A DNA stretch of 64,000 nucleotides from Promethearchaeota archaeon (GTDB lineage: Archaea > Asgardarchaeota > Lokiarchaeia > Sigyniarchaeales > SOKP01). The stretch spans positions 32,488 through 96,487 of the forward strand of contig JAEOTA010000043.1 in NCBI GenBank assembly GCA_016840085.1, written 5' to 3'. Positions within the stretch are counted from its first letter, which is position 1, and each line of letters begins with the position of its first letter. Shown here piece after piece: positions 1-64,000 of the stretch. The position numbers and the translations under genes are program-made. The notes beneath the pieces were generated by a model. The model ran no database searches. It was not told the DNA's origin and worked only from the letters and a program-made list of their open reading frames with translations.

Positions 1-82
1 TCTTATTACCGTATCACGAAAATTCCTCTGTATCTTTGTAACATTATACGAAAGTGGGCAAATTACCAAAAAATCCCCCACA

Positions 83-634
83 CATCATGTAAAGCATGCG
101 ATAAAGAATTTTCTTATCCCATTATTTGATGCGCTCCCTCATAGGAACGATGTAAAATTATGCACAGTGTCAGAAATTGTAGATAAATTTCCTAAAGGTT
201 TCACTCAAATTCCACGAGATTCCAGTTGGTCCACAATGCCTTATGACATAGCAAAAGATGTGCCATTTCCTCTGTGGTTCGATCCTAATAATGAAATACA
301 CCTCGAACAACACCGATTTTTTATGTATGCCCTTACATTAATCCATCTCTCAGGTAAATATCGAGAAAGTATGGATGATGAGAAAAAAAAAATATTTGAC
401 AATGCTAGAAATTTGTTGGATCGAGGAATTCACAGTTGTCAGCAATGGTGGGCTTCGAAACGCCCCTGGTACAGCCCAGATATGATCCTACGCGGACTTA
501 ATGAAGTATTGATGGCAAGTGTGAATGCAAAACGCAGTATTCCGGAAAATAATCCAGATATTAGAGATGCTATGGAGCTTATAATGAAAGATATGTTAAA
601 AGCTCAAAATAAAATAGTTCTATCATTAATGTGA
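83..634 (+). CDS. Glycoside hydrolase family 57-like protein, C-terminal part (5' end missing or interrupted)
   Basis: Frame is open from base 2 and GH57-like from HHVK (83) onward: SSWST, PFPLW, HSCQQWWAS.RPW. The DGETFG normally preceding HH is absent in all three forward frames. Confidence 0.6.
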   Translation, partial: HHVKHAIKNFLIPLFDALPHRNDVKLCTVSEIVDKFPKGFTQIPRDSSWSTMPYDIAKDVPFPLWFDPNNEIHLEQHRFFMYALTLIHLSGKYRESMDDEKKKIFDNARNLLDRGIHSCQQWWASKRPWYSPDMILRGLNEVLMASVNAKRSIPENNPDIRDAMELIMKDMLKAQNKIVLSLM

Positions 635-704
635 AAAATAAAATAAAAAAGGAAAAAATAAGTTTTTAAAAAGAATTTTTCTAAACCAATATAGTTTCTC
701 AATT

Positions 705-2603
705 TTAGCTTGTTGCACTTATTGGTAATATATCTAACTCTTTCAATTTTTCTTCAGTAGGTCTTCCTGTTTCCCAATCCCAGCCACGAACACTATAATA
801 TTTTTTTAAATTATCTTCTAATTCGAGTTTTACGTTTTTTGTTCTTCCTGATGATAAGACTTTCATATTATGATTTGTCAACCTATCATCTTTCCTTGTA
901 ATTCCTAAATTACAGCTGATTAAACGTTTCACAGTATTTATTCGCGATCCAACTTTCATCAGTGATTTTCTATTATAATTAAATCCAGTAGCAGCATTGA
1001 TATAACCGATAATATGTTCAAGTTTAGGGGTTGCGAAATTACAATTTACTGCTGAATCATCAATAGCTCTAAGATCTTGAAGATTAACAAGTCCCTTTTC
1101 TCGTCCTGTTACATCATATCTATTTTTACCCCTTTTAATACGAAGAAGTGGAATATTAACGGTTCCAGATTCCGCCGCATACCAATCACATTTATTATGA
1201 TTTGCACCAACACATCCAGTCATATAACTTAATGCCTGTCCGGCGAATGCTCGTGGTTCATGCATAGGTATTTCTAATCCTTTTACATGTGCTGCTAATT
1301 CAGGATCTACTTCCAGCTTCTCTGCCATTATTCTCACCCCTTCGGCAAGTATATCCCCAATACCTTCCCTATTAACTATTTTTTCAATAAGTCTACAAAC
1401 AACCTCTCCGTTTCCCCACTTAATATCTTGTATTGGAATATCATTTAAAAATTGCTTTATTTTCTCAATCCCAATATTGTTCTCAACCAAATAAATTAGA
1501 AAAGCAATTGAGACTCCGCAAGAAATAGTATCGATACCAAATTTATTACATAAATGATTGGCAAGAAGTACTGGTTTTGAATCAAAAACACCGCATAAAG
1601 TACCTAGTGCAGCAACAGATTCATATTCTGGTCCATCGCTCTCAATTTCATTCCCATCTATTTCAATAATTGTTGATTTTCCACACTTCAGAGTACAACC
1701 TGCACATCCATAACTAAACATTGGATATTCTTCTGTTAAAGTTTTTGATGTTAAATTCTCGGCAAAAAATTCTGTTTCTGTAAAGTAATATCCTGGTGTA
1801 TCACCATTAACCATGCCTAAATCGAGATACATGTTAGTACCATATAAAGTAAAAAGTAAATTCCCCAAATTTCCCATCGGATTTGCTTCTCTTTCAAGTT
1901 GTGCCTGTTTTCTTAATTCCTTCCCTACTTCATTATCTGCAAGAATAATCTTTTCTTTTCCGTCTACTATTAATGCTTTCAAATTCTTTGAACCCATAAG
2001 AGCCCCTAACCCACATCTCCCTACTGCTCTCCCTTCATCATTTATTATAGCACCATATTTAACAAGGATTTCTCCCCCTGGACCAATACAAGCTATTCGA
2101 ACTTTAGGCTTATTTAATTCATCTTTAATTAATTTTTGAGTTTCGTAACAATCTTTACCATGTAATTTTGAAGCATCTTTAAACTCTACGTTTCCATCGT
2201 GAATATACACATAACTTAATCTATTTGCTTTTCCTAAGAAAACAATAGCATCAAAGCCACTATTTCTTAAAGAGATACAAAACAAACCTCCTGAAGATCC
2301 CTCACCCCAAATCCCAGTTAAAGGTGAGATTCCACTCACGGTATAGCGGCCTGAATTTGGTCGAATGGTGCCTGTTATGGGACCAGTAGCAAAAATTAAA
2401 GGATTAATTTCTGAGTAAGGATTTTCTTTTAATTTAATGTAATCATCTTCTGAGAGCAGATCATACGTTATTTTTGCACTTAATCCAGTCCCTCCTAAAT
2501 ATTCTTGTGCAATTTTAGGGCTTAAATCCTTTATTTCAAAACTTTCTCTGCTTAAATCCACAAAGAGGATTTTTCCATTATAGCCGTATAATTTATCATT
2601 CAT
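705..2603 (-). CDS. aor: Aldehyde:ferredoxin oxidoreductase (tungsten, AOR family)
   Basis: GYNGKILFVDLS, GRCGLGALMGSKNLKA, CAGCTLKC, GPEYE, GIDTISCG, HVKGLE, YYSVRGWD motifs; 632 aa. Confidence 0.92.
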   Translation of the reverse strand: MNDKLYGYNGKILFVDLSRESFEIKDLSPKIAQEYLGGTGLSAKITYDLLSEDDYIKLKENPYSEINPLIFATGPITGTIRPNSGRYTVSGISPLTGIWGEGSSGGLFCISLRNSGFDAIVFLGKANRLSYVYIHDGNVEFKDASKLHGKDCYETQKLIKDELNKPKVRIACIGPGGEILVKYGAIINDEGRAVGRCGLGALMGSKNLKALIVDGKEKIILADNEVGKELRKQAQLEREANPMGNLGNLLFTLYGTNMYLDLGMVNGDTPGYYFTETEFFAENLTSKTLTEEYPMFSYGCAGCTLKCGKSTIIEIDGNEIESDGPEYESVAALGTLCGVFDSKPVLLANHLCNKFGIDTISCGVSIAFLIYLVENNIGIEKIKQFLNDIPIQDIKWGNGEVVCRLIEKIVNREGIGDILAEGVRIMAEKLEVDPELAAHVKGLEIPMHEPRAFAGQALSYMTGCVGANHNKCDWYAAESGTVNIPLLRIKRGKNRYDVTGREKGLVNLQDLRAIDDSAVNCNFATPKLEHIIGYINAATGFNYNRKSLMKVGSRINTVKRLISCNLGITRKDDRLTNHNMKVLSSGRTKNVKLELEDNLKKYYSVRGWDWETGRPTEEKLKELDILPISATS

Positions 2604-2626
2604 TTTTTTAAATCACTCCAAATAAT

Positions 2627-3958
2627 TTAAAAATCAATGGTTCTACCATCCCAAGCATATTCAAATATTCTTTTTATAATTTCGCTATCGATATAACGAG
2701 CAACCATGAAAGCTACTGGATCGGTTTCAGCATACTTCACTAGCAGATCTAAATTTTTAAAGTACTCTTTCTCAGTAATAACAGGATTCTTCATTTCTTT
2801 TACGCATACTGGACCATCTAATGAATGTATGAAATCTTTAATAATTTGAAGAAATTCAATAGATAACTTATTATTGTCTTTATCTTTAGTATCAATTCCA
2901 AAAAGTGGACATAAATCTTTCCACCTTTCTGAAATTTTCATTTGGAAAGCAATACTATACTGAAGAAACATCCCAACACAAAGTCCATGATGAACATTGA
3001 GTACTTTCCCTAAACTATGGCCTAAGGCATGATCAATTCCAACACGAGAATGAATAAATCCAAGTCCTGCCATCAGTGCTGCTATTTGCATTCGTGATCG
3101 TGCTTCTATATCTTTAGCTCCATATTTATATGCACGAGGTAAATACTTCACTATTTGTTTAATAGCATAGGTATTCATGGCATCGGAAAATGGAGTTCCT
3201 ATAGTCGATACATAAGATCCTACTGCATGAGCTAATGCGTCAAGTCCTGTAGCCATTGTTAAAAAAGGCGGCATATCTTTTACAAAATCAGTAATTAATA
3301 TTGCAAAATCAGGAATCAACTCTGGATGAGAGACAGTAAATTTTTTCGGCGGATTAAAACGTGTATCAGTTAACATCGAAGCGAGAGTAGCTTCAGATCC
3401 AGTTCCAGATGTTGTCGGAATAGCAATAAAATATTTAAGTTTTTTGCGTAAACCAAGAGGTTCTAAAGCTGCAACATTAAATAGATCCATTTCAGGTCTC
3501 TCGTATCTAACCATTAAACCTTTCGTACTGTCAAGTACACTCCCTCCACCAATCGCTATAAATATTTTAGGTTTAAAATCTTCACATATTTTAAATGCTT
3601 CATCAATAGTAGCGAAAGGTCCCTCTGGCTTCACTCCAGCCCATACTTTTGACTCTATATTTATTTTATTTAACATATTACTAATTTGATTACCATATTT
3701 TTCAGTAAAATCATCTGTTATTATTAAAGCTCTTCTCTCTCCTTCTTCAAGATTACCATTTAAATAATCGATTAGTCGGTTTAATGCTGTCATTCCAAAT
3801 ATAACCTTTGGTGATCGAAAAGAAGTCAATATTCCTGAAAGTGCTCTCGCTTTCAACATATTCATTAGATTTCTTAAATTCTCATTAATTTGCTGAGTCG
3901 CTGGCTCAGGTACTTGTTCAGACGCTTGTTCAGTTTTATTTTCCAAAAAACCACCCAT
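2627..3958 (-). CDS. Iron-containing alcohol dehydrogenase
   Basis: GGGSVLD, IPTTSGTGSE, GLDALAH, HALGH, HHG motifs. Confidence 0.92.
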   Translation of the reverse strand: MGGFLENKTEQASEQVPEPATQQINENLRNLMNMLKARALSGILTSFRSPKVIFGMTALNRLIDYLNGNLEEGERRALIITDDFTEKYGNQISNMLNKINIESKVWAGVKPEGPFATIDEAFKICEDFKPKIFIAIGGGSVLDSTKGLMVRYERPEMDLFNVAALEPLGLRKKLKYFIAIPTTSGTGSEATLASMLTDTRFNPPKKFTVSHPELIPDFAILITDFVKDMPPFLTMATGLDALAHAVGSYVSTIGTPFSDAMNTYAIKQIVKYLPRAYKYGAKDIEARSRMQIAALMAGLGFIHSRVGIDHALGHSLGKVLNVHHGLCVGMFLQYSIAFQMKISERWKDLCPLFGIDTKDKDNNKLSIEFLQIIKDFIHSLDGPVCVKEMKNPVITEKEYFKNLDLLVKYAETDPVAFMVARYIDSEIIKRIFEYAWDGRTIDF

Positions 3959-4120
3959 TTATATTTTAATATAATTTTTGATAAAATATTATTAAATAAG
4001 TTAAACCTTCTTAATAAATCTTAATTCATTTTAAAGCTGATTATTAAATTGATTATGATTGTGAAGACTAAACCTAGTTTTCTTGAAAATAATTAAGACA
4101 TAATTAATTCTGGATTAAAA

Positions 4121-4183
4121 GATGCGATGGAGCTTATTATGGAAGATATGCAAAAGGCACAGAATAAAATAATCTTATCACTG
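4121..4183 (+). pseudogene. Relic copy of the 3' end of the GH57 gene
   Basis: Translates DAMELIMEDMQKAQNKIILSL vs DAMELIMKDMLKAQNKIVLSL at 566-628; 50/63 nt and 18/21 aa identical by manual alignment. Confidence 0.85.
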
Positions 4184-4250
4184 GAATTAATTGTATTTCT
4201 AATTCTAGTATCAATAAAATTAAAAAAATAAGATTAAAAATAATCAAGAT

Positions 4251-4450
4251 TTAATCCTTTTTGAAAATATTACCACACCCGCCACACTTCACATTCTTAG
4301 CATATACCGGAGTACCCTGCTTCAGCAGCATGCTTAAATAGCATTACTTATACTATAGTAAAGTACATTGCTTTTATCGGGCTCCTCATGAAGCTTACGT
4401 GGGTTCTCATTGCCACACTTAGGACATTTAACCCTTTTATACTCAGTCAC
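4251..4450 (-). CDS. Small C4 zinc-finger protein (56 aa), split: exon1 4450-4350, exon2 4320-4251
   Basis: GTG start preceded by GGGG RBS. Joined product MTEYKRVKCPKCGNENPRKLHEEPDKSNVLYYSMQGTPVYAKNVKCGGCGNIFKKD has one CxxCG in each exon. Not in the ORF track. Confidence 0.8.
4321..4349 (-). other. Candidate 29-nt bulge-helix-bulge/loop (BHB/BHL) mRNA intron
   Basis: AAGUAAUGCUAUUUAAGCAUGCUGCUGAA; contains an in-frame UAA. 4-bp helix UAGU/GCUG, bulges AU|A and AA|G, intron hairpin, exon-exon stem GUACUUU/AGGGUAC. Confidence 0.65.
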
Positions 4451-4512
4451 TTTATTCCCCTTAACTCTAAAATAAGATTTTTACATATTTAGTGGGTTTT
4501 ATAAATTTAAAT

Positions 4513-5043
4513 TTAGGTTTTTACTTGGGTTTTTATTATAATCTCTCTCACAATATCATTTATTTTCTTGTTAGTTGTGTCAATAATAATCTCTGCTGCT
4601 GCTTCGTAAGATGGATTTCGAAAATTTAATACTTTTTCAATTTCTATTTTGGGATCTTGTGTATTAATAACAGGTCTAGACTCTTTTCCATCCATCATTA
4701 TTCTTTTATATATTTCTTCTGGTGTCGATTTTAGAAGGACTATAATAAAATTCTCCTTCAAATTATCAATGTTAATTTTATTTAAAACAACTCCACCCCC
4801 ACATGAAATAACGGTTCTTTTTAGCTTAGATGCTTTTATACATGCTAAATTTTCATATTCTCTAAATTTTTGTTCTCCTTCTTCCTTAAAAATTCTTGGA
4901 ATGGATTTACCCGTTTCTTTAACTATAATTTCGTCAGTCTCAATAAATTTATAATCATTTCCAAGCTGTTTAACTATTGCTTTTCCAATAGTTGTTTTTC
5001 CTGTAGCCATAAAACCTATAAGCGCAATAGAATCCTTACTCAT
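4513..5043 (-). CDS. aroK: Shikimate kinase (bacterial-type)
   Basis: GFMATGKTT P-loop, GEQKFRE, SCGGGVV, RP motif; close to aroE. Confidence 0.92.
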   Translation of the reverse strand: MSKDSIALIGFMATGKTTIGKAIVKQLGNDYKFIETDEIIVKETGKSIPRIFKEEGEQKFREYENLACIKASKLKRTVISCGGGVVLNKINIDNLKENFIIVLLKSTPEEIYKRIMMDGKESRPVINTQDPKIEIEKVLNFRNPSYEAAAEIIIDTTNKKINDIVREIIIKTQVKT

Positions 5044-5096
5044 TTTAAAATCAATTTTGTAGTAATAGTAATATTTAGGAATAACTTATCCTCTAA

Positions 5097-5651
5097 CTAT
5101 TCGAATGAAAAGCCATGAGTTCCTAAAATATCTTTTTTTAATTCGATATAAAAACCAGATAAATATGCAAATGAATTAATTTTTTCAGGATCTAGATTAC
5201 CATTTTTAATATAATATGGATCAGTATGTACAGCAACTGCTTCACCAAAATAACATATATGTGAACCTAGTTCAATTCTTTTTATTACTTTGCATTCCAT
5301 ATTCCATGGAAACTCTTTTATCATAGGAACTTTTACTATTGAGGCTTCTTCTTTTGTTAGATTTAATTCATTCCATTTATTAACATCTCTTCCTGAACGT
5401 GTACCACAATAATCCGTTTCTCTTAATTGTTCTATTGTAGGATAATTAATTACGAATTCTCCATGTTCTTCAATTAATTGATAGGAATGACGTTTAGGCT
5501 GTATAGAGATAGCTATAATAGGCGGGTTTAAGCACACTTTGCCAACATATGCTAAAGTTATTAAATTTGCTTCTTCACCAGTTCCTACTGATATAACTGA
5601 GGCGGGCATAGGAAAAGTGGCAATTTTCGGGCTAAGAGAAATTTTGTTCAT
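5097..5651 (-). CDS. Flavin reductase-like (DIM6/NTAB) protein
   Basis: PMPASVIS, EFVIN.P, CGTRSGRDVNK, ECKV, GSH; ATG at 5651 preferred over the upstream TTG. Confidence 0.85.
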   Translation of the reverse strand: MNKISLSPKIATFPMPASVISVGTGEEANLITLAYVGKVCLNPPIIAISIQPKRHSYQLIEEHGEFVINYPTIEQLRETDYCGTRSGRDVNKWNELNLTKEEASIVKVPMIKEFPWNMECKVIKRIELGSHICYFGEAVAVHTDPYYIKNGNLDPEKINSFAYLSGFYIELKKDILGTHGFSFE

Positions 5652-5756
5652 TTTTTTTACTTCTCTATTTTTCAATAAATTGGTTATATAATTATAAATT
5701 GTTTATAATCTTAAAACATATTATTAATTTTTAATTTAATAAGTTAATTACTAAAG

Positions 5757-6626
5757 ATGTCAGCAATAAATTCTATTACAGGTCCTACACTGATCCTTTG
5801 TGTTATTGGACATCCAATCGAACATTCTATGAGTCCGATTATGCATAATGCTGCTATAAAAGATTTAAATCTTAACTATATATATGTTTCATTTAATATT
5901 CTTCCAAAAAATTTAAGAAATGCAGTAAAAGGCTTTAAAGCTTTAAATATTAAGGGAATAAATGTCACTCTTCCTTTTAAACAGAGAATTATGAAATATT
6001 TAGACGAAATTGATCCTTTAGCACAAAAAATTGGGGCAGTTAATACAATAAAAAATGATGACGGCTTTTTGAGAGCAAAGAACACAGATGGAATAGGAGC
6101 AAAGATGGCCTTATTAGAGGCAGGATACGATTTTTCTAATAAAAACATCTTGATATTAGGAGCTGGGGGAGCTGCAAGAGCGCTTTCATTTATTTTAGCT
6201 GAAAATGCGAATAAAATAGTTATAGTAAATAGAACTGAAAAAAGAGCCTTAAAGTTAGCAACCGAACTAAAAAAGTCTTATGGATTGAATTTCGAAGGAA
6301 AGAATTTCAGTAATAAAATTTTGGAGGAAGAGATTAAAAAAGCTGATATCTTAATCAATACGATTCCTACTGGTATGTATCCTAAAATAAATGAATCACC
6401 TATCTCTTCAGAGATTTTACATGAAAGTTTGATAGTTTTTGATGTAATATATAATCCTCTTGAAACTAAATTAATAAAGAATGCAATAGAAAAAGGTTGT
6501 AAAACGCTAGGAGGTTTGGATATGTTAGTAAATCAAGGAGCATTAGCATTTGAATGGTGGACGAATTTAAAACCAAATAGAGGAATTATGAAAAATAAAG
6601 TAATTGAATATTTAGGGTTAAAATGA
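5757..6626 (+). CDS. aroE: Shikimate dehydrogenase
   Basis: GHPIEHSMSP.MHN, NVTLPFK, GAVNT, NTDG, GAGGAARA, DVIYNP, GLDMLVNQG. Confidence 0.95.
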   Translation: MSAINSITGPTLILCVIGHPIEHSMSPIMHNAAIKDLNLNYIYVSFNILPKNLRNAVKGFKALNIKGINVTLPFKQRIMKYLDEIDPLAQKIGAVNTIKNDDGFLRAKNTDGIGAKMALLEAGYDFSNKNILILGAGGAARALSFILAENANKIVIVNRTEKRALKLATELKKSYGLNFEGKNFSNKILEEEIKKADILINTIPTGMYPKINESPISSEILHESLIVFDVIYNPLETKLIKNAIEKGCKTLGGLDMLVNQGALAFEWWTNLKPNRGIMKNKVIEYLGLK

Positions 6627-7525
6627 TGTTAGGGAAAAATTTAACAATAATAGGCGGTTCAGGAGGAATGGGCCGCGTTTTTTCAAGATATTTTAAACAG
6701 CATGGCTTTAATGTCACGATAAATGCTCGAAATGCGAAAAAACTGAGACAGATCGCTGAAGACTTAGGGGTAAATTATGAGTTAGATCTCAAAAAAAGTG
6801 TAGAAAATGCTGATATTGTAATGGTTTCAATTCCTATTCACTCAACACCTAAGATGATTGAAAATATAGTCCCATTCATGAAAGAAAATTCTCTAATTTT
6901 TGATATAACATCAATCAAAAGAGAAACTTATAGAGTGTTAAATATAGCTCATAATAAATTCCATATAAACTGCTTATCTCTTCATCCTATGTTTGGTCCT
7001 GGTATTAAGAATTTTAAAAATTACACACTTATTGTTTTAAGAGTTGGAGGTACAAAACACTACAATGAAACTGTCGAAGAATTTTTGGATTTGTTTAAAT
7101 CAGATGGACTAGTTATAACTGAAACTACACTAGAAGTCCATGATAAGCATATTGCATTAACCCTAGGGGTACCGCATATGTTAAACATCCTTTTCTTGAA
7201 TTTATTAAAAAGAACTAATGAATCTTTATCTGAATTAACAAGATATACTGGTACAACATTCTTACTACAAAAAGTCTTCGCTGAAAGTATTATCCAAAGA
7301 GAAATGGAAATGTTTGGCGAAATTCAAATAGAAAATCAAGATTTTTATACTATCTTAGAATTATTTGAGAATTTAATTAAAGAATATAAAAATATAATTA
7401 AAACAAAAGATTTAAAGAGATTCTCCAATATTTTTTCTCAGGGACTGGAATATTCTAAAAAAGATATTCATTTTGAGAATTCATACAAATACTTCTATAA
7501 ATTTATGAAAATCTTAAAAGAATAA
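6623..7525 (+). CDS. tyrA: Prephenate dehydrogenase
   Basis: IIGGSGGMG, DITSIK, HPMFGP, HD..IA; ATGA overlap with aroE. Confidence 0.9.
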   Translation: MMLGKNLTIIGGSGGMGRVFSRYFKQHGFNVTINARNAKKLRQIAEDLGVNYELDLKKSVENADIVMVSIPIHSTPKMIENIVPFMKENSLIFDITSIKRETYRVLNIAHNKFHINCLSLHPMFGPGIKNFKNYTLIVLRVGGTKHYNETVEEFLDLFKSDGLVITETTLEVHDKHIALTLGVPHMLNILFLNLLKRTNESLSELTRYTGTTFLLQKVFAESIIQREMEMFGEIQIENQDFYTILELFENLIKEYKNIIKTKDLKRFSNIFSQGLEYSKKDIHFENSYKYFYKFMKILKE

Positions 7526-7547
7526 AAAGAATAAAAAATTGTTAAAT

Positions 7548-7931
7548 TTATTCAGTACTGCTTCCACATAAGGGACAAAACTTAGCATTTTCTCTTTGAT
7601 TCAGCTCAACTCCACAGTTAAAACAGAATTTTGCCTTTTCCTCAACTAACTGCGTTTTTGCTATAGGTTTCTGATTCTCAATTTGAGTGGAAGTGCTAAT
7701 TAATTGATAATTTGAATTTGATTGAGTAATAGTCATTTGACGTGGTTCACAAACATGATTACAATTTGTACAACGGTTTTGTGGTTTATCCAAATAAATC
7801 GCAACATAAATTAATAATCCAAGACCGCCTGTAAATATAGCTAAAATTATTGCTAAACCGATTCTAAAATCCTCTTTTTTAGTGGAAACATTCATTTTAC
7901 AGTGAGGACAATACATCACAGACATAGACAT
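7548..7931 (-). CDS. LITAF-like membrane zinc-ribbon protein with C-terminal zinc ribbon
   Basis: CPHC - hydrophobic segment - CTNC, linker, CFNC..CPLC. Confidence 0.65.
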   Translation of the reverse strand: MSMSVMYCPHCKMNVSTKKEDFRIGLAIILAIFTGGLGLLIYVAIYLDKPQNRCTNCNHVCEPRQMTITQSNSNYQLISTSTQIENQKPIAKTQLVEEKAKFCFNCGVELNQRENAKFCPLCGSSTE

Positions 7932-8096
7932 TTTTTTACCTCCAATTTTTCTTTTTAAAAACTATTTCTTTTCTTTAATTAAGTAATATAGAAAGAGATA
8001 CAAAAATGATCTTTAGACCAATTTTTAATTTGAGAAAGAATACTAACTAAAGAAATTTGAAGGAGAATGTAATTATAATAAAAAAAAACTATTATT

Positions 8097-8486
8097 TTAG
8101 ACTTTACCACCACAATTTGGACAATATTTTACTCCAGCTTCTAATTTTTCACCACATAATGAGCAAAAACTAGGCATATCTCCTGTTATTTCCTCAGTTA
8201 CCCCAACTGGTGCTGGTGCTGGTGCAGAATAAGCTCCCCTTTGAAGGCTTTGGGGTTGGGATTGATAAGCAAATTGACTCTGCGGTTGAGAGACAGTGAT
8301 TTTAGTTTTGCAATGCACGCAAGTGTTTTCTTCTTTAGAATAATACCAAATTAAATAGATTATCAGACCAATTCCAGCAGTGAAAATCAGCAATACTATT
8401 GCGAGACAAGTGTCAATATCTTGACGAGTTAATAACACATTCTGATTACACCTAGGACAAAAGCCGGTAGGATTAACAGTTGGCAT
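8097..8486 (-). CDS. LITAF-like membrane zinc-ribbon protein with C-terminal zinc ribbon
   Basis: CPRC - hydrophobic segment - CVHC, Q/P-rich linker, CSLC..CPNC. Confidence 0.65.
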   Translation of the reverse strand: MPTVNPTGFCPRCNQNVLLTRQDIDTCLAIVLLIFTAGIGLIIYLIWYYSKEENTCVHCKTKITVSQPQSQFAYQSQPQSLQRGAYSAPAPAPVGVTEEITGDMPSFCSLCGEKLEAGVKYCPNCGGKV

Positions 8487-8560
8487 TTCTTAACCTTATT
8501 TTATAATAATTATATTGTTGTTATAATTAAGATAAAGAATGATAGTATTCATATATATTT

Positions 8561-8956
8561 TTATTCTTTAAGATTAACCCCACAACTCGGACAAATTTCG
8601 TCTTGTGCATTAATTTCCTGTTGACAGTATTGACAATGCAGTTTGTTAGCATCTTTTTCTTTTTTTTCTTGTTCTATTGTTTGAAGAATTCGGGTAATTT
8701 GGGCTTTAGGTTCAGGAATTTCTTCGCGTGAATTGTAAAAATCTAATTGATTTTGGCAAAAAGGGCAAACTGTCTTTTTTGAAATAATATAACGATAAAT
8801 TAAAAAAGGAATAAGAGCAAATCCTAATGATGCAAAAATGCAAAGAATCCATATATTAAGATACATACCTTCAATTGCTTTTCTTTTTGGATTTTCAATT
8901 TCTCTCTCACAATTATCGCAATATGCGAATGTCTGACTTTTTTCCATCTCTCTCAT
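8561..8956 (-). CDS. LITAF-like membrane zinc-ribbon protein with C-terminal zinc ribbon
   Basis: CDNC - hydrophobic segment - CPFC, charged linker, CQYC..CPSC. Confidence 0.6.
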   Translation of the reverse strand: MREMEKSQTFAYCDNCEREIENPKRKAIEGMYLNIWILCIFASLGFALIPFLIYRYIISKKTVCPFCQNQLDFYNSREEIPEPKAQITRILQTIEQEKKEKDANKLHCQYCQQEINAQDEICPSCGVNLKE

Positions 8957-9146
8957 TTTAAATAAGATTACACAATCATTTTAATTTTTGTGGTAAAGTT
9001 TTTTCATTCTATTACTTGATAAAATATTATATTTCAATTTGTTAAAAAATTAATAAAATAAGTTCATTAAAAATAAAATCAATATGTCCTTATTGATTTA
9101 TAATCTATAGGATTTCAATTTTGAAAGCTAATTGTTTTGAATTAAT

Positions 9147-9764
9147 TTGACGCAAAAATCTTACTTCATTGCACTAGAAGGTATTGATGGATGTGGTACA
9201 AGCACTCATAGTCATCTCCTTAAAGGATTTTTAGAAAGCAAAGGTTTAAAAGTTCATTTAACGATGGAACCTTCTGAAAGTGACATAGGGAGATTGGTCA
9301 GGAAATATTTAAAAGATAAAGATGTTCCTCCTACTACAGATGCCTTATTATTTGCGTCTGATAGAGATCTCCATTATAAAAATGAAATAAAGAATAAACT
9401 TGAAGAGGGATATATCGTTATCTCAGATCGATATCTAGAATCTTCAATAGTATATCAATCGGTACAATCTGATAAAATTTCAGTTGATTGGGTTAAAGAA
9501 ATAAACAAATTTGTAGGCTTACCTGATATTACAATCATTTTGGACATAGATCCAAAAATAGCATTAGCAAGAAAAGAAGATGAAGATTTAGAAAAATTTG
9601 AAGATACTAACTTTTTAGATAAGGTGAGAGATCTTTATCTTACTCGAGCTAAACAAGAGGGATATACTATTATTAGTTCAGATGACATAATAGAATTTGT
9701 CCAAGAAAAGATTCAAAAAATTATATTGGATAAACTTAGTAAATTGGGTTATATTATAAGTTAA
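9147..9764 (+). CDS. tmk: Thymidylate kinase
   Basis: FIALEGIDGCGTST (P-loop with K->T), LLFASDR, SDRY..SS..YQ, PDITIILD. Confidence 0.92.
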   Translation: MTQKSYFIALEGIDGCGTSTHSHLLKGFLESKGLKVHLTMEPSESDIGRLVRKYLKDKDVPPTTDALLFASDRDLHYKNEIKNKLEEGYIVISDRYLESSIVYQSVQSDKISVDWVKEINKFVGLPDITIILDIDPKIALARKEDEDLEKFEDTNFLDKVRDLYLTRAKQEGYTIISSDDIIEFVQEKIQKIILDKLSKLGYIIS

Positions 9765-9844
9765 AATAATAAAACCTAAATTATAATTGCGACTTTAGAA
9801 ATTGGAATTATTTATTCTGAATCTATAAAAATTCTCGATAAAAG

Positions 9845-11134
9845 TTGAAGAATAGTAAATCTACTGAATATTTTTCCTTTAATGCTGACCGGTTATTTGA
9901 TTTAGTAAAACATTTTAGTTTTCCTAGATTAGCTGGGACTGAGGGTGAGCAAAAAGCTGTAGAACTTGCTGTAGAAACATTTAAGAAAAATGGTTTTGAT
10001 GATTCGCAAATACAAAAACAACCCTTTGAATTCTCTGATTTTTATTCTACGACCTTAATCAAGTTAATTATGGTTATCAACTTAACATTTTCATTATTTA
10101 TTTTGATGTTTGTATATATTGAATTATTTATTACAATATTTATCATAAGTAGTGGGATTATACTAATTATGTTAATTATTAGAGGCTTAAAACATCCTGA
10201 AGATTCTGGTTTTTGGGGGGAATACTATGGAAAAACAATTTCAGCGACTAATGTATTTGCAAAACTAAATGCCACGGTGATTCCAACTGAAACTGCTGGA
10301 AATATAATTATTTCCGCGCACTTAGATTCGAAGTCACAGACCTTTAAAACATTATGGAGAGTAATTTTCTATCGTGTTTGGCTCTATGGAGGTATTTTTT
10401 TAGGAGGATTCCTAATAGCTTTATTTCTTGGAACTTATACGGCTTTAAAACTAAACTTACTTGTCATAAGGGTGGGCCTTTGGGTATTTACAATTTTAAT
10501 TTCAATTTCAAACATATTTTTAATGTTTCTAAGCACTCATAATAGATCCCCTGGTGCTTTAGATAATGCGTCCGGTATGGGTATTACATTTGAATTAAGC
10601 AAATATTTTAAAGAACATCCTCTGAAGAACTTCAATATTTGGTTTTGCCAGTTTTCTGCTGAAGAATTAGGAACTATGGGATCAAGAATTTTTGTTAATA
10701 CTCATGAAGATAAATTTGTTAAAGGAAGAATATTTCAGATTAATTTAGATATGGTTTCATGTGCTAATGACAAAAAAAATAAGCTTCAATTTTTAAAATC
10801 TTATGGAGTTTTCCCACGTAAAAAAATAGCACCTTTACTCAGTAAATATTTGGAAAAAGCTTCAGAAGAAGTTAATTTAAAAATAACAGGATTTCATTTA
10901 TCTACAGGGGCTCATACAGATTCTGTTCCTTTTCATTTAAGAGGATATGATTCTGTTGATATCACTACAAAAGTTGCTGGAAAACATACTCATACTATAG
11001 AGGATACTCCGGATAAAGTTGATCCAAAAATATTACTAGAAGCATGTCTAATTATTCGAAAAGTAATAGTATTGATTGATAATGATTATGAAATGTTATG
11101 TAAAAATCAACAATTAGTATGTGATGAAAATTGA
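9845..11134 (+). CDS. M28 family metallopeptidase with inserted transmembrane hairpins
   Basis: PRLAGT, SAHLDS, GALDNASG, AEELG, NLDM, TD, HT.ED; two hydrophobic hairpins. Confidence 0.85.
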   Translation: MKNSKSTEYFSFNADRLFDLVKHFSFPRLAGTEGEQKAVELAVETFKKNGFDDSQIQKQPFEFSDFYSTTLIKLIMVINLTFSLFILMFVYIELFITIFIISSGIILIMLIIRGLKHPEDSGFWGEYYGKTISATNVFAKLNATVIPTETAGNIIISAHLDSKSQTFKTLWRVIFYRVWLYGGIFLGGFLIALFLGTYTALKLNLLVIRVGLWVFTILISISNIFLMFLSTHNRSPGALDNASGMGITFELSKYFKEHPLKNFNIWFCQFSAEELGTMGSRIFVNTHEDKFVKGRIFQINLDMVSCANDKKNKLQFLKSYGVFPRKKIAPLLSKYLEKASEEVNLKITGFHLSTGAHTDSVPFHLRGYDSVDITTKVAGKHTHTIEDTPDKVDPKILLEACLIIRKVIVLIDNDYEMLCKNQQLVCDEN

Positions 11135-12390
11135 ATTACACCTTGGCAGAAAAAATATTATTGGAACATTCAAATCTTAAAGAAATTTCTCCAGGACAGT
11201 TTATTGATTGTGATATCGATTTAATAATGGTCCATGAACAATTAGGAGGACGAATACATAGAGAGTATGAAAAATTAGGTATTGATTATGTTTGGGATCC
11301 TAATAAAATCTTTTTTATTCTTGATCACTGGGTACCTGCTCCTACAATTTCAGCAGCTGAAATGCATCAAGATTGTAGAAAATTTGCAGAAAAATACAAA
11401 TTTATTCATAACATCGGAATGGATAAAGGTATTTGCCATCAAGTCTTACCAGAGATGGGATTTGCCCGACCTGGTATGTTAATAGTAGGTTCTGACAGTC
11501 ATACAACTACTTATGGTGTTTTTAATTGTTTATCTACAGGTATCGGAGCTACTGATGTGTCTGTTGTTTTTGCTACTGGAAAATTATGGTTTAAGGTCCC
11601 AGAATCATTTAAAATAAATCTTTCTGGTAAATTAAATAAAGGAGTGATGTCAAAAGATTTTATCCTAAAATTAATAGGTGACATGTCTACCAAAGGTGCT
11701 ATTTATAAATCTTTGGAATTTCATGGAGATGGTGCAAAATCATTATCAATTGATGGACGTATGACAATTTCAAATATGGTTGTAGAGGCGGGGGCTAAAT
11801 TTGGTATTTTTTTACCTGATGAAAAAGTAACTGATTGGCTCCATAAAAGAACTAATGAAACATTTCAATTTGTATATCCTGATGACGATGCTCTATACGA
11901 AAAAACTTTCGATTATAATTTATCGGATATTACTCCTGTTGTTGCAAAGCCATCTACTCCGGATAATTTAGCTTACATTGAAGAAGTAGAAGGAATTGAA
12001 TTTGATCAAGCATTTATTGGAAGTTGTACAAACGGTAGAATGGAAGATCTTAGGATTGCCGCAAGAATTTTAAAAGGAAAGAAGATAAATTCTAAAATAA
12101 GATTGATAATCATTCCTGCTTCTAAAGAAATATATAAAGAAGCATTACATGAGGGTTTAATTGAAATATTTATTAACGCTGGAGCAATATTTGGACATTC
12201 CACCTGTGGTCCTTGTATTGGTGGACATATGGGTGTATTAGGATCAGATGAAATTTGTATAAGTAGTTCTAATCGAAATTTTGTTGGGAGGATGGGTTCG
12301 CCTAGTTCTCAAATCTACTTAGCATCACCCGCTACTATTGCGGCTTCTGCTATAAGAGGCAAAATTACAGATCCTAGAGAGGTATTATAA
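11131..12390 (+). CDS. leuC: 3-isopropylmalate dehydratase/homoaconitase family large subunit
   Basis: TLAEKIL, DH, GICHQ, GSDSHTTTYG, GSCTNGR, CGPCIG, NRNFVGRMG. Confidence 0.88.
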   Translation: MNYTLAEKILLEHSNLKEISPGQFIDCDIDLIMVHEQLGGRIHREYEKLGIDYVWDPNKIFFILDHWVPAPTISAAEMHQDCRKFAEKYKFIHNIGMDKGICHQVLPEMGFARPGMLIVGSDSHTTTYGVFNCLSTGIGATDVSVVFATGKLWFKVPESFKINLSGKLNKGVMSKDFILKLIGDMSTKGAIYKSLEFHGDGAKSLSIDGRMTISNMVVEAGAKFGIFLPDEKVTDWLHKRTNETFQFVYPDDDALYEKTFDYNLSDITPVVAKPSTPDNLAYIEEVEGIEFDQAFIGSCTNGRMEDLRIAARILKGKKINSKIRLIIIPASKEIYKEALHEGLIEIFINAGAIFGHSTCGPCIGGHMGVLGSDEICISSSNRNFVGRMGSPSSQIYLASPATIAASAIRGKITDPREVL

Positions 12391-12891
12391 ATGATTGATA
12401 TAATTGGAGGTTTCGTTTATATTTTGGGAGATAATATTACTACTGATGATATTGTCCCCAGTGATGTCTTAACATTAAGAGATACAAATGATATGGCTAA
12501 AAGTACTCTAAAATACATTGATCAGTACTTTGTACAAAATATTAACAGAGGAAATATTATTGTAGCAGGAGAAAATTTTGGATCAGGCAGTTCTCGGGAA
12601 GAAGCTGTTAATGTATTTAAAATTTTAGGAGTAAAAGCAATTATAGCTAAATCTTTTGCTCGAATTTATTTTAGAAATCTGATTAATTTAGGTATTCCGG
12701 GTATTCAATTAAAATGGGAAGATATTCATTTTTCAAAAGAAGATGATCTAGAGATTTCACTTGATCAAGGAATAATTTTTAATAAAAGTAAAAATCTAAA
12801 GATTCAATTTGAAAAATTGCCAACTTTTTTAACAGAAATATTAGAAGAAGGAGGAATTTTAAACCGATTAAAGAGGAATTTAAAGAAGTAA
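12391..12891 (+). CDS. leuD: 3-isopropylmalate dehydratase/homoaconitase family small subunit
   Basis: GDNITTD.I.P, NFGSGSSRE, SFARIYFRN; abuts the large subunit. Confidence 0.88.
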   Translation: MIDIIGGFVYILGDNITTDDIVPSDVLTLRDTNDMAKSTLKYIDQYFVQNINRGNIIVAGENFGSGSSREEAVNVFKILGVKAIIAKSFARIYFRNLINLGIPGIQLKWEDIHFSKEDDLEISLDQGIIFNKSKNLKIQFEKLPTFLTEILEEGGILNRLKRNLKK

Positions 12892-12896
12892 TATTA

Positions 12897-13436
12897 TTAC
12901 ATTAGTCTTTCTATTTCTTTTTGAATCTCTTCTATTCTTCTTTTTGATTTTAACAAAATTTTACTTCTACCATACTTCTGAAACCATCTATTAAACCTTT
13001 CATGTATTGTAACTTCTCTAGTTCCTGCCATATGCTTATCAGCCAAACATATAATTTTTTCTTCTAATGTGATTGGTAAGTAATCTTTTTCAGGTAATCC
13101 AAACCTCTTAGCATCTATTTTATCCAATCCTCCTAAAATATGCCTTTCACAGATTTTCGAGAGTTTATCTGAAAAACCTCTCTCTCTTAATATCTTACTT
13201 CCAATTAAAGCATGTTTAAACCCATGTGTTTTAGTTCTTCCTATATCGTGTAATAATGCTCCAATTTCAATTAAATTCAAGTCAACTTTAACTTTAGTTA
13301 TTTTTTTTGCGATATCTAAAGCCTTATCTGCAACTTTTTCAGAATGACGCCTAACTGAATGTTGGATTTTTAGACTTCTAAGTAAATCAAGTGCAAATTC
13401 CCGATCAGGTAGAATTTCTTCTTTTTTATTCCCCAT
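12897..13436 (-). CDS. HD-domain (HDIG) phosphohydrolase, archaeal TIGR00295-like
   Basis: HS..VA, LLHDIGR, H...G, ERH, EEKII..AD. Confidence 0.85.
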   Translation of the reverse strand: MGNKKEEILPDREFALDLLRSLKIQHSVRRHSEKVADKALDIAKKITKVKVDLNLIEIGALLHDIGRTKTHGFKHALIGSKILRERGFSDKLSKICERHILGGLDKIDAKRFGLPEKDYLPITLEEKIICLADKHMAGTREVTIHERFNRWFQKYGRSKILLKSKRRIEEIQKEIERLM

Positions 13437-13469
13437 TAATAACTTATATTATCAACTAATATTAAATTT

Positions 13470-13497
13470 TTTTAAGATAAGTCGGATTATAACCCAA
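13470..13497. other. dif-like (Xer) 11-6-11 site, tentative
   Basis: Minus strand TTGGGTTATAA-TCCGAC-TTATCTTAAAA; ATAA-N6-TTAT core; intergenic. Confidence 0.3.
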
Positions 13498-13540
13498 TTA
13501 GAATTTCTTAAAGAAAGAAAAAAGATAAACCATAAGATGA

Positions 13541-14029
13541 TTAATAAAACTCTTCATATGGACCACTTATTAGCCCACCGATTAGTCCTCCTGTAAAGGC
13601 TCCTAAAAAGGCACTAAAAATCCCCCCTAATGTTTCAGTTAATTGATTTCCTTGAAATAAAGCCATTAAATCTACCCCAGAAATTATACTTATTATAATC
13701 CAGATTAATAAAACTACTACAACCACTAATACACTTGATATAATACCTCTTCTTAAACCTTTTGCTATTGTACCACTAATATACCCTATAAATAGCCAAG
13801 CTAGAAGTTGTGCTGCGAAAAATCCTGAAACTGTTAAAGATCCGGAAAAAAATGCGATGATATCAAATTTAAAATTAGCACCAACTAATAATGCAATCGC
13901 TTTTAATAAATCAGAACCGGCATAAGTGTGGATTTGATTAATGAGACTCTCCATATTAAAGAAAAATACACTAAAAAAACTTAAAATAATGCCAGTTATG
14001 ATTCCTAAAATTAACCGATAAGAAGCCAT
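13541..14029 (-). CDS. Hypothetical 4-TM membrane protein
   Basis: Hydrophobic, Gly-rich helices; 162 aa. Confidence 0.7.
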   Translation of the reverse strand: MASYRLILGIITGIILSFFSVFFFNMESLINQIHTYAGSDLLKAIALLVGANFKFDIIAFFSGSLTVSGFFAAQLLAWLFIGYISGTIAKGLRRGIISSVLVVVVVLLIWIIISIISGVDLMALFQGNQLTETLGGIFSAFLGAFTGGLIGGLISGPYEEFY

Positions 14030-14262
14030 TATTTAAACTAGTATAAAATTAAATTTTTATATAATAAATGTAATTGATTAGATATATTAATAATTAAAAT
14101 CATTTTTGCTATATTAATACTTTAGTTCTTAGAGATTTAGCAAAAACCTCTTAATAAAATATTAAAATTATGGTATATTTAAGTAATTATTCATTGAATT
14201 TTGAAAATTTCAGAATAACAAATTAAAATTGATATAAGAAAAACATTAACAAGGCTTTAATC

Positions 14263-15090
14263 TTGGCAAAAAGGAAAAAAAAGACTGTTGATGAGGAAAC
14301 AGAAAAAAAAGAGGAGATCTTAGAAGATTTTGAAGATGATTTCAATATTGACTTTGAAGATGATTTGGATTTAGAAGAAGAACTTGAATTATTAGATACT
14401 GATGACATAGAAACTGATATAGAGGCTAGAGAAGAATTAATTGATAAAGACGAAGAAAGAAAGCAACTATATTTAAGCTGTGGGATTCATATTGGAACTA
14501 AGCTTCTCACAGGCGATGCTAGACGTTTTATATATCGTCAAACAAATTATGGCCTATATGTAATTGATTTAACTAAAACAGATGAGCGACTGAAAATAGC
14601 TGCTAGATTTTTAAGCAAATATATTGAAGAAGGAAGCGATAGAGTAATTGTGACAAGTGTACGCAGATACGGAAAAGAACCAGTTCGTCAATTTTGCAAA
14701 GTTCTTGGATGTAAAGCGATAACTGAACGTTTTATACCCGGAAGTTTAACAAACCCTTCAATAGATCCTTATATTAAGGATGCTAGTGTTGTTGTAATAG
14801 TTGATCCTCATGCAGATAAAGTTATTCTGAGAGAAGCTAAATTAGCTCGAATTCCAGTAGTTTCTCTTTTCGATACTGATGATACACTAAGAGGAATAGA
14901 TCTTGCGATTCCAGCAAATAATCGCGGAAAAAAAGCATTAGGTTTAGCTTTTTGGCTCTTAGCACGACAAATTATGTTAGAAGTAGGAAAAATTTCAAGT
15001 GAAGAAGAATTTCCATATACATTGGAGGAATTCACCTCGAAAATTGTTCCGGTATACCGACAAGAACAACAAAATCAAGCAAGAAGATGA
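14263..15090 (+). CDS. rps2: 30S ribosomal protein uS2 with acidic N-terminal extension
   Basis: YL.CGIHIGT, GLYVIDL.KTDERL, RFIPGSLTNP, DP.AD, IPANNRG.KAL; archaeal/eukaryotic type. Confidence 0.95.
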   Translation: MAKRKKKTVDEETEKKEEILEDFEDDFNIDFEDDLDLEEELELLDTDDIETDIEAREELIDKDEERKQLYLSCGIHIGTKLLTGDARRFIYRQTNYGLYVIDLTKTDERLKIAARFLSKYIEEGSDRVIVTSVRRYGKEPVRQFCKVLGCKAITERFIPGSLTNPSIDPYIKDASVVVIVDPHADKVILREAKLARIPVVSLFDTDDTLRGIDLAIPANNRGKKALGLAFWLLARQIMLEVGKISSEEEFPYTLEEFTSKIVPVYRQEQQNQARR

Positions 15091-15244
15091 TTTATTAATT
15101 ATTACTTTCCTTATTAATTCCATTTATAATTCTTATTTTAATAATCCTTATTCTTTTGAATTATTTATAATAAATTTTTAATCTTAAATCAATTTCATTA
15201 CCCTAAGGAATAATAACTAATATTAAGTATAGGGTTTATTTAGA

Positions 15245-15394
15245 TCACTTGCCAATTTTATAAATCTGGAGTTCATATTCTTTTTCAGGATTAATTTTTC
15301 CTGAGCGGATATATTCGATTGGGATGTTAAAATAGTAGTTTTTTCCTTTTTTTGTCGGCTTTTTTATGAGTGTGGTAATTAATGCTACGTCCAT
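15245..15394 (-). CDS. 49-aa AbrB/SpoVT-like small DNA-binding protein
   Basis: MDVALITTLIKKPTKKGKNYYFNIPIEYIRSGKINPEKEYELQIYKIGK; KxGxxYYFxIP pattern; not in the ORF track; divergent from the nuclease. Confidence 0.6.
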   Translation of the reverse strand: MDVALITTLIKKPTKKGKNYYFNIPIEYIRSGKINPEKEYELQIYKIGK

Positions 15395-15499
15395 AGTGTA
15401 CCATTAAGTATTATATTATATATATCTTTTGGTATAATACACAAAATCAGCAGGGTCTTTGAAGATATAAGCCATGAGGTATTATTCTACGTAAGAATC

Positions 15500-16834
15500 A
15501 TGACGCACTTAAATCCCAATTCTGAATTTAGAACAGAGTATATTTATTTGAATACGAAACAAGTTCGAGTTCTCATAAACAGATTAAAGTGTAAAAAGGA
15601 GATGACGCAAAAAGCAATTAGCGAGAAGATTGGGTCAAGTATTGGGAGTGTGTTAGCAAGGGGATCAGCACTCAAATACGAAAGTTATCAAAAATTAAGT
15701 GAATTGGCTAGAAAGGTAAATTTAACGGTTGACATAACGCAAAGGAAATATGTTTATAATCATTCTATCGCATCACTGCAAAAATTAGCGAAAGAGATTG
15801 GGCTAAAGAAAACGGGAGTAGCGGGGAAATTCTTGTCAAAAAAGTATAGAGGGATGAATACATCACATAAATGGCAATGTGGGAGATGCGGAAAAATCTG
15901 GAATACATCCCCTAATAGCATCATGTATCAAGAAAGTTGGTGTACAAGGTGTTCAGGGCGGGAAACATGGACATATGAACAGATGGTAGAATTAGCAAGA
16001 GTGGGTGGTATAGAAAAGACAGGAGTAGCGGGTAAATTTTTAATGAGTAAAAGGGAATATGAACAGCAAACATATCCAGATAGAAGTAAATATCAATGGG
16101 AGTGCGGGAAGTGCGGACATAGGTGGGAATCAAGTGCAAATAACATAAAGCGGGGGTCATGGTGTAGAGAATGTCAATATACTCATCTTTCACGCACATT
16201 AAGGACGCCATATCATGAAATAGTAAAATTGGCAGAAAAAGTCGGGATTATGAAAACAGGGTATGCGGGTGTATTCTTTGCGAGTAAAGAAGAATATCAA
16301 AAAGTTCAAACTCCCAGCCATCATAAATTTATGTGGCAATGCGGAAAATGTCATGAGGTTTTTGAGATGGATATAACCCACGTTAGTCGACCGCAGTGGT
16401 GTCCAAGTTGTACTGAAGGAGAAAGCGAAGAAGTGTGTCGAGGGTTCTTTGAACATATTTTTAAGGCAAAATTTCAAAAAGGGCATCCAGAATGGCTTGT
16501 TAACCCTTTTAGTGGAGGAAAGATGCACCTTGATGGCTATAACAAAAGATTAAAATTAGCATTCGAGTTTAACGGTCCGCAACATTATAAAATGTATCCA
16601 AAATATCATAAGAAGTATCAAGATTTTGTGAAACAACAGGAGCGGGATCTGTTCAAAGCGACACTATGTAAGGAAAAGGACATTAATTTAATTGTAGTTC
16701 CCTATTGGTTTGATTATGATGAATTTCAGGAACATATTATAGAAGAATATGCGAAATTAACTGGGAATGTACTAAAAAAAATTCCTAAGTATGATTGGAG
16801 TAAATTTAAGAGACAAAATTCTAGTTTAAAATAA
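15500..16834 (+). CDS. HTH + three zinc-ribbon repeats + PD-(D/E)XK endonuclease domain
   Basis: MTQKAISEKIG HTH; three G.KKTG.AG.F...W.CG.C...WC..C repeats; GE.E.CR..FE, LDGYN..LKLAFEFNGPQHY, RD..K..C. Confidence 0.75.
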   Translation: MTHLNPNSEFRTEYIYLNTKQVRVLINRLKCKKEMTQKAISEKIGSSIGSVLARGSALKYESYQKLSELARKVNLTVDITQRKYVYNHSIASLQKLAKEIGLKKTGVAGKFLSKKYRGMNTSHKWQCGRCGKIWNTSPNSIMYQESWCTRCSGRETWTYEQMVELARVGGIEKTGVAGKFLMSKREYEQQTYPDRSKYQWECGKCGHRWESSANNIKRGSWCRECQYTHLSRTLRTPYHEIVKLAEKVGIMKTGYAGVFFASKEEYQKVQTPSHHKFMWQCGKCHEVFEMDITHVSRPQWCPSCTEGESEEVCRGFFEHIFKAKFQKGHPEWLVNPFSGGKMHLDGYNKRLKLAFEFNGPQHYKMYPKYHKKYQDFVKQQERDLFKATLCKEKDINLIVVPYWFDYDEFQEHIIEEYAKLTGNVLKKIPKYDWSKFKRQNSSLK

Positions 16835-16846
16835 ATAAACTATTTT

Positions 16847-17623
16847 CTATACTATTTTAGCATATAATTCTTTAGCTGTTTGATATGCTTCACTATCTTT
16901 TGGGAGTTGTAAAAGATTTTCTCCAATTAAATTCATTTTACTGATTTCTTCGCTGTTTGATATAAACCCAAGGAGTTTTACATAATTTTTCTTAATACTA
17001 GCGACATCCTTTTCCAAAATGTCATGTAAATTGTCTGGAAAGCGATTTCCGAGTATCCAGATATTTTCAAACCGTAGATCAACTTCCTCTGATACTTCTA
17101 ATATGCGTGTCATGGTATGGATGCCCATTTTAGATGGATCACTTACAATTACTAAATCAGTAACATTGCGACCAGTTTTTCGGGAAAAAAATTCTAGCCC
17201 CGCGGGAGCATCAATGAGCACAATCTCATAGTTTTTCGCTAATACGTCAATGATACGTTTCAAATAATTATTAATGCTACAATAGCATCCCTCTCCTTCT
17301 CCTCGACCCATCTCTAAAAGATCAAAAGCATCCATTTCAATTAGGGCATCAAAAACCTCGGATTCGACGATTTGATCCTTAGATACATCAAGAGGTATTT
17401 GCCTTTTTTGGATTTTATGTTTAAACTCAGCCATTTTTCCCCCGATTGTTTCCTTAAAATGGATTTCTTTTCCGATAAGATCTGCAATATTTGCGTCGGG
17501 ATCGGCATCAATTATGAGGATGTTTATTTTTTTATATTTTTCAAGAAGATATTTGAGCATTAAGACGAGGAGCGTAGATTTTCCAACCCCGCCCTTTCCT
17601 GAAAATGAGATAATTTTTCGCAT
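16847..17623 (-). CDS. cooC: CooC/AcsF-type nickel-insertion ATPase
   Basis: GKGGVGKST, IDADPD, GEGCYC, D.PAGLE..SR. Confidence 0.88.
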   Translation of the reverse strand: MRKIISFSGKGGVGKSTLLVLMLKYLLEKYKKINILIIDADPDANIADLIGKEIHFKETIGGKMAEFKHKIQKRQIPLDVSKDQIVESEVFDALIEMDAFDLLEMGRGEGEGCYCSINNYLKRIIDVLAKNYEIVLIDAPAGLEFFSRKTGRNVTDLVIVSDPSKMGIHTMTRILEVSEEVDLRFENIWILGNRFPDNLHDILEKDVASIKKNYVKLLGFISNSEEISKMNLIGENLLQLPKDSEAYQTAKELYAKIV

Positions 17624-17825
17624 TTTTTCTTTATCTTATTATTGCTCCTGTTTGGTTAAAATAATTCTATGTTAGAAAAAAAGTTTATTTCATTTAAGGT
17701 TTGATTTTATAAGATATTATTTGATAATGGATTTATCTTTCATAACAAATCTGCAGAAACTCTATTAACTCTTATTTATAAATTCTGATTAACACTTAAA
17801 AAACATTCGCGAAAATACTATGATA

Positions 17826-18509
17826 TTAAAGATAATCATTGATCTTTTTATTTCGAGTTAAATTACGTTTTTCTACATAACGTTTTTCTATCCCATTTCT
17901 CATTCCAGGTAATTCATAACACTTGTCAGGGATGATACTTTTAAAGAAACGTGGATTTTCACGCTCAATAATATTTTGAGATTCATAAAGCGTTTCGAAA
18001 ATTTCCTCACCAGAAAATTGGATGTCATCAAAATATGGTATAATTGGGCGTTTCTTACTTATCTCATCCACAACTTCATTGAGAGGTAATATAAACTCCT
18101 GAATAGTTCCTGCCTCATTAATTATACTCGTTTTATGAATATGCTCATTGTATAAGCAGACTACACATTGAGGCCATCGTTCGTGAAAATAATTTAAGAC
18201 AAGATCCATTACTCGATGTTTAAGTAATGCCAACCCAAATAAAACACCACGATTATTTATTTCTGTTCGTGTAAATTGCTTTGCTCGATAAGCTTCAGTA
18301 AATACTTCTCGCATCATTTGGATGAATTTCTTAGCTATTGGAGTACCTGAATTGCGTAGGATTACGTCTGATAATTTGTTTATCTGATTTATATAATTGG
18401 GTGAATATTTAGAATGACGTGGGAGATTTTCTATAAATTCCTTTCGTGTATATCCTTTCGCACGACCAATGACTTTTAAAGGATCTTGGCAAGTTCCCCT
18501 CTTCTTCAT
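17826..18509 (-). CDS. DUF4130/TIGR03915-like DNA metabolism protein
   Basis: E.YRAKQF.R, H.V..L..YF.ER.P, E.LYESQ.I.ER.N.R; overlaps the radical SAM gene (ATGA-type overlap). Confidence 0.65.
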   Translation of the reverse strand: MKKRGTCQDPLKVIGRAKGYTRKEFIENLPRHSKYSPNYINQINKLSDVILRNSGTPIAKKFIQMMREVFTEAYRAKQFTRTEINNRGVLFGLALLKHRVMDLVLNYFHERWPQCVVCLYNEHIHKTSIINEAGTIQEFILPLNEVVDEISKKRPIIPYFDDIQFSGEEIFETLYESQNIIERENPRFFKSIIPDKCYELPGMRNGIEKRYVEKRNLTRNKKINDYL

Positions 18510-19834
18510 TGAATCTCCTCATAAAGAATTTTATTATTATCAGAATTCAAAAACTTGCATAGGGTTGTTTGAGTCCGACCATTAATTTTGAGAAAAGGAT
18601 CTGCTCTTTTTAGTACCACACCAATAGATTTTAAGTCTTCTCGACGTTTAAATATGAATTTTTGAGTTCTTAAATTTATTATCCGTTTAGCTGAAATGGG
18701 ACCTATCCCTGGAACTCGTATCAACTCTTGGTAAGATGCATTATTAGGATCTACAAGATTATGATCTTTAAAATAGTATCTTGCTAAGTGGACTTTTGGA
18801 TCTCCTTCAGGTAAGTTATCATCCTCTGTTAAAACTTCTTTTAAATCTTTTAATTTAAAATGATATATACGTAATAACCAATCACTTTGATATAACTGAT
18901 GTTCTCTTGCTAGTGAGGTTGCTTGCTTACCTGCTAATGGAGTGCCCTCGATTGGGATGAAAGAAGAAAAATAAGCACGCCTTAGATCAATTTCCCGATA
19001 TCCCCAGTCGATCCTTTTAAGTAGTTCATAATCGCTTTCATTTTCTGCAGCTCCTACGACAAACTGGGTTGTTTGACCACTATTAAGAATTGGTGCACTA
19101 TCCCATCGAAATTTTTTGTAACCATCTGCTCGTCGATCCTTAATCATTCTTTCTTGAAATTTCAGTTGACAGTCTTTTTTCAAATCTCTTATGACCTTAA
19201 GGGTTTCCTCATTATGTCTAATACGAATCTGTTTTAACCAGCGCTGTCTTGTTATAATATCATTATTAAAATCTTTCTGATCTGCAATTTCCGCGAGATG
19301 ATCTTTAGTTGAGGCTTCTGTATTAATTGATATTCTATCGGAAAGAGATATCGCTTCTTTAAGGAGATACTGACTTACTCCAGGTAGGCATTTAAAATGC
19401 ACATATCCTTGAAAGTTATATTTGAATCGAAGGAGTTTAACCGCTTCCAACATTTCTTCAGTTGTTCTATCAGCACTGCCGCATACCCCTGATGAAATAA
19501 ATAACCCTTCAACAACATTCATCGAGTAAAGTTTCATAAATGTGCGAGCATATTCTTCTGGTGTAAAGCTCATCTTCTTCTTACAACTATGAGAAAAACA
19601 ATATTTACAATTGTAGATACATTTATTAGTATACAGAGTTTTAAAAAGACTCATACATCGACCATCAGGAGTATAGCTATGGCAAATCCCAGCACTTGCT
19701 GTAGCTCCAATCCATTTCTTTGAATCTCCAAAAAGTTTTGGATATTTATCGGTACGACTGGAAGCAGTACTGGCACAAATATCATATTTAGAATTTTCTC
19801 CTAATACTCGAATCTTTTCTAAAGTAGATGGCAC
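18506..19834 (-). CDS. Putative DNA modification/repair radical SAM protein with HhH motif (TIGR03916-like)
   Basis: KYDICAS, GICHSYTPDGRC.SLFK, CIYNCKYC, GQTTQF.VG, REH.LYQ.DWL.R.Y, VPGIGP.SA.RI. Confidence 0.9.
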   Translation of the reverse strand: MPSTLEKIRVLGENSKYDICASTASSRTDKYPKLFGDSKKWIGATASAGICHSYTPDGRCMSLFKTLYTNKCIYNCKYCFSHSCKKKMSFTPEEYARTFMKLYSMNVVEGLFISSGVCGSADRTTEEMLEAVKLLRFKYNFQGYVHFKCLPGVSQYLLKEAISLSDRISINTEASTKDHLAEIADQKDFNNDIITRQRWLKQIRIRHNEETLKVIRDLKKDCQLKFQERMIKDRRADGYKKFRWDSAPILNSGQTTQFVVGAAENESDYELLKRIDWGYREIDLRRAYFSSFIPIEGTPLAGKQATSLAREHQLYQSDWLLRIYHFKLKDLKEVLTEDDNLPEGDPKVHLARYYFKDHNLVDPNNASYQELIRVPGIGPISAKRIINLRTQKFIFKRREDLKSIGVVLKRADPFLKINGRTQTTLCKFLNSDNNKILYEEIQ

Positions 19835-20052
19835 GTTATCTCTCAGCTTCGTAGAATAATATACTTGAATATTCCATATAAGTTTAAATCTTGATATTTA
19901 CCTTATAAAAAGAGGGGGCATAGTGAATTTTAAAAAAAATTTAACTAATAAATCTCAATATTATCTTGAGAAATAAAAATTAAAGTTTTAATTTATTCTC
20001 TCATAAGTATCTAATAATTTCCTTAAAATAAATAGCAAAGTAATTGATTAAT

Positions 20053-21870
20053 ATGGTTAAATATACTGGCGGTGAAATAATCGCCAAATACCTAATTAAA
20101 GAAGGTGTAAAATATGTCATTGGTATTCCAGGACATGGAAATCTAGCATTAACTGATGCTTTTTACAGAAATAAGGATAAATTGCAATTAATTCAACCTA
20201 AACAAGAAATGGCAGGTGTACATCTTGCAGTAGGATATTATAGAATTACAGGAAAACCTCTTGTTGTATTTACTTCAATTGGACCAGGTGCAATGAATAC
20301 AGCAATAGGATTGGCAGATGCTTACGTAGATAGCTTCCCTGTTCTATGCTTGACTGGGACTACTCACACACATATGCGTGGGAAAGGAGTTCTTCAAGAA
20401 ATTGAAAGAAAAAGAGATTCTGATATGTTAAGGGTGCTAGAACCAATAGTAAAACGTAGTTGGCAAGTTAGTGAAGTTTCTCAATTACCCTCAATATTAC
20501 AGAGAGCATTTAATCAAATGACGACAGGGCGACGTGGATCAGTACATATCGATCTTCCCATGAATGTGCAAGCAGATGGTATTGACATCGAAATACCAGA
20601 ACCCTTTGAAAGAAGAGCATCTGGACGAATTTTGGGCGATCCTGAATTAATTCAAAAAGTTGCAGGGTTATTAAAAAATTCTAAAAGACCTCTTTTACTT
20701 TTAGGAGGAGGTGTTGTTATATCTGAAGCTTTTGAAGAAGTCAAGAATTTAGCCGAAAAACTAGGTGCCGGGGTAGTTGTCACAATGATGGGAAAAGATG
20801 CCTTTCCAAATGATCACCCTCTTTTCTGTTGGAGTACTGGAAGCAAAGGCACTACTATAGGTTTGAAGATGACTTCTACTGCTGATATTATTATTGCTAT
20901 TGGCTGTAGGTTTGCTGATCAAACAGCAAGTTCTTATAAAGATGGTGTAAGTTTTTCCATTCCGCCAACAAAACTCATTCAAATTGATATCGATCCACAT
21001 GAAATAGGTAAGAATTATCCTGTCGAAGTTGGCATTATTGGAGACGCTAAAGCATGCCTTCAACAAATTATTGAGGAATTGGGTGAATATTCAAAAGACT
21101 ATAAAAATGCTGAATATTTCAAGGAAATTCAAGAAGAAAAGAAGAAATGGTTTGAATTCCTTGATAAACATAGAGATAATACGAAAGTTCCAGTAATGAT
21201 TTCAACAGTATTAAAAGAAATAAGGAAATTTTTCGATAGGGATGCGGTGATAATTACTAGTTCTGGTAATGTTCAAGCACAAATGATTCAGGAACTTGAA
21301 TTCTATGAACCAAAAACCTGTTTAACGGCGGGCGGTTTTTCTACTATGGGATATAGCGTTCCTGCTGCGATAGGAGCCAAATTGGGTTCAATTGATATAG
21401 GAAAGCCAGATAGGCAAGTTGTTGCTTTAGTAGGGGATGGAGATTTTATGATGACCATTTCTGAGCTTTCAGTTGCTGTACAATTAGGGTTAACAAATAT
21501 TTTCTTTATAGTAATCAATAACTACGGATGGATTGCTATTAAAGACCTTCAGCAATCAGCATTTGGAGAAGATCGAGGATATGGTACCGCATTTTATGAT
21601 AAAGAAGGGAATCCTTATTCACCTGATTTTGCAAAAATCGCTGAAGGTTTTGGTTGTTATTCTGAGAGAATTTCGAAAAAAGAAGAGATTCTTCCAAGCT
21701 TAAAAAGAGCTGCTGAGTCAGGAAAACCAGCAGTCATAGAACTTGAAGTTCAAAGGAATTTTCCTTATACTGGTTCACCTGCTGTTGGCTGGTGGGATGT
21801 ACCCATTCCAACTTATCTAGTAGAGCGAAGAAAAAAATACGAAGAGGAAATTAAAGAAGAAAAGTTATAA
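20053..21870 (+). CDS. ThDP-dependent enzyme, ALS superfamily (IolD-like)
   Basis: GIPGHGN, TSIGPGA.N, GDGDF...NN ThDP motif, GGFSTMGY. Confidence 0.8.
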   Translation: MVKYTGGEIIAKYLIKEGVKYVIGIPGHGNLALTDAFYRNKDKLQLIQPKQEMAGVHLAVGYYRITGKPLVVFTSIGPGAMNTAIGLADAYVDSFPVLCLTGTTHTHMRGKGVLQEIERKRDSDMLRVLEPIVKRSWQVSEVSQLPSILQRAFNQMTTGRRGSVHIDLPMNVQADGIDIEIPEPFERRASGRILGDPELIQKVAGLLKNSKRPLLLLGGGVVISEAFEEVKNLAEKLGAGVVVTMMGKDAFPNDHPLFCWSTGSKGTTIGLKMTSTADIIIAIGCRFADQTASSYKDGVSFSIPPTKLIQIDIDPHEIGKNYPVEVGIIGDAKACLQQIIEELGEYSKDYKNAEYFKEIQEEKKKWFEFLDKHRDNTKVPVMISTVLKEIRKFFDRDAVIITSSGNVQAQMIQELEFYEPKTCLTAGGFSTMGYSVPAAIGAKLGSIDIGKPDRQVVALVGDGDFMMTISELSVAVQLGLTNIFFIVINNYGWIAIKDLQQSAFGEDRGYGTAFYDKEGNPYSPDFAKIAEGFGCYSERISKKEEILPSLKRAAESGKPAVIELEVQRNFPYTGSPAVGWWDVPIPTYLVERRKKYEEEIKEEKL

Positions 21871-21887
21871 TTTTTTTTATTTGCTTC

Positions 21888-22100
21888 TTATAATTCTTCT
21901 GTCAAATACTGGTTCTTGAATTTTTCAGAAGCGGGTTCTCCTCCGATTCCCCAATGAGTCCTTGGAATTTCATGGACAATTACTTCTACTGCTTGCTGAG
22001 GGACATTCAAATCTATGAATACTTTAGTAATGTTTTCAATTAACGTTTTCACTCTTTCTTCCCCGAAACCTTTCCAAACATTTACATGAACAATTGGCAT
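21888..22100 (-). CDS. 4-oxalocrotonate tautomerase family protein
   Basis: (M)PIVHV with catalytic Pro1; HWGIGG. Confidence 0.85.
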   Translation of the reverse strand: MPIVHVNVWKGFGEERVKTLIENITKVFIDLNVPQQAVEVIVHEIPRTHWGIGGEPASEKFKNQYLTEEL

Positions 22101-22243
22101 TCTTATCAATTAATTTTAATATTAATTAATTTAATTTGTCTATAAAAAATATACTAAATTTTTTCACTTTTTAATTTTACTTCTGGTTTTATTTCTAATA
22201 TTTGATATCTTAATTAATATGCTTAGTATATTTTGTATCTTTT

Positions 22244-23146
22244 TTAACTAGTTAAACGATTGACTATAAAATTTTTAAAAGCTTGGAGATCTTTCCAACT
22301 TCTTGCACATCTTATATTATTTCCCTTTTTACTTATTTTAGTAAAACCAGTTTCAGTAACTTCTAATTTCAAATCATCTATATTAAGCAATTCTTCAGAA
22401 AAAGCAAGATATATTGCAACTGTGTCAAATAAAATTGAGGTTTTTTGTTCTTTACTTATTAAACTCCCAAGTCCTGTTTTTTCAACCCATAATTCAAAAC
22501 ATTCTTTTATTGCATCTACAACGGGATTATTACATTTCATGAATTGCTTATAATTTTCACCCGATAATACGATATTTCCACATGTATCTAAAGGTGTTAT
22601 TGTTTTTTCCCAAGGAGCTTGAAAAACCTTTCTACAAGCAATGACATCGCTAAAGACATTGTATTCTGCCGTAGGTGTAGGATTTTCTTTATATCCAATA
22701 AAAATACTACCCTGCATTCCTATAAAAAACGCATTCTCAGTAATTTTACTGTTAAATTCAATTGCTTCTGCGATATTTCCTAATGGTCCAATAGCAATGA
22801 GTGTTATAGGGTTATAAGATTCTATTATCGTAGAACAAAGTGCTTCAATCCCATTTTCGTAAATAATTCCGGGATAGTTTGATAAATCATAGTCCTTTAC
22901 CCAATTATATAATAATCCTTTATTACTATTGCTTTGAGGTCCAATTCCTATGGGAATGTCAGTGCGATTTGCACGTTCAAGAAATTTAGCAACTAACTTA
23001 GCCTTAATATGAGTATCTTGGGCAACTGTTGTTATTAATTTAACATCTAGTTCTGAACATTTCAATAATAAACCAAGAGCCCATGTATCATCGATATCTA
23101 TACCTATATCAGTATCCAGAATAACTGGAATTTTTTTAAAATTCAA
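22244..23146 (-). CDS. Nucleoside hydrolase (IU-NH family)
   Basis: ILDTDIG.DIDD..AL, IGPLGN, AEYN, PLD. Confidence 0.88.
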   Translation of the reverse strand: MNFKKIPVILDTDIGIDIDDTWALGLLLKCSELDVKLITTVAQDTHIKAKLVAKFLERANRTDIPIGIGPQSNSNKGLLYNWVKDYDLSNYPGIIYENGIEALCSTIIESYNPITLIAIGPLGNIAEAIEFNSKITENAFFIGMQGSIFIGYKENPTPTAEYNVFSDVIACRKVFQAPWEKTITPLDTCGNIVLSGENYKQFMKCNNPVVDAIKECFELWVEKTGLGSLISKEQKTSILFDTVAIYLAFSEELLNIDDLKLEVTETGFTKISKKGNNIRCARSWKDLQAFKNFIVNRLTS

Positions 23147-23177
23147 TTTCTAAAAGAGTGTTTTTAATTCTATACCA

Positions 23178-24017
23178 TTATACGTTTATAAAATCTAAAA
23201 AGACATCAATTAAACTTTGAAGAACTAAAGCTTTGGCGATATCTCCCTGTATAATTATTTTTCCTGCCATGAAAGCAGATACAGGATCACCATTAAGTAA
23301 TACTTCTGTAGAAGTTTCAAGACTCATTTCTAATATTAAATTAGGATTGGGAACTGTTTTTTTAGTCCATTCCATTCTATTGTCAACAATGCGGATTAAA
23401 TAATTATCAAGGTCAGTAATTTTCATTTGAATTATTAAATCTTCTTCTGAAATTACTTCTTTAGCTTCAGGATTATTATTGACAAAAGCAGTTAAGACTT
23501 CCAAGAAAAGAGGTACTTGGGAGGGTTCAACGGACGATCCTTTAAAATACACATTTATAAGACTTTTCATTGAACTTGCATCAATTAAAATTCTTTCCTC
23601 TCGATTATCTATAATATCTAATAATTTAAAAGCTAATTCTAAGATTTCAACAAATAAAACAACCTTAGATAAATCACCTTTAATTGTAAAGAGTTCTGAG
23701 AAATAGGCTTCTAACGGATCCAAATGACCAAGTAATAATTTAGAAATAGTCCTTAGATCTGAGATTATAATAAAATCAGGGGATTTTAAACTTCCCTCGT
23801 TAAATTTAGCATTTTTATTTTCTATGACAAGGTGATAAGGTTCAGCATCTTCAATTTTCACTTGCAAAGTTAGTTTATAACCTTCAATAAGTTTCTGAGC
23901 TTCTGGATTTGTATTGATAAAATCACAGATTACTTGAAATACAATAGGAATATCTTCAATACTAGCAGCTTCAACACCTTTTTGTCTAATTTCAAATAAT
24001 CTTTCTAAATTTTTCAT
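23178..24017 (-). CDS. Tandem SCP2 sterol/lipid-binding domain protein
   Basis: Two repeats ending DP..A(Y/F)....I.GD..K. Confidence 0.8.
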   Translation of the reverse strand: MKNLERLFEIRQKGVEAASIEDIPIVFQVICDFINTNPEAQKLIEGYKLTLQVKIEDAEPYHLVIENKNAKFNEGSLKSPDFIIISDLRTISKLLLGHLDPLEAYFSELFTIKGDLSKVVLFVEILELAFKLLDIIDNREERILIDASSMKSLINVYFKGSSVEPSQVPLFLEVLTAFVNNNPEAKEVISEEDLIIQMKITDLDNYLIRIVDNRMEWTKKTVPNPNLILEMSLETSTEVLLNGDPVSAFMAGKIIIQGDIAKALVLQSLIDVFLDFINV

Positions 24018-24038
24018 TTTAGGTCATGTTCAAGTTTT

Positions 24039-25577
24039 TTAATTAAGTATATTAATTGGTTTATTTTTATAAATAGAGTATGTTCCATCTAATTTTTTTT
24101 TTAGATTCGAAGGAAAATTAAATCTATTTGAATATAGGGTATAAATCAAATCATCAATTTCTTTTTGAAAATCTATGTAATCATAATTTTGGTTGGTTCG
24201 TTTTCCTTTAATAATCTCATTGACTAATTTTTCAACTTTAATTTTTGTTTCAATATTAGGTAGAATAAAAGGCAAAGCTTGAATCCCTGTGATTTGAATA
24301 CTATTCGTATTATTAATAATTCCTTTAGCAAGGTAATTATATAAAGAGCTATTCAACAATCCTAACATAAAAAGAATTGAAATTGATTTATTTTTAACTA
24401 TAAAACCGATTGCTTTATTAGAATCCCAGAAACATCCTTTTGGCATATATCGTGCTGCTAATTTTGAACTTACGCCACTAATAACTATTCCCTCCTTTTC
24501 AAATGGGACGTTTTTAGGAATATCGTAATTTTTTCTTGAATTCTTATTCCAATCCAGTGCTTCCATTATTGGTCTATAATATTGATCTGCTCCCCCTTGC
24601 TTCAAATATGGTATCCATTCTTCTGATTCTAAATCCTCTCTTTTAATAATTTTATACTTTCTGTTTAAATCTGATATATTAGTATTTCTTTTGTTAAATA
24701 TCTCAGCTAATTTAGTACCCTTAACAGCTGCTATATATTTTTTATTATCGTGTGTATGCATTCCGATAAACCCTTGTATATAATCCTCTAATCTTGGTGC
24801 TTCTTCAAATAGTTTGATCACTTGTTCTTCAACATCAATATAAAATATATTAAAAGGTAAGGAATTATACTTTAGTTGCTTAATTTTATTAACAATCTTA
24901 TGAGCTGGATAATCATCTTCACTGTTAATCCTGGTTATAACCTTTATTACATTATTTTCTCTGATATTCTTATTTTTTTGACCTGAAAATTTTGTTAAGA
25001 TAATAATTACTGGATTTGTACTAACTTTTTGTTTTGAGAATAAGTTCTTTGGTGCTAAAAGAATCTCATTGATTATACAATTTCTAAGAATGAATTTCCT
25101 TAATTTTCTATGGGTACTCAGCGTTAAAAATGAATCGCTAGTGATAAAACCTAATCTACCTCCCTCTTTCAATCTCCAGATGCTATTTACGATGAACATC
25201 GCGTAAGTTTCATGAGCATTAATTTTGCCATAAATACTTCTTAATTTTAATCTATTTTTTCTTACATAGGAACTAGCTTTATTTAAATAAGGAGGATTTC
25301 CAACAATAAAATCAAATTCGTTATAAGAATCTGGATATAAAGATAAGAGCGTGTCCTGTAATTTAAAAGAAACACCTAACATTTCTATATCGTGTTTAAA
25401 GCTAGGATTTATATCATAAGTAATTATTTGATTCTTATCAATTCCACATTCTAGTAATTTTTTTACAAAAATACCTGGACCTACGCAGGGATCCAAAATT
25501 TTTTGCCCTTCTTTAATTAGTCCTAATCTAGAAATAATGTATTCTGCTGTTTTAGGAGGTGTTATAACTATTCCCAA
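24039..25577 (-). CDS. N6-adenine DNA methyltransferase (gamma class, TaqI/Eco57I-like) with TRD
   Basis: LDPCVGPGIF, VGNPPY, G.LGFIT, LLNS.L C-terminal TRD; start codon uncertain. Confidence 0.85.
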   Translation of the reverse strand: MGIVITPPKTAEYIISRLGLIKEGQKILDPCVGPGIFVKKLLECGIDKNQIITYDINPSFKHDIEMLGVSFKLQDTLLSLYPDSYNEFDFIVGNPPYLNKASSYVRKNRLKLRSIYGKINAHETYAMFIVNSIWRLKEGGRLGFITSDSFLTLSTHRKLRKFILRNCIINEILLAPKNLFSKQKVSTNPVIIILTKFSGQKNKNIRENNVIKVITRINSEDDYPAHKIVNKIKQLKYNSLPFNIFYIDVEEQVIKLFEEAPRLEDYIQGFIGMHTHDNKKYIAAVKGTKLAEIFNKRNTNISDLNRKYKIIKREDLESEEWIPYLKQGGADQYYRPIMEALDWNKNSRKNYDIPKNVPFEKEGIVISGVSSKLAARYMPKGCFWDSNKAIGFIVKNKSISILFMLGLLNSSLYNYLAKGIINNTNSIQITGIQALPFILPNIETKIKVEKLVNEIIKGKRTNQNYDYIDFQKEIDDLIYTLYSNRFNFPSNLKKKLDGTYSIYKNKPINILN

Positions 25578-25631
25578 ATTTTTATTATTGAATTCGATTA
25601 CTAATCAACACTTTTAAATTATTTTAACTAT

Positions 25632-26807
25632 TCAGGAATCAATTTCAGCTAATAAAATTGTATAAAATTGACAGATTTTTTTTAAAACTAACGGATCTAT
25701 TTTATCAATATTATCATTGATGGAATGTATATAATTATACGAAGTTTTATCTCCATTGCCAAGTCCATGGAACTTCTTACTCATTAGAAATAATCCATCA
25801 CTATATGTCCCTATATAAATTCTCTTTGCATTTTCTAAGCTCATCAGATCCCTATTTTCTAAAATAAAATTCATTGATTTAAAATTATTATTATTAATGA
25901 GACCATGATTATATAAGATAACCTTCTTTGCAATTGAATCAAAATTGATAGTAAACGTCCTTTCTCTATCAAAATCCTTAATATTTTTGTAAAAATTCCT
26001 AACTCCCATTGTTCCAGATTCTTCTGCTCCTGTGAATACAAACCATAAATTAATATTTTTTAGTCTATTATTCGGATTTGAATAGTAATTTAGCAATTCC
26101 ATAACAATTGATATTCCAGACGCATTATCTATTGCTCCTTTAGATTTATTATTCGTTGTATTTAAAACGATAAATAATGTGGCTAATCCGTTAATACTTA
26201 AAACCAAAATACCAACAATCTGAAGTATCAAAATTGAGTTTAGAAGGTAGTATGAATTTATGATATTAATAAATAAACCAACAATGAAGCTAAAAATCCA
26301 TAAATAATAAAATAAAATACGAAATTTCACAGATAATAATTGTCCTTTTGAGTCTAAATGCGAAAAAAGAAGAATATTTTTATTCCAATCTGTTCCTCCA
26401 TTTTTTTCTTCATAATTTATGTTTTTCTGCCCAGATTTTGAAGGTATGGTTACAAAAATATTTTGAGAATGTAATTTTCTTCCTAATTTAATCTCTTCTG
26501 GATTCCTTGTAATTATAATTAGAATAAAAAGCAAGAAAAAAACTAGAAAGATATTTGTATAAGTAAAGATAATTTGGATGTTTGAAAATAGAATTAAATG
26601 AAGCCAAAATAATAGAGTTAAGGATATTTTTGGATAAATTCTTGAATAGAATATACTAAAAGAGAATTCTTGAATGGTTGGAGTAAGATTTAAACCTTCT
26701 ATCTTTTTCTTGGCAAGATTGAAACTATTTCTCTCTAAATATGTACCTGATAATCTTGGAAAAGAAAATTCCTCAAGATTTTCTAAAATATGGTTCTCAT
26801 CGATCAT
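25632..26807 (-). CDS. M28 family metallopeptidase with transmembrane hairpins (paralog of 9845-11134)
   Basis: FSFPRLSGT, SHLDSK, GAIDNASG, AEESG, NFD, SD, HS.ND. Confidence 0.82.
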   Translation of the reverse strand: MIDENHILENLEEFSFPRLSGTYLERNSFNLAKKKIEGLNLTPTIQEFSFSIFYSRIYPKISLTLLFWLHLILFSNIQIIFTYTNIFLVFFLLFILIIITRNPEEIKLGRKLHSQNIFVTIPSKSGQKNINYEEKNGGTDWNKNILLFSHLDSKGQLLSVKFRILFYYLWIFSFIVGLFINIINSYYLLNSILILQIVGILVLSINGLATLFIVLNTTNNKSKGAIDNASGISIVMELLNYYSNPNNRLKNINLWFVFTGAEESGTMGVRNFYKNIKDFDRERTFTINFDSIAKKVILYNHGLINNNNFKSMNFILENRDLMSLENAKRIYIGTYSDGLFLMSKKFHGLGNGDKTSYNYIHSINDNIDKIDPLVLKKICQFYTILLAEIDS

Positions 26808-26827
26808 AATGCATTATTTTGCTTAAT

Positions 26828-28495
26828 TTAATTTAAATAAGCGCCCACTTTTGCAGAAGCTACACTTTTCCTATAAAGATTTAAATAACCTGTTTTAATC
26901 TTTGGTTCTGGTTTTTTCCATTCAGTTAATCTTTTTTCTATTTCTTCTTTTGTGACTAATAGATTCAATTTACGATTATCAATATCAATTTCTATATCAT
27001 CTCCATCTTCAACAATAGCAATAGGACCTCCTTCAAATGCTTCAGGACACACATGTCCAATGCAGGGCCCTCTTGTAGCTCCGGAATATCTTCCATCAGT
27101 TATCATCGCTACTGAATCCCCTAGTCCCATACCCATTAAAATTGCTGCGGGAAGTGATAATTCTCTCATTCCAGGTGATCCTTTTGGACCTTCATATCTT
27201 ATTACCAAAACATCTCCTTCCTTTATAAAACCTTGAATTAAAGCATCTTTAATATCCTCTTCACTCTCAAACACTTTAGCAGAACCTTTATGATATCTCA
27301 TTTTTGAACTTACAGCACTCTGTTTTATAATTGCGCCCTCAGGTGCTAAATTCCCCGTCAAAATAGCAATTGCTCCTTCTTTCGCTATGGGATCTTCAAA
27401 ATTACGAATTATTTGATAATCTTTAAATTCAATAGAGTTTAAGTAATCTTTCAATGTTAAACCTAAAACAGTTTTAGTAGATAAATCTAAAATACGAGAT
27501 AATTTTTTCATTAGAACACCAACACCTCCAGCTTCGTGAAATTCAGTTAAGTTATATTCTGAAGCTGGTTTGAATTTTGCTAATAATGGAACAGATTTGC
27601 TGAGATTGTCAAAATTAAAATGATTTAAGGATCCCCCAATCTCATGAGATAAAGCACACATATGTAATATCATATTTGTAGAGCCGCCAAAGGATAAAGC
27701 TACTTTGATAGAATTTTCAATTGAATTATGTGTAATAATATCCAATGCTCTCACGTTGTTTTTAACCAAATTCATTATTATTTGACCAGTTTGTTTGCAT
27801 AGTCCTTCTCTTTCAGTACCAATAGCGCTCATTGTAGCACACTTTGGTAAAGAAAGTCCCATTGCCTCAACAATACAAGCCATTGTGTTTGCAGTACCCA
27901 TCATATTACAAGCTCCAGGAGAACAACATGTTTGAGATTCAATTAGAAAAAAATCCTCTTTACTTATTTTTCCAGCTTTATATTCTCCAATTGCTTCTTT
28001 AATGTCACTTGCAACATAAGTTCTTCCTTTTAATGGACCATCTTTAAAATGCTTTGGCTCCATAATTCCTCCTGTAAGGAAGATTGTTGCGATATTACAC
28101 CTTGCAGCTGCTAAAAGCATACCAGGTATTATCTTATCACAAGAGCACAGCATAACCATACCATCAAAATTGTAAGCTTTTATTGTACTTTCGATCGATG
28201 ATGCAATGATCTCTCGAGATGGTAAAACATATTTAGAGAAATTTCCCGAATTAGCAATCCCATCGCATATCGCAATTGTGTTAAATTCCATAGGTGTTCC
28301 TCCCCTATTTCTAATTTCTGCTTTAACGATATTAGCTAATTTTTTTAAATGAATATGTCCTGGATTAATCTCATTCCATGAATTCACAATAGCAATCTTA
28401 GGTTTTTGTAAATCCTCATATGAAAATCCGCAAGCCCGATATAAAGCTCTTTCATAAGCTTTTATAGGATCCAATTCTTCTTTCTGAATTGACAT
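26828..28495 (-). CDS. ilvD: Dihydroxy-acid dehydratase (IlvD/Edd family)
   Basis: [51 protein letters not shown]. Confidence 0.92.
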
Positions 28496-28577
28496 GATTA
28501 ATTATTCTACAAATAGAGATTATATAAAATTAATGAATAAAAAGAAATTTTAAGATTCCAATACAAGTTTTAAAATC

Positions 28578-29339
28578 TTAGAATCTAATTGATAAGCAAG
28601 AAAGACCTCCATCCATTTTTCTAAATTCTGATATATCGATTTCAAGTATATCATATCCATAATTTAATATCGATTTTTTTAGCTTTTTAAATCCCTTCGG
28701 GATAAGAACATAATTGTTAATCCTTATGCTATTTGCAGCATAACTTTCATCTTTAGTAACTTCAATTAAATTATACTCCTTAAAGATTGGATTATTAATG
28801 AATTCACCTGATACAATTAAATTATTATCTCCGATATAAGATACTCCTGTTTTAAGATGAAGAATATTACTTAATGGAACAGTTACACATGAATAACTAT
28901 AGTGTTCTAAAATCTCTATTAATTGTCTTACCCCTTCCTTATTTGTTCGCTTAGAAACTCCAATATAATATTTATTATCTACTCTCAAGATATCTCCGCC
29001 TTCTAATGTTCCAGGATTTGTAATACACGCAATATTATCATAAAACCTCCCTAAAACCCCCTTTATTTCTATCTCTTCACCTTTTCTACTTATAACACCT
29101 AAATTTGCAATTATTGCTACTTCCTCATTAACAACGGCTGTATCTTCAACAAACGTGGAATCGGGATAACTATCATTTGCATCCAATTGAATAATTTTAA
29201 GTCCACATTTTTTCAAAGCAATCATATATGATAAATGCTGAAAAACAGCCTTGTCATAATCAGGCTTTCCTAAATTTGAAGAAGTTATACCCTTTTGAAA
29301 ATTTTTTGCTGGTTTTCTCACAATTGCCTGTTTAAACAC
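28578..29339 (-). CDS. Dimethylarginine dimethylaminohydrolase (amidinotransferase superfamily)
   Basis: PDS.FVEDTA, SR.GE, LEGGD, HLKT, DGGLSCLS.RF. Confidence 0.9.
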   Translation of the reverse strand: MFKQAIVRKPAKNFQKGITSSNLGKPDYDKAVFQHLSYMIALKKCGLKIIQLDANDSYPDSTFVEDTAVVNEEVAIIANLGVISRKGEEIEIKGVLGRFYDNIACITNPGTLEGGDILRVDNKYYIGVSKRTNKEGVRQLIEILEHYSYSCVTVPLSNILHLKTGVSYIGDNNLIVSGEFINNPIFKEYNLIEVTKDESYAANSIRINNYVLIPKGFKKLKKSILNYGYDILEIDISEFRKMDGGLSCLSIRF

Positions 29340-29376
29340 AGTTAATCAACATAAAATAAATTTATACCTATAGGGA

Positions 29377-30279
29377 TCACAATTCTGATGTAGGATTTTT
29401 ATCCATGCAAGGAACTCCAAATTGACAAAATGCACATCCGACAGGAAAAGTAGCAGGTCTCAATTTACCATCAACCCGACGGATATGAGGTTTTAAAATT
29501 GTACCAATTCTTGCAACTACTTTTCTTGCTACTTTTCGACCATATTCATAACATTTAACTTTATCATGTCCTTTTTCTGTTATAGCTTTAGCGGGACATT
29601 TTTCCACACACATTTTACAAGTACCATTTGAATAATATAAACAATTTCCATATGGGTTATCACTCTTTCTTGGTGTAATTTTGAGAGGTGCATCAGTTAC
29701 AACAGAAGTTAATCTAATATTACACCCAACCTCAGTAATCAAGCCCTCATGTAAACTAAATGTTCCTAAACCAGTTGCAAATGCTATATGACGTTCTGAC
29801 CAAGTTGAGTAAAATCTTCCCTTAGCAATTATTGTAAATGAATCACTTAACATTCCAGCTACAGCTCCATAACTTTTTTTCTTAAAAAAATCAATAATCT
29901 TTCTACATGTTTCCTTCTTAAAAGCATTAGCATAGTTCCTTCCCACAGAATAAATTTCTGCAGGAAGTATTACTCGTAATAATTCTTTTACATTTCTACT
30001 TTCTTTTCGAATTTTATCAACAAAAGGGAATACGATTGAAATAACACGTAGATCTGAAGCTTTTAAATAATCTTGACCTTCTCCTAACCATAATTCAAGA
30101 GGAGTTAAATGTTCTGAACCTACAACTTCTTTAAACTTCTGAAAAATTGGGTCATCACCGCTAGCAACACCAATTTTGGGATTGGAAAAGATTTTACCAC
30201 CACCATAATTTTCATGAAGGCGATTAAGTTTGCTGGTTTCAAAAAAAGAAGTTAGAAACTGATATAATTCATCAATCAC
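29377..30279 (-). CDS. QueG/reductive-dehalogenase-like 4Fe-4S protein
   Basis: WSERH.A..GLG.F, G..IRL.SVVTD, C....C..C...CP..AI, C..CQ..VPC. Confidence 0.75.
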   Translation of the reverse strand: MIDELYQFLTSFFETSKLNRLHENYGGGKIFSNPKIGVASGDDPIFQKFKEVVGSEHLTPLELWLGEGQDYLKASDLRVISIVFPFVDKIRKESRNVKELLRVILPAEIYSVGRNYANAFKKETCRKIIDFFKKKSYGAVAGMLSDSFTIIAKGRFYSTWSERHIAFATGLGTFSLHEGLITEVGCNIRLTSVVTDAPLKITPRKSDNPYGNCLYYSNGTCKMCVEKCPAKAITEKGHDKVKCYEYGRKVARKVVARIGTILKPHIRRVDGKLRPATFPVGCAFCQFGVPCMDKNPTSEL

Positions 30280-30369
30280 TAGGTATTACCTTTTATTCCT
30301 CTTTAGATAACTATTTTTACCAAAGGAAATTATATAAATTTAATTAATAATTCTGGGTTTGAATAATTT

Positions 30370-31479
30370 ATGTTAAAAGTAGGGATCATTGGCACAGGAG
30401 TTATCTTTGATCTTAATATATTAGGATATTTAAGACGAAGTGATGTGAAAATCACTTGTTTATGCAATAGAACTGTTGAAAAAGCCAAACAAAAAGTTGA
30501 AAAATTCAATTTAGATAAGAACATCCCCATTTACTCTGATTATAAGGAAATGTTAGATAAGGAAGATTTGGATATTGTAGAGATACTTTTACCACATTAT
30601 CTTCATGCTGAAGCGACTATTTATGCCGCTCAAAAAGAGATAAAGGGAATTTCGGTTCAAAAACCTATGGCTACGACGTTAAAAGAAGCAGATGATATGA
30701 TTAAAGCTTGTAAAAAAACCAACTCAATACTTTCGATTTATGAGAATTTTATTTTTGCGCCTCATATAAAGAGAGCAAAAGAACTATTAGATGATGATTA
30801 TATCGGAGACCTATCATCAATTCGGATTAAAACAGCTATGGGAACTAAGGGTGGTTGGCAAATTCCAGAAAACGCAACGAAATGGAGAAAAGATCCAAAA
30901 AAGATAGGAGGTGCAAAAAAAGGATCTCCGATTTTATTAGATAATGGATGGCATGCTTTTTCCTTGGCATGGTGGTTTTTCAAAGAAGAAATTGAAAAAG
31001 TATTCTCATGGACAGGTAATTATCAAGGATTGGACGCTCCAGCTTATGTAATGTTTAAATATAAACAAAGTAAAGAACATGTAGTTCCTCAATATGGAAA
31101 TATGGAATTTACCTTAATGCCAGAAATGAATTTCTCAGATTCAAAATACTATCCTGTAGATGAATTTATTGAGATTATAGCTAGTCGTGGTATAATGAAG
31201 ATAAACCAAGGCACGTCCATAGGAAATAAGATATCTGAATCAGAAGTTTTTCCTCCTATTGTTATTATAAGAGATGGTAAAGTAGAAACATACACAGATT
31301 TTGAAAAAGACTGGAAATACAGCTTTATTAATGCAACAAATCATTTTATAGATGCAATAAAAAATAATGATGAACCTTTACTTTCTGGCGATCAGGCAAG
31401 ATATATTCTAAAATTTGATCTAGCTGCTATCAAATCTGTTGAAGAAGGAAGAGATATATTTCTTGACGATTTTAATTAA
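30370..31479 (+). CDS. Gfo/Idh/MocA family oxidoreductase
   Basis: KVGIIGTG, P..LH, VQKPMA, D.G.H. Confidence 0.9.
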   Translation: MLKVGIIGTGVIFDLNILGYLRRSDVKITCLCNRTVEKAKQKVEKFNLDKNIPIYSDYKEMLDKEDLDIVEILLPHYLHAEATIYAAQKEIKGISVQKPMATTLKEADDMIKACKKTNSILSIYENFIFAPHIKRAKELLDDDYIGDLSSIRIKTAMGTKGGWQIPENATKWRKDPKKIGGAKKGSPILLDNGWHAFSLAWWFFKEEIEKVFSWTGNYQGLDAPAYVMFKYKQSKEHVVPQYGNMEFTLMPEMNFSDSKYYPVDEFIEIIASRGIMKINQGTSIGNKISESEVFPPIVIIRDGKVETYTDFEKDWKYSFINATNHFIDAIKNNDEPLLSGDQARYILKFDLAAIKSVEEGRDIFLDDFN

Positions 31480-32741
31480 TCTAATAATAAATCTTTATCA
31501 TATTTCAATTCTTTATGAATCAAACCTTGTTTCATACCTTTTCTTAAATCCTTTCTTTTTCTGGCGAAAAATTTATGTAATCCTGCACTATCAACATCTT
31601 TAGGTGCTTCAACAAAACAGGATCGATTTTTCTCATTTTCAGGAGTAATTTCTTCCCAAAAAACAGTTCTTTTTTGCTGGTCTGAGATGTGTGCCATCTT
31701 AGCAAAGATAGATAGATTTTTTCCTTGTTCTCCAGTATAAATAGGTTCTCCGCCACTCTTCATAACTTCTATGAACTGTTCTGTTGACTTTATAAAAGAG
31801 TATCTCCAATCTCTTGGTAGGTTATTTCCATATGTGTTTATTTCTCCATTGCTACACACTACAATTGGAGGGAACTGGGGACTATTTGATACAAAATTAC
31901 CACCGCATGTACATTGATTTATCCACACTAGTCCTTTTGTACCAGATATTTCAATAAATTCATCACACACATAGTAGTTACTAGGGTAATATAGATTTGG
32001 AGCTAATGTAATTTCCATAGTACCAACTTTAGGAGGATCATCAGGATATTTGCTTGGATATTTCCAAAATATGTAACTTGGTCCATCATATACTACTGAA
32101 AAATAATCAATCCAGCTATATATTTTTTCAACTTGCTTTTGGCCCATTAGCCAGAGAGCCATAGAAAATTTATGAATACCATCATCGTAAACCCATGGAC
32201 CTCCACCGGTTATATCAAAATTCTGACGCCATCCAAGTGATTTAATATCTCTTGGCATACTGGGGCCTCCAGCCATTATTGAATTAATTCTAAAATTTAA
32301 TAATTCTCCAATAATCCCATTATCCAGTAATTCTTTTGCTTTTAAGTAAATAGGATAAAAGCGAAAATTTTCAAATAATTTTAATTTAACTTTCTTTTCT
32401 TTGCATATATTTATCATTTTTTCGCAATCTGTTATTGTGTGAGCCATTGGTTTCTGAACCGAAATTCCTTGAACTCCTGCTTTAGCACAATATTCTGTCA
32501 TTGGTCCATGGAGATGATGAGGGGTTAAAATTTCGACTATATCTAAATCTTCCTTATCAACCATTTTCCGATAATCTGGATAAACTTTTAAGGTTCTCAA
32601 GCCCCATCGTTCTAATTTCTCTCTGGCATTCTTAATATCAATATCAGAAACAGCAATAAGTTCTGTATCTTGCGAATGAAGATATCCTAATACATTTAAG
32701 TTTGCAATATCACCGCAACCGATTATTCCAACTCTTAACAT
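31476..32741 (-). CDS. Gfo/Idh/MocA family oxidoreductase (paralog of 30370-31479)
   Basis: RVGIIGCG, TPHHLH, VQKPMA, GGG..DDGIH. Confidence 0.9.
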   Translation of the reverse strand: MLRVGIIGCGDIANLNVLGYLHSQDTELIAVSDIDIKNAREKLERWGLRTLKVYPDYRKMVDKEDLDIVEILTPHHLHGPMTEYCAKAGVQGISVQKPMAHTITDCEKMINICKEKKVKLKLFENFRFYPIYLKAKELLDNGIIGELLNFRINSIMAGGPSMPRDIKSLGWRQNFDITGGGPWVYDDGIHKFSMALWLMGQKQVEKIYSWIDYFSVVYDGPSYIFWKYPSKYPDDPPKVGTMEITLAPNLYYPSNYYVCDEFIEISGTKGLVWINQCTCGGNFVSNSPQFPPIVVCSNGEINTYGNNLPRDWRYSFIKSTEQFIEVMKSGGEPIYTGEQGKNLSIFAKMAHISDQQKRTVFWEEITPENEKNRSCFVEAPKDVDSAGLHKFFARKRKDLRKGMKQGLIHKELKYDKDLLLD

Positions 32742-32866
32742 AATTCATTAGCTAGCAAATAATATTCTTAATCTATTAAATTGACTTAAAATTTTAAATC
32801 TTTATAAAAATATATACATATCATTAAAAATTATAATTTAGCAATAGGAAATTTCAAGAGAAAACG

Positions 32867-33023
32867 ATGAAAGCAATATCCCTCTTTTTCAATATGCTTA
32901 ATAGAGATTTTCTACAAACTTATGATAATAAGCGGGTCAAATATCGGCGTTTATTCTCATTTTGTAAGTGATCATTGTCATTATTGGGAAGATGGAGGTT
33001 TATTTAAGGTAACTAAATTATGA
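32867..33023 (+). pseudogene. Eroded sulfatase gene
   Basis: MKAISLFFNMLNRDFLQTYDNKRVK (sulfatase N-terminus), then in another frame GVYSHFVSDHCHYWEDGG; its stop overlaps the maturase ATG. Confidence 0.7.
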
Positions 33024-34225
33024 ATTTTTCATTATTAATAAAACCTGTCTCAGCTGATTGTAATCTTAGATGTGAGTATTGTTTTTATATTGATCATCTA
33101 GATAATGTAGAAAAAAAACCAAGAATGTCTGATAATACATTAGAAGCCATGATTAAAAGTTATATGAAGACTGATCAAAACAATCAATACGCTTTTGGGT
33201 GGCAAGGTGGTGAACCTACATTATTGGGGATAAAATTCTGGGAAAGAGTTATAGAACTTCAAAAAAAATATGCACCCCCTGGAGCTGTTATTAGTAACGG
33301 ACTTCAAACTAATGGAACTCTTATTACAGATGAGATGGCACAATTTTTTGCGGAATATCGGTTTCTTCTTGGTGTAAGTCTTGATGGACCTGCATATCTC
33401 CATGATTATTACAGAAAAACAATAGGTCAGAAACCTACTCACTCACTTGTCATGCGTGGTATTGATCGATTAAAAAAATATCATGTTGATTTCAATATTC
33501 TAATTTTAGTTAATAATAAAACTGTAAAAAAAGCGAGAGAAATCTATCTTTATTTAAAAAATCATGGGTTCAATTACCACCAATACATTCCTTGTGTAGA
33601 ATTTGATGAAAACGGTAATCTCAAACACTTTTCCATAACAGGTGAAGAATGGGGTGATTTCTTATGTGAACTTTTTGATGAATGGATAAAAGAGGATATA
33701 AATCAGATCTCAATTCGATTATTTGACTCTATAATAAATTATTTAGTAAATAAACAATATACTGTCTGTTATATGGGAAGTGATTGCTGTCAATATTTTG
33801 TGGTTGAATATGATGGCAGCATTTATCCCTGTGATTTTTTTGTTCAAGAAAATCTATTATTAGGAAATATAATGAAAGGAGATTGGAGAGATTTCTTAAT
33901 ATCTCCTATTTATAAAAAATTTGGAAAACAAAAATCTTTATGGAATGACTACTGCGATAAATGCTCATATCTTAATTTATGTCATGGAGATTGTCAGAAA
34001 TTTCGTAGTGGTGATTATAAATCCTTAAAAAAATTAAGTGTTTTATGTAAAGGATGGAAAAAATTTTATACTTATAATTTATCCCAATTTGAGATACTGG
34101 CAAAAAATTTAAGAGATAATAAAGAAGTTAATGGATCATTTCAAATAAAAAGAAAAAAAATTAATCGTAATTCACCTTGCCCCTGTGGAAGTGGAAAAAA
34201 ATTTAAAAACTGCTGTCTAAGATGA
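33020..34225 (+). CDS. Anaerobic sulfatase-maturating radical SAM/SPASM enzyme with SEC-C tail
   Basis: KPVSADCNLRCEYCFY, WQGGEPTL, QTNG, SLDGP, YPCDFFV, C..C....C.G.C, RNSPCPCGSGKKFKNCC. Confidence 0.92.
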   Translation: MNFSLLIKPVSADCNLRCEYCFYIDHLDNVEKKPRMSDNTLEAMIKSYMKTDQNNQYAFGWQGGEPTLLGIKFWERVIELQKKYAPPGAVISNGLQTNGTLITDEMAQFFAEYRFLLGVSLDGPAYLHDYYRKTIGQKPTHSLVMRGIDRLKKYHVDFNILILVNNKTVKKAREIYLYLKNHGFNYHQYIPCVEFDENGNLKHFSITGEEWGDFLCELFDEWIKEDINQISIRLFDSIINYLVNKQYTVCYMGSDCCQYFVVEYDGSIYPCDFFVQENLLLGNIMKGDWRDFLISPIYKKFGKQKSLWNDYCDKCSYLNLCHGDCQKFRSGDYKSLKKLSVLCKGWKKFYTYNLSQFEILAKNLRDNKEVNGSFQIKRKKINRNSPCPCGSGKKFKNCCLR

Positions 34226-34450
34226 CATTTTTAAGCAGGGATTAAGTTATTTTCTTACTATTTCTTTTATTTATCATAATTTTCTTGAATTTAGTTTTGT
34301 CTGGAGATCCCCGACAAATAGCTCCATTTCTCATTTTAATTGTTTTATTTTCGAATAATTATTAAAAAATAAAACTTTAAAATAAAATGACATTTCAAAC
34401 TATAACCTTAGTATTTATTTTTAAAAAAAGATATTGGGTTGAATATAAAA

Positions 34451-34876
34451 ATGGTTGACGAAAATTTAGTAAATGAGTTAAAAGAAATGAGGAGCAAAGG
34501 TCCAGGCCAACCTTCTGATGCTCTTAAAATGTATGAATTTATTAAGCAACTAGCTGCAGAAAATGAAGAATTAAAAGAAGAATTAGAAGATATGGATAAA
34601 ATGGTTGTCCAAATGGAAGTAACTGATGTAGATTATAAATATTGGGTAAGTTTTGGTGAAGGTGAAGTTAATTATGGTGAAGGTGTAAGTGATGACGCAA
34701 CTGTTACTATGAAAGCAGCTGGAGCAACTTGGACCGGATTGAGTTCAGGTGAGATTGATTCTACTAGTGCATATATGTCGGGAGATCTTGTTATAGAAGG
34801 AAATCTTCAGGATGCAATTGCATATGGAGAGACGCTCGGGCTTGCTATGGAACTAGGTGCAGAATTCTTAGAATAA
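34451..34876 (+). CDS. SCP2 sterol/lipid-binding domain protein
   Basis: GEID.TSAYMSGDL.IEGNL. Confidence 0.85.
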   Translation: MVDENLVNELKEMRSKGPGQPSDALKMYEFIKQLAAENEELKEELEDMDKMVVQMEVTDVDYKYWVSFGEGEVNYGEGVSDDATVTMKAAGATWTGLSSGEIDSTSAYMSGDLVIEGNLQDAIAYGETLGLAMELGAEFLE

Positions 34877-35013
34877 ATTACTTCTTTTAATAATTTCCTT
34901 TTTTTTTTATATTAATTCTAAATAATAAATTTTAATTTATAACATAAGAATCATTTTTAAGTTGTAATAGTTTTAATTGTATTTTCAATGAAACTATTTT
35001 GGTCTAAAAATAG

Positions 35014-36207
35014 GTGAATGCTTTAAATTCAATTGAACGAGTAAAATCAGCCCTTAATTTCACAGGTCCAGATAAGGTTCCAATATGGAGATTTGGTAGT
35101 GGAAGTGATGTTTATGTTCTTGCCGCTTGGCCAAGTAAGAACTGGAGACCTGGGCATGCTGAAAATGAGATTGGTTTATTTCCGTATGGAAGTGAATACC
35201 TAATAAAATATGGATTATGGAAATGGGATAAACCCGAATGGGCTAAAGATCCTAAATATAAAGATTGGCTAAACTTACCAAGAGAAGAAATTGATGAATT
35301 TGGAACTATATGGATAAAGGGGGGTATAAATACAATGGGACATCCGGGAAGACCCTCACTTACAGATTTTAGCGCATTTGATGAATATTTTGAAAAATAT
35401 ACTCCAAATTTCGATGAAGAAAGCCGATATTCTTTTAGTGTTCAATTAAGCAAAACAAGAACCAAAAAAAAATATCGTATGTGCTCTCTTGGTCTTGGAC
35501 CATTTCAAATTGCCAGTCAGATGCGAGGTTTTAATAGGTTTTTAGTAGATCATTACAAGAATAAAAATGAGCTAAGGAAGCTTTTAAAATATCTTATACA
35601 TATTTATGTTAATTATGAAAAAATGTGGGTAAAATATGATGCTAAACCCCATGGATTTGTTATCTATGATGATCTGGGTGAACAACGAGGGCCCTTTTTC
35701 AGCCCAAAGTTATTTAAAGAATTCTACGAACCAGTGTATAGACCTTTAATTGAAACTGCGCATGAATTAGGTTGTGAATTTCATTTACATTGCTGTGGAA
35801 AGATCGATCCCATAATTCCTTTATTGATTGAATGGGGATTAGATGCAATTGAACTTGATAGCCCCCGAATGACAGGATACCCTGAATTAAATCAATTCAG
35901 AAGAAAAATTATGATATGGGCATGCATAAATATTCAATCGATTTATACGCAAGGAACACCAGAAGAATGTGAAAGAGAAGTTTGGCATATGATTCGTAAT
36001 TTAGGAACTCGAGAAGGGGGTTTTGGTGCTTATTTCTATCCACAAGTAGACCATATTCAAGTACCTGAGTCAAATATTAATGCTTTCATTAAAGGCTTAG
36101 AAAAATATGGTGTTTACAATAATATTCCAGAACATTGGTGGACATCTCCCTTAATTGATGAGTGGAAATACAATAGTGTACCTCCATTGCCACCAAACAA
36201 GCCTTAA
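35014..36207 (+). CDS. Uroporphyrinogen decarboxylase / MtaA-CmuA methyltransferase family protein
   Basis: ERV..AL.F..PDKVP, DE.G..W, DDLG.Q, SP..FKEFY.P, HLHCCG. Confidence 0.82.
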   Translation: MNALNSIERVKSALNFTGPDKVPIWRFGSGSDVYVLAAWPSKNWRPGHAENEIGLFPYGSEYLIKYGLWKWDKPEWAKDPKYKDWLNLPREEIDEFGTIWIKGGINTMGHPGRPSLTDFSAFDEYFEKYTPNFDEESRYSFSVQLSKTRTKKKYRMCSLGLGPFQIASQMRGFNRFLVDHYKNKNELRKLLKYLIHIYVNYEKMWVKYDAKPHGFVIYDDLGEQRGPFFSPKLFKEFYEPVYRPLIETAHELGCEFHLHCCGKIDPIIPLLIEWGLDAIELDSPRMTGYPELNQFRRKIMIWACINIQSIYTQGTPEECEREVWHMIRNLGTREGGFGAYFYPQVDHIQVPESNINAFIKGLEKYGVYNNIPEHWWTSPLIDEWKYNSVPPLPPNKP

Positions 36208-36353
36208 AAAATGTATTGCTTTCCCCCACTCTTCACAAATTTTTTGTTTTCTTACTAAAAATATTCGGAAGATTCGGAAAGTCCTATTTGTTAATAAAGT
36301 CTTTAAAGTAAGAATACTTTTTTGGCTTAATACTTAATAGAATTGATACAAAA

Positions 36354-37103
36354 ATGAATGGAATTCTCTCTGACCTTGGAATTGTCGGAATTACTTACTT
36401 ATACGTTATTTTATCTATTTTTATCCCGCTAATATTATATAAAAAAGAAAAAATTTCTAAATTTGCTGCGCGAAAAGCTGTACACATGTCTGCAGGATTA
36501 GCAATACTAAGTTCCCCATTTTTTTTTTGGCCATTTTGGCCCACAATTATAGCAGCATCTCTCACAATGTTAGTATTTTTCAGTTCAAAAGAGTCTAAGG
36601 TAAAACAACTAAAAGATTTATACGATGCTATCTCTGAGGAACAGGAAGAAGGTTTGAAGAGAGCTTTTCTTCAAGGTCCTTTTTTTTATTGCCTTTCAAT
36701 TACTTCTTTAGTACTTATTTTTGCTATTTTTGCCCCGGACCAATTCTATTTTCCAATAGCAGGCGTTTTAATAATGATAGTTGCTGATACTTTAGCTTCA
36801 GTAATAGGAAAACGTTGGGGAAAAATAGGATTAAGTCTACCTTGGACAAATTCAAAAAGAACCCTTGAGGGATCCTCAACATTCTTCGTAAGCGCATTTT
36901 TATTATGTTTTCTATCGTTTTTTCTATTTGGTTTACTAATTCCAACTTTTCAAGAACCTTTATCTTTTCCTACGATTCTAATTTATTCATTAATTACTAG
37001 CGCAATTGCTACCATAATTGAGCTAATTTCTCCAAGCACGAGTGATGATTTAACTGTTCCAATAGGTAGCACATTAATTATATATGTATTAACTTTACTA
37101 TAG
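36354..37103 (+). CDS. Phytol/farnesol/dolichol kinase family membrane protein
   Basis: RK.VH, G..FY, D.LAS.IG.R.G, KRTLEGS, E......DDL.VP. Confidence 0.82.
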   Translation: MNGILSDLGIVGITYLYVILSIFIPLILYKKEKISKFAARKAVHMSAGLAILSSPFFFWPFWPTIIAASLTMLVFFSSKESKVKQLKDLYDAISEEQEEGLKRAFLQGPFFYCLSITSLVLIFAIFAPDQFYFPIAGVLIMIVADTLASVIGKRWGKIGLSLPWTNSKRTLEGSSTFFVSAFLLCFLSFFLFGLLIPTFQEPLSFPTILIYSLITSAIATIIELISPSTSDDLTVPIGSTLIIYVLTLL

Positions 37104-37169
37104 CTTCATGATTTTTATTATTCAATGTAAAATTTAATTATATAATATAAGGATTTCAAACTCTCTGTC

Positions 37170-38561
37170 ATGGAAAATACACAAAATTCTTATGATGTAA
37201 TTGTTGTTGGGGCTGGTACTGGAGGTACAACTGCTGCAAGATTTGCAGCTAAAAATGGTTTAAAAGTGTGTTTAATTGATAGAAAGCAAAGAGATCAAAT
37301 TGGGGATAAAATATGCGGTGACGCTGTAGGAAATGAAATTTTTGATTTTTTACATATAAATCATCCAAAAAACGAAGAATTATCATGTCACATAAAAGGA
37401 GCAAAACTTTATTCACCAAATCTTAAGAAATGTATTTCTTTGAAAGACCCCAAACAAGCAGGATATATTGTAAATAGACTAGAATTTGGACAGAGATTAT
37501 TGAATGAAGCACTTGATGCTGGTGTAGAGCAATTCTTAGATAATACTATGGCATTAGACTTATTGTATAAAAATGGAGAAGTTAATGGATTGAAGGTTAA
37601 ATTAGCAAATGGAGAAAGAACTGATCTTAAAGGTAATATACTAATTGATGGGAGTGGGTTTTATTCACCGTTAAGAAAGAATATAAGAAGCAATTTAGTT
37701 GAAAAGGAAATTTTAAAAGAAGATAGTATAATATGTTATCGAGAAATAGTTAAATTTCCTCCAAATGAACAAGAAGTCCAAGATCCTGAATATATCTCAA
37801 TTATTCTTGATCAAGAAAAGGCTCCGGGGGGTTATATCTGGTATTTTCCTAAGAATGAATCTTCTGTAAATATTGGAATAGGCTCTTTCATGGATTATGG
37901 GGGTAAAATCAAAAAATTATATCAAAATAATGTATTTAATGAATTTATAAAAACTTCACATTTTCACATAATCTCTACGGGAGGGGGTGTAGTTCCTGTA
38001 AGAAGACCATTGTGGTCATGCGCCGATAATAGAATCATATTTATTGGAGATGCTGGTTGTCAAGTTAATCCTCTCCATGGTGGTGGGATTGATCCCTCTA
38101 TGAGAGCCGGATTTTACGCAGCAAATTCCGCTATAAGCGCTACAGAAAGTGGTGATTATTCAATTAACAAATTATGGAATTATAATTATAATATAATGAC
38201 TAGTTTTGGATCTGAATTTGCTGCTTTAGATTTGTTAAGAATCGTTCTTCAGTCTCTTTCTAATGATGATTTAAATTTTGGGTTAGAACGTGATTTGTTA
38301 AGCGGAGATGAAATTTTACAAATATCATCAACTGGAGAATTGGATCTTTCTTTAATAAATATGGCAATTAAAGCATTCAAGGGTATTTCTCGTCCCAATT
38401 TATTATTAGATTTGAATTATCTTAGAATTAGAATGAAAGAGATCTCTACTCTCTATAATAAATTTCCCATTAAAATCGAAAATTTTTCAGAATGGAAAAA
38501 TAAAGTAATTAAAATTTATGATAAAATTAAAAGAATGATTTCTAATACTAAAAAGAAATAA
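37170..38561 (+). CDS. Digeranylgeranylglycerophospholipid reductase (geranylgeranyl reductase family)
   Basis: VVGAG.GG, K.CGD, APGGYIWYFP, GDAG.QVNPLHGGGI. Confidence 0.9.
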   Translation: MENTQNSYDVIVVGAGTGGTTAARFAAKNGLKVCLIDRKQRDQIGDKICGDAVGNEIFDFLHINHPKNEELSCHIKGAKLYSPNLKKCISLKDPKQAGYIVNRLEFGQRLLNEALDAGVEQFLDNTMALDLLYKNGEVNGLKVKLANGERTDLKGNILIDGSGFYSPLRKNIRSNLVEKEILKEDSIICYREIVKFPPNEQEVQDPEYISIILDQEKAPGGYIWYFPKNESSVNIGIGSFMDYGGKIKKLYQNNVFNEFIKTSHFHIISTGGGVVPVRRPLWSCADNRIIFIGDAGCQVNPLHGGGIDPSMRAGFYAANSAISATESGDYSINKLWNYNYNIMTSFGSEFAALDLLRIVLQSLSNDDLNFGLERDLLSGDEILQISSTGELDLSLINMAIKAFKGISRPNLLLDLNYLRIRMKEISTLYNKFPIKIENFSEWKNKVIKIYDKIKRMISNTKKK

Positions 38562-38584
38562 GAAATTATAAAGATGTGAGATAA

Positions 38585-39403
38585 ATGGTCGATATAGTAA
38601 TTGATGAATATATTGAGCAAGTTACGTATGAATATATAATTAATAAAATTAATAATGAAGGTGCGTTGCATTTTTCTTTAATAGATCCAGATCCCTTAAG
38701 ACAAGGACCAATTAAAGCTGCTAGGATGGCTAAATATGCTGAAGAAGCCGGAACTGATGCGATTTTAATTGGGGGGAGTACTGTCTTTGATCAGGGGTTT
38801 GTAGATAAAACAGTCTTAGCAATAAAGGAAAAAGTAGATGTTCCGATAATTATATTTCCTGGAGGTATTAGCAATATTTCTCAGCATGCTGATGCTATTT
38901 TTTTCATGTCTTTATTAAACTCATCTGATCCTTATTTTATTATTGGTCAACAAGCTCTTGCTTCATATACAATAAAAAGTACTAATCTTGAATGCATATC
39001 AATGGCTTATTTAATAATAGAACCAGGAGCTACTGCTGGATGGATTGGAGATGCAAGACTGCTTCCGAGAAATAAACCTAAATTAACAGCTGCATATGCC
39101 CTTGCAGCAGATATGATCGGATTTAAAATAGTGTATTTAGAAGCTGGTTCTGGAAGTGAAAGAATTCCAGTAGAACATATAAAAACAAGTTCACAAGTTC
39201 TAAATATTCCAATAATCGCAGGAGGAGGCGTTGAAAATAAAGATGATGCGAGAGCGTTTGTAGAAGCAGGTGCAGATATTATTGTGCAAGGGTCATTCAT
39301 CGAAAATCACATACTTAAAGATAATGGAAACTCTTTAAGAGAAATTATAGATAAAATTAAAGATTCTGGTAAATCGGTTAAGAAAAATTATAAATTAAAA
39401 TGA
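38585..39403 (+). CDS. Geranylgeranylglyceryl phosphate synthase (group II)
   Basis: LIDPD, IGGST, FPG, MSLLNS..P, YLEAGSG, GGG. Confidence 0.93.
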   Translation: MVDIVIDEYIEQVTYEYIINKINNEGALHFSLIDPDPLRQGPIKAARMAKYAEEAGTDAILIGGSTVFDQGFVDKTVLAIKEKVDVPIIIFPGGISNISQHADAIFFMSLLNSSDPYFIIGQQALASYTIKSTNLECISMAYLIIEPGATAGWIGDARLLPRNKPKLTAAYALAADMIGFKIVYLEAGSGSERIPVEHIKTSSQVLNIPIIAGGGVENKDDARAFVEAGADIIVQGSFIENHILKDNGNSLREIIDKIKDSGKSVKKNYKLK

Positions 39404-39427
39404 AAAACTATTTAAGTTGATGCTCAG

Positions 39428-40300
39428 TTGAAATTTAAAGATGCTATTGAAATACTTCGCCCTATTAATGATTTAATGGGAAGTTTAACAGTTATTATAG
39501 GCATTTTAAATACAAGATCAGGCATTTCTGTAGAAAATTTAATAATTAATTTCATATTCGGAATTTTAACGTACTTCTTTATTGCTGGATCTGGAATGGT
39601 TATAAATGATATTTATGATATTGAAATTGATAAAATAAATAGACCAGAGAGACCAATTCCACGAGGCGCTATAACACTTAAGCACGCTAAATATTTATTT
39701 GCAGTTGTATTAAGCATTGGACTTGTTTTATCAATTATACACAGCTTTATTCTTAGTCTTAATTTTCTTAATGTAATAATCGCAGCAATTTTTGGTTTTA
39801 TGGGATGGTTATACGCAAAATGGGGTAAAAAAAGTGGGTTCTTTGGAAATATTATTGTAAGTATATCCTTTTCAATAGGTTTAATTTATGGAGCTATTTT
39901 AAATGGTTTTGAAATCCCTATTTATATTTATTATTTCTTTTTAACTTGCTTTTTCCTTCTGTTATCTCGCGAAATTATTAAAGGATGCGAAGATATTGAA
40001 GGAGATAAAAAGCAAGGAGTGAAAACATTGGCTATTCAGATAGGTATAAAGAAATCTGCTTATACTTCTATGATATTCGCAATTCTAGCTATAGTTTTCT
40101 TTATTCTACCGATTTTCACTAATATAATAAATATATTTCTATATTCAATTTCAATGGTTTTCGGTATAATAGTCGTACTTTATGCAGTAATTTTAACTTT
40201 TAAAAGCAATTTGAAAAAAGAGAGTTTTTCTAAAATAAGTTTATTACTAAAAACTGGGGCATTTCTAGGCTTGATTACTTTTATTTTCGCAAGCATTTAA
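39428..40300 (+). CDS. Digeranylgeranylglyceryl phosphate synthase (UbiA family)
   Basis: RP.N, NDIYDIEIDKINRPERPIPRG, REIIK..EDIEGD..G.KTL. Confidence 0.92.
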   Translation: MKFKDAIEILRPINDLMGSLTVIIGILNTRSGISVENLIINFIFGILTYFFIAGSGMVINDIYDIEIDKINRPERPIPRGAITLKHAKYLFAVVLSIGLVLSIIHSFILSLNFLNVIIAAIFGFMGWLYAKWGKKSGFFGNIIVSISFSIGLIYGAILNGFEIPIYIYYFFLTCFFLLLSREIIKGCEDIEGDKKQGVKTLAIQIGIKKSAYTSMIFAILAIVFFILPIFTNIINIFLYSISMVFGIIVVLYAVILTFKSNLKKESFSKISLLLKTGAFLGLITFIFASI

Positions 40301-40321
40301 TTAAATTTTGTTTTAAATCCC

Positions 40322-41752
40322 CTAATTTTGATACTCTTTTAAAAGTTCCAAAATTTCTTCAACTTTTTTTTCCTTTACGAATTCCTTTAGTTTTTTCTTA
40401 TGTTCTAAATTCATTTCGATAAAAGGTATGGTTTCAATTAATTTTCTTGTTTGTGTAAGACCTAAATACTTTCTTGTATAAATTGCTTCAGAGTATTTAT
40501 ATGTGGTTAAAAATTCACTATCTAGCTTCTTTCTATAAGTTTCTAACATAAAATTAAAATAAATTTTTATTAACTTTTGATCTTTTGGTGAAATCATAGG
40601 TTCGAAAAAGATCTGAATTGGATGAGTTCTATAGGTGTTTCCCGATACATAAATTCCTTTTACATTATAATCATCTTTAATAATCCCTAATCCAACTCTA
40701 CCGTTATAAGAGCCGGTATCTACAGTTCGAACATATAATATGTTAGATTCTACTTTTTGATTTAGAGTATTATCTATTCGAAGATTTAATTTTTTATATT
40801 CATTATTTTGATAATCATTTGCATCAATAACATTTATCTCATTATTTCCCTTATGCTTCATTACTTCCTTTTTTAGTAAATAGTAATTTATCTTTAAGGG
40901 ACTCTTAGCATGATATTCCTTAAGAAACTCATCAAATTCAGAACCAGCACGAAATTTAAATTCTGGTTTTAAAACATAATGTTTTTTGATTAATTGATTT
41001 TGTTTCTTGATTTTTATACCTTCAAATTTTACATTTTCATATTTTGGTAATACTTTCTTTTTAAAAAACCCAATACATATATTTGTTCCTGTATATTCAA
41101 ATATCTTTGTTTCAAATACGATTATTTTATTAATTCTATAAAACTTTAAGAAATCTTTGCGGAATTTATTCGAAACAGATGCGCCAAAAATGAAATTTGA
41201 AGGAATAATATAAATTAAATTCTGAATATTATTTCTCAAATCATTTATCATAGCAATCTGATATAAATCTTGATATCCCTCATTTTTATCCTTGAATAAG
41301 TTTAAATATTTCTGTGTTTCTTTATGTTTTCTAATATAACCTAAATAAAGATAAGGGGGATTTGTAATATGATATAAAGGATATTTTCTGCTCTTCAAAA
41401 AGATAGGAAAACTTTCTAAGTTATCACGTAATTTTATATTATTAGCTGCCACTTTATAAGGTATTCCAAATTTTCCAGCATTATTAATACACTTTTTTAT
41501 CATCTCTGATTGAATATCAGATAAATAAATATGATCTTCAAAAAATCGAACTCGTTTTTCAGGTGAAATTGAATTTAAAATAGGTAAAATTAAATTTCCC
41601 TCACCTGCATATAAATCAATCCATTTAAAACTCCATAATTTATCTTGAATTTCTGGGAAAATATATTTTAAGAAAATATCTTTTGAAGTTAAATGAATAC
41701 CGTATGATCTCCGATAGTTGTTTTCTCTAATTTGGTTTAAATTTTTACTCAT
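40322..41752 (-). CDS. N6-adenine DNA methyltransferase
   Basis: DLYAGEGNL (motif I), ITNPPY (motif IV), DLYQ, IIPSNF. Confidence 0.8.
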   Translation of the reverse strand: MSKNLNQIRENNYRRSYGIHLTSKDIFLKYIFPEIQDKLWSFKWIDLYAGEGNLILPILNSISPEKRVRFFEDHIYLSDIQSEMIKKCINNAGKFGIPYKVAANNIKLRDNLESFPIFLKSRKYPLYHITNPPYLYLGYIRKHKETQKYLNLFKDKNEGYQDLYQIAMINDLRNNIQNLIYIIPSNFIFGASVSNKFRKDFLKFYRINKIIVFETKIFEYTGTNICIGFFKKKVLPKYENVKFEGIKIKKQNQLIKKHYVLKPEFKFRAGSEFDEFLKEYHAKSPLKINYYLLKKEVMKHKGNNEINVIDANDYQNNEYKKLNLRIDNTLNQKVESNILYVRTVDTGSYNGRVGLGIIKDDYNVKGIYVSGNTYRTHPIQIFFEPMISPKDQKLIKIYFNFMLETYRKKLDSEFLTTYKYSEAIYTRKYLGLTQTRKLIETIPFIEMNLEHKKKLKEFVKEKKVEEILELLKEYQN

Positions 41753-41823
41753 TTAAAATATACTAATTAGTTCTTTAAAAATTACAGATAGTCTTATTAA
41801 TAAGTTATTCTAAATATAACTTT

Positions 41824-44067
41824 ATGATTAATTGGATTATAATGGTTTTTTACCAATTATATGATTTAAAATATCTTGACTTAGAACAAATTTTCTGTAT
41901 TAACTTATTACTTTTGATTGTCTGTAGAGGAATATACATAACTTCTTACTATTTCAATTACTGTAAAGACTATAATAAAAAATTAGAGGAAGGAAATAAG
42001 TTATTCACTAAAAACGAGATAGTTTATTTCGGTGTAAAGCAAGCTTCCATTATTCTATTTGGGATGATATATTTTCCTATTACTATATTTATCTCATTCT
42101 ACTCTTTATTAGTGAGTAGCAATTATTTTAAACAAATTGGAGAGCAAGTCAGACTCAAATACACAAATGTTATTGCAAAATTAATTGATATTCTTTTACC
42201 TTTAATTGGAATCATTTGGTTCCTATTTATTAACTTAAATTATTATGCAATTGCTGCAATAGGAATAAGTCTAATTACTTATTTTCATTATGGTCTAAAA
42301 AATTCATCTCTCTCGCTTGGAAAGTTAATTGAAAAATATGATAAACGACGCTTTAATAAATTTCCAAAAGTTGTACAAACTATCGCATTATTTTTATTAA
42401 TTGCAACACCCACGACAATTATTTCAGTTTCAGCAGCTTTTGCACCCCCTTCTAAAAAAGCATATATGATAGAGATGAGAGATGGAGTAAAATTAGCCAC
42501 AGATGTCTATTTTGCTCCAGGTTCTTTTGGTGCTCCTAAACCTGTGATTTTAGTAAGAACTCCCTATGGCAAAAATGGAATGGGAATGTATAGAATGTTT
42601 TATTCTACCCAGGATTATCACCTAGTACTTCAGGATATGCGAGGAACGTATGACTCCGAAGGAGGAGATAAATTCCTCCTTTTTCTTAAATCCTATCAAG
42701 ATGGAGTAGATACTATCAATTGGTTATTAGATAAAAATTGGTGTAATGGTAAAATAGCAAGTGCTGGAGCTTCAGCTCTCTGTATAAATCAATATTTTTA
42801 TGCGGGTATGGCTCCTGAAGGGTTGGTAGCACAACAATTATGGTTTGGGACACCTGAATTATTTGATCATGCTATATACCAAGGATCTTACCATAAATCC
42901 TCGGTAGAAACGTGGATACAAAGTACAGGTCCAGAAAATTGGGAATATCAGTTAGATACGATATTTAAATATTCTAATCCCAAAAATGAAACCCTCTATA
43001 ATTCTACATCTTTATCAATATTAAAGGGACCTCATTATTCAAATATTTCAGTTTATGGAATTCATGTTGGAGGGTGGTATGACCACTTTCTTCAAGGAAC
43101 GATCGATGGATATATAGGTTATGATAATTATGGGACTGAATTAGCAAAAGGCCATCAAAAACTAGTTATAGGACCATGGACTCATGTTAATTTATGGTCA
43201 ACTAAACAGGCAGAACTTATTTACCCTAAAAATTCTAAAGGATTTAATTTAGTTTTTAAATGGGAGCAAAAAGTCTTTGATGCTGCTCTTTTAGGTAAAC
43301 CTATTAATTGGGATGGTGCTAGAGTTGCATATTATTTGATGGGAGATGTGGATACAGCATCGACTGAATGGAATTATTGGCGGTACGCAAAAGATTGGCC
43401 ACTAGATTATATAGATGATAAATGGTATTTTACTTCTGAAGGCGGTTTAATTAATAGTACTCTTCCATCAATAAATAAAAATTTCTCGTTTCTGTACGAT
43501 CCTCGATATCCGGTTCCAAATCGGGGAGGTCAAAATCAACCATTCGATCTTGTGGGACCAATGGATCAAAGAATAATCGAAAATAGATCTGATGTATTAA
43601 TTTTTGAAACTCCTGTATTATCGGAAGCAGTTGAAGTCGTAGGAAGAATTTGGGGCAATTTATTTGTTTCTTCAAACTGTACGGATACAGATTTTACTGT
43701 TAAATTGACAGATGTATATCCAGATGGTCGTTCAATGTTAATTACAGATGGTTCATTAACAGTTAGATCGCGATATAACTATACTTCTGAAATGTTTATG
43801 TCTGGAAATCAGAAGGACGTGTATGAATTACTAGTGGATTGCTGGTCTACTGCTTATGTTTTTGCACCAGGTCATAAAATAAGAGTAGCTATCTCCAGTT
43901 CAAATTATCCACGATTCGCAGCAAACCCAAATACTGGAGTTCCATTAGCATATAGCTATTTGAAGTATAATATCGCGAATAATACATTACTCACTGGTTC
44001 AGATTATCCATCGTGTATAATTTTACCTCATTTAGTGAATGTGAGCAGTACACATATTTTACATTAA
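41824..44067 (+). CDS. Membrane-anchored CocE/NonD family serine hydrolase
   Basis: N-terminal TMs; MRDGVKLATDVY, RTPY, D.RG..SEG, GASA nucleophile, GGWYD, IGPWTH, DTDF..KL.DVYPDG, SSSNYPRF. Confidence 0.88.
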   Translation: MINWIIMVFYQLYDLKYLDLEQIFCINLLLLIVCRGIYITSYYFNYCKDYNKKLEEGNKLFTKNEIVYFGVKQASIILFGMIYFPITIFISFYSLLVSSNYFKQIGEQVRLKYTNVIAKLIDILLPLIGIIWFLFINLNYYAIAAIGISLITYFHYGLKNSSLSLGKLIEKYDKRRFNKFPKVVQTIALFLLIATPTTIISVSAAFAPPSKKAYMIEMRDGVKLATDVYFAPGSFGAPKPVILVRTPYGKNGMGMYRMFYSTQDYHLVLQDMRGTYDSEGGDKFLLFLKSYQDGVDTINWLLDKNWCNGKIASAGASALCINQYFYAGMAPEGLVAQQLWFGTPELFDHAIYQGSYHKSSVETWIQSTGPENWEYQLDTIFKYSNPKNETLYNSTSLSILKGPHYSNISVYGIHVGGWYDHFLQGTIDGYIGYDNYGTELAKGHQKLVIGPWTHVNLWSTKQAELIYPKNSKGFNLVFKWEQKVFDAALLGKPINWDGARVAYYLMGDVDTASTEWNYWRYAKDWPLDYIDDKWYFTSEGGLINSTLPSINKNFSFLYDPRYPVPNRGGQNQPFDLVGPMDQRIIENRSDVLIFETPVLSEAVEVVGRIWGNLFVSSNCTDTDFTVKLTDVYPDGRSMLITDGSLTVRSRYNYTSEMFMSGNQKDVYELLVDCWSTAYVFAPGHKIRVAISSSNYPRFAANPNTGVPLAYSYLKYNIANNTLLTGSDYPSCIILPHLVNVSSTHILH

Positions 44068-44184
44068 TATAATTTATATCTAATCCATTTTTTTAAATTT
44101 TGTGTTAGATGAGTGAATTTATAATTGATTAAAAGATCTTTTCTAAAAAATTAAAATAAAAAAAAATTAATATTTAAAATTTAA

Positions 44185-44901
44185 TTAAATTCGGCTTTTC
44201 AGTTGTTTTTTATATACGTAAATAAATATGATAGAAAAGGTAGCAGTAATCCCTATCAAAATTGGTAAATCATACCCAGAAATTCCACCACCTCCTGATG
44301 GCCCAGACAACTCTTTAAGCATTTCAGACTCAAGACTATTAGGACAAATATCCGCATAACTTTTATTTTCTGCATAATCTGGAAAAGTTGCGATAAAATA
44401 CCAATTATGAGAACTCTGGATAGCGACTGCTTCATTGGGAATACCTATCTCAATATTTTTACCACTAATTGATCCAACGCTTATGGCATCAAAATAGGAG
44501 CCCCATCCTGAATCAGTCCAAAAACCTTCCATACCCCAAAGATAACCATCTTCCTCTTCATCAAATGATACCATATATGAGCCAGTGCCTTGAAATGTTG
44601 TATATATTGTAAACATATACGTATAATTTTCACTTGTGCTTATTGTGTTATAGAATGCAATAGTGAAATCTTGATCAGAACGAACCATTGTATCAACATC
44701 AAGCTCGGAATGAGAACTAGTACGTTTCCAACTTTTCTCAGCAATATCTATGACAATCACATCTCCTTTAGAATCATTTATATTATCATCTGTTGATAAT
44801 TTCAAATCTGCCCGTGTTATTGTACCTAGAGAGATAGAAACAATTAGAAAAAGATTTAAAATAAACAATATGTTTATATATTTTTTTTTCATAGAAATCA
44901 C
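44185..44901 (-). CDS. Secreted surface protein with Loki-CTERM-like anchor
   Basis: Signal-like N-terminus; GGGGISGY-TM-KK C-terminus. Confidence 0.7.
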   Translation of the reverse strand: MISMKKKYINILFILNLFLIVSISLGTITRADLKLSTDDNINDSKGDVIVIDIAEKSWKRTSSHSELDVDTMVRSDQDFTIAFYNTISTSENYTYMFTIYTTFQGTGSYMVSFDEEEDGYLWGMEGFWTDSGWGSYFDAISVGSISGKNIEIGIPNEAVAIQSSHNWYFIATFPDYAENKSYADICPNSLESEMLKELSGPSGGGGISGYDLPILIGITATFSIIFIYVYKKQLKSRI

Positions 44902-45080
44902 CCTTAAAGTTAATATTTATTAACTTTTTTATTATGGTTTCCAAAGTATACTTTCATTTATTCATTAATAAATTTAATCCCCATTGATTACTTTATAGAA
45001 GAAATAAGGAGTTCATTAGTTATAATTTAAATTGACTTTTAGTGTAGTATTCAATAAAAAAAAAAAGAAAAAAAATTATT

Positions 45081-46136
45081 TTAATACTTAGATTTGTATC
45101 TTTCAGCTTTATAAATTTTATAGAAGTCTTCTATTGTACTAAGTGCTACTAATGCAATTATCAAACCCGCTATTCCTCTAAAAACGTTGTAATATTCAGG
45201 TGCAATTCCAATATTTATTAGTGCTTCCCCAGGCTCTTCAAGAATTATTATTGGGAATATTTCTGGGCGATCCATCATCAAAATTACTACTGATATAGAG
45301 GCTAGTTTTACAGCAATTGTTATACTATGAATAATTTGATGAGCAATCATTTGCCTATTTCCTATTAGTCCTCGCGATAAATCTAAGATTCCTTCGGTTA
45401 AAATGAATAATCCAGCGAATTGAAGATATAATAGGAATTCTGAGTCAATCAGACTTATTATGGCTGGAATAGGTTGTATAAGAAACAATATTCCTATCAC
45501 AATTGCAAATGCTCCACCTATAATTTCTCCTACAGGTTTTATATAGGGTTTTAAAGGCCTTTTCTCTATTTCTGTAAGTGGAATTCCTTTTTCCCTAGCA
45601 GTCTCAAGGCGTTGTTTTTCCTTCTCACGTATTTTTTTAGATTTAAAATCTTCAGGAAAATAGCCCTCCATTGAAAGTACAACAAAGATTATGGTTATTA
45701 TAGCGAAAGCTGAAATACAACCAATTTGAATTCCTTGAATCATGTTTCCGATGAATTCCCCAATATCTATATTCCCAAAAATGAAATCTATCACCTGTGA
45801 AAAAATTGAAATCCCGATGATTACCGCAAATACAATTCCTAATACTTTCAAATAAACTGGCCACATTTCTTCGGAGATATATACTTTTGGAGTCCCTCGA
45901 CGTTTGTATTCTTTTGCTATACTCTCTGGTGTTCCCATATGAGTAATTGCTATTTGAACAGATTCTATTGTTGCTTGACCCATTCCTGATAATTCTTCTG
46001 CCTTATTCCATATATGTTCTTCAAGTTCAGCCAAGATTTCCTTATGCTCTTTTTTATCTTTTAGCCAATCAGGTAGTTTAGATTTTACTTCTTTCAAATA
46101 TTCTTTTATTATATTTGCTATTTCTTTTTCACTCAT
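45081..46136 (-). CDS. Membrane protein with HAAS-type N-terminal domain (PadR partner)
   Basis: I.EYL..V...LP...EL.EHI...MG.P..IA.EY followed by multiple TMs; overlaps padR. Confidence 0.75.
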   Translation of the reverse strand: MSEKEIANIIKEYLKEVKSKLPDWLKDKKEHKEILAELEEHIWNKAEELSGMGQATIESVQIAITHMGTPESIAKEYKRRGTPKVYISEEMWPVYLKVLGIVFAVIIGISIFSQVIDFIFGNIDIGEFIGNMIQGIQIGCISAFAIITIIFVVLSMEGYFPEDFKSKKIREKEKQRLETAREKGIPLTEIEKRPLKPYIKPVGEIIGGAFAIVIGILFLIQPIPAIISLIDSEFLLYLQFAGLFILTEGILDLSRGLIGNRQMIAHQIIHSITIAVKLASISVVILMMDRPEIFPIIILEEPGEALINIGIAPEYYNVFRGIAGLIIALVALSTIEDFYKIYKAERYKSKY

Positions 46137-46680
46137 TTCTTAAACCTCTCTCTTTTAATTCTTTTTCTATATTATGCCCACAAACATCACAAAAACGAAG
46201 CTCCAAATTTGTAAGCTCGATTTTGTTAGCACACATAGGACAAAATAAATATTTTTCTGATCTTAAGTTTACTTTAACATCAAATAGTGGTGCAATAGCT
46301 TCCGTCAATTTGCTATAGAATCCCGCAAGGTGATTAAAAATTTTTTTTCCGTATTCTGTAACGCTGTAAAACTTTCTCCGTCTTCCTGAATCCTCTCTTC
46401 TAGAAGTTATTATCGTATCATGTTCTAATTTTCTCAATATTGGATAAAGTGTACCTTCTTCAATAACTAACATTTCATTTGTTTGTTCTGTTAAATCTTT
46501 CAAGATTTTATAGCCATGTAAACCTTCCTTACCTGCTGGCATAAGTATAGATAGTATGCAAAGTGAACTTATACCTCTATTAATCTCAGTCTCTTGTTTT
46601 TCAACATATTCTCTGAAATCTTTTGATGCTATCAAAGCATTCGAATCTAATTCTTTAACTCGTTTTATCATATTTTTCAA
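46129..46680 (-). CDS. PadR family transcriptional regulator with C-terminal zinc ribbon
   Basis: HGY.I, EGTLYP.LRKLE, RRRKFY.VT..G; CPMC..CDVC. Confidence 0.9.
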   Translation of the reverse strand: MKNMIKRVKELDSNALIASKDFREYVEKQETEINRGISSLCILSILMPAGKEGLHGYKILKDLTEQTNEMLVIEEGTLYPILRKLEHDTIITSRREDSGRRRKFYSVTEYGKKIFNHLAGFYSKLTEAIAPLFDVKVNLRSEKYLFCPMCANKIELTNLELRFCDVCGHNIEKELKERGLRNE

Positions 46681-46726
46681 CTCTTTCCACTGTTTTCTAA
46701 ATTTTTATTTTATATAGTATTTTATG

Positions 46727-46754
46727 AATACTATGTCACACACAGTATTTAAAT
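46727..46754 (-). promoter_or_regulatory. Putative PadR operator overlapping the TATA box of padR
   Basis: AATACTATGT-CAC-ACACAGTATT (9/10 inverted repeat, 46727-46749) overlapping minus-strand TTTAAATA preceded by a purine-rich BRE. Confidence 0.6.
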
Positions 46755-46953
46755 CTTTGTATTTGTTATGCAGTATAATTTTCAAAAAAAATAACCACAA
46801 AGAAGAAAAAAGTCGCGAAGTGAAACAAATTTTAACCTTTATAAAGTTTTGCCTTTCCAAAACCAATTAAATTATTAATTTTTTTTATAAATTAATGAAT
46901 TAGGAAAGTATTTATTCTTTTTAACGTTTTAATATGTTAACAGGTTAGGGGAT

Positions 46954-47619
46954 ATGGATTTAATTCATATTAATCGGCTTCAAAAAACATCAGCTATTTT
47001 TGGAATTTTAGGACCAATGATTAATTTAATTGTATTTGCTGTGTTAGGATTTCTTTATCCAGGTTATAACCCAATGAATCAATTTATTAGTGAGCTAGCC
47101 ACTTCGGAAGCTCCTCACAATATAATTATGAATATTTTTGGTTTTAATGTATTTGGTCTTTATTTGATTTTTTTTGGATTTGGTCTTTATCTAGGCGTTA
47201 AAAAGCATCCATTAACAACAATTAGTATGGTTCTGTTTATACTTTCTGGAGTATGCATTTTTGCTCTTTCACTGTTTCCGTGTGATATGGGTTGTAAAAA
47301 CATAACATTTACAGGTATAGGTCACAATTTATTAATTAAGTTTCCTTCAATTGCCATGCCTACTGCAATTCTTCTTTCATTATATCCATTATGGAAAGAT
47401 AGTAATTGGCGAAACTATTGGTGGCTCTTTTTTTTACAAATTGGGATTTTTTTAATCATATATTCACCAATTGCACTATTAATTGACCTTCCTTTAGTGA
47501 TTGGGTTAATACAACGATTAGGGCTTAGCGTTCCTCTTTCTTGGATATTTATAATGTCAACTAAATTATACCGTTTATCAGGAAAGGATGGATCTCTGAA
47601 ATTAGAATCAATCATTTAA
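46954..47619 (+). CDS. DUF998 family membrane protein
   Basis: PGY....Q.ISELA, FPCD..C, H, GL.QR. Confidence 0.8.
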   Translation: MDLIHINRLQKTSAIFGILGPMINLIVFAVLGFLYPGYNPMNQFISELATSEAPHNIIMNIFGFNVFGLYLIFFGFGLYLGVKKHPLTTISMVLFILSGVCIFALSLFPCDMGCKNITFTGIGHNLLIKFPSIAMPTAILLSLYPLWKDSNWRNYWWLFFLQIGIFLIIYSPIALLIDLPLVIGLIQRLGLSVPLSWIFIMSTKLYRLSGKDGSLKLESII

Positions 47620-47649
47620 TGAAAGCTTCCAATTTTGAAATAAGTGAAT

Positions 47650-48306
47650 TTAAGAAAATGATTTTGTTCTAATTTGATCAATTTTTTTAAGATTATACGT
47701 AATCAAGATCAAATTTATGTCACCTAAAGTTCTTACAATCCATTCAGTTAAAACATGGTCGGGACTTAATATGAATAAAAATATCACATAAAACCCTATT
47801 AATATGAATATGGAATAAGAGATTTTTTTTATAGCTTCTTTTTGTCTAACTAAATATACTGCTAAAAGAACATTGACAAAAAAACCTAAAATCCCTGCAA
47901 TAATTGACCAGAATATATGCTGTGGCTTAAAATCTTCAGAAAAAACTCCTGTTAATATAATTGTAATAGCTAATAAGCATCTTACTATTTGAGTTGCCAT
48001 TAATAATGTTTTATCTATTAATATATCAGTATACCACAGAGATAATCCTATAAAAAAAATAATAAACAAAAATCCAGATACTATTATTGAGACATTATAA
48101 AAAAAAGCTCCATCAGGATTAAATGAAGAGTTACCTAAACTACTCATATAATTTTTTAAGGGACTGAAGGTGTGTGGAGCTAATATGATTGAAATTAACA
48201 TTGAAACCCAAGATAAGATAACTATTAAAAATCCAACTATACACGATATAGGCCATTTTGTTAAAATTAATTTAATCTTTTTATTCAATCTTCTTTTTTG
48301 TCTCAT
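47650..48306 (-). CDS. DUF998 family membrane protein
   Basis: N.MS.LG...NP.GA..YN, GVFSED...H, EW. Confidence 0.75.
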   Translation of the reverse strand: MRQKRRLNKKIKLILTKWPISCIVGFLIVILSWVSMLISIILAPHTFSPLKNYMSSLGNSSFNPDGAFFYNVSIIVSGFLFIIFFIGLSLWYTDILIDKTLLMATQIVRCLLAITIILTGVFSEDFKPQHIFWSIIAGILGFFVNVLLAVYLVRQKEAIKKISYSIFILIGFYVIFLFILSPDHVLTEWIVRTLGDINLILITYNLKKIDQIRTKSFS

Positions 48307-48539
48307 TTAAAAAATTAAAGACTTTGGATCCTTAAACCTGTCTTCAAGAATTACTAAAGACAACATTTATTTTTATTTTTATTTATTTAAAATTTAGTTT
48401 AATGAAATCAAAACAAATAAATAGATATAATTTATAAAATTCATAAAGAAGATGGATTAAGTATTATCTGAACTAAGTTTCGGTTAGGGGTAAATTTAAT
48501 ATTATTGAAAAGATAAATAAATAATAAGGATAAAAAAAA

Positions 48540-49319
48540 ATGAAGCAAAGAAATTCATATTTGGAATTTTTTAATCCAATTTTCATAAAAATGAAAAAAA
48601 ATACTAAATATCTTTATAATAAACTCACAGAGCCAAAAGTAGTTAAAATTAGCATTTATATAAGCTTGCTGACTTTTTTACCAGGATTAATCTTTGGATT
48701 AATAATTGCAATAAGATTTGGAGGCTTCGAGTATAGTATTTGGTATAATTGGATAAGTGATTTAGGTTCAAATAGATATACACCAGCTCCCTTTATTCTA
48801 GATTTAACATGCATAATAAGCTCAATTTTTATTATTCCTTTAATCTTAAATTTAAGTCGATTATATAGTTCACATCAAAATCATGAATTAGATAACTCTA
48901 AGAAAGAACACTATATTGTTCTATTTAGAAGAATTTTTGGATATATTGGCGTAGTTAGTCTTTTTGTTGGAGTTATAGGCATGTTTTTTGTTGGAGTTTT
49001 TAGTTTAGATCGTTCTCCATTTGATTTGCATTACTATTTCTCTACATCGGCATTTGGTGGATTTGCGGTTGGTGCTTTGTTCACAGGTTTAGCTATAGTA
49101 TTAAGGAAAAGAATATTTCCTAAAACAGTTGGGTATTTTATGGTTTTCGGGCCATCAACAGCTGCTTTACTATATATAATATCTCCAGCACCATTAACAA
49201 GACAGTTTCTTGAATGGATTATGATGTTTTCTTCTCTTGCGTGGTATTATGTAATAGTTTTCATTACTTTACAAAAATTAAATTCACTTCTCTTTTTTAA
49301 TCCTAACTTCAAGTGGTAG
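48540..49319 (+). CDS. DUF998 family membrane protein
   Basis: YSI..NWISDLG, VGVFS.D....LH, LEW. Confidence 0.75.
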   Translation: MKQRNSYLEFFNPIFIKMKKNTKYLYNKLTEPKVVKISIYISLLTFLPGLIFGLIIAIRFGGFEYSIWYNWISDLGSNRYTPAPFILDLTCIISSIFIIPLILNLSRLYSSHQNHELDNSKKEHYIVLFRRIFGYIGVVSLFVGVIGMFFVGVFSLDRSPFDLHYYFSTSAFGGFAVGALFTGLAIVLRKRIFPKTVGYFMVFGPSTAALLYIISPAPLTRQFLEWIMMFSSLAWYYVIVFITLQKLNSLLFFNPNFKW

Positions 49320-49468
49320 CAAAATCATTTTTTTATATTTATTGTTTTCTTGAAAAATAATTTGGTTTATAAACTGGACTAATATATTGCTAATTTGGAT
49401 AAGTTCAGTGTATATTTAGTTGCTTAAATTCTTTGAACACTAAAAAGTTCTTTCATTATCTAAAATCA

Positions 49469-49630
49469 TTATCCGAACAAACCGCCACCGCCACCGTCAC
49501 CGTCATAAAGGTCTTCGGTACCAGGAATAACGGGAACACCAGCTAACGGTAAAATCACGAAAAGTAAAAGTACAACGAATATTATTATTACAACAACACT
49601 GATTATAATTATCATATTCTTTTTTTCCAT
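49469..49630 (-). CDS. 53-aa single-pass membrane protein with Gly-rich tail
   Basis: MEKKNMIIIISVVVIIIFVVLLLFVILPLAGVPVIPGTEDLYDGDGGGGGLFG; AGGA RBS upstream; not in the ORF track. Confidence 0.7.
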   Translation of the reverse strand: MEKKNMIIIISVVVIIIFVVLLLFVILPLAGVPVIPGTEDLYDGDGGGGGLFG

Positions 49631-49814
49631 AATATTTCCTATTATTTTATATATATAAGGTTTATTAGAATAAAGGGGAGTAATAATTGATTTTTTTGTA
49701 TGTGACCTAATTATATAACATTTTTTGTAAATTTCTTTATGATTTAAAAATATTAAATTATAAACTTAGTTTTCATTTTATTAGATATTATTCTTAATAA
49801 TTAGTGATATAGTT

Positions 49815-50639
49815 ATGGGTTTATCTAATATTCTTGAAAAAAAGTTAACGAGTTTAATTTCTTTTTTAGACAGCAAAAAAGTAATAGTCGCTTTCTCAGG
49901 AGGGGTAGATAGCTCTCTATTAGCTTTCCTTTCGAAAAAATATTCTAAAGAGACGTTACTTATAACTGAACGTTCTATCCTTTATCCTGAAGAAGAAATT
50001 GAAGATGCAAGTCAATTCGCTAAAATTTTTAACATCCCTCATATGGTAATTGAAAGAGATCCTTTAGATGATAAGGATTTTCAATGTAATCCAGAAAATC
50101 GATGTTATATATGTAAAACTGGTTTATATAACGAGATACTTGAAATAAAGAAATCAAAAAATTTTGATGTAGTTGTAGATGGTTCAAATGTAGATGATCT
50201 TTCCGATTATAGACCGGGAATGCAAGCATTAAAAGAATTAAATATTTCTACTCCATATATCGATTACAAAATAAACAAAGAAGAAATAAGAGAAATAAGT
50301 AAATATTTTGATTTATATGTTCAATCAAAACCGTCAATGGCTTGTTTTTCTTCTCGAATTCCTTATGGACAAATAATAAATGAAGAAAAATTAAAAATGA
50401 TTCGAGAAGCTGAAAAATTCCTTAAAAGCAAATTTAATTTGACACAACTAAGAGTTAGACTGCATGAAGGAAAACTTGCGCGAATTGAATTCCTGCCAGA
50501 AGATATACCGAAAATCTTAACAATAGAAATTATTGATACAATTAAATTGAAATTAAAAGAACTTGGGTTTACTTACATAACTATAGATGTTGAAGGTTTT
50601 AGATCTGGTTCTTTGAATGAAATATTAGATTTAGATTAA
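49815..50639 (+). CDS. larE: ATP-dependent sulfur transferase LarE
   Basis: AFSGGVDS, N...RCY.CK, DG.N.DD..DYRPG, KPS.AC.SSR.PYG, LRVR.H, GFRSGSLN. Confidence 0.92.
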   Translation: MGLSNILEKKLTSLISFLDSKKVIVAFSGGVDSSLLAFLSKKYSKETLLITERSILYPEEEIEDASQFAKIFNIPHMVIERDPLDDKDFQCNPENRCYICKTGLYNEILEIKKSKNFDVVVDGSNVDDLSDYRPGMQALKELNISTPYIDYKINKEEIREISKYFDLYVQSKPSMACFSSRIPYGQIINEEKLKMIREAEKFLKSKFNLTQLRVRLHEGKLARIEFLPEDIPKILTIEIIDTIKLKLKELGFTYITIDVEGFRSGSLNEILDLD

Positions 50640-50648
50640 AAATAATAT

Positions 50649-52049
50649 TTAATTTTGTAATTTCACATGCTCAATTATCTTATTTCGCTTTTTTATAGCA
50701 TTTAAAGCGGCTTTTTCAATATTTTTTTCCATTTTTTCCATTGATTCCGGCATATCTTCCCCTATTTCCTTTTTAATTTTAGTATAAGCGGATTCTCGAA
50801 ATCGAGGTAAAATTTCTTTTTGTATATCCTCAGCAAATATCATTTTAACTTGATTTGTATCATCAACTAAACCAATTTCAGCGCATTTAATGTTTACTCT
50901 ACTCAAATCTGAAATAATCTTTTTTGAAGCAGATTCAGAGCAATAAATCAGTAATGCATCTAAAGATACTCCTAAATAGTCAACTCCTACATTTTCAAGT
51001 AATTCAAGAACAATCGGATTAACAAGCTTTCTTACTTCTTGTTCATAAATAACTACTCCACAATTAGCTTCATAATTAATTTCATATAAATCTCCTCTAA
51101 GACCCCCATTAGTAACGTCACACATTGCATGAATCTCATCAAAATATTCAGAATTTAGAATAATCTCACAGGCTTCAAGAAATTTAATATTCATAGTCTC
51201 CTTTACAACATGATGATTTCCTGAATATATCGCTGTTGTTGTTATTGTCCCCCCACCCGCACCCTCTGTCATCAAAATGTTATCTCCAACTTTAATATCC
51301 CTCCTTGCTAAAACTCGAGAACATATACCAACAGCACTAATTCCTCCCACTAAGCGGTTTCCAATAACCATATCACCTCCAATTCGAAGAGTTGAACCTG
51401 CTGTGATTGGAACCTTTGCTAATTCTGAAATTGCTGAAACTCCTGCCATGAAATCAAAAAGTTTCCCTACATCAGCATCATCTCCTAAATGTGTATCAAT
51501 CATTATCGAAATGGGCACCGCTCCTTTAACATATAAATCTCTAAGGCTCGCTCGAGTTACATGAAAACCACAGATAAATGGAAAATCACTTAAGCGGGAA
51601 TGGATACCCTCCATCTTAGACACAACTATTAGATCTTTATTGTTCAGAGAGATATTTTTGGTTTTTTTAATATCTTGTAAACGAACAGCTCCTGCATCGT
51701 CTAAAGATTTAGGGGATAAAAAGGCTTTAGATTTAGTCTCTGATAATTCAGCTATTAATTTGTGAACAAAAAAATCTCCCGCGCCTCTACACCCTATTCC
51801 TTGTTTGCCAACTGATACATTAGCTCTATTTATATCTAATAAGTCTTTAATGAAAGGATCAGATATTACTTTTATATCACTTCTTTGACATTCCTCCAAT
51901 ATGGCTTTAGCAAACTTAAATGCCGAACTCTCATTTATATTTTTAAAATCATGATATTCTTGTACTATTCTTTCGAGAATTTGTTGTTTAGAATACCCTT
52001 TTTTTATTAAATTCCTTGTTAATCCTTCTAAATCGCTCATATCGCTCAA
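50649..52049 (-). CDS. Archaeal AIR synthase (PurM/HypE)-related protein
   Basis: DLEG, G.GCRG.GDF..H, DDAG, GIHSRLS.FPF..GFHV.RA.LRD, DVTNGG.RGD, FRESAYT.IKK. Confidence 0.8.
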   Translation of the reverse strand: MSDMSDLEGLTRNLIKKGYSKQQILERIVQEYHDFKNINESSAFKFAKAILEECQRSDIKVISDPFIKDLLDINRANVSVGKQGIGCRGAGDFFVHKLIAELSETKSKAFLSPKSLDDAGAVRLQDIKKTKNISLNNKDLIVVSKMEGIHSRLSDFPFICGFHVTRASLRDLYVKGAVPISIMIDTHLGDDADVGKLFDFMAGVSAISELAKVPITAGSTLRIGGDMVIGNRLVGGISAVGICSRVLARRDIKVGDNILMTEGAGGGTITTTAIYSGNHHVVKETMNIKFLEACEIILNSEYFDEIHAMCDVTNGGLRGDLYEINYEANCGVVIYEQEVRKLVNPIVLELLENVGVDYLGVSLDALLIYCSESASKKIISDLSRVNIKCAEIGLVDDTNQVKMIFAEDIQKEILPRFRESAYTKIKKEIGEDMPESMEKMEKNIEKAALNAIKKRNKIIEHVKLQN

Positions 52050-52155
52050 ATCCTTCTAAAACACTAAAATCTATGAATAAAAGTATATAATACATTTAAA
52101 TTGTTTTGAAAATTTCTATTTATAGTTGAAAGTTCTTTTTTTAAAAAAATATAAT

Positions 52156-53166
52156 ATGACTTCTTTAAGAATAACAACTCCTTGTCGCATCCACCTTTCA
52201 TTAATAGATGAGAATGGGTATACTGGCAGGGTTGATGGTGGTATTGGCCTTATGTTGGACCGTCCTAATGTAGTATTTGAAGCCTCTAACAACGCTGAAG
52301 AGTTTAAAATTGAAGCTCTTAAATATTACCGAGAATCAATTGAGGTTATAAATGAAATAGCCTCTAAGGTATTTAAAACCTTCAATATTAGTAATAAAAA
52401 CTTTCACTTCAATCTTAAAAGATACTTCCCTTCACACATAGGTTTGGGCTCAAAAACTCAATTGTCTTTAGCTATTGCCACCGCTATAACAAAATTGAAA
52501 AATATTTCTAACTTGACCACAACCCAATTAACTAAATTAGTCGAAAGAGGTGGGACTTCTGGAATTGGGTGGAAGGGCTTTGAAACTGGAGGCTTTATTT
52601 TAGATGGTGGACATGATTTTGGAAAAGGTAAAGAAAAAGAAACATTTTTACCCTCATCTGCCTCAAATTCAGCCAACCCTGCATTAACACTTTTTAGACA
52701 TGATATCCCCCCGAATTGGAGGTTTGTTCTTGTAATTCCCAGTGTAAAGAAAGGGGTATATGGTGATGAAGAAGTTAGTGTATTTCAAAATTATGCGCCA
52801 ATTCCAAGAAATGAGGTAAATGAAGTTTCTCATCAGATAATAATGAAAATTATTCCCTCATTAATTAATAATGACTTAAGTGGTTTTGGGGAGGGTCTAA
52901 AACGAATTCAATCTATTGGTTTTAAAAAAATTGAAATTAGTTTGCAACACCAAGTAGTAAAAGATATATTAAATTTTTTCGATGAATATGGTCTAAAAGC
53001 TTACGGAATGTCATCTTTTGGACCAAGTGTTATAGGAATTGTTGAATCTGATTCTGAGGCAGTAGACTTATTAAAAACGGTTCAAAAGAATCGTAAAAAT
53101 AGAGGAGGTCATATTTATATCTGTAAACCTAATAATAAGGGGGCTAAAATAGAATATTTAGATTGA
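52156..53166 (+). CDS. mptG: Beta-ribofuranosylaminobenzene 5'-phosphate (RFAP) synthase
   Basis: TP.R.H.SLID, RVDGG.G, H.GLGS.TQ..L, RGGTSGIG..F..GGFI.DGGH, GMSSFGP. Confidence 0.9.
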   Translation: MTSLRITTPCRIHLSLIDENGYTGRVDGGIGLMLDRPNVVFEASNNAEEFKIEALKYYRESIEVINEIASKVFKTFNISNKNFHFNLKRYFPSHIGLGSKTQLSLAIATAITKLKNISNLTTTQLTKLVERGGTSGIGWKGFETGGFILDGGHDFGKGKEKETFLPSSASNSANPALTLFRHDIPPNWRFVLVIPSVKKGVYGDEEVSVFQNYAPIPRNEVNEVSHQIIMKIIPSLINNDLSGFGEGLKRIQSIGFKKIEISLQHQVVKDILNFFDEYGLKAYGMSSFGPSVIGIVESDSEAVDLLKTVQKNRKNRGGHIYICKPNNKGAKIEYLD

Positions 53167-53172
53167 TTTTAA

Positions 53173-53565
53173 ATGCCTAAAACTAATACAAAAATTTATT
53201 TTTCACCTGCTCTAAGTGAGAGAGAAAGAGCGTGTTTTGAAACTGGTATTAAATTAGGTGCATTATATCATATACTTAGTGGAATCCCTATTAAAAATGA
53301 CGAAAAAGTTATTAATTCTATAGAAAGAGGTATAGAATCGGCTATTTCATGTCAACCCTATGTAAAATCTGTAAAAATTCATTTAAATCGGGAAAAAATA
53401 TCTGGGACTAAAACAACTGAATTTGATTATGATGAGATTACAAGGAAATTAATTGGAGCAGAATTAATTGTTGAGTATGAGTCTGTTTATGTGGTGGCAA
53501 AAGTCGAATGGATTGATGAATTGGAATATCCTCTAATGTTTATTGAAAAAATTAATGAAAAGTAA
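53173..53565 (+). CDS. mptD: Archaeal dihydroneopterin aldolase
   Basis: RERA.FE.GIKLGALYH, IE..IS.QPYV, L.YPLM. Confidence 0.88.
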   Translation: MPKTNTKIYFSPALSERERACFETGIKLGALYHILSGIPIKNDEKVINSIERGIESAISCQPYVKSVKIHLNREKISGTKTTEFDYDEITRKLIGAELIVEYESVYVVAKVEWIDELEYPLMFIEKINEK

Positions 53566-54276
53566 TTAATCTATTAACTTACTGATATAATTTCTTACTA
53601 ATTCTATAGCTTTTAATACCCTTTCATTTCTTCCAAATCTTCCAATATTATTCATATGATCTCTCATTTTTTCATGGAGCTTAAAAAATAGACGTTGATT
53701 TTGTTGTTCTTTAGCAAATTTTAAGCGAGTTGCTAAAATTATTGTTTCTAAAGCTAGATTTTCTGCTCTATTAAATAATTTATAAGATTCTTGAATTTTT
53801 TCGGTAAAAATGACATCTAACTTAAATATTGGTATAAATATTTCTCCTAAATCATCTGTTTTAGTTTTTTGGAATTCTTGTAGAACCTTACATATTAAAA
53901 TACCCCATGCTTTCTTTATGTATGGTATATCCATCGCAAGAGGCTCGAGATATTTGAATGAATAATATTTCGATGGAAAATCGCTTAAAATTATAGGGGG
54001 ATTAGGATCTTTTAATGCAGCAAGAGCATATAAATATATATCATCAACGAAATTAATAATAATTATACTGTTGGCTTTTAAATTTTTATAGGTAGATGTT
54101 GTATAAAAAGGAGTTATCTGTAATTTATTTCCTTCTATCAATCTAATGCCCATACAAGAAACATTAGGCTTAATTGCCGTTTCATCATCAGTAATCGAAT
54201 ATGTTGTAGCTAAAATTTCATATAAATAATCTCTTTTTAGCCCAAAATTTTCTGGATTAAAACTCATAGGAAGCAT
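53566..54276 (-). CDS. DUF447 family protein (methanopterin biosynthesis associated)
   Basis: E.LATT, PN...MGI, S.TY.NL, NRA....LE..I.ATR. Confidence 0.8.
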   Translation of the reverse strand: MLPMSFNPENFGLKRDYLYEILATTYSITDDETAIKPNVSCMGIRLIEGNKLQITPFYTTSTYKNLKANSIIIINFVDDIYLYALAALKDPNPPIILSDFPSKYYSFKYLEPLAMDIPYIKKAWGILICKVLQEFQKTKTDDLGEIFIPIFKLDVIFTEKIQESYKLFNRAENLALETIILATRLKFAKEQQNQRLFFKLHEKMRDHMNNIGRFGRNERVLKAIELVRNYISKLID

Positions 54277-54610
54277 TAAGATTATATTTTTAATTAGCTA
54301 GTTTTTCATTATTATTAACATTTTTATCTTCTTTTTTTACTAAACCCGACCATCGCACATTTTTAGCACCAGTAGATTCTGCAATGTGATAGAAATGCTC
54401 TATTTCATTCCTAGACATCATTGAAAAATCTTTTAAGGTCCAATCCATATCCAATCTATCATATTTAGCAATACATAAGTTATTAAAAGCTTATTATCTA
54501 ATTCCCCATGCACAGCAATGGTTCCATTTTCTAGCTATTGGTAGATTCTTCTATCAAATACTATTATTTAATATGCAATATAAATAATTTTTTATCTTTT
54601 TTATTATAAA

Positions 54611-54861
54611 AATGATTTATTTTCAGAATATGAAATTCGATATAAAGGAGAACGATTTAATTCTCAATTTTATGTAATAGATTTTAGACACATTTATCCA
54701 TTACGATGTGATGGAATTACTCATTATAAAATAGATGATATGATATTACAGTCCAAATGTCTAAACTGACACCTATTACAAGAAAAACTTTGGGCGAAAA
54801 ATTGGCTTATTATTTCGGAAGACCCGCTGAAGAAGTTGAAATTATCCTTTCAACTTCATAA
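54611..54861 (+). pseudogene. Frameshifted C-terminal fragment of a hypothetical protein
   Basis: ...YVIDFRHIYPL...SKCL / LTPITRKTLGEKLAYYFGRPAEE in two frames; no intact start. Confidence 0.45.
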
Positions 54862-54935
54862 ACAGCACTGTCTAATTTTAATTCTAAGTTAAAATTAGGT
54901 TTAATTTTTAAACCTAAACCTAGAAAGGAATATAT

Positions 54936-55274
54936 ATGTTAAAAAGCCCTAAGATATATAATAGATTAGACCAAATTAGGAAAATAATTTGTGCAAGACA
55001 AGTAATTCTTGCAAAGAGAGATGGTCTACCACTGCAATGGGCGGGGAATTGGTATTCGATTTATGAGTTAGTTAATATAAGTTATCAAGTATCACTTATT
55101 TATAAAAATTCTAAAGATTTCAACTCAGAAGGTATTAAATATACCATCATTGATGGAAAGCGGGAAAGCTCTATTATTATCCCCCTACAAGTTAAAATAT
55201 GTTGTAAAATTAGTGGAATGCATAAAAAAGTTGAATTAATATGTGAGAAATTTCTTTTATTCAATCATTCTTAA
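54936..55274 (+). pseudogene. Degenerate or truncated roadblock/LC7-like gene
   Basis: L..I......VILAKRDGLPL roadblock-like strand-turn; later part loses the pattern; lies among debris. Confidence 0.45.
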
Positions 55275-55375
55275 TCGGAATCGCCCCATTATAATACTTT
55301 AATATAAAAAATTAATCTACACTAAACTTAATTTGTTAAATCAGGAAAAAACTAGATTATGAATAATAAATGAGA

Positions 55376-55419
55376 ACAATTGTAGAACGATCTAAATCAA
55401 TCAATTTACATATAAGCAG
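55376..55419. repeat. Non-coding repeat, copy 1 (partial, diverged)
   Basis: ACAATTGTAGAACGATCTAAATCAATCAATTTACATATAAGCAG matches 60014-60058. Confidence 0.75.
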
Positions 55420-55670
55420 ATTAAAATTAAAAAATGTCTGAGAAATTGCTCTATATAGTATAATTTTTACTATTTTTTATTTCTCGGTAAAAATAAATCC
55501 TATCGTTAATAAAACATTTTCAGCTTTTTTAATCTTTCACATATTTATTATTTTCTCTTATTTTTAACTTAAGTTTAACTTCAATCGATTGAATATTCAT
55601 TTCAAAACATTATCTTATTAATTATATCTTTATTTAAAAAAAAAGTTTAATAAGGATTTTATAGTTGGAT

Positions 55671-57299
55671 CTATCTGTTTTTAGATTTTTCATATTTCTT
55701 ATAAGTTATTAATACAACTAACGGTAAACAGAATAATAATAGAACCATATTATATCCTGAAATACTTGGTTGCTGATCTTGTGGCTCATCGGAAGGTTCA
55801 TCAGGGGGCTCATCGGAAGGTTCATCAGGTGGTTCGTCTGGAGATTCATCTTGTTGAGGGTCATTTGGGTCCAAAGGATCATATCCATTGTCCACTTCAA
55901 ATCCATCATTATATCCATCTCCATCGGTGTCTGGATTATTTGGATCAGTAAAATATACATTTATCTCTCGCCAATCGCTCAATCCATCGCTATCAGTGTC
56001 TGGATCGACTCTAAATTTAACTAGACAAAATGTCCCAAATTCTCCAAAAGCATACCATCCTGTTGTATAAATACTATTCTCTGAATCTATATCTAAACCA
56101 ACCCACTTTTTCTCAGCAATCCAGTGTGTTAAACATCCATATTCAACTATTTTTCCTAATGAATTGTATTTTAATAAATTAAAACAATAATATGTTCCAA
56201 AGAAAGTACCAGCTCCAATAATATATATGTTATCGAGGGAATCAATTAGTATTTTTAGAAATCGGGTAACAACCGAATCATCAAATGTTATATTCCATTG
56301 CTCTTGACCATTACTATTATATTTAACCATAAATGCATAATCATTATGTGTAATAAGACTATCACTATAACCAATAACATAGATATTGTTGTTTGAATCT
56401 ACAGCAACACCTTTTCCCTCATCAATATCATTTCCACCCCAAGTATTGGCCCATAATAATGTTCCTGAAGTATCATATTTTAATAAGCACATTTGTCGAT
56501 AGTATGAACTGATATAGATCCATCCTGTAATATAAATATTATCGTAATCATCGATTTCAATCGTATAACCATTATCAATAATAGTTCCTCCCCATGTTTT
56601 ATACCATTTAAAATTGCCATTCCTATCATACTTTATTAAAATAATATCTACACTTGGAGTATAACTATCAGATTCTCCAACTATATATACATCCCCTAAT
56701 GAATCACAGCTTACATCATTACCAATATCCCTGATATCAAAACCTGTTAGACCCCAAGTTCTAAGCCACAAAAAATTACCCCCTTCATCATATTTTATAA
56801 GAAAGATATTATGATTCACATTAGGGGTACCAGCTTGATCTGTATAGTATCCAGTGATAAAGATATCATTGTATTTATTTATACAGATGCCTCCAGCTCT
56901 AAGTTCGCTCAATCCTCCATCCCAAGTACGATTCCACAGAAGCCCTCCTTCTTTATTATATTTCTCAAGATATAATTTTTCATTATGAGGGTAATCTTTT
57001 AAACCAAGATTATATATATTATCATTTTTATCAACTACTGCATCTACTCCATAGTCATTAAGCCCATTATCCATAGTAATTGCTGTACGATTCCATTCAT
57101 AAACTAAGGAAATGTTACCAATAAAAATTGGAACACGTATTTCTGATAGTTTAGGATTATTTTGATATGAGTTTTCATTAAATTTGTCCTCAATATTACC
57201 ATTTCTAAATTGAAATAATGAAAAATAAGGTATTAGGATACACACTAAATAAAATACTATTAGAATAGAACTAATGATACTTTTTTGCCTGTTTATCAT
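55671..57299 (-). CDS. Surface protein: SBBP beta-propeller + TSP3-like Ca-binding repeats + PDE linker + Loki-CTERM-like anchor
   Basis: Repeated D..NIYI.G / L.KY...G...W..TWGG; DTDSDGLSD..E, DTDGDGYNDG.E; PDEP/SDEP repeats; ISGY-TM-KK. Confidence 0.85.
   Translation of the reverse strand: MINRQKSIISSILIVFYLVCILIPYFSLFQFRNGNIEDKFNENSYQNNPKLSEIRVPIFIGNISLVYEWNRTAITMDNGLNDYGVDAVVDKNDNIYNLGLKDYPHNEKLYLEKYNKEGGLLWNRTWDGGLSELRAGGICINKYNDIFITGYYTDQAGTPNVNHNIFLIKYDEGGNFLWLRTWGLTGFDIRDIGNDVSCDSLGDVYIVGESDSYTPSVDIILIKYDRNGNFKWYKTWGGTIIDNGYTIEIDDYDNIYITGWIYISSYYRQMCLLKYDTSGTLLWANTWGGNDIDEGKGVAVDSNNNIYVIGYSDSLITHNDYAFMVKYNSNGQEQWNITFDDSVVTRFLKILIDSLDNIYIIGAGTFFGTYYCFNLLKYNSLGKIVEYGCLTHWIAEKKWVGLDIDSENSIYTTGWYAFGEFGTFCLVKFRVDPDTDSDGLSDWREINVYFTDPNNPDTDGDGYNDGFEVDNGYDPLDPNDPQQDESPDEPPDEPSDEPPDEPSDEPQDQQPSISGYNMVLLLFCLPLVVLITYKKYEKSKNR
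55783..55841. repeat. 12/24-bp coding tandem repeat (PDEP/SDEP linker)
   Basis: GGCTCATCGGAAGGTTCATCAGG x2 plus a degenerate unit. Confidence 0.85.
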
Positions 57300-57366
57300 T
57301 TTAATCCCCCAAATTTATATTTCCCTCTTTATAAAATTATAATTTTATATTAATTTTTTGTCTTAT

Positions 57367-57426
57367 TTATCAATAAGATCTTTTTTTATTTAAATATAGA
57401 CAGTTGTAGAATGATCTAAATTAATT
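57367..57426. repeat. Non-coding repeat, copy 2 (upstream of 55671-57299)
   Basis: 59/60 identical to 59981-60040; contains minus-strand TTTAAATA. Confidence 0.92.
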
Positions 57427-57826
57427 CAAATGGAAAATAAATAATCGGTCTCAATGTGATAGAAAATGTTTGAGGAGTTGCCCTTTATAATAAGGTTTTT
57501 GCTGTTTTCTATTATCCTCTATCAATTTATTCATGATTTTTTAATTAAAATTCAAAATATATCTATTTGGATAGAGTGTCTAAATAATTATTTTTAATAA
57601 TAGGAGGAAGTTTTAAAACTTATATAAACATTAGGAATATTTTAGATATCATTTCACTTACAATATATCAAAATTCTTAAATGACATAAAATCACTTATT
57701 ATTATTTAGATTTTCAAATATAAATGTTTGAAGGATAACCAACTTCTTTTAATTTAACTGTTATTGAACTCAACTTAGATACTATATTGTTATTTTCAAA
57801 AATAATATTACTAATTAATAAATAGA

Positions 57827-59881
57827 TTAGTTTAAATAGAAAAATATATTTTTCTGTCGTCCGTATACTAGAAAGATGATACCAAATAGTAAAAAAACTC
57901 CTCCTGATGGTAGATGCCTTGATAAAAAAGGTAAGTACCAATAAGCTCCTAATCCCTGCGAGACTATTAATCCATAAATTAGTGATATAATTCCTAATAC
58001 AATATTACAATATCCAATGCTAACCCAACTCTTTGCACGTTTGGTATTTTTCACTTTTATAATATTTTGTCTTTTTATTTCATTTTCAATAAACTTCATT
58101 TTCTCAGAATCAGGAATAATTCTTTCAGTAAATATGGTGTTTATCCAGTCTCGATATGAAATCCATTCAGTGTCTATCTCAGATTTTATGTATCCATCTT
58201 TATTATATCTGAAATAGTTCTTTAGCTTAGAACCAAATTTCATTCGTAATATAATTAGTGCGATAATACCTATCAATAGAGTAATTGAATATGGCGTTAA
58301 TGTTCTAATCCATGGTAAAGCTACGGAAGAGACGTGTTTAAGACCTGGAATAAATACAAAAAGAGCTATAGTAACTATTATAAATGCAACGCTTAGAAAG
58401 AATAATAATATTTTGCTAATAAACCATATTTGAAACCTTTTTCTGCACTTATAACATGTAGGTATTACACCGTGACTTTTATATTCAAATATACCCCCTT
58501 CTTTTGTCCCACATTTAATACATTTTAAATGACTAAATGGACTTCGCCTTGCCATTTCCGTGTATTTCTTCAATTTTAATTCTCTCTTAATTTCTCTTAC
58601 TGAAACATCTCTTTTCCTTAGTATTAAATACCCTCCTATAACAAACATTATTATAACAATTGGGATTAAGATTGCTAGGAATAAGAGCAAGTTAAAGCCT
58701 CTAGATGGCATTTTCCACAATGCTCTATAAAAATATAATAGGTGCCCCTCCCAATTTCCTGCTACGATATAGGAACCATCTGAAGATATGTCAACACTAC
58801 ATACGGGATTACCAGTATCATACTTCTTTAATGGCTTTGAATTATTTTTACTAAATAAATATACATTATAATCTTTACTTCCCGCTACAATATAATTTCC
58901 ATCAGAGGATATAGCAACATTTAACACCCAGTCATTAGTGGTATATTTCCAAATTGGAGTAGTTCCATTATTATTAAATAAATAAATATTATTATCATCC
59001 CTACTCCCTGCTACAATATAATTTCCATCTGAGGATATACCCACTTCACATACATAACTATTAGTTTCATATACCCAAATTGGTATAGAATTATTCTTGG
59101 TGAACAAATAGATATTAATTCCCCCCACCACAATGTAATTCCCATCTGAAGATATTGCAACACAATTAATAGTTTTGTTGCTAAAATTCCAAATTGGTGT
59201 AGAACTATTCTTATTAAATAAATACAAACTTTCCCAACCTCCCATTCTAAAACTTCCTCCCGCTATTATATATTTTCCATCAGAAGAAATTGCTACACTA
59301 TATAAATCTGCATTTGCAGTATAACTCCAAATTGGTGTAGAACTATTCCTATTGAATAAATATATTCTATAATCTCTCCCTCCAGCCACTATATAATTCC
59401 CATCTGATGAAATTGCTACACTCATTACAACTTCGTTAGTTGTAAAAGTCCATAAAGGTGAAGGATTTGATCGATCGAAAAAATAAATTTTATTATCATT
59501 ACTCCCAATTACAAAGTATTTTCCGTCTGATGAAATTGCTAGATCCATAGTTATACCATTCAATTTGTAACTCCAAATTGGTATAGAACTTGATCGATTA
59601 AACAAATAAATCTCATTAATATTATCACCTCCTACTACAATGTAATTTCCGTCGGAAGATATTGCTAAAGTGATTTGAGGGGAATCATTTGTTTTGAAAT
59701 CCCATATTGGTGAATTTGAGATCTTTAATTTATCCTTAGTGGAGTTATCAATTTGATTATAGTTCAAATCTAAGAATGAAGAATTAAATTTGCTTAAATT
59801 TTGGGTAGAGAAACTCATTATGATTAAAATTGATATAACAATTATAAAGATACTTTTATAAATTTCTTTATATTGACTCAT
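57827..59881 (-). CDS. 8-bladed WD40/PQQ-like beta-propeller fused to a multipass membrane region with zinc finger
   Basis: Eight (A/G/D)ISSDG.Y.V.G repeats, TM, CIKC..CYKC, four further hydrophobic segments. Confidence 0.85.
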   Translation of the reverse strand: MSQYKEIYKSIFIIVISILIIMSFSTQNLSKFNSSFLDLNYNQIDNSTKDKLKISNSPIWDFKTNDSPQITLAISSDGNYIVVGGDNINEIYLFNRSSSIPIWSYKLNGITMDLAISSDGKYFVIGSNDNKIYFFDRSNPSPLWTFTTNEVVMSVAISSDGNYIVAGGRDYRIYLFNRNSSTPIWSYTANADLYSVAISSDGKYIIAGGSFRMGGWESLYLFNKNSSTPIWNFSNKTINCVAISSDGNYIVVGGINIYLFTKNNSIPIWVYETNSYVCEVGISSDGNYIVAGSRDDNNIYLFNNNGTTPIWKYTTNDWVLNVAISSDGNYIVAGSKDYNVYLFSKNNSKPLKKYDTGNPVCSVDISSDGSYIVAGNWEGHLLYFYRALWKMPSRGFNLLLFLAILIPIVIIMFVIGGYLILRKRDVSVREIKRELKLKKYTEMARRSPFSHLKCIKCGTKEGGIFEYKSHGVIPTCYKCRKRFQIWFISKILLFFLSVAFIIVTIALFVFIPGLKHVSSVALPWIRTLTPYSITLLIGIIALIILRMKFGSKLKNYFRYNKDGYIKSEIDTEWISYRDWINTIFTERIIPDSEKMKFIENEIKRQNIIKVKNTKRAKSWVSIGYCNIVLGIISLIYGLIVSQGLGAYWYLPFLSRHLPSGGVFLLFGIIFLVYGRQKNIFFYLN

Positions 59882-59980
59882 ACTTAATTACTCCTGACCT
59901 TTATCAACTTCGATTATTTTTTAGAAAAAAGATTAAATCTCTTTTTTTCATTTAATTTTCAATTCTTATTTTTGTCTTGG

Positions 59981-60058
59981 TTATCAATAAGATCTTTTTT
60001 TATTTAAATATATACAGTTGTAGAATGATCTAAATTAATTTAATTTACATACAAGCAG
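59981..60058. repeat. Non-coding repeat, copy 3 (upstream of 57827-59881)
   Basis: Matches copy 2 (59981-60040) and copy 1 (60014-60058). Confidence 0.92.
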
Positions 60059-60157
60059 TATATAATCATTCAAAATTGCCTTAATTTGGTGCTTTTAAAA
60101 TAAAGTTTAAAAAAATTAAAAATGGTGTGAAAAATAGAACCTGAATTTTACCATTCT

Positions 60158-62275
60158 ATGATTAAAATAACACAAGTTCCAAAAATCAGAAGTAAAATTG
60201 AAGATGAAGCTTCATGGTTGTGCGATCCTTTTGCCAATAGTCGTGTATATGGTACCAAATTTACCTTAAAGGATCGATATTTCTCATGGAAGTTTTTCTT
60301 AAAAGAAGAATCAAAGGAAGATGCATTTAAAAATGGCTATCAATTTTTAGATTATCTAAGAGAGATTTATCCAGGATTATCAGGAGAGGTAAAAGTAAAA
60401 CCAATAGATTTCAAACAAATAAATAAACAGAAGCTATTATTAGAGCTAACTCTTCCTAAACCCTTTTTTAATAAACAGATCAATTTATTTAAAAAAATCA
60501 TCAATCTTTTTACTTTTAATAAAAACCACGTTATCAAAATTTATATTTTATGGCAAAAAGATGACTCTCTAATAGGAGAAATTAAAGGAACAGAATTAGA
60601 AACAGAATATAAGTTAGATGAAAATTTCAAAATAAAAATTTATCTCTCTCTAGTACCAAAATTCGATAATAATATACATATTGAAGATCAGAAGGCAGAA
60701 TTAAAAGGGCACTTAGAATATTTAACTACAGAAATAGCAAACATAGAGGGTGAAACGGCAACACTTACCCAAGTTTCGCCTGACACATGGAAACAAATAT
60801 TGAACGGAAGAGTATTCTGGAAAAATCTGTTAGGTGTGGATACAGGGCGATTCTATCGAGGTATTATAGATCAAATTCCTGAAGATAAAATTCCCGGATT
60901 TGTGAGTCCAAAAGTAATTGATTTCACTATTCCCGAATATTTTCTTCTTGATAAAGCAATAACCGTAAGAAATGAGAATATAAGCTTTTTACAAAAATCT
61001 AATCAAAAGGAAATTTCTCTAGGATATTACATTAGCAGAGGTGTTAAAACACATAAAAAGGTTAACCTTTCAATTAATGACCTTGTTCATCATACATTTA
61101 TTAGTGGTTTAACTGGTTCTGGAAAAACTACATTTTTAAACCAAATACAACAAGAAATATCTATAAAATATCCTAATTGTGGCATTTTGATTATAGGTAT
61201 GAGAAAAAAAGATGAAGATATTCCCTATAATTTAGATATAACCTTAAGGTATGGGGATCAAGACTTCAGAGTTCCCTACTATTTTAAGGGGGAAAATATC
61301 GAGGTAACTTTAGAACAATTAGCAGCTTTACTAGCCTCGTCGCTTGGGTTAAAACAACCAGTTGATATTATTATGTACAATGCAATGATTAAATATTTTG
61401 AAAAAAATAAAGATCTTCCAGATACTTTAGAGGATTTATTTGGAAAACTTTTGAACTGGTTTAAAAATTATCCGTATCATAGAAAATATCAAACCAATAT
61501 TACAAATGCGATAAAGAATCGTGCATTAAGATGGAGTTCATCTCCAATTTTAAAAAATATTACACGTTTGCCTTCTATTAAGCCGTTTTGGTTTATGGAA
61601 TGGATAAATGGAAAAAATATATACATTGATTTGTCTAAATCCATATGTAATGATTTTATAAAAAAACTGTTGATCAATTTGATCTTTCAAATGATTCGTA
61701 TCTTTTTTCCTCAAATTAGGAAGAATAAATTGAAAAATCTTATAATTTTGGATGAAATCGGTGTAATCTTAAAAAAACCAGCCACTACTGTTTCTAATGA
61801 TGATGAATTTGTGTCTCAATATTTTTTTGAAGAGGTTTTTTCTGATTTTCTTGAAGCATTCAGAAGTAGAGGTATCGGTCTCATACTGACAGCTCAAAAA
61901 CCATCACAATTATTTGAATCTGTCTATTCTCTTCCTAGTATTCTCATTTTGTTTAGAACTGCACACTCTTGTAGTAACCTATTTACAAATGATAGAGAAG
62001 AACAAGATACCTTAGCAATTTTTGAAGCTAGAAGGGCTATAGTTATTGATGGTGTTAATGGACGAAAATTTGCAATATATACTAAAGATTTCAATTATAA
62101 AAATTTCTCAAATCATCCTGTCAATAGAATTCAGAATTTATGTCCTTCATGTAAAAATTATATAAAACCGTATGATAATTTTTGTAGTGTTTGTGGTAAC
62201 TCTTTAAACTTAGATTCCAAATCGACTATTGATAAATCGGACATAGAATCTACAAAACTTAAAGAAAATAATTAA
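60158..62275 (+). CDS. HerA/FtsK-superfamily (DUF87) ATPase with C-terminal zinc ribbon
   Basis: H.FISGLTGSGKTT, LIILDE, FRSRGIG..L..Q.PS, CPSC..CSVC. Confidence 0.85.
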   Translation: MIKITQVPKIRSKIEDEASWLCDPFANSRVYGTKFTLKDRYFSWKFFLKEESKEDAFKNGYQFLDYLREIYPGLSGEVKVKPIDFKQINKQKLLLELTLPKPFFNKQINLFKKIINLFTFNKNHVIKIYILWQKDDSLIGEIKGTELETEYKLDENFKIKIYLSLVPKFDNNIHIEDQKAELKGHLEYLTTEIANIEGETATLTQVSPDTWKQILNGRVFWKNLLGVDTGRFYRGIIDQIPEDKIPGFVSPKVIDFTIPEYFLLDKAITVRNENISFLQKSNQKEISLGYYISRGVKTHKKVNLSINDLVHHTFISGLTGSGKTTFLNQIQQEISIKYPNCGILIIGMRKKDEDIPYNLDITLRYGDQDFRVPYYFKGENIEVTLEQLAALLASSLGLKQPVDIIMYNAMIKYFEKNKDLPDTLEDLFGKLLNWFKNYPYHRKYQTNITNAIKNRALRWSSSPILKNITRLPSIKPFWFMEWINGKNIYIDLSKSICNDFIKKLLINLIFQMIRIFFPQIRKNKLKNLIILDEIGVILKKPATTVSNDDEFVSQYFFEEVFSDFLEAFRSRGIGLILTAQKPSQLFESVYSLPSILILFRTAHSCSNLFTNDREEQDTLAIFEARRAIVIDGVNGRKFAIYTKDFNYKNFSNHPVNRIQNLCPSCKNYIKPYDNFCSVCGNSLNLDSKSTIDKSDIESTKLKENN

Positions 62276-62318
62276 TTGAAAGCGAACATTTTAAGAAATT
62301 TTGGGGGATAGATAATCT

Positions 62319-64000
62319 ATGAGTGAATCTGGGGGCGAATACGATGGAGGAGAATCAGATAATCAGCCAGATCGTGATTTCAATAAGGAATATGATCCGA
62401 ATGAAGATTATGACTGGGGAGATGATTATGATCCAGATGAAGACTACGATTGGAAGGATGATTATGATCCAGATGAGGACTATGACTGGGGAGATGATTT
62501 TGATCCGAACGAAGATTATGATTGGGGAGATGATTATGATCCAAATGAAAATGATAAGAGTGAAGATGAATCTGATTCTGATGAGGAACAACCAGAATCC
62601 AAAATCGTTCCAGAAGGAAAAACTCCTGAAGATTTAGCTGGAGATGATATCCCTGAAAATCCAGAAGGTGAAGGACCAAAAGAAGTTCCTGATGAAAGCC
62701 CAGATGATTTTATTGAAGAATCTAAACCAAACGATGATCTCGATAATGAGTCTGACGAATCCTTCGAGGAATATAATCCAGACGATGATCCTGACAATGA
62801 ACCCGAAGATTATTTTAAAGAATATGATCCGAAAAGTGAACCAGAAAAACAACCTGAAGGGATAAACAATCCTAATAGCGATGGCACTATAACTGTTACA
62901 GTCCCGAATGAACCAGAACAAGAACTTGATCAAGAACCTGAGAATGAACCTGAACAAGATCTGGAAGAAAAACTAGAAGAAATCGAAGAATTTGAGTTGA
63001 TTACCACTGAGGGTGAATCAGAGAAACCAAGTGAATCACCTGAAGTTATGAAAATTAGAGCAGATCTCGAAGAAATGGGATTAGCAGATAACACTGAACC
63101 TTTTTATCGTCATGATGAATCTCCCGAACTTAATTCAGATCATGATTTAGAACAAGAAACAGAACAAAACCATGAATATAAATCAGAGTTAGAACCAGAA
63201 AAGGAATTTGATAAACTGTTAGAACAAGAAAAAAAAGAAGTATCTATAAATGATCAAGAATTAAAATTTGAGGACGAAATACATCAAGACGGCAAGATAA
63301 AAGAGGAAATCGAGAGTCAAGAAACTCAAGAAGAACTAGAAGAGTCTTTACAAGAATCCAATCTAAAAAAACCGCAAGAGTCAAAAGAAAAGATAAAAGC
63401 TACAGAAAAAGATAATTATGAAGTCCTTAAAGAGCAATATCATCAAGAAACAAGAAGGAGAGCAATTTATGCACAAAAAGAAACTAAAGGTTTTATTGAG
63501 TGGAAAGAAGGGAAAGGAGAAAAAGAGTATAAAGAATATGAAGAGAAACAAGAATTAGATAAAAAATCAAAAAAAGAAATTCAAGATACAGAAAAAGATA
63601 ATTATGAAGTCCTTAAAGAGCACTATCATCAAGAAACAGGAAAGAGAGCAATTTATGCACAAAAAGAGACTAAAGGTTTTATTGAGTGGAAAGAAAGGAA
63701 AGGAGAAAAAGAGTATAAAGAACATGAAGAAAAACAAGAATTAGATAAAGAATCAAAAAAAGAAATTCAAGCACTTAAAGAAGAATCGGTAGAATATTTA
63801 ATTAACAGCATTAAAGAAACTGCCAGTAATGAAGAAATCTCAGAAAAAACAAGAGAGGAATTAATTGAGTTATTAAAAAAATATGATAAAATTTATGAAC
63901 TGCATAAGAAATTACAGAATCGAGAAATTGTTAAACAAGAATTTGAGCAAGAAATAGAAAAAATAGAAAAAGAATTAGGCGAAAAATTAAGAGTAGGAAC
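62319..64000 (+). CDS. Large acidic low-complexity/repeat protein, 3' end beyond the window
   Basis: ATG at 62319 after GGGGG RBS; MSESGGEYDGGESD...; frame open to the window end (hence absent from the ORF track). Confidence 0.88.
   Translation, partial: MSESGGEYDGGESDNQPDRDFNKEYDPNEDYDWGDDYDPDEDYDWKDDYDPDEDYDWGDDFDPNEDYDWGDDYDPNENDKSEDESDSDEEQPESKIVPEGKTPEDLAGDDIPENPEGEGPKEVPDESPDDFIEESKPNDDLDNESDESFEEYNPDDDPDNEPEDYFKEYDPKSEPEKQPEGINNPNSDGTITVTVPNEPEQELDQEPENEPEQDLEEKLEEIEEFELITTEGESEKPSESPEVMKIRADLEEMGLADNTEPFYRHDESPELNSDHDLEQETEQNHEYKSELEPEKEFDKLLEQEKKEVSINDQELKFEDEIHQDGKIKEEIESQETQEELEESLQESNLKKPQESKEKIKATEKDNYEVLKEQYHQETRRRAIYAQKETKGFIEWKEGKGEKEYKEYEEKQELDKKSKKEIQDTEKDNYEVLKEHYHQETGKRAIYAQKETKGFIEWKERKGEKEYKEHEEKQELDKESKKEIQALKEESVEYLINSIKETASNEEISEKTREELIELLKKYDKIYELHKKLQNREIVKQEFEQEIEKIEKELGEKLRVG
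62391..62549 (+). repeat. 36-bp coding tandem repeat (YDPxEDYDWGDD) x4.4
   Basis: Units start at 62391, 62427, 62463, 62499, 62535 (partial). Confidence 0.92.
63401..63771 (+). repeat. 186-bp (62-aa) near-identical coding tandem duplication
   Basis: Units start at 63401 and 63587; each contains YHQET.(R/K)RAIYAQKETKGFIEWK. Confidence 0.92.

What the first reader, a model, noticed from the sequence alone, without database searches (positions are those of the whole stretch)
4251..4450. Candidate tRNA-type (BHB/BHL) intron inside an Asgard protein-coding gene
Seen: a minus-strand ORF with RBS starts MTEYKRVKCPKCG...VLYYS and hits a stop, while a second CxxCG half (QGTPVYAKNVKCGGCGNIFKKD*) follows in another frame. 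Removing 29 nt (4321-4349) fuses AU|G into a clean 56-aa C4 zinc finger. The pre-mRNA folds as: exon stem GUACUUU/AGGGUAC; 4-bp helix UAGU/GCUG; 3-nt bulges AUA and AAG on opposite strands; intron hairpin AGUA(A)UGCU-AUUUA-AGCAUGCU. Cutting after the 2nd nt of each bulge gives exactly this excision. Established: that is the archaeal splicing endonuclease (EndA) rule, with RtcB ligation; archaeal mRNA introns of this kind are known mainly from crenarchaeal cbf5. Inference: a spliced, possibly regulated mRNA in a eukaryote-related lineage, conceptually parallel to RtcB-ligated frameshifting XBP1-type introns. Caveats: the exon-side bulge sits in a relaxed internal loop (BHL), and a register shifted by one base pair (bulges UAA/GAA) would excise 27 nt and not restore the frame.
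Basis: partly seen in the sequence, partly recalled or inferred. Interest (0 to 1): 0.9.

Follow-up and report, generated by a model that had tools for sequence, protein, structure and literature searches.

The report
tRNA-type intron in Asgard zinc-ribbon gene
A 29-base insert splits a small zinc-binding protein gene of an Asgard archaeon, and comparison with dozens of relatives makes it very likely that it is cut out of the message by the tRNA-splicing enzymes, a process I found published for the coding part of only one other archaeal gene (cbf5).

Summary
Observation confirmed; the splicing reading is strongly supported by comparative sequence, but no RNA was available. Removing 4321-4349 gives a 56-aa C4 zinc ribbon. 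Of 30 congener loci (this genome included), 23 carry exactly 29 nt at this site and 7 have no insert there; 32 intact homologues keep S-M-Q-G invariant, the Met the predicted cut creates. The central helix and intron hairpin covary (7 of 11 pairs, 99.6% paired). Exon 2 is under purifying selection (dN/dS about 0.07). No frameshift window is shared, and the 27-nt register is possible in only 10 of 39 loci. The motif is relaxed on the exon side. Relatives carry such introns at three further sites within 24 nt; one resembles a copy of this intron. This genome has about a dozen more candidates, two in its only uS3 gene. The EndA catalytic subunit is missing from this assembly, probably a gap; all five congeners checked have it. 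Regulation and an XBP1-like role are unsupported. This scan found the same class, and this same intron, on other DNA before. I found no paper on Asgard mRNA introns.

The parts
4501..4521 (-). Conserved AT-rich upstream element, probably the gene's own archaeal BRE/TATA promoter; overlaps the aroK stop codon
   Evidence: Near-identical motif upstream in the orthologues, also in one locus with no aroK match (L028); function inferred
4455..4461 (-). Purine-rich putative ribosome-binding site
   Evidence: Sequence; G-rich stretch at a similar place in most orthologues
4350..4450 (-). Exon 1: 33 codons plus AT of Met34; first CxxC knuckle
   Evidence: dN/dS about 0.09 among 21 intron-bearing orthologues
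4360..4366 (-). 5' arm of the outer exon-exon stem (pairs with 4318-4312); separated from the central helix by a 4x4 internal loop
   Evidence: 92.5% paired, one pair with a change on both sides; codon-constrained, so weak evidence
4352..4355 (-). Exon strand of the 4-bp central helix
   Evidence: 100% of cells paired in 23 sequences; one pair with a change on both sides, one with one-sided changes
4349..4351 (-). 5' three-base bulge, predicted cut between 4350 and 4349
   Evidence: First two bases invariant (Met codon); third base varies A/G/T
4321..4349 (-). 29-nt intron: hairpin 4348-4327, intron strand of the central helix 4326-4323, and two bulge bases 4322-4321; holds a stop in both relevant frames
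   Evidence: Exactly 29 nt in 39 loci, 32 distinct sequences; 6 of 7 hairpin pairs with compensatory changes
4320..4322 (-). 3' three-base bulge in a relaxed loop, predicted cut between 4321 and 4320
   Evidence: Last intron base varies A/G/C; first exon-2 base G invariant
4251..4320 (-). Exon 2: G of Met34, 22 codons with the second CxxC, stop
   Evidence: dN/dS about 0.07; both cysteines kept in all 21 orthologues tested
4222..4240 (-). T-rich tract after the stop, probable archaeal terminator
   Evidence: Sequence; T-rich tracts follow the stop in orthologues; inferred
4513..5043 (-). Upstream shikimate kinase gene (aroK), conserved neighbour
   Evidence: Pfam SKI E 2e-41; present in 29 of 30 loci and in other genera

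Best explanation
The insert is a true archaeal (EndA-type) intron in a protein-coding mRNA. The pre-mRNA folds a 4-bp helix between exon 1 and the intron's 3' end, with a clean 3-nt bulge closed by the intron hairpin and a relaxed loop on the exon side. The broad-specificity (alpha-beta)2 splicing endonuclease cuts after the second base of each bulge, and RtcB joins the exons, creating the Met34 codon and restoring the 56-aa four-cysteine zinc ribbon. Shown: the insert, its exact boundaries from intact orthologues, structural covariation, selection on both exons, and RtcB plus one EndA subunit in this genome. Inferred: transcription, cleavage, ligation, and which enzymes act. The intron was probably gained once within this genus. 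It is probably a constitutive, near-neutral passenger and one of about a dozen or more such introns in this genome.
For: Exact 29-nt insert in 23 of 30 congener loci, none in 7. S-M-Q-G invariant in 32 intact proteins. 99.6% of cells paired, 7 of 11 pairs with changes on both sides, 0 of 500 shuffles as high, slid registers 15-51% paired. Intron identity 77% against 52-65% at third codon positions; exon 2 dN/dS about 0.07. Seven further inserts at three other sites of this gene each restore the intact-type protein when cut by the same rule; six have 4 of 4 helix pairs, one has 3 of 4. Genome census: 14 frame-restoring 29-33-nt motifs against 2 and 2 in frame-shifted decoys. The only uS3 gene needs two such excisions, and the rule gives the junction read by intact congeners. 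RtcB present; both EndA subunits in 5 of 5 congeners. [quoted passage not shown]
Against: No RNA evidence for this gene. The catalytic EndA subunit is not in this assembly, though its neighbours, including ATP synthase subunit A, are missing too. The exon-side bulge is relaxed and can pair alternatively. Single-sequence folding is not exceptional. The orthologues are kin, so shuffle controls overstate significance. The census length window was chosen after a first pass.
Confidence: 0.92

Rival explanations
1. The 29 nt are removed or skipped precisely, but not by EndA and RtcB: another nuclease-ligase pair, excision at DNA level, or ribosomal bypassing.
For: No RNA or enzyme data here; catalytic EndA not found in this assembly; the motif is relaxed.
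Against: Helix length, bulge size and cut positions follow the EndA rule at four sites in this gene and at both uS3 sites. Bypassing needs matching take-off and landing codons, which are absent, and could not create a Met codon from AT plus G. Inserts are fixed in many assemblies.
Confidence: 0.04
2. Programmed -1 ribosomal frameshifting within the insert gives a zinc ribbon with about ten extra residues; the hairpin is a stimulatory element.
For: 29 nt puts exon 2 in the -1 frame; both frames are open for 7 nt in this genome; a hairpin is present.
Against: No window open in both frames is shared: in some orthologues it ends at intron base 4, in another it begins at base 22. No slippery sequence is conserved. 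The same kind of insert also occurs in frame with a stop codon (30 nt), where frameshifting cannot help.
Confidence: 0.02
3. An inert insertion that pseudogenised the gene, or an assembly error.
For: Small gene of unknown function with several paralogous domains in the genome.
Against: Present in 39 loci with 32 different sequences and a fixed length; both exons under purifying selection; compensatory changes in the insert; gene kept in 121 of 151 genomes of the class.
Confidence: 0.01
4. Add-on to the best explanation: splicing is a regulated switch (XBP1/HAC1-like) and the unspliced message or its 38-aa product has a role.
For: The intron is kept across most of a genus and is more conserved than synonymous sites; a regulatory role was proposed for the cbf5 intron (PMC2738675).
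Against: The unspliced frame stops at intron base 5, 14 or 26 in different orthologues. Close relatives and the other genera do without this intron. Conservation is explained by the need to stay spliceable. Similar introns sit in housekeeping genes such as uS3 and EF-2.
Confidence: 0.12

Closest known systems
cbf5 pre-mRNA intron of Crenarchaeota (Watanabe 2002; Yoshinari 2006; Yokobori 2009, PMC2738675)
   Same: Short intron inside a coding sequence, splitting a codon; relaxed bulge-helix-bulge; cuts between the second and third bulge bases; patchy presence among relatives; hetero-oligomeric EndA.
   Different: Different phylum and gene; cbf5 splicing is confirmed by cDNA and cleavage, this one is not. 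Here there are four intron positions within 24 nt of one gene across relatives, and about a dozen further candidate genes in one genome, rather than one gene.
Haloferax volcanii HVO_1309 5' UTR intron (PMC7714728; PMC10485636)
   Same: mRNA substrate of the splicing endonuclease; short BHB intron.
   Different: In the 5' UTR, does not interrupt a reading frame; alpha2-type enzyme.
Non-canonical tRNA introns of Asgard archaea and Thermoproteales (bioRxiv 10.64898/2026.10.13.758758; Fujishima 2010 as cited there)
   Same: Same motif and size class, repeated independent gains, same enzyme.
   Different: Those are in tRNA genes; 'mRNA' and 'cbf5' have no occurrences in that preprint's text. It found almost no copying of introns between Asgard tRNA genes, whereas one relative here has a second intron that resembles a copy of the first.
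XBP1/HAC1 unconventional splicing (own knowledge)
   Same: Short frame-shifting intron; RtcB ligation in animals.
   Different: Cut by IRE1 at two separate stem-loops, stress-regulated, with a functional unspliced form; none of these features is seen here.

Membership tests
Archaeal EndA-spliced (BHB-type) intron | 4-bp central helix between exon and intron | tested here: met
   100% paired in 23 sequences, with one compensatory pair
Archaeal EndA-spliced (BHB-type) intron | 3-nt bulge at the 5' splice site closed by an intron helix | tested here: met
   Hairpin 99.4% paired, 6 of 7 pairs with changes on both sides
Canonical hBHBh' motif | Exon helix directly closing the 3' bulge | tested here: not met
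   A-C mismatch next to the bulge; the exon stem begins after a 4x4 loop. Fits the relaxed class described in PMC5829648
Archaeal EndA-spliced (BHB-type) intron | Boundaries after the second base of each bulge | tested here: met
   This excision gives the S-M-Q-G invariant in 32 intact homologues; the 27-nt register is possible in only 10 of 39 loci
Archaeal EndA-spliced (BHB-type) intron | Host encodes a broad-specificity EndA and RtcB | tested here: inconclusive
   RtcB and the subunit lacking the catalytic His are present; the catalytic subunit is absent from this assembly along with its neighbours; both subunits in 5 of 5 congeners, 4 of which carry the intron
Archaeal EndA-spliced (BHB-type) intron | Spliced mRNA and excised (circular) intron exist in cells | not testable with these tools
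Archaeal EndA-spliced (BHB-type) intron | Cleavage by EndA in vitro | not testable with these tools
   Bench experiment
XBP1/HAC1-type regulated intron | Two separate IRE1-type stem-loops and a conserved unspliced product | tested here: not met
   One nested helix-bulge fold; the unspliced stop position varies
Named zinc-ribbon protein families (Pfam) | Score above a curated family cut-off | tested here: inconclusive
   Many weak zinc-ribbon hits, none above cut-off; best structural Z 3.4

The most novel reading that the evidence does not exclude
Promethearchaeota mRNAs carry an actively spreading population of about 30-nt EndA-spliced introns that encode no protein. New ones can arise by copying an existing intron into a matching exon site, as the second intron of genome G016 suggests: it lies 17 nt downstream of the first, behind the same CAGTAT, and has the same helix. 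That would give a route of intron gain and a spliceosome-free, intron-bearing transcriptome in the prokaryotes closest to eukaryotes.
Probability: 0.35. Interest if true: 0.92.

Novelty: new variant of a known kind. Interest (0 to 1): 0.78.

Why it matters
In the papers I could search, EndA splicing within an archaeal coding sequence is confirmed only for cbf5, plus one 5' UTR case; introns in other genes were only predicted (PMC2738675, PMC10485636). If this intron and the others in the genome are real, mRNA splicing is routine in an Asgard lineage and reaches a core ribosomal protein (uS3). Gene callers then truncate or miss such genes: databases hold 42-aa unspliced stubs of this protein. 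The gene is a compact test substrate: natural alleles with none, one or two introns, and 17- and 24-nt middle exons. It also bears on how these introns arrive, which a 2026 preprint calls the central open problem.

Tried and rejected
RNA evidence: the run search for window 4100-4700 listed no RNA holder, so no reads could be laid; this is no evidence either way. Rfam: no family matched 3900-4700. Single-sequence folding was not informative. First census run had a constraint-length bug and was redone; the strict version missed this gene itself because small Cys-rich exons score low on the coding model. Wider spread of this intron family: a covariance model of helix plus intron found, in five genomes, only the orthologous site and the second intron of G016 (E 7e-4), so genome-wide transposition of this family is not supported. 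Protein function: Pfam, Foldseek, VIA-align and ESM Atlas gave only generic zinc-ribbon resemblance; database labels such as 'S27AE' were not accepted. Trees need two changes at face value but are too weakly resolved to separate one gain from a gain plus loss. The bacterial promoter scan was at chance level. Nine literature searches found no paper on Asgard mRNA introns; subscription journals are mostly not covered, and Marck and Grosjean 2003 was not held.

Full report
Observation. The minus strand has a GTG start at 4450 behind a purine-rich stretch. The first frame encodes one CxxC knuckle and stops after 38 codons; a second knuckle lies in another frame and ends at 4251. Removing 4349..4321 joins AT to G and yields 56 codons. 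The helix, bulges, hairpin and outer stem are at the places described. On its own the fold is not remarkable: z = -0.79 for 81 nt, with a different minimum-energy structure. For a 66-nt stretch the proposed helix, 5' bulge and hairpin are the best fold, but the 3' bulge is partly paired with exon 1.

Origin and protein. Homologues named in databases are Promethearchaeota (Lokiarchaeota) proteins of about 56 residues. The gene is found in 121 of 151 genomes of the class, downstream of shikimate kinase in 29 of 30 congener loci. A conserved AT-rich element upstream is probably its own promoter (inferred). The model is a long beta-hairpin (pLDDT 83), consistent with a C4 zinc ribbon. No family cut-off or specific structural match was reached, so the function is unassigned; nucleic-acid or protein binding is the generic expectation for such ribbons.

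Boundaries. Among 30 congener loci (this genome included), 23 have exactly 29 nt between AT and G and 7 have nothing at this site. With metagenome contigs the count is 39 and 14, with 32 distinct insert sequences (some loci may be the same species). In 32 intact proteins S-M-Q-G is invariant, which is the junction the EndA rule predicts. In the class-wide search, 33 genomes have a match that breaks at residue 34-36, all in this genus; other genera are not split here. Four of those inspected further carry the same insert. Trees cluster the intron-bearing loci and do not rule out a single gain, but support is weak.

Structure across orthologues. For the central helix plus intron hairpin, 99.6% of cells pair, 7 of 11 pairs show changes on both sides, none of 500 shuffles reaches this, and slid registers give 15-51%. 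Kinship inflates the shuffle test, but the compensations recur in several lineages and include the exon-intron helix. The insert is more conserved (77%) than third codon positions of the exons (52-65%). The exon-side helix does not abut the 3' bulge, so the motif is relaxed, not canonical.

Rivals. Exon 2 has dN/dS about 0.07 and exon 1 about 0.09 in 21 intron-bearing genes, so this is not a pseudogene. A programmed frameshift would need a window open in both frames; across orthologues these windows do not overlap. The unspliced frame ends at intron base 5, 14 or 26, so no conserved alternative product supports an XBP1-like switch.

More introns in the same gene. Relatives carry inserts of 30-32 nt at three other sites, 17, 21 and 24 nt downstream of this one. 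All seven examined have the helix, two bulges and a hairpin, and restore the intact-type protein when cut by the same rule; six have four helix pairs, one has three. Two occur in another genus. Two GTDB genomes (G016, G017) have two introns, leaving 17- and 24-nt middle exons. The second intron of G016 follows the same CAGTAT as the first and matches the first intron at 24 aligned bases; none of 5000 shuffles scored as well, and a model of the first intron finds it at E 7e-4. This suggests local copying. It is a single case, and a local DNA duplication cannot be told from an RNA-level route.

Genome context. A scan of the whole assembly for the motif at broken reading frames gave 14 loci of 29-33 nt that restore a frame, against 2 and 2 when the excision was lengthened by one or two bases; other lengths gave 4, 4 and 10 (length window chosen). 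The true frame led at all 12 threshold settings. Candidates include EF-2 (two), AMP phosphorylase, a small GTPase and a putative acetyl-CoA synthase subunit (names other than EF-2 from motifs I recognised, not searched). The only uS3 gene found has two inserts. Excision by the rule gives VIGKGG and GLEMPQ, as read by 25 of 25 and 20 of 25 intact congeners (two more read DLEMPQ). The second uS3 helix is weak here (two of four pairs). The second EF-2 insert aligns as a 10-residue gap against a yeast EF-2.

Machinery. RtcB is present. The one EndA homologue in this assembly lacks the catalytic His by my reading of the triad and matches the congeners' second subunit. The catalytic subunit is absent, but so are its neighbours, including ATP synthase subunit A, which points to an assembly gap. 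Five of five congeners have both subunits. Asgard EndA is reported as (alpha-beta)2 with the L1 loop, a type able to cleave relaxed motifs (PMC5829648).

Literature. cbf5 is the confirmed coding-region case, with relaxed motifs and cuts after the second bulge base; introns in other genes were predicted but unconfirmed (PMC2738675). A Haloferax 5' UTR intron is the second mRNA case (PMC7714728, PMC10485636). A 2026 preprint on Asgard introns treats tRNA only, reports no demonstrated splicing of its newly found introns, and leaves the route of arrival open. My searches found no paper on Asgard mRNA introns; coverage excludes most subscription journals. Earlier notes of this scan report the same class in many Asgard genomes, this same intron in others, and RNA-level joins for other genes. 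I did not check those RNA claims and do not count them as support.

Verdict. A real, conserved, structured intron, most likely removed by EndA and RtcB (0.92). It works like the cbf5 intron and meets the sequence-testable features of the relaxed class; the enzyme and RNA features are open. It is a new variant of a known kind: the chemistry is known, while the lineage, the number of genes, the four-site hotspot and the apparent intron copy are not in the papers I could search. Interest 0.78.

Noticed in passing
L022 (G016:C20, about 12487-12570, minus strand): Two introns 17 nt apart; the 31-nt second one resembles a copy of the first and sits behind an identical CAGTAT. Possible trace of intron gain by local copying.
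   Followed up: partly
L003 (G017), L056/L057, L030 (G029), L038, L145 (G074), L146 (G141): Further 30-32-nt BHB-type inserts at two more sites in exon 2 of the same gene, some in another genus; in L038 and L056 the central helix is palindromic, so the insert ends repeat the exon end.
   Followed up: yes
L082 (G000:C85:142161-142191 and about 60 nt downstream): The only uS3 gene has a 31-nt and a 30-nt insert; two congeners have both, two have only the second, and most have none.
   Followed up: yes
L083 (G000:C4:16273-16302 and 16144-16173, minus strand): EF-2 gene with two 30-nt stop-containing inserts in the GTPase motifs; no second EF-2 copy was found in the assembly by tblastn.
   Followed up: partly
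G000:C9:138211-138240; C24:30582-30611; C4:202483-202512; C6:13999-14028: 30-nt candidate introns in genes that look like AMP phosphorylase, a small Ras-like GTPase, an acetyl-CoA synthase subunit and an acyl-CoA ligase; not checked against orthologues.
   Followed up: partly
L031 (G000:C79:3618-4223); congeners L071-L075: This assembly has only the EndA subunit lacking the catalytic His; the catalytic gene and its neighbours (ATP synthase subunit A and a 300-aa gene) are absent although completeness is listed as 98.8%.
   Followed up: yes
G000:C36, C76, C70, C4, C75, C9 and others: At least eight paralogous zinc-ribbon domains of the same type; the C36 match lies in a 338-codon frame and the C76 match in a 69-codon frame. 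An expanded, unnamed family.
   Followed up: no
L094 (G021:C12, about 40077-40727): Besides its split uS3, G021 shows a second partial match to the uS3 N-terminus about 400 nt away with a stop inside; unexplained.
   Followed up: no
window:7548-8956: Three tandem 127-131-aa genes with CxxC, a hydrophobic stretch, CxxC and a second zinc ribbon.
   Followed up: no
window:705-3958: Aldehyde:ferredoxin-oxidoreductase-like and iron alcohol dehydrogenase genes downstream of this gene; the ADH neighbour is seen in only 4 of 30 congener loci.
   Followed up: no
Database proteins P0039, P0042-P0045: 42-aa entries are the unspliced stubs of this gene; P0032, P0041 and P0046 look like further alleles with inserts in exon 2.
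   Followed up: partly
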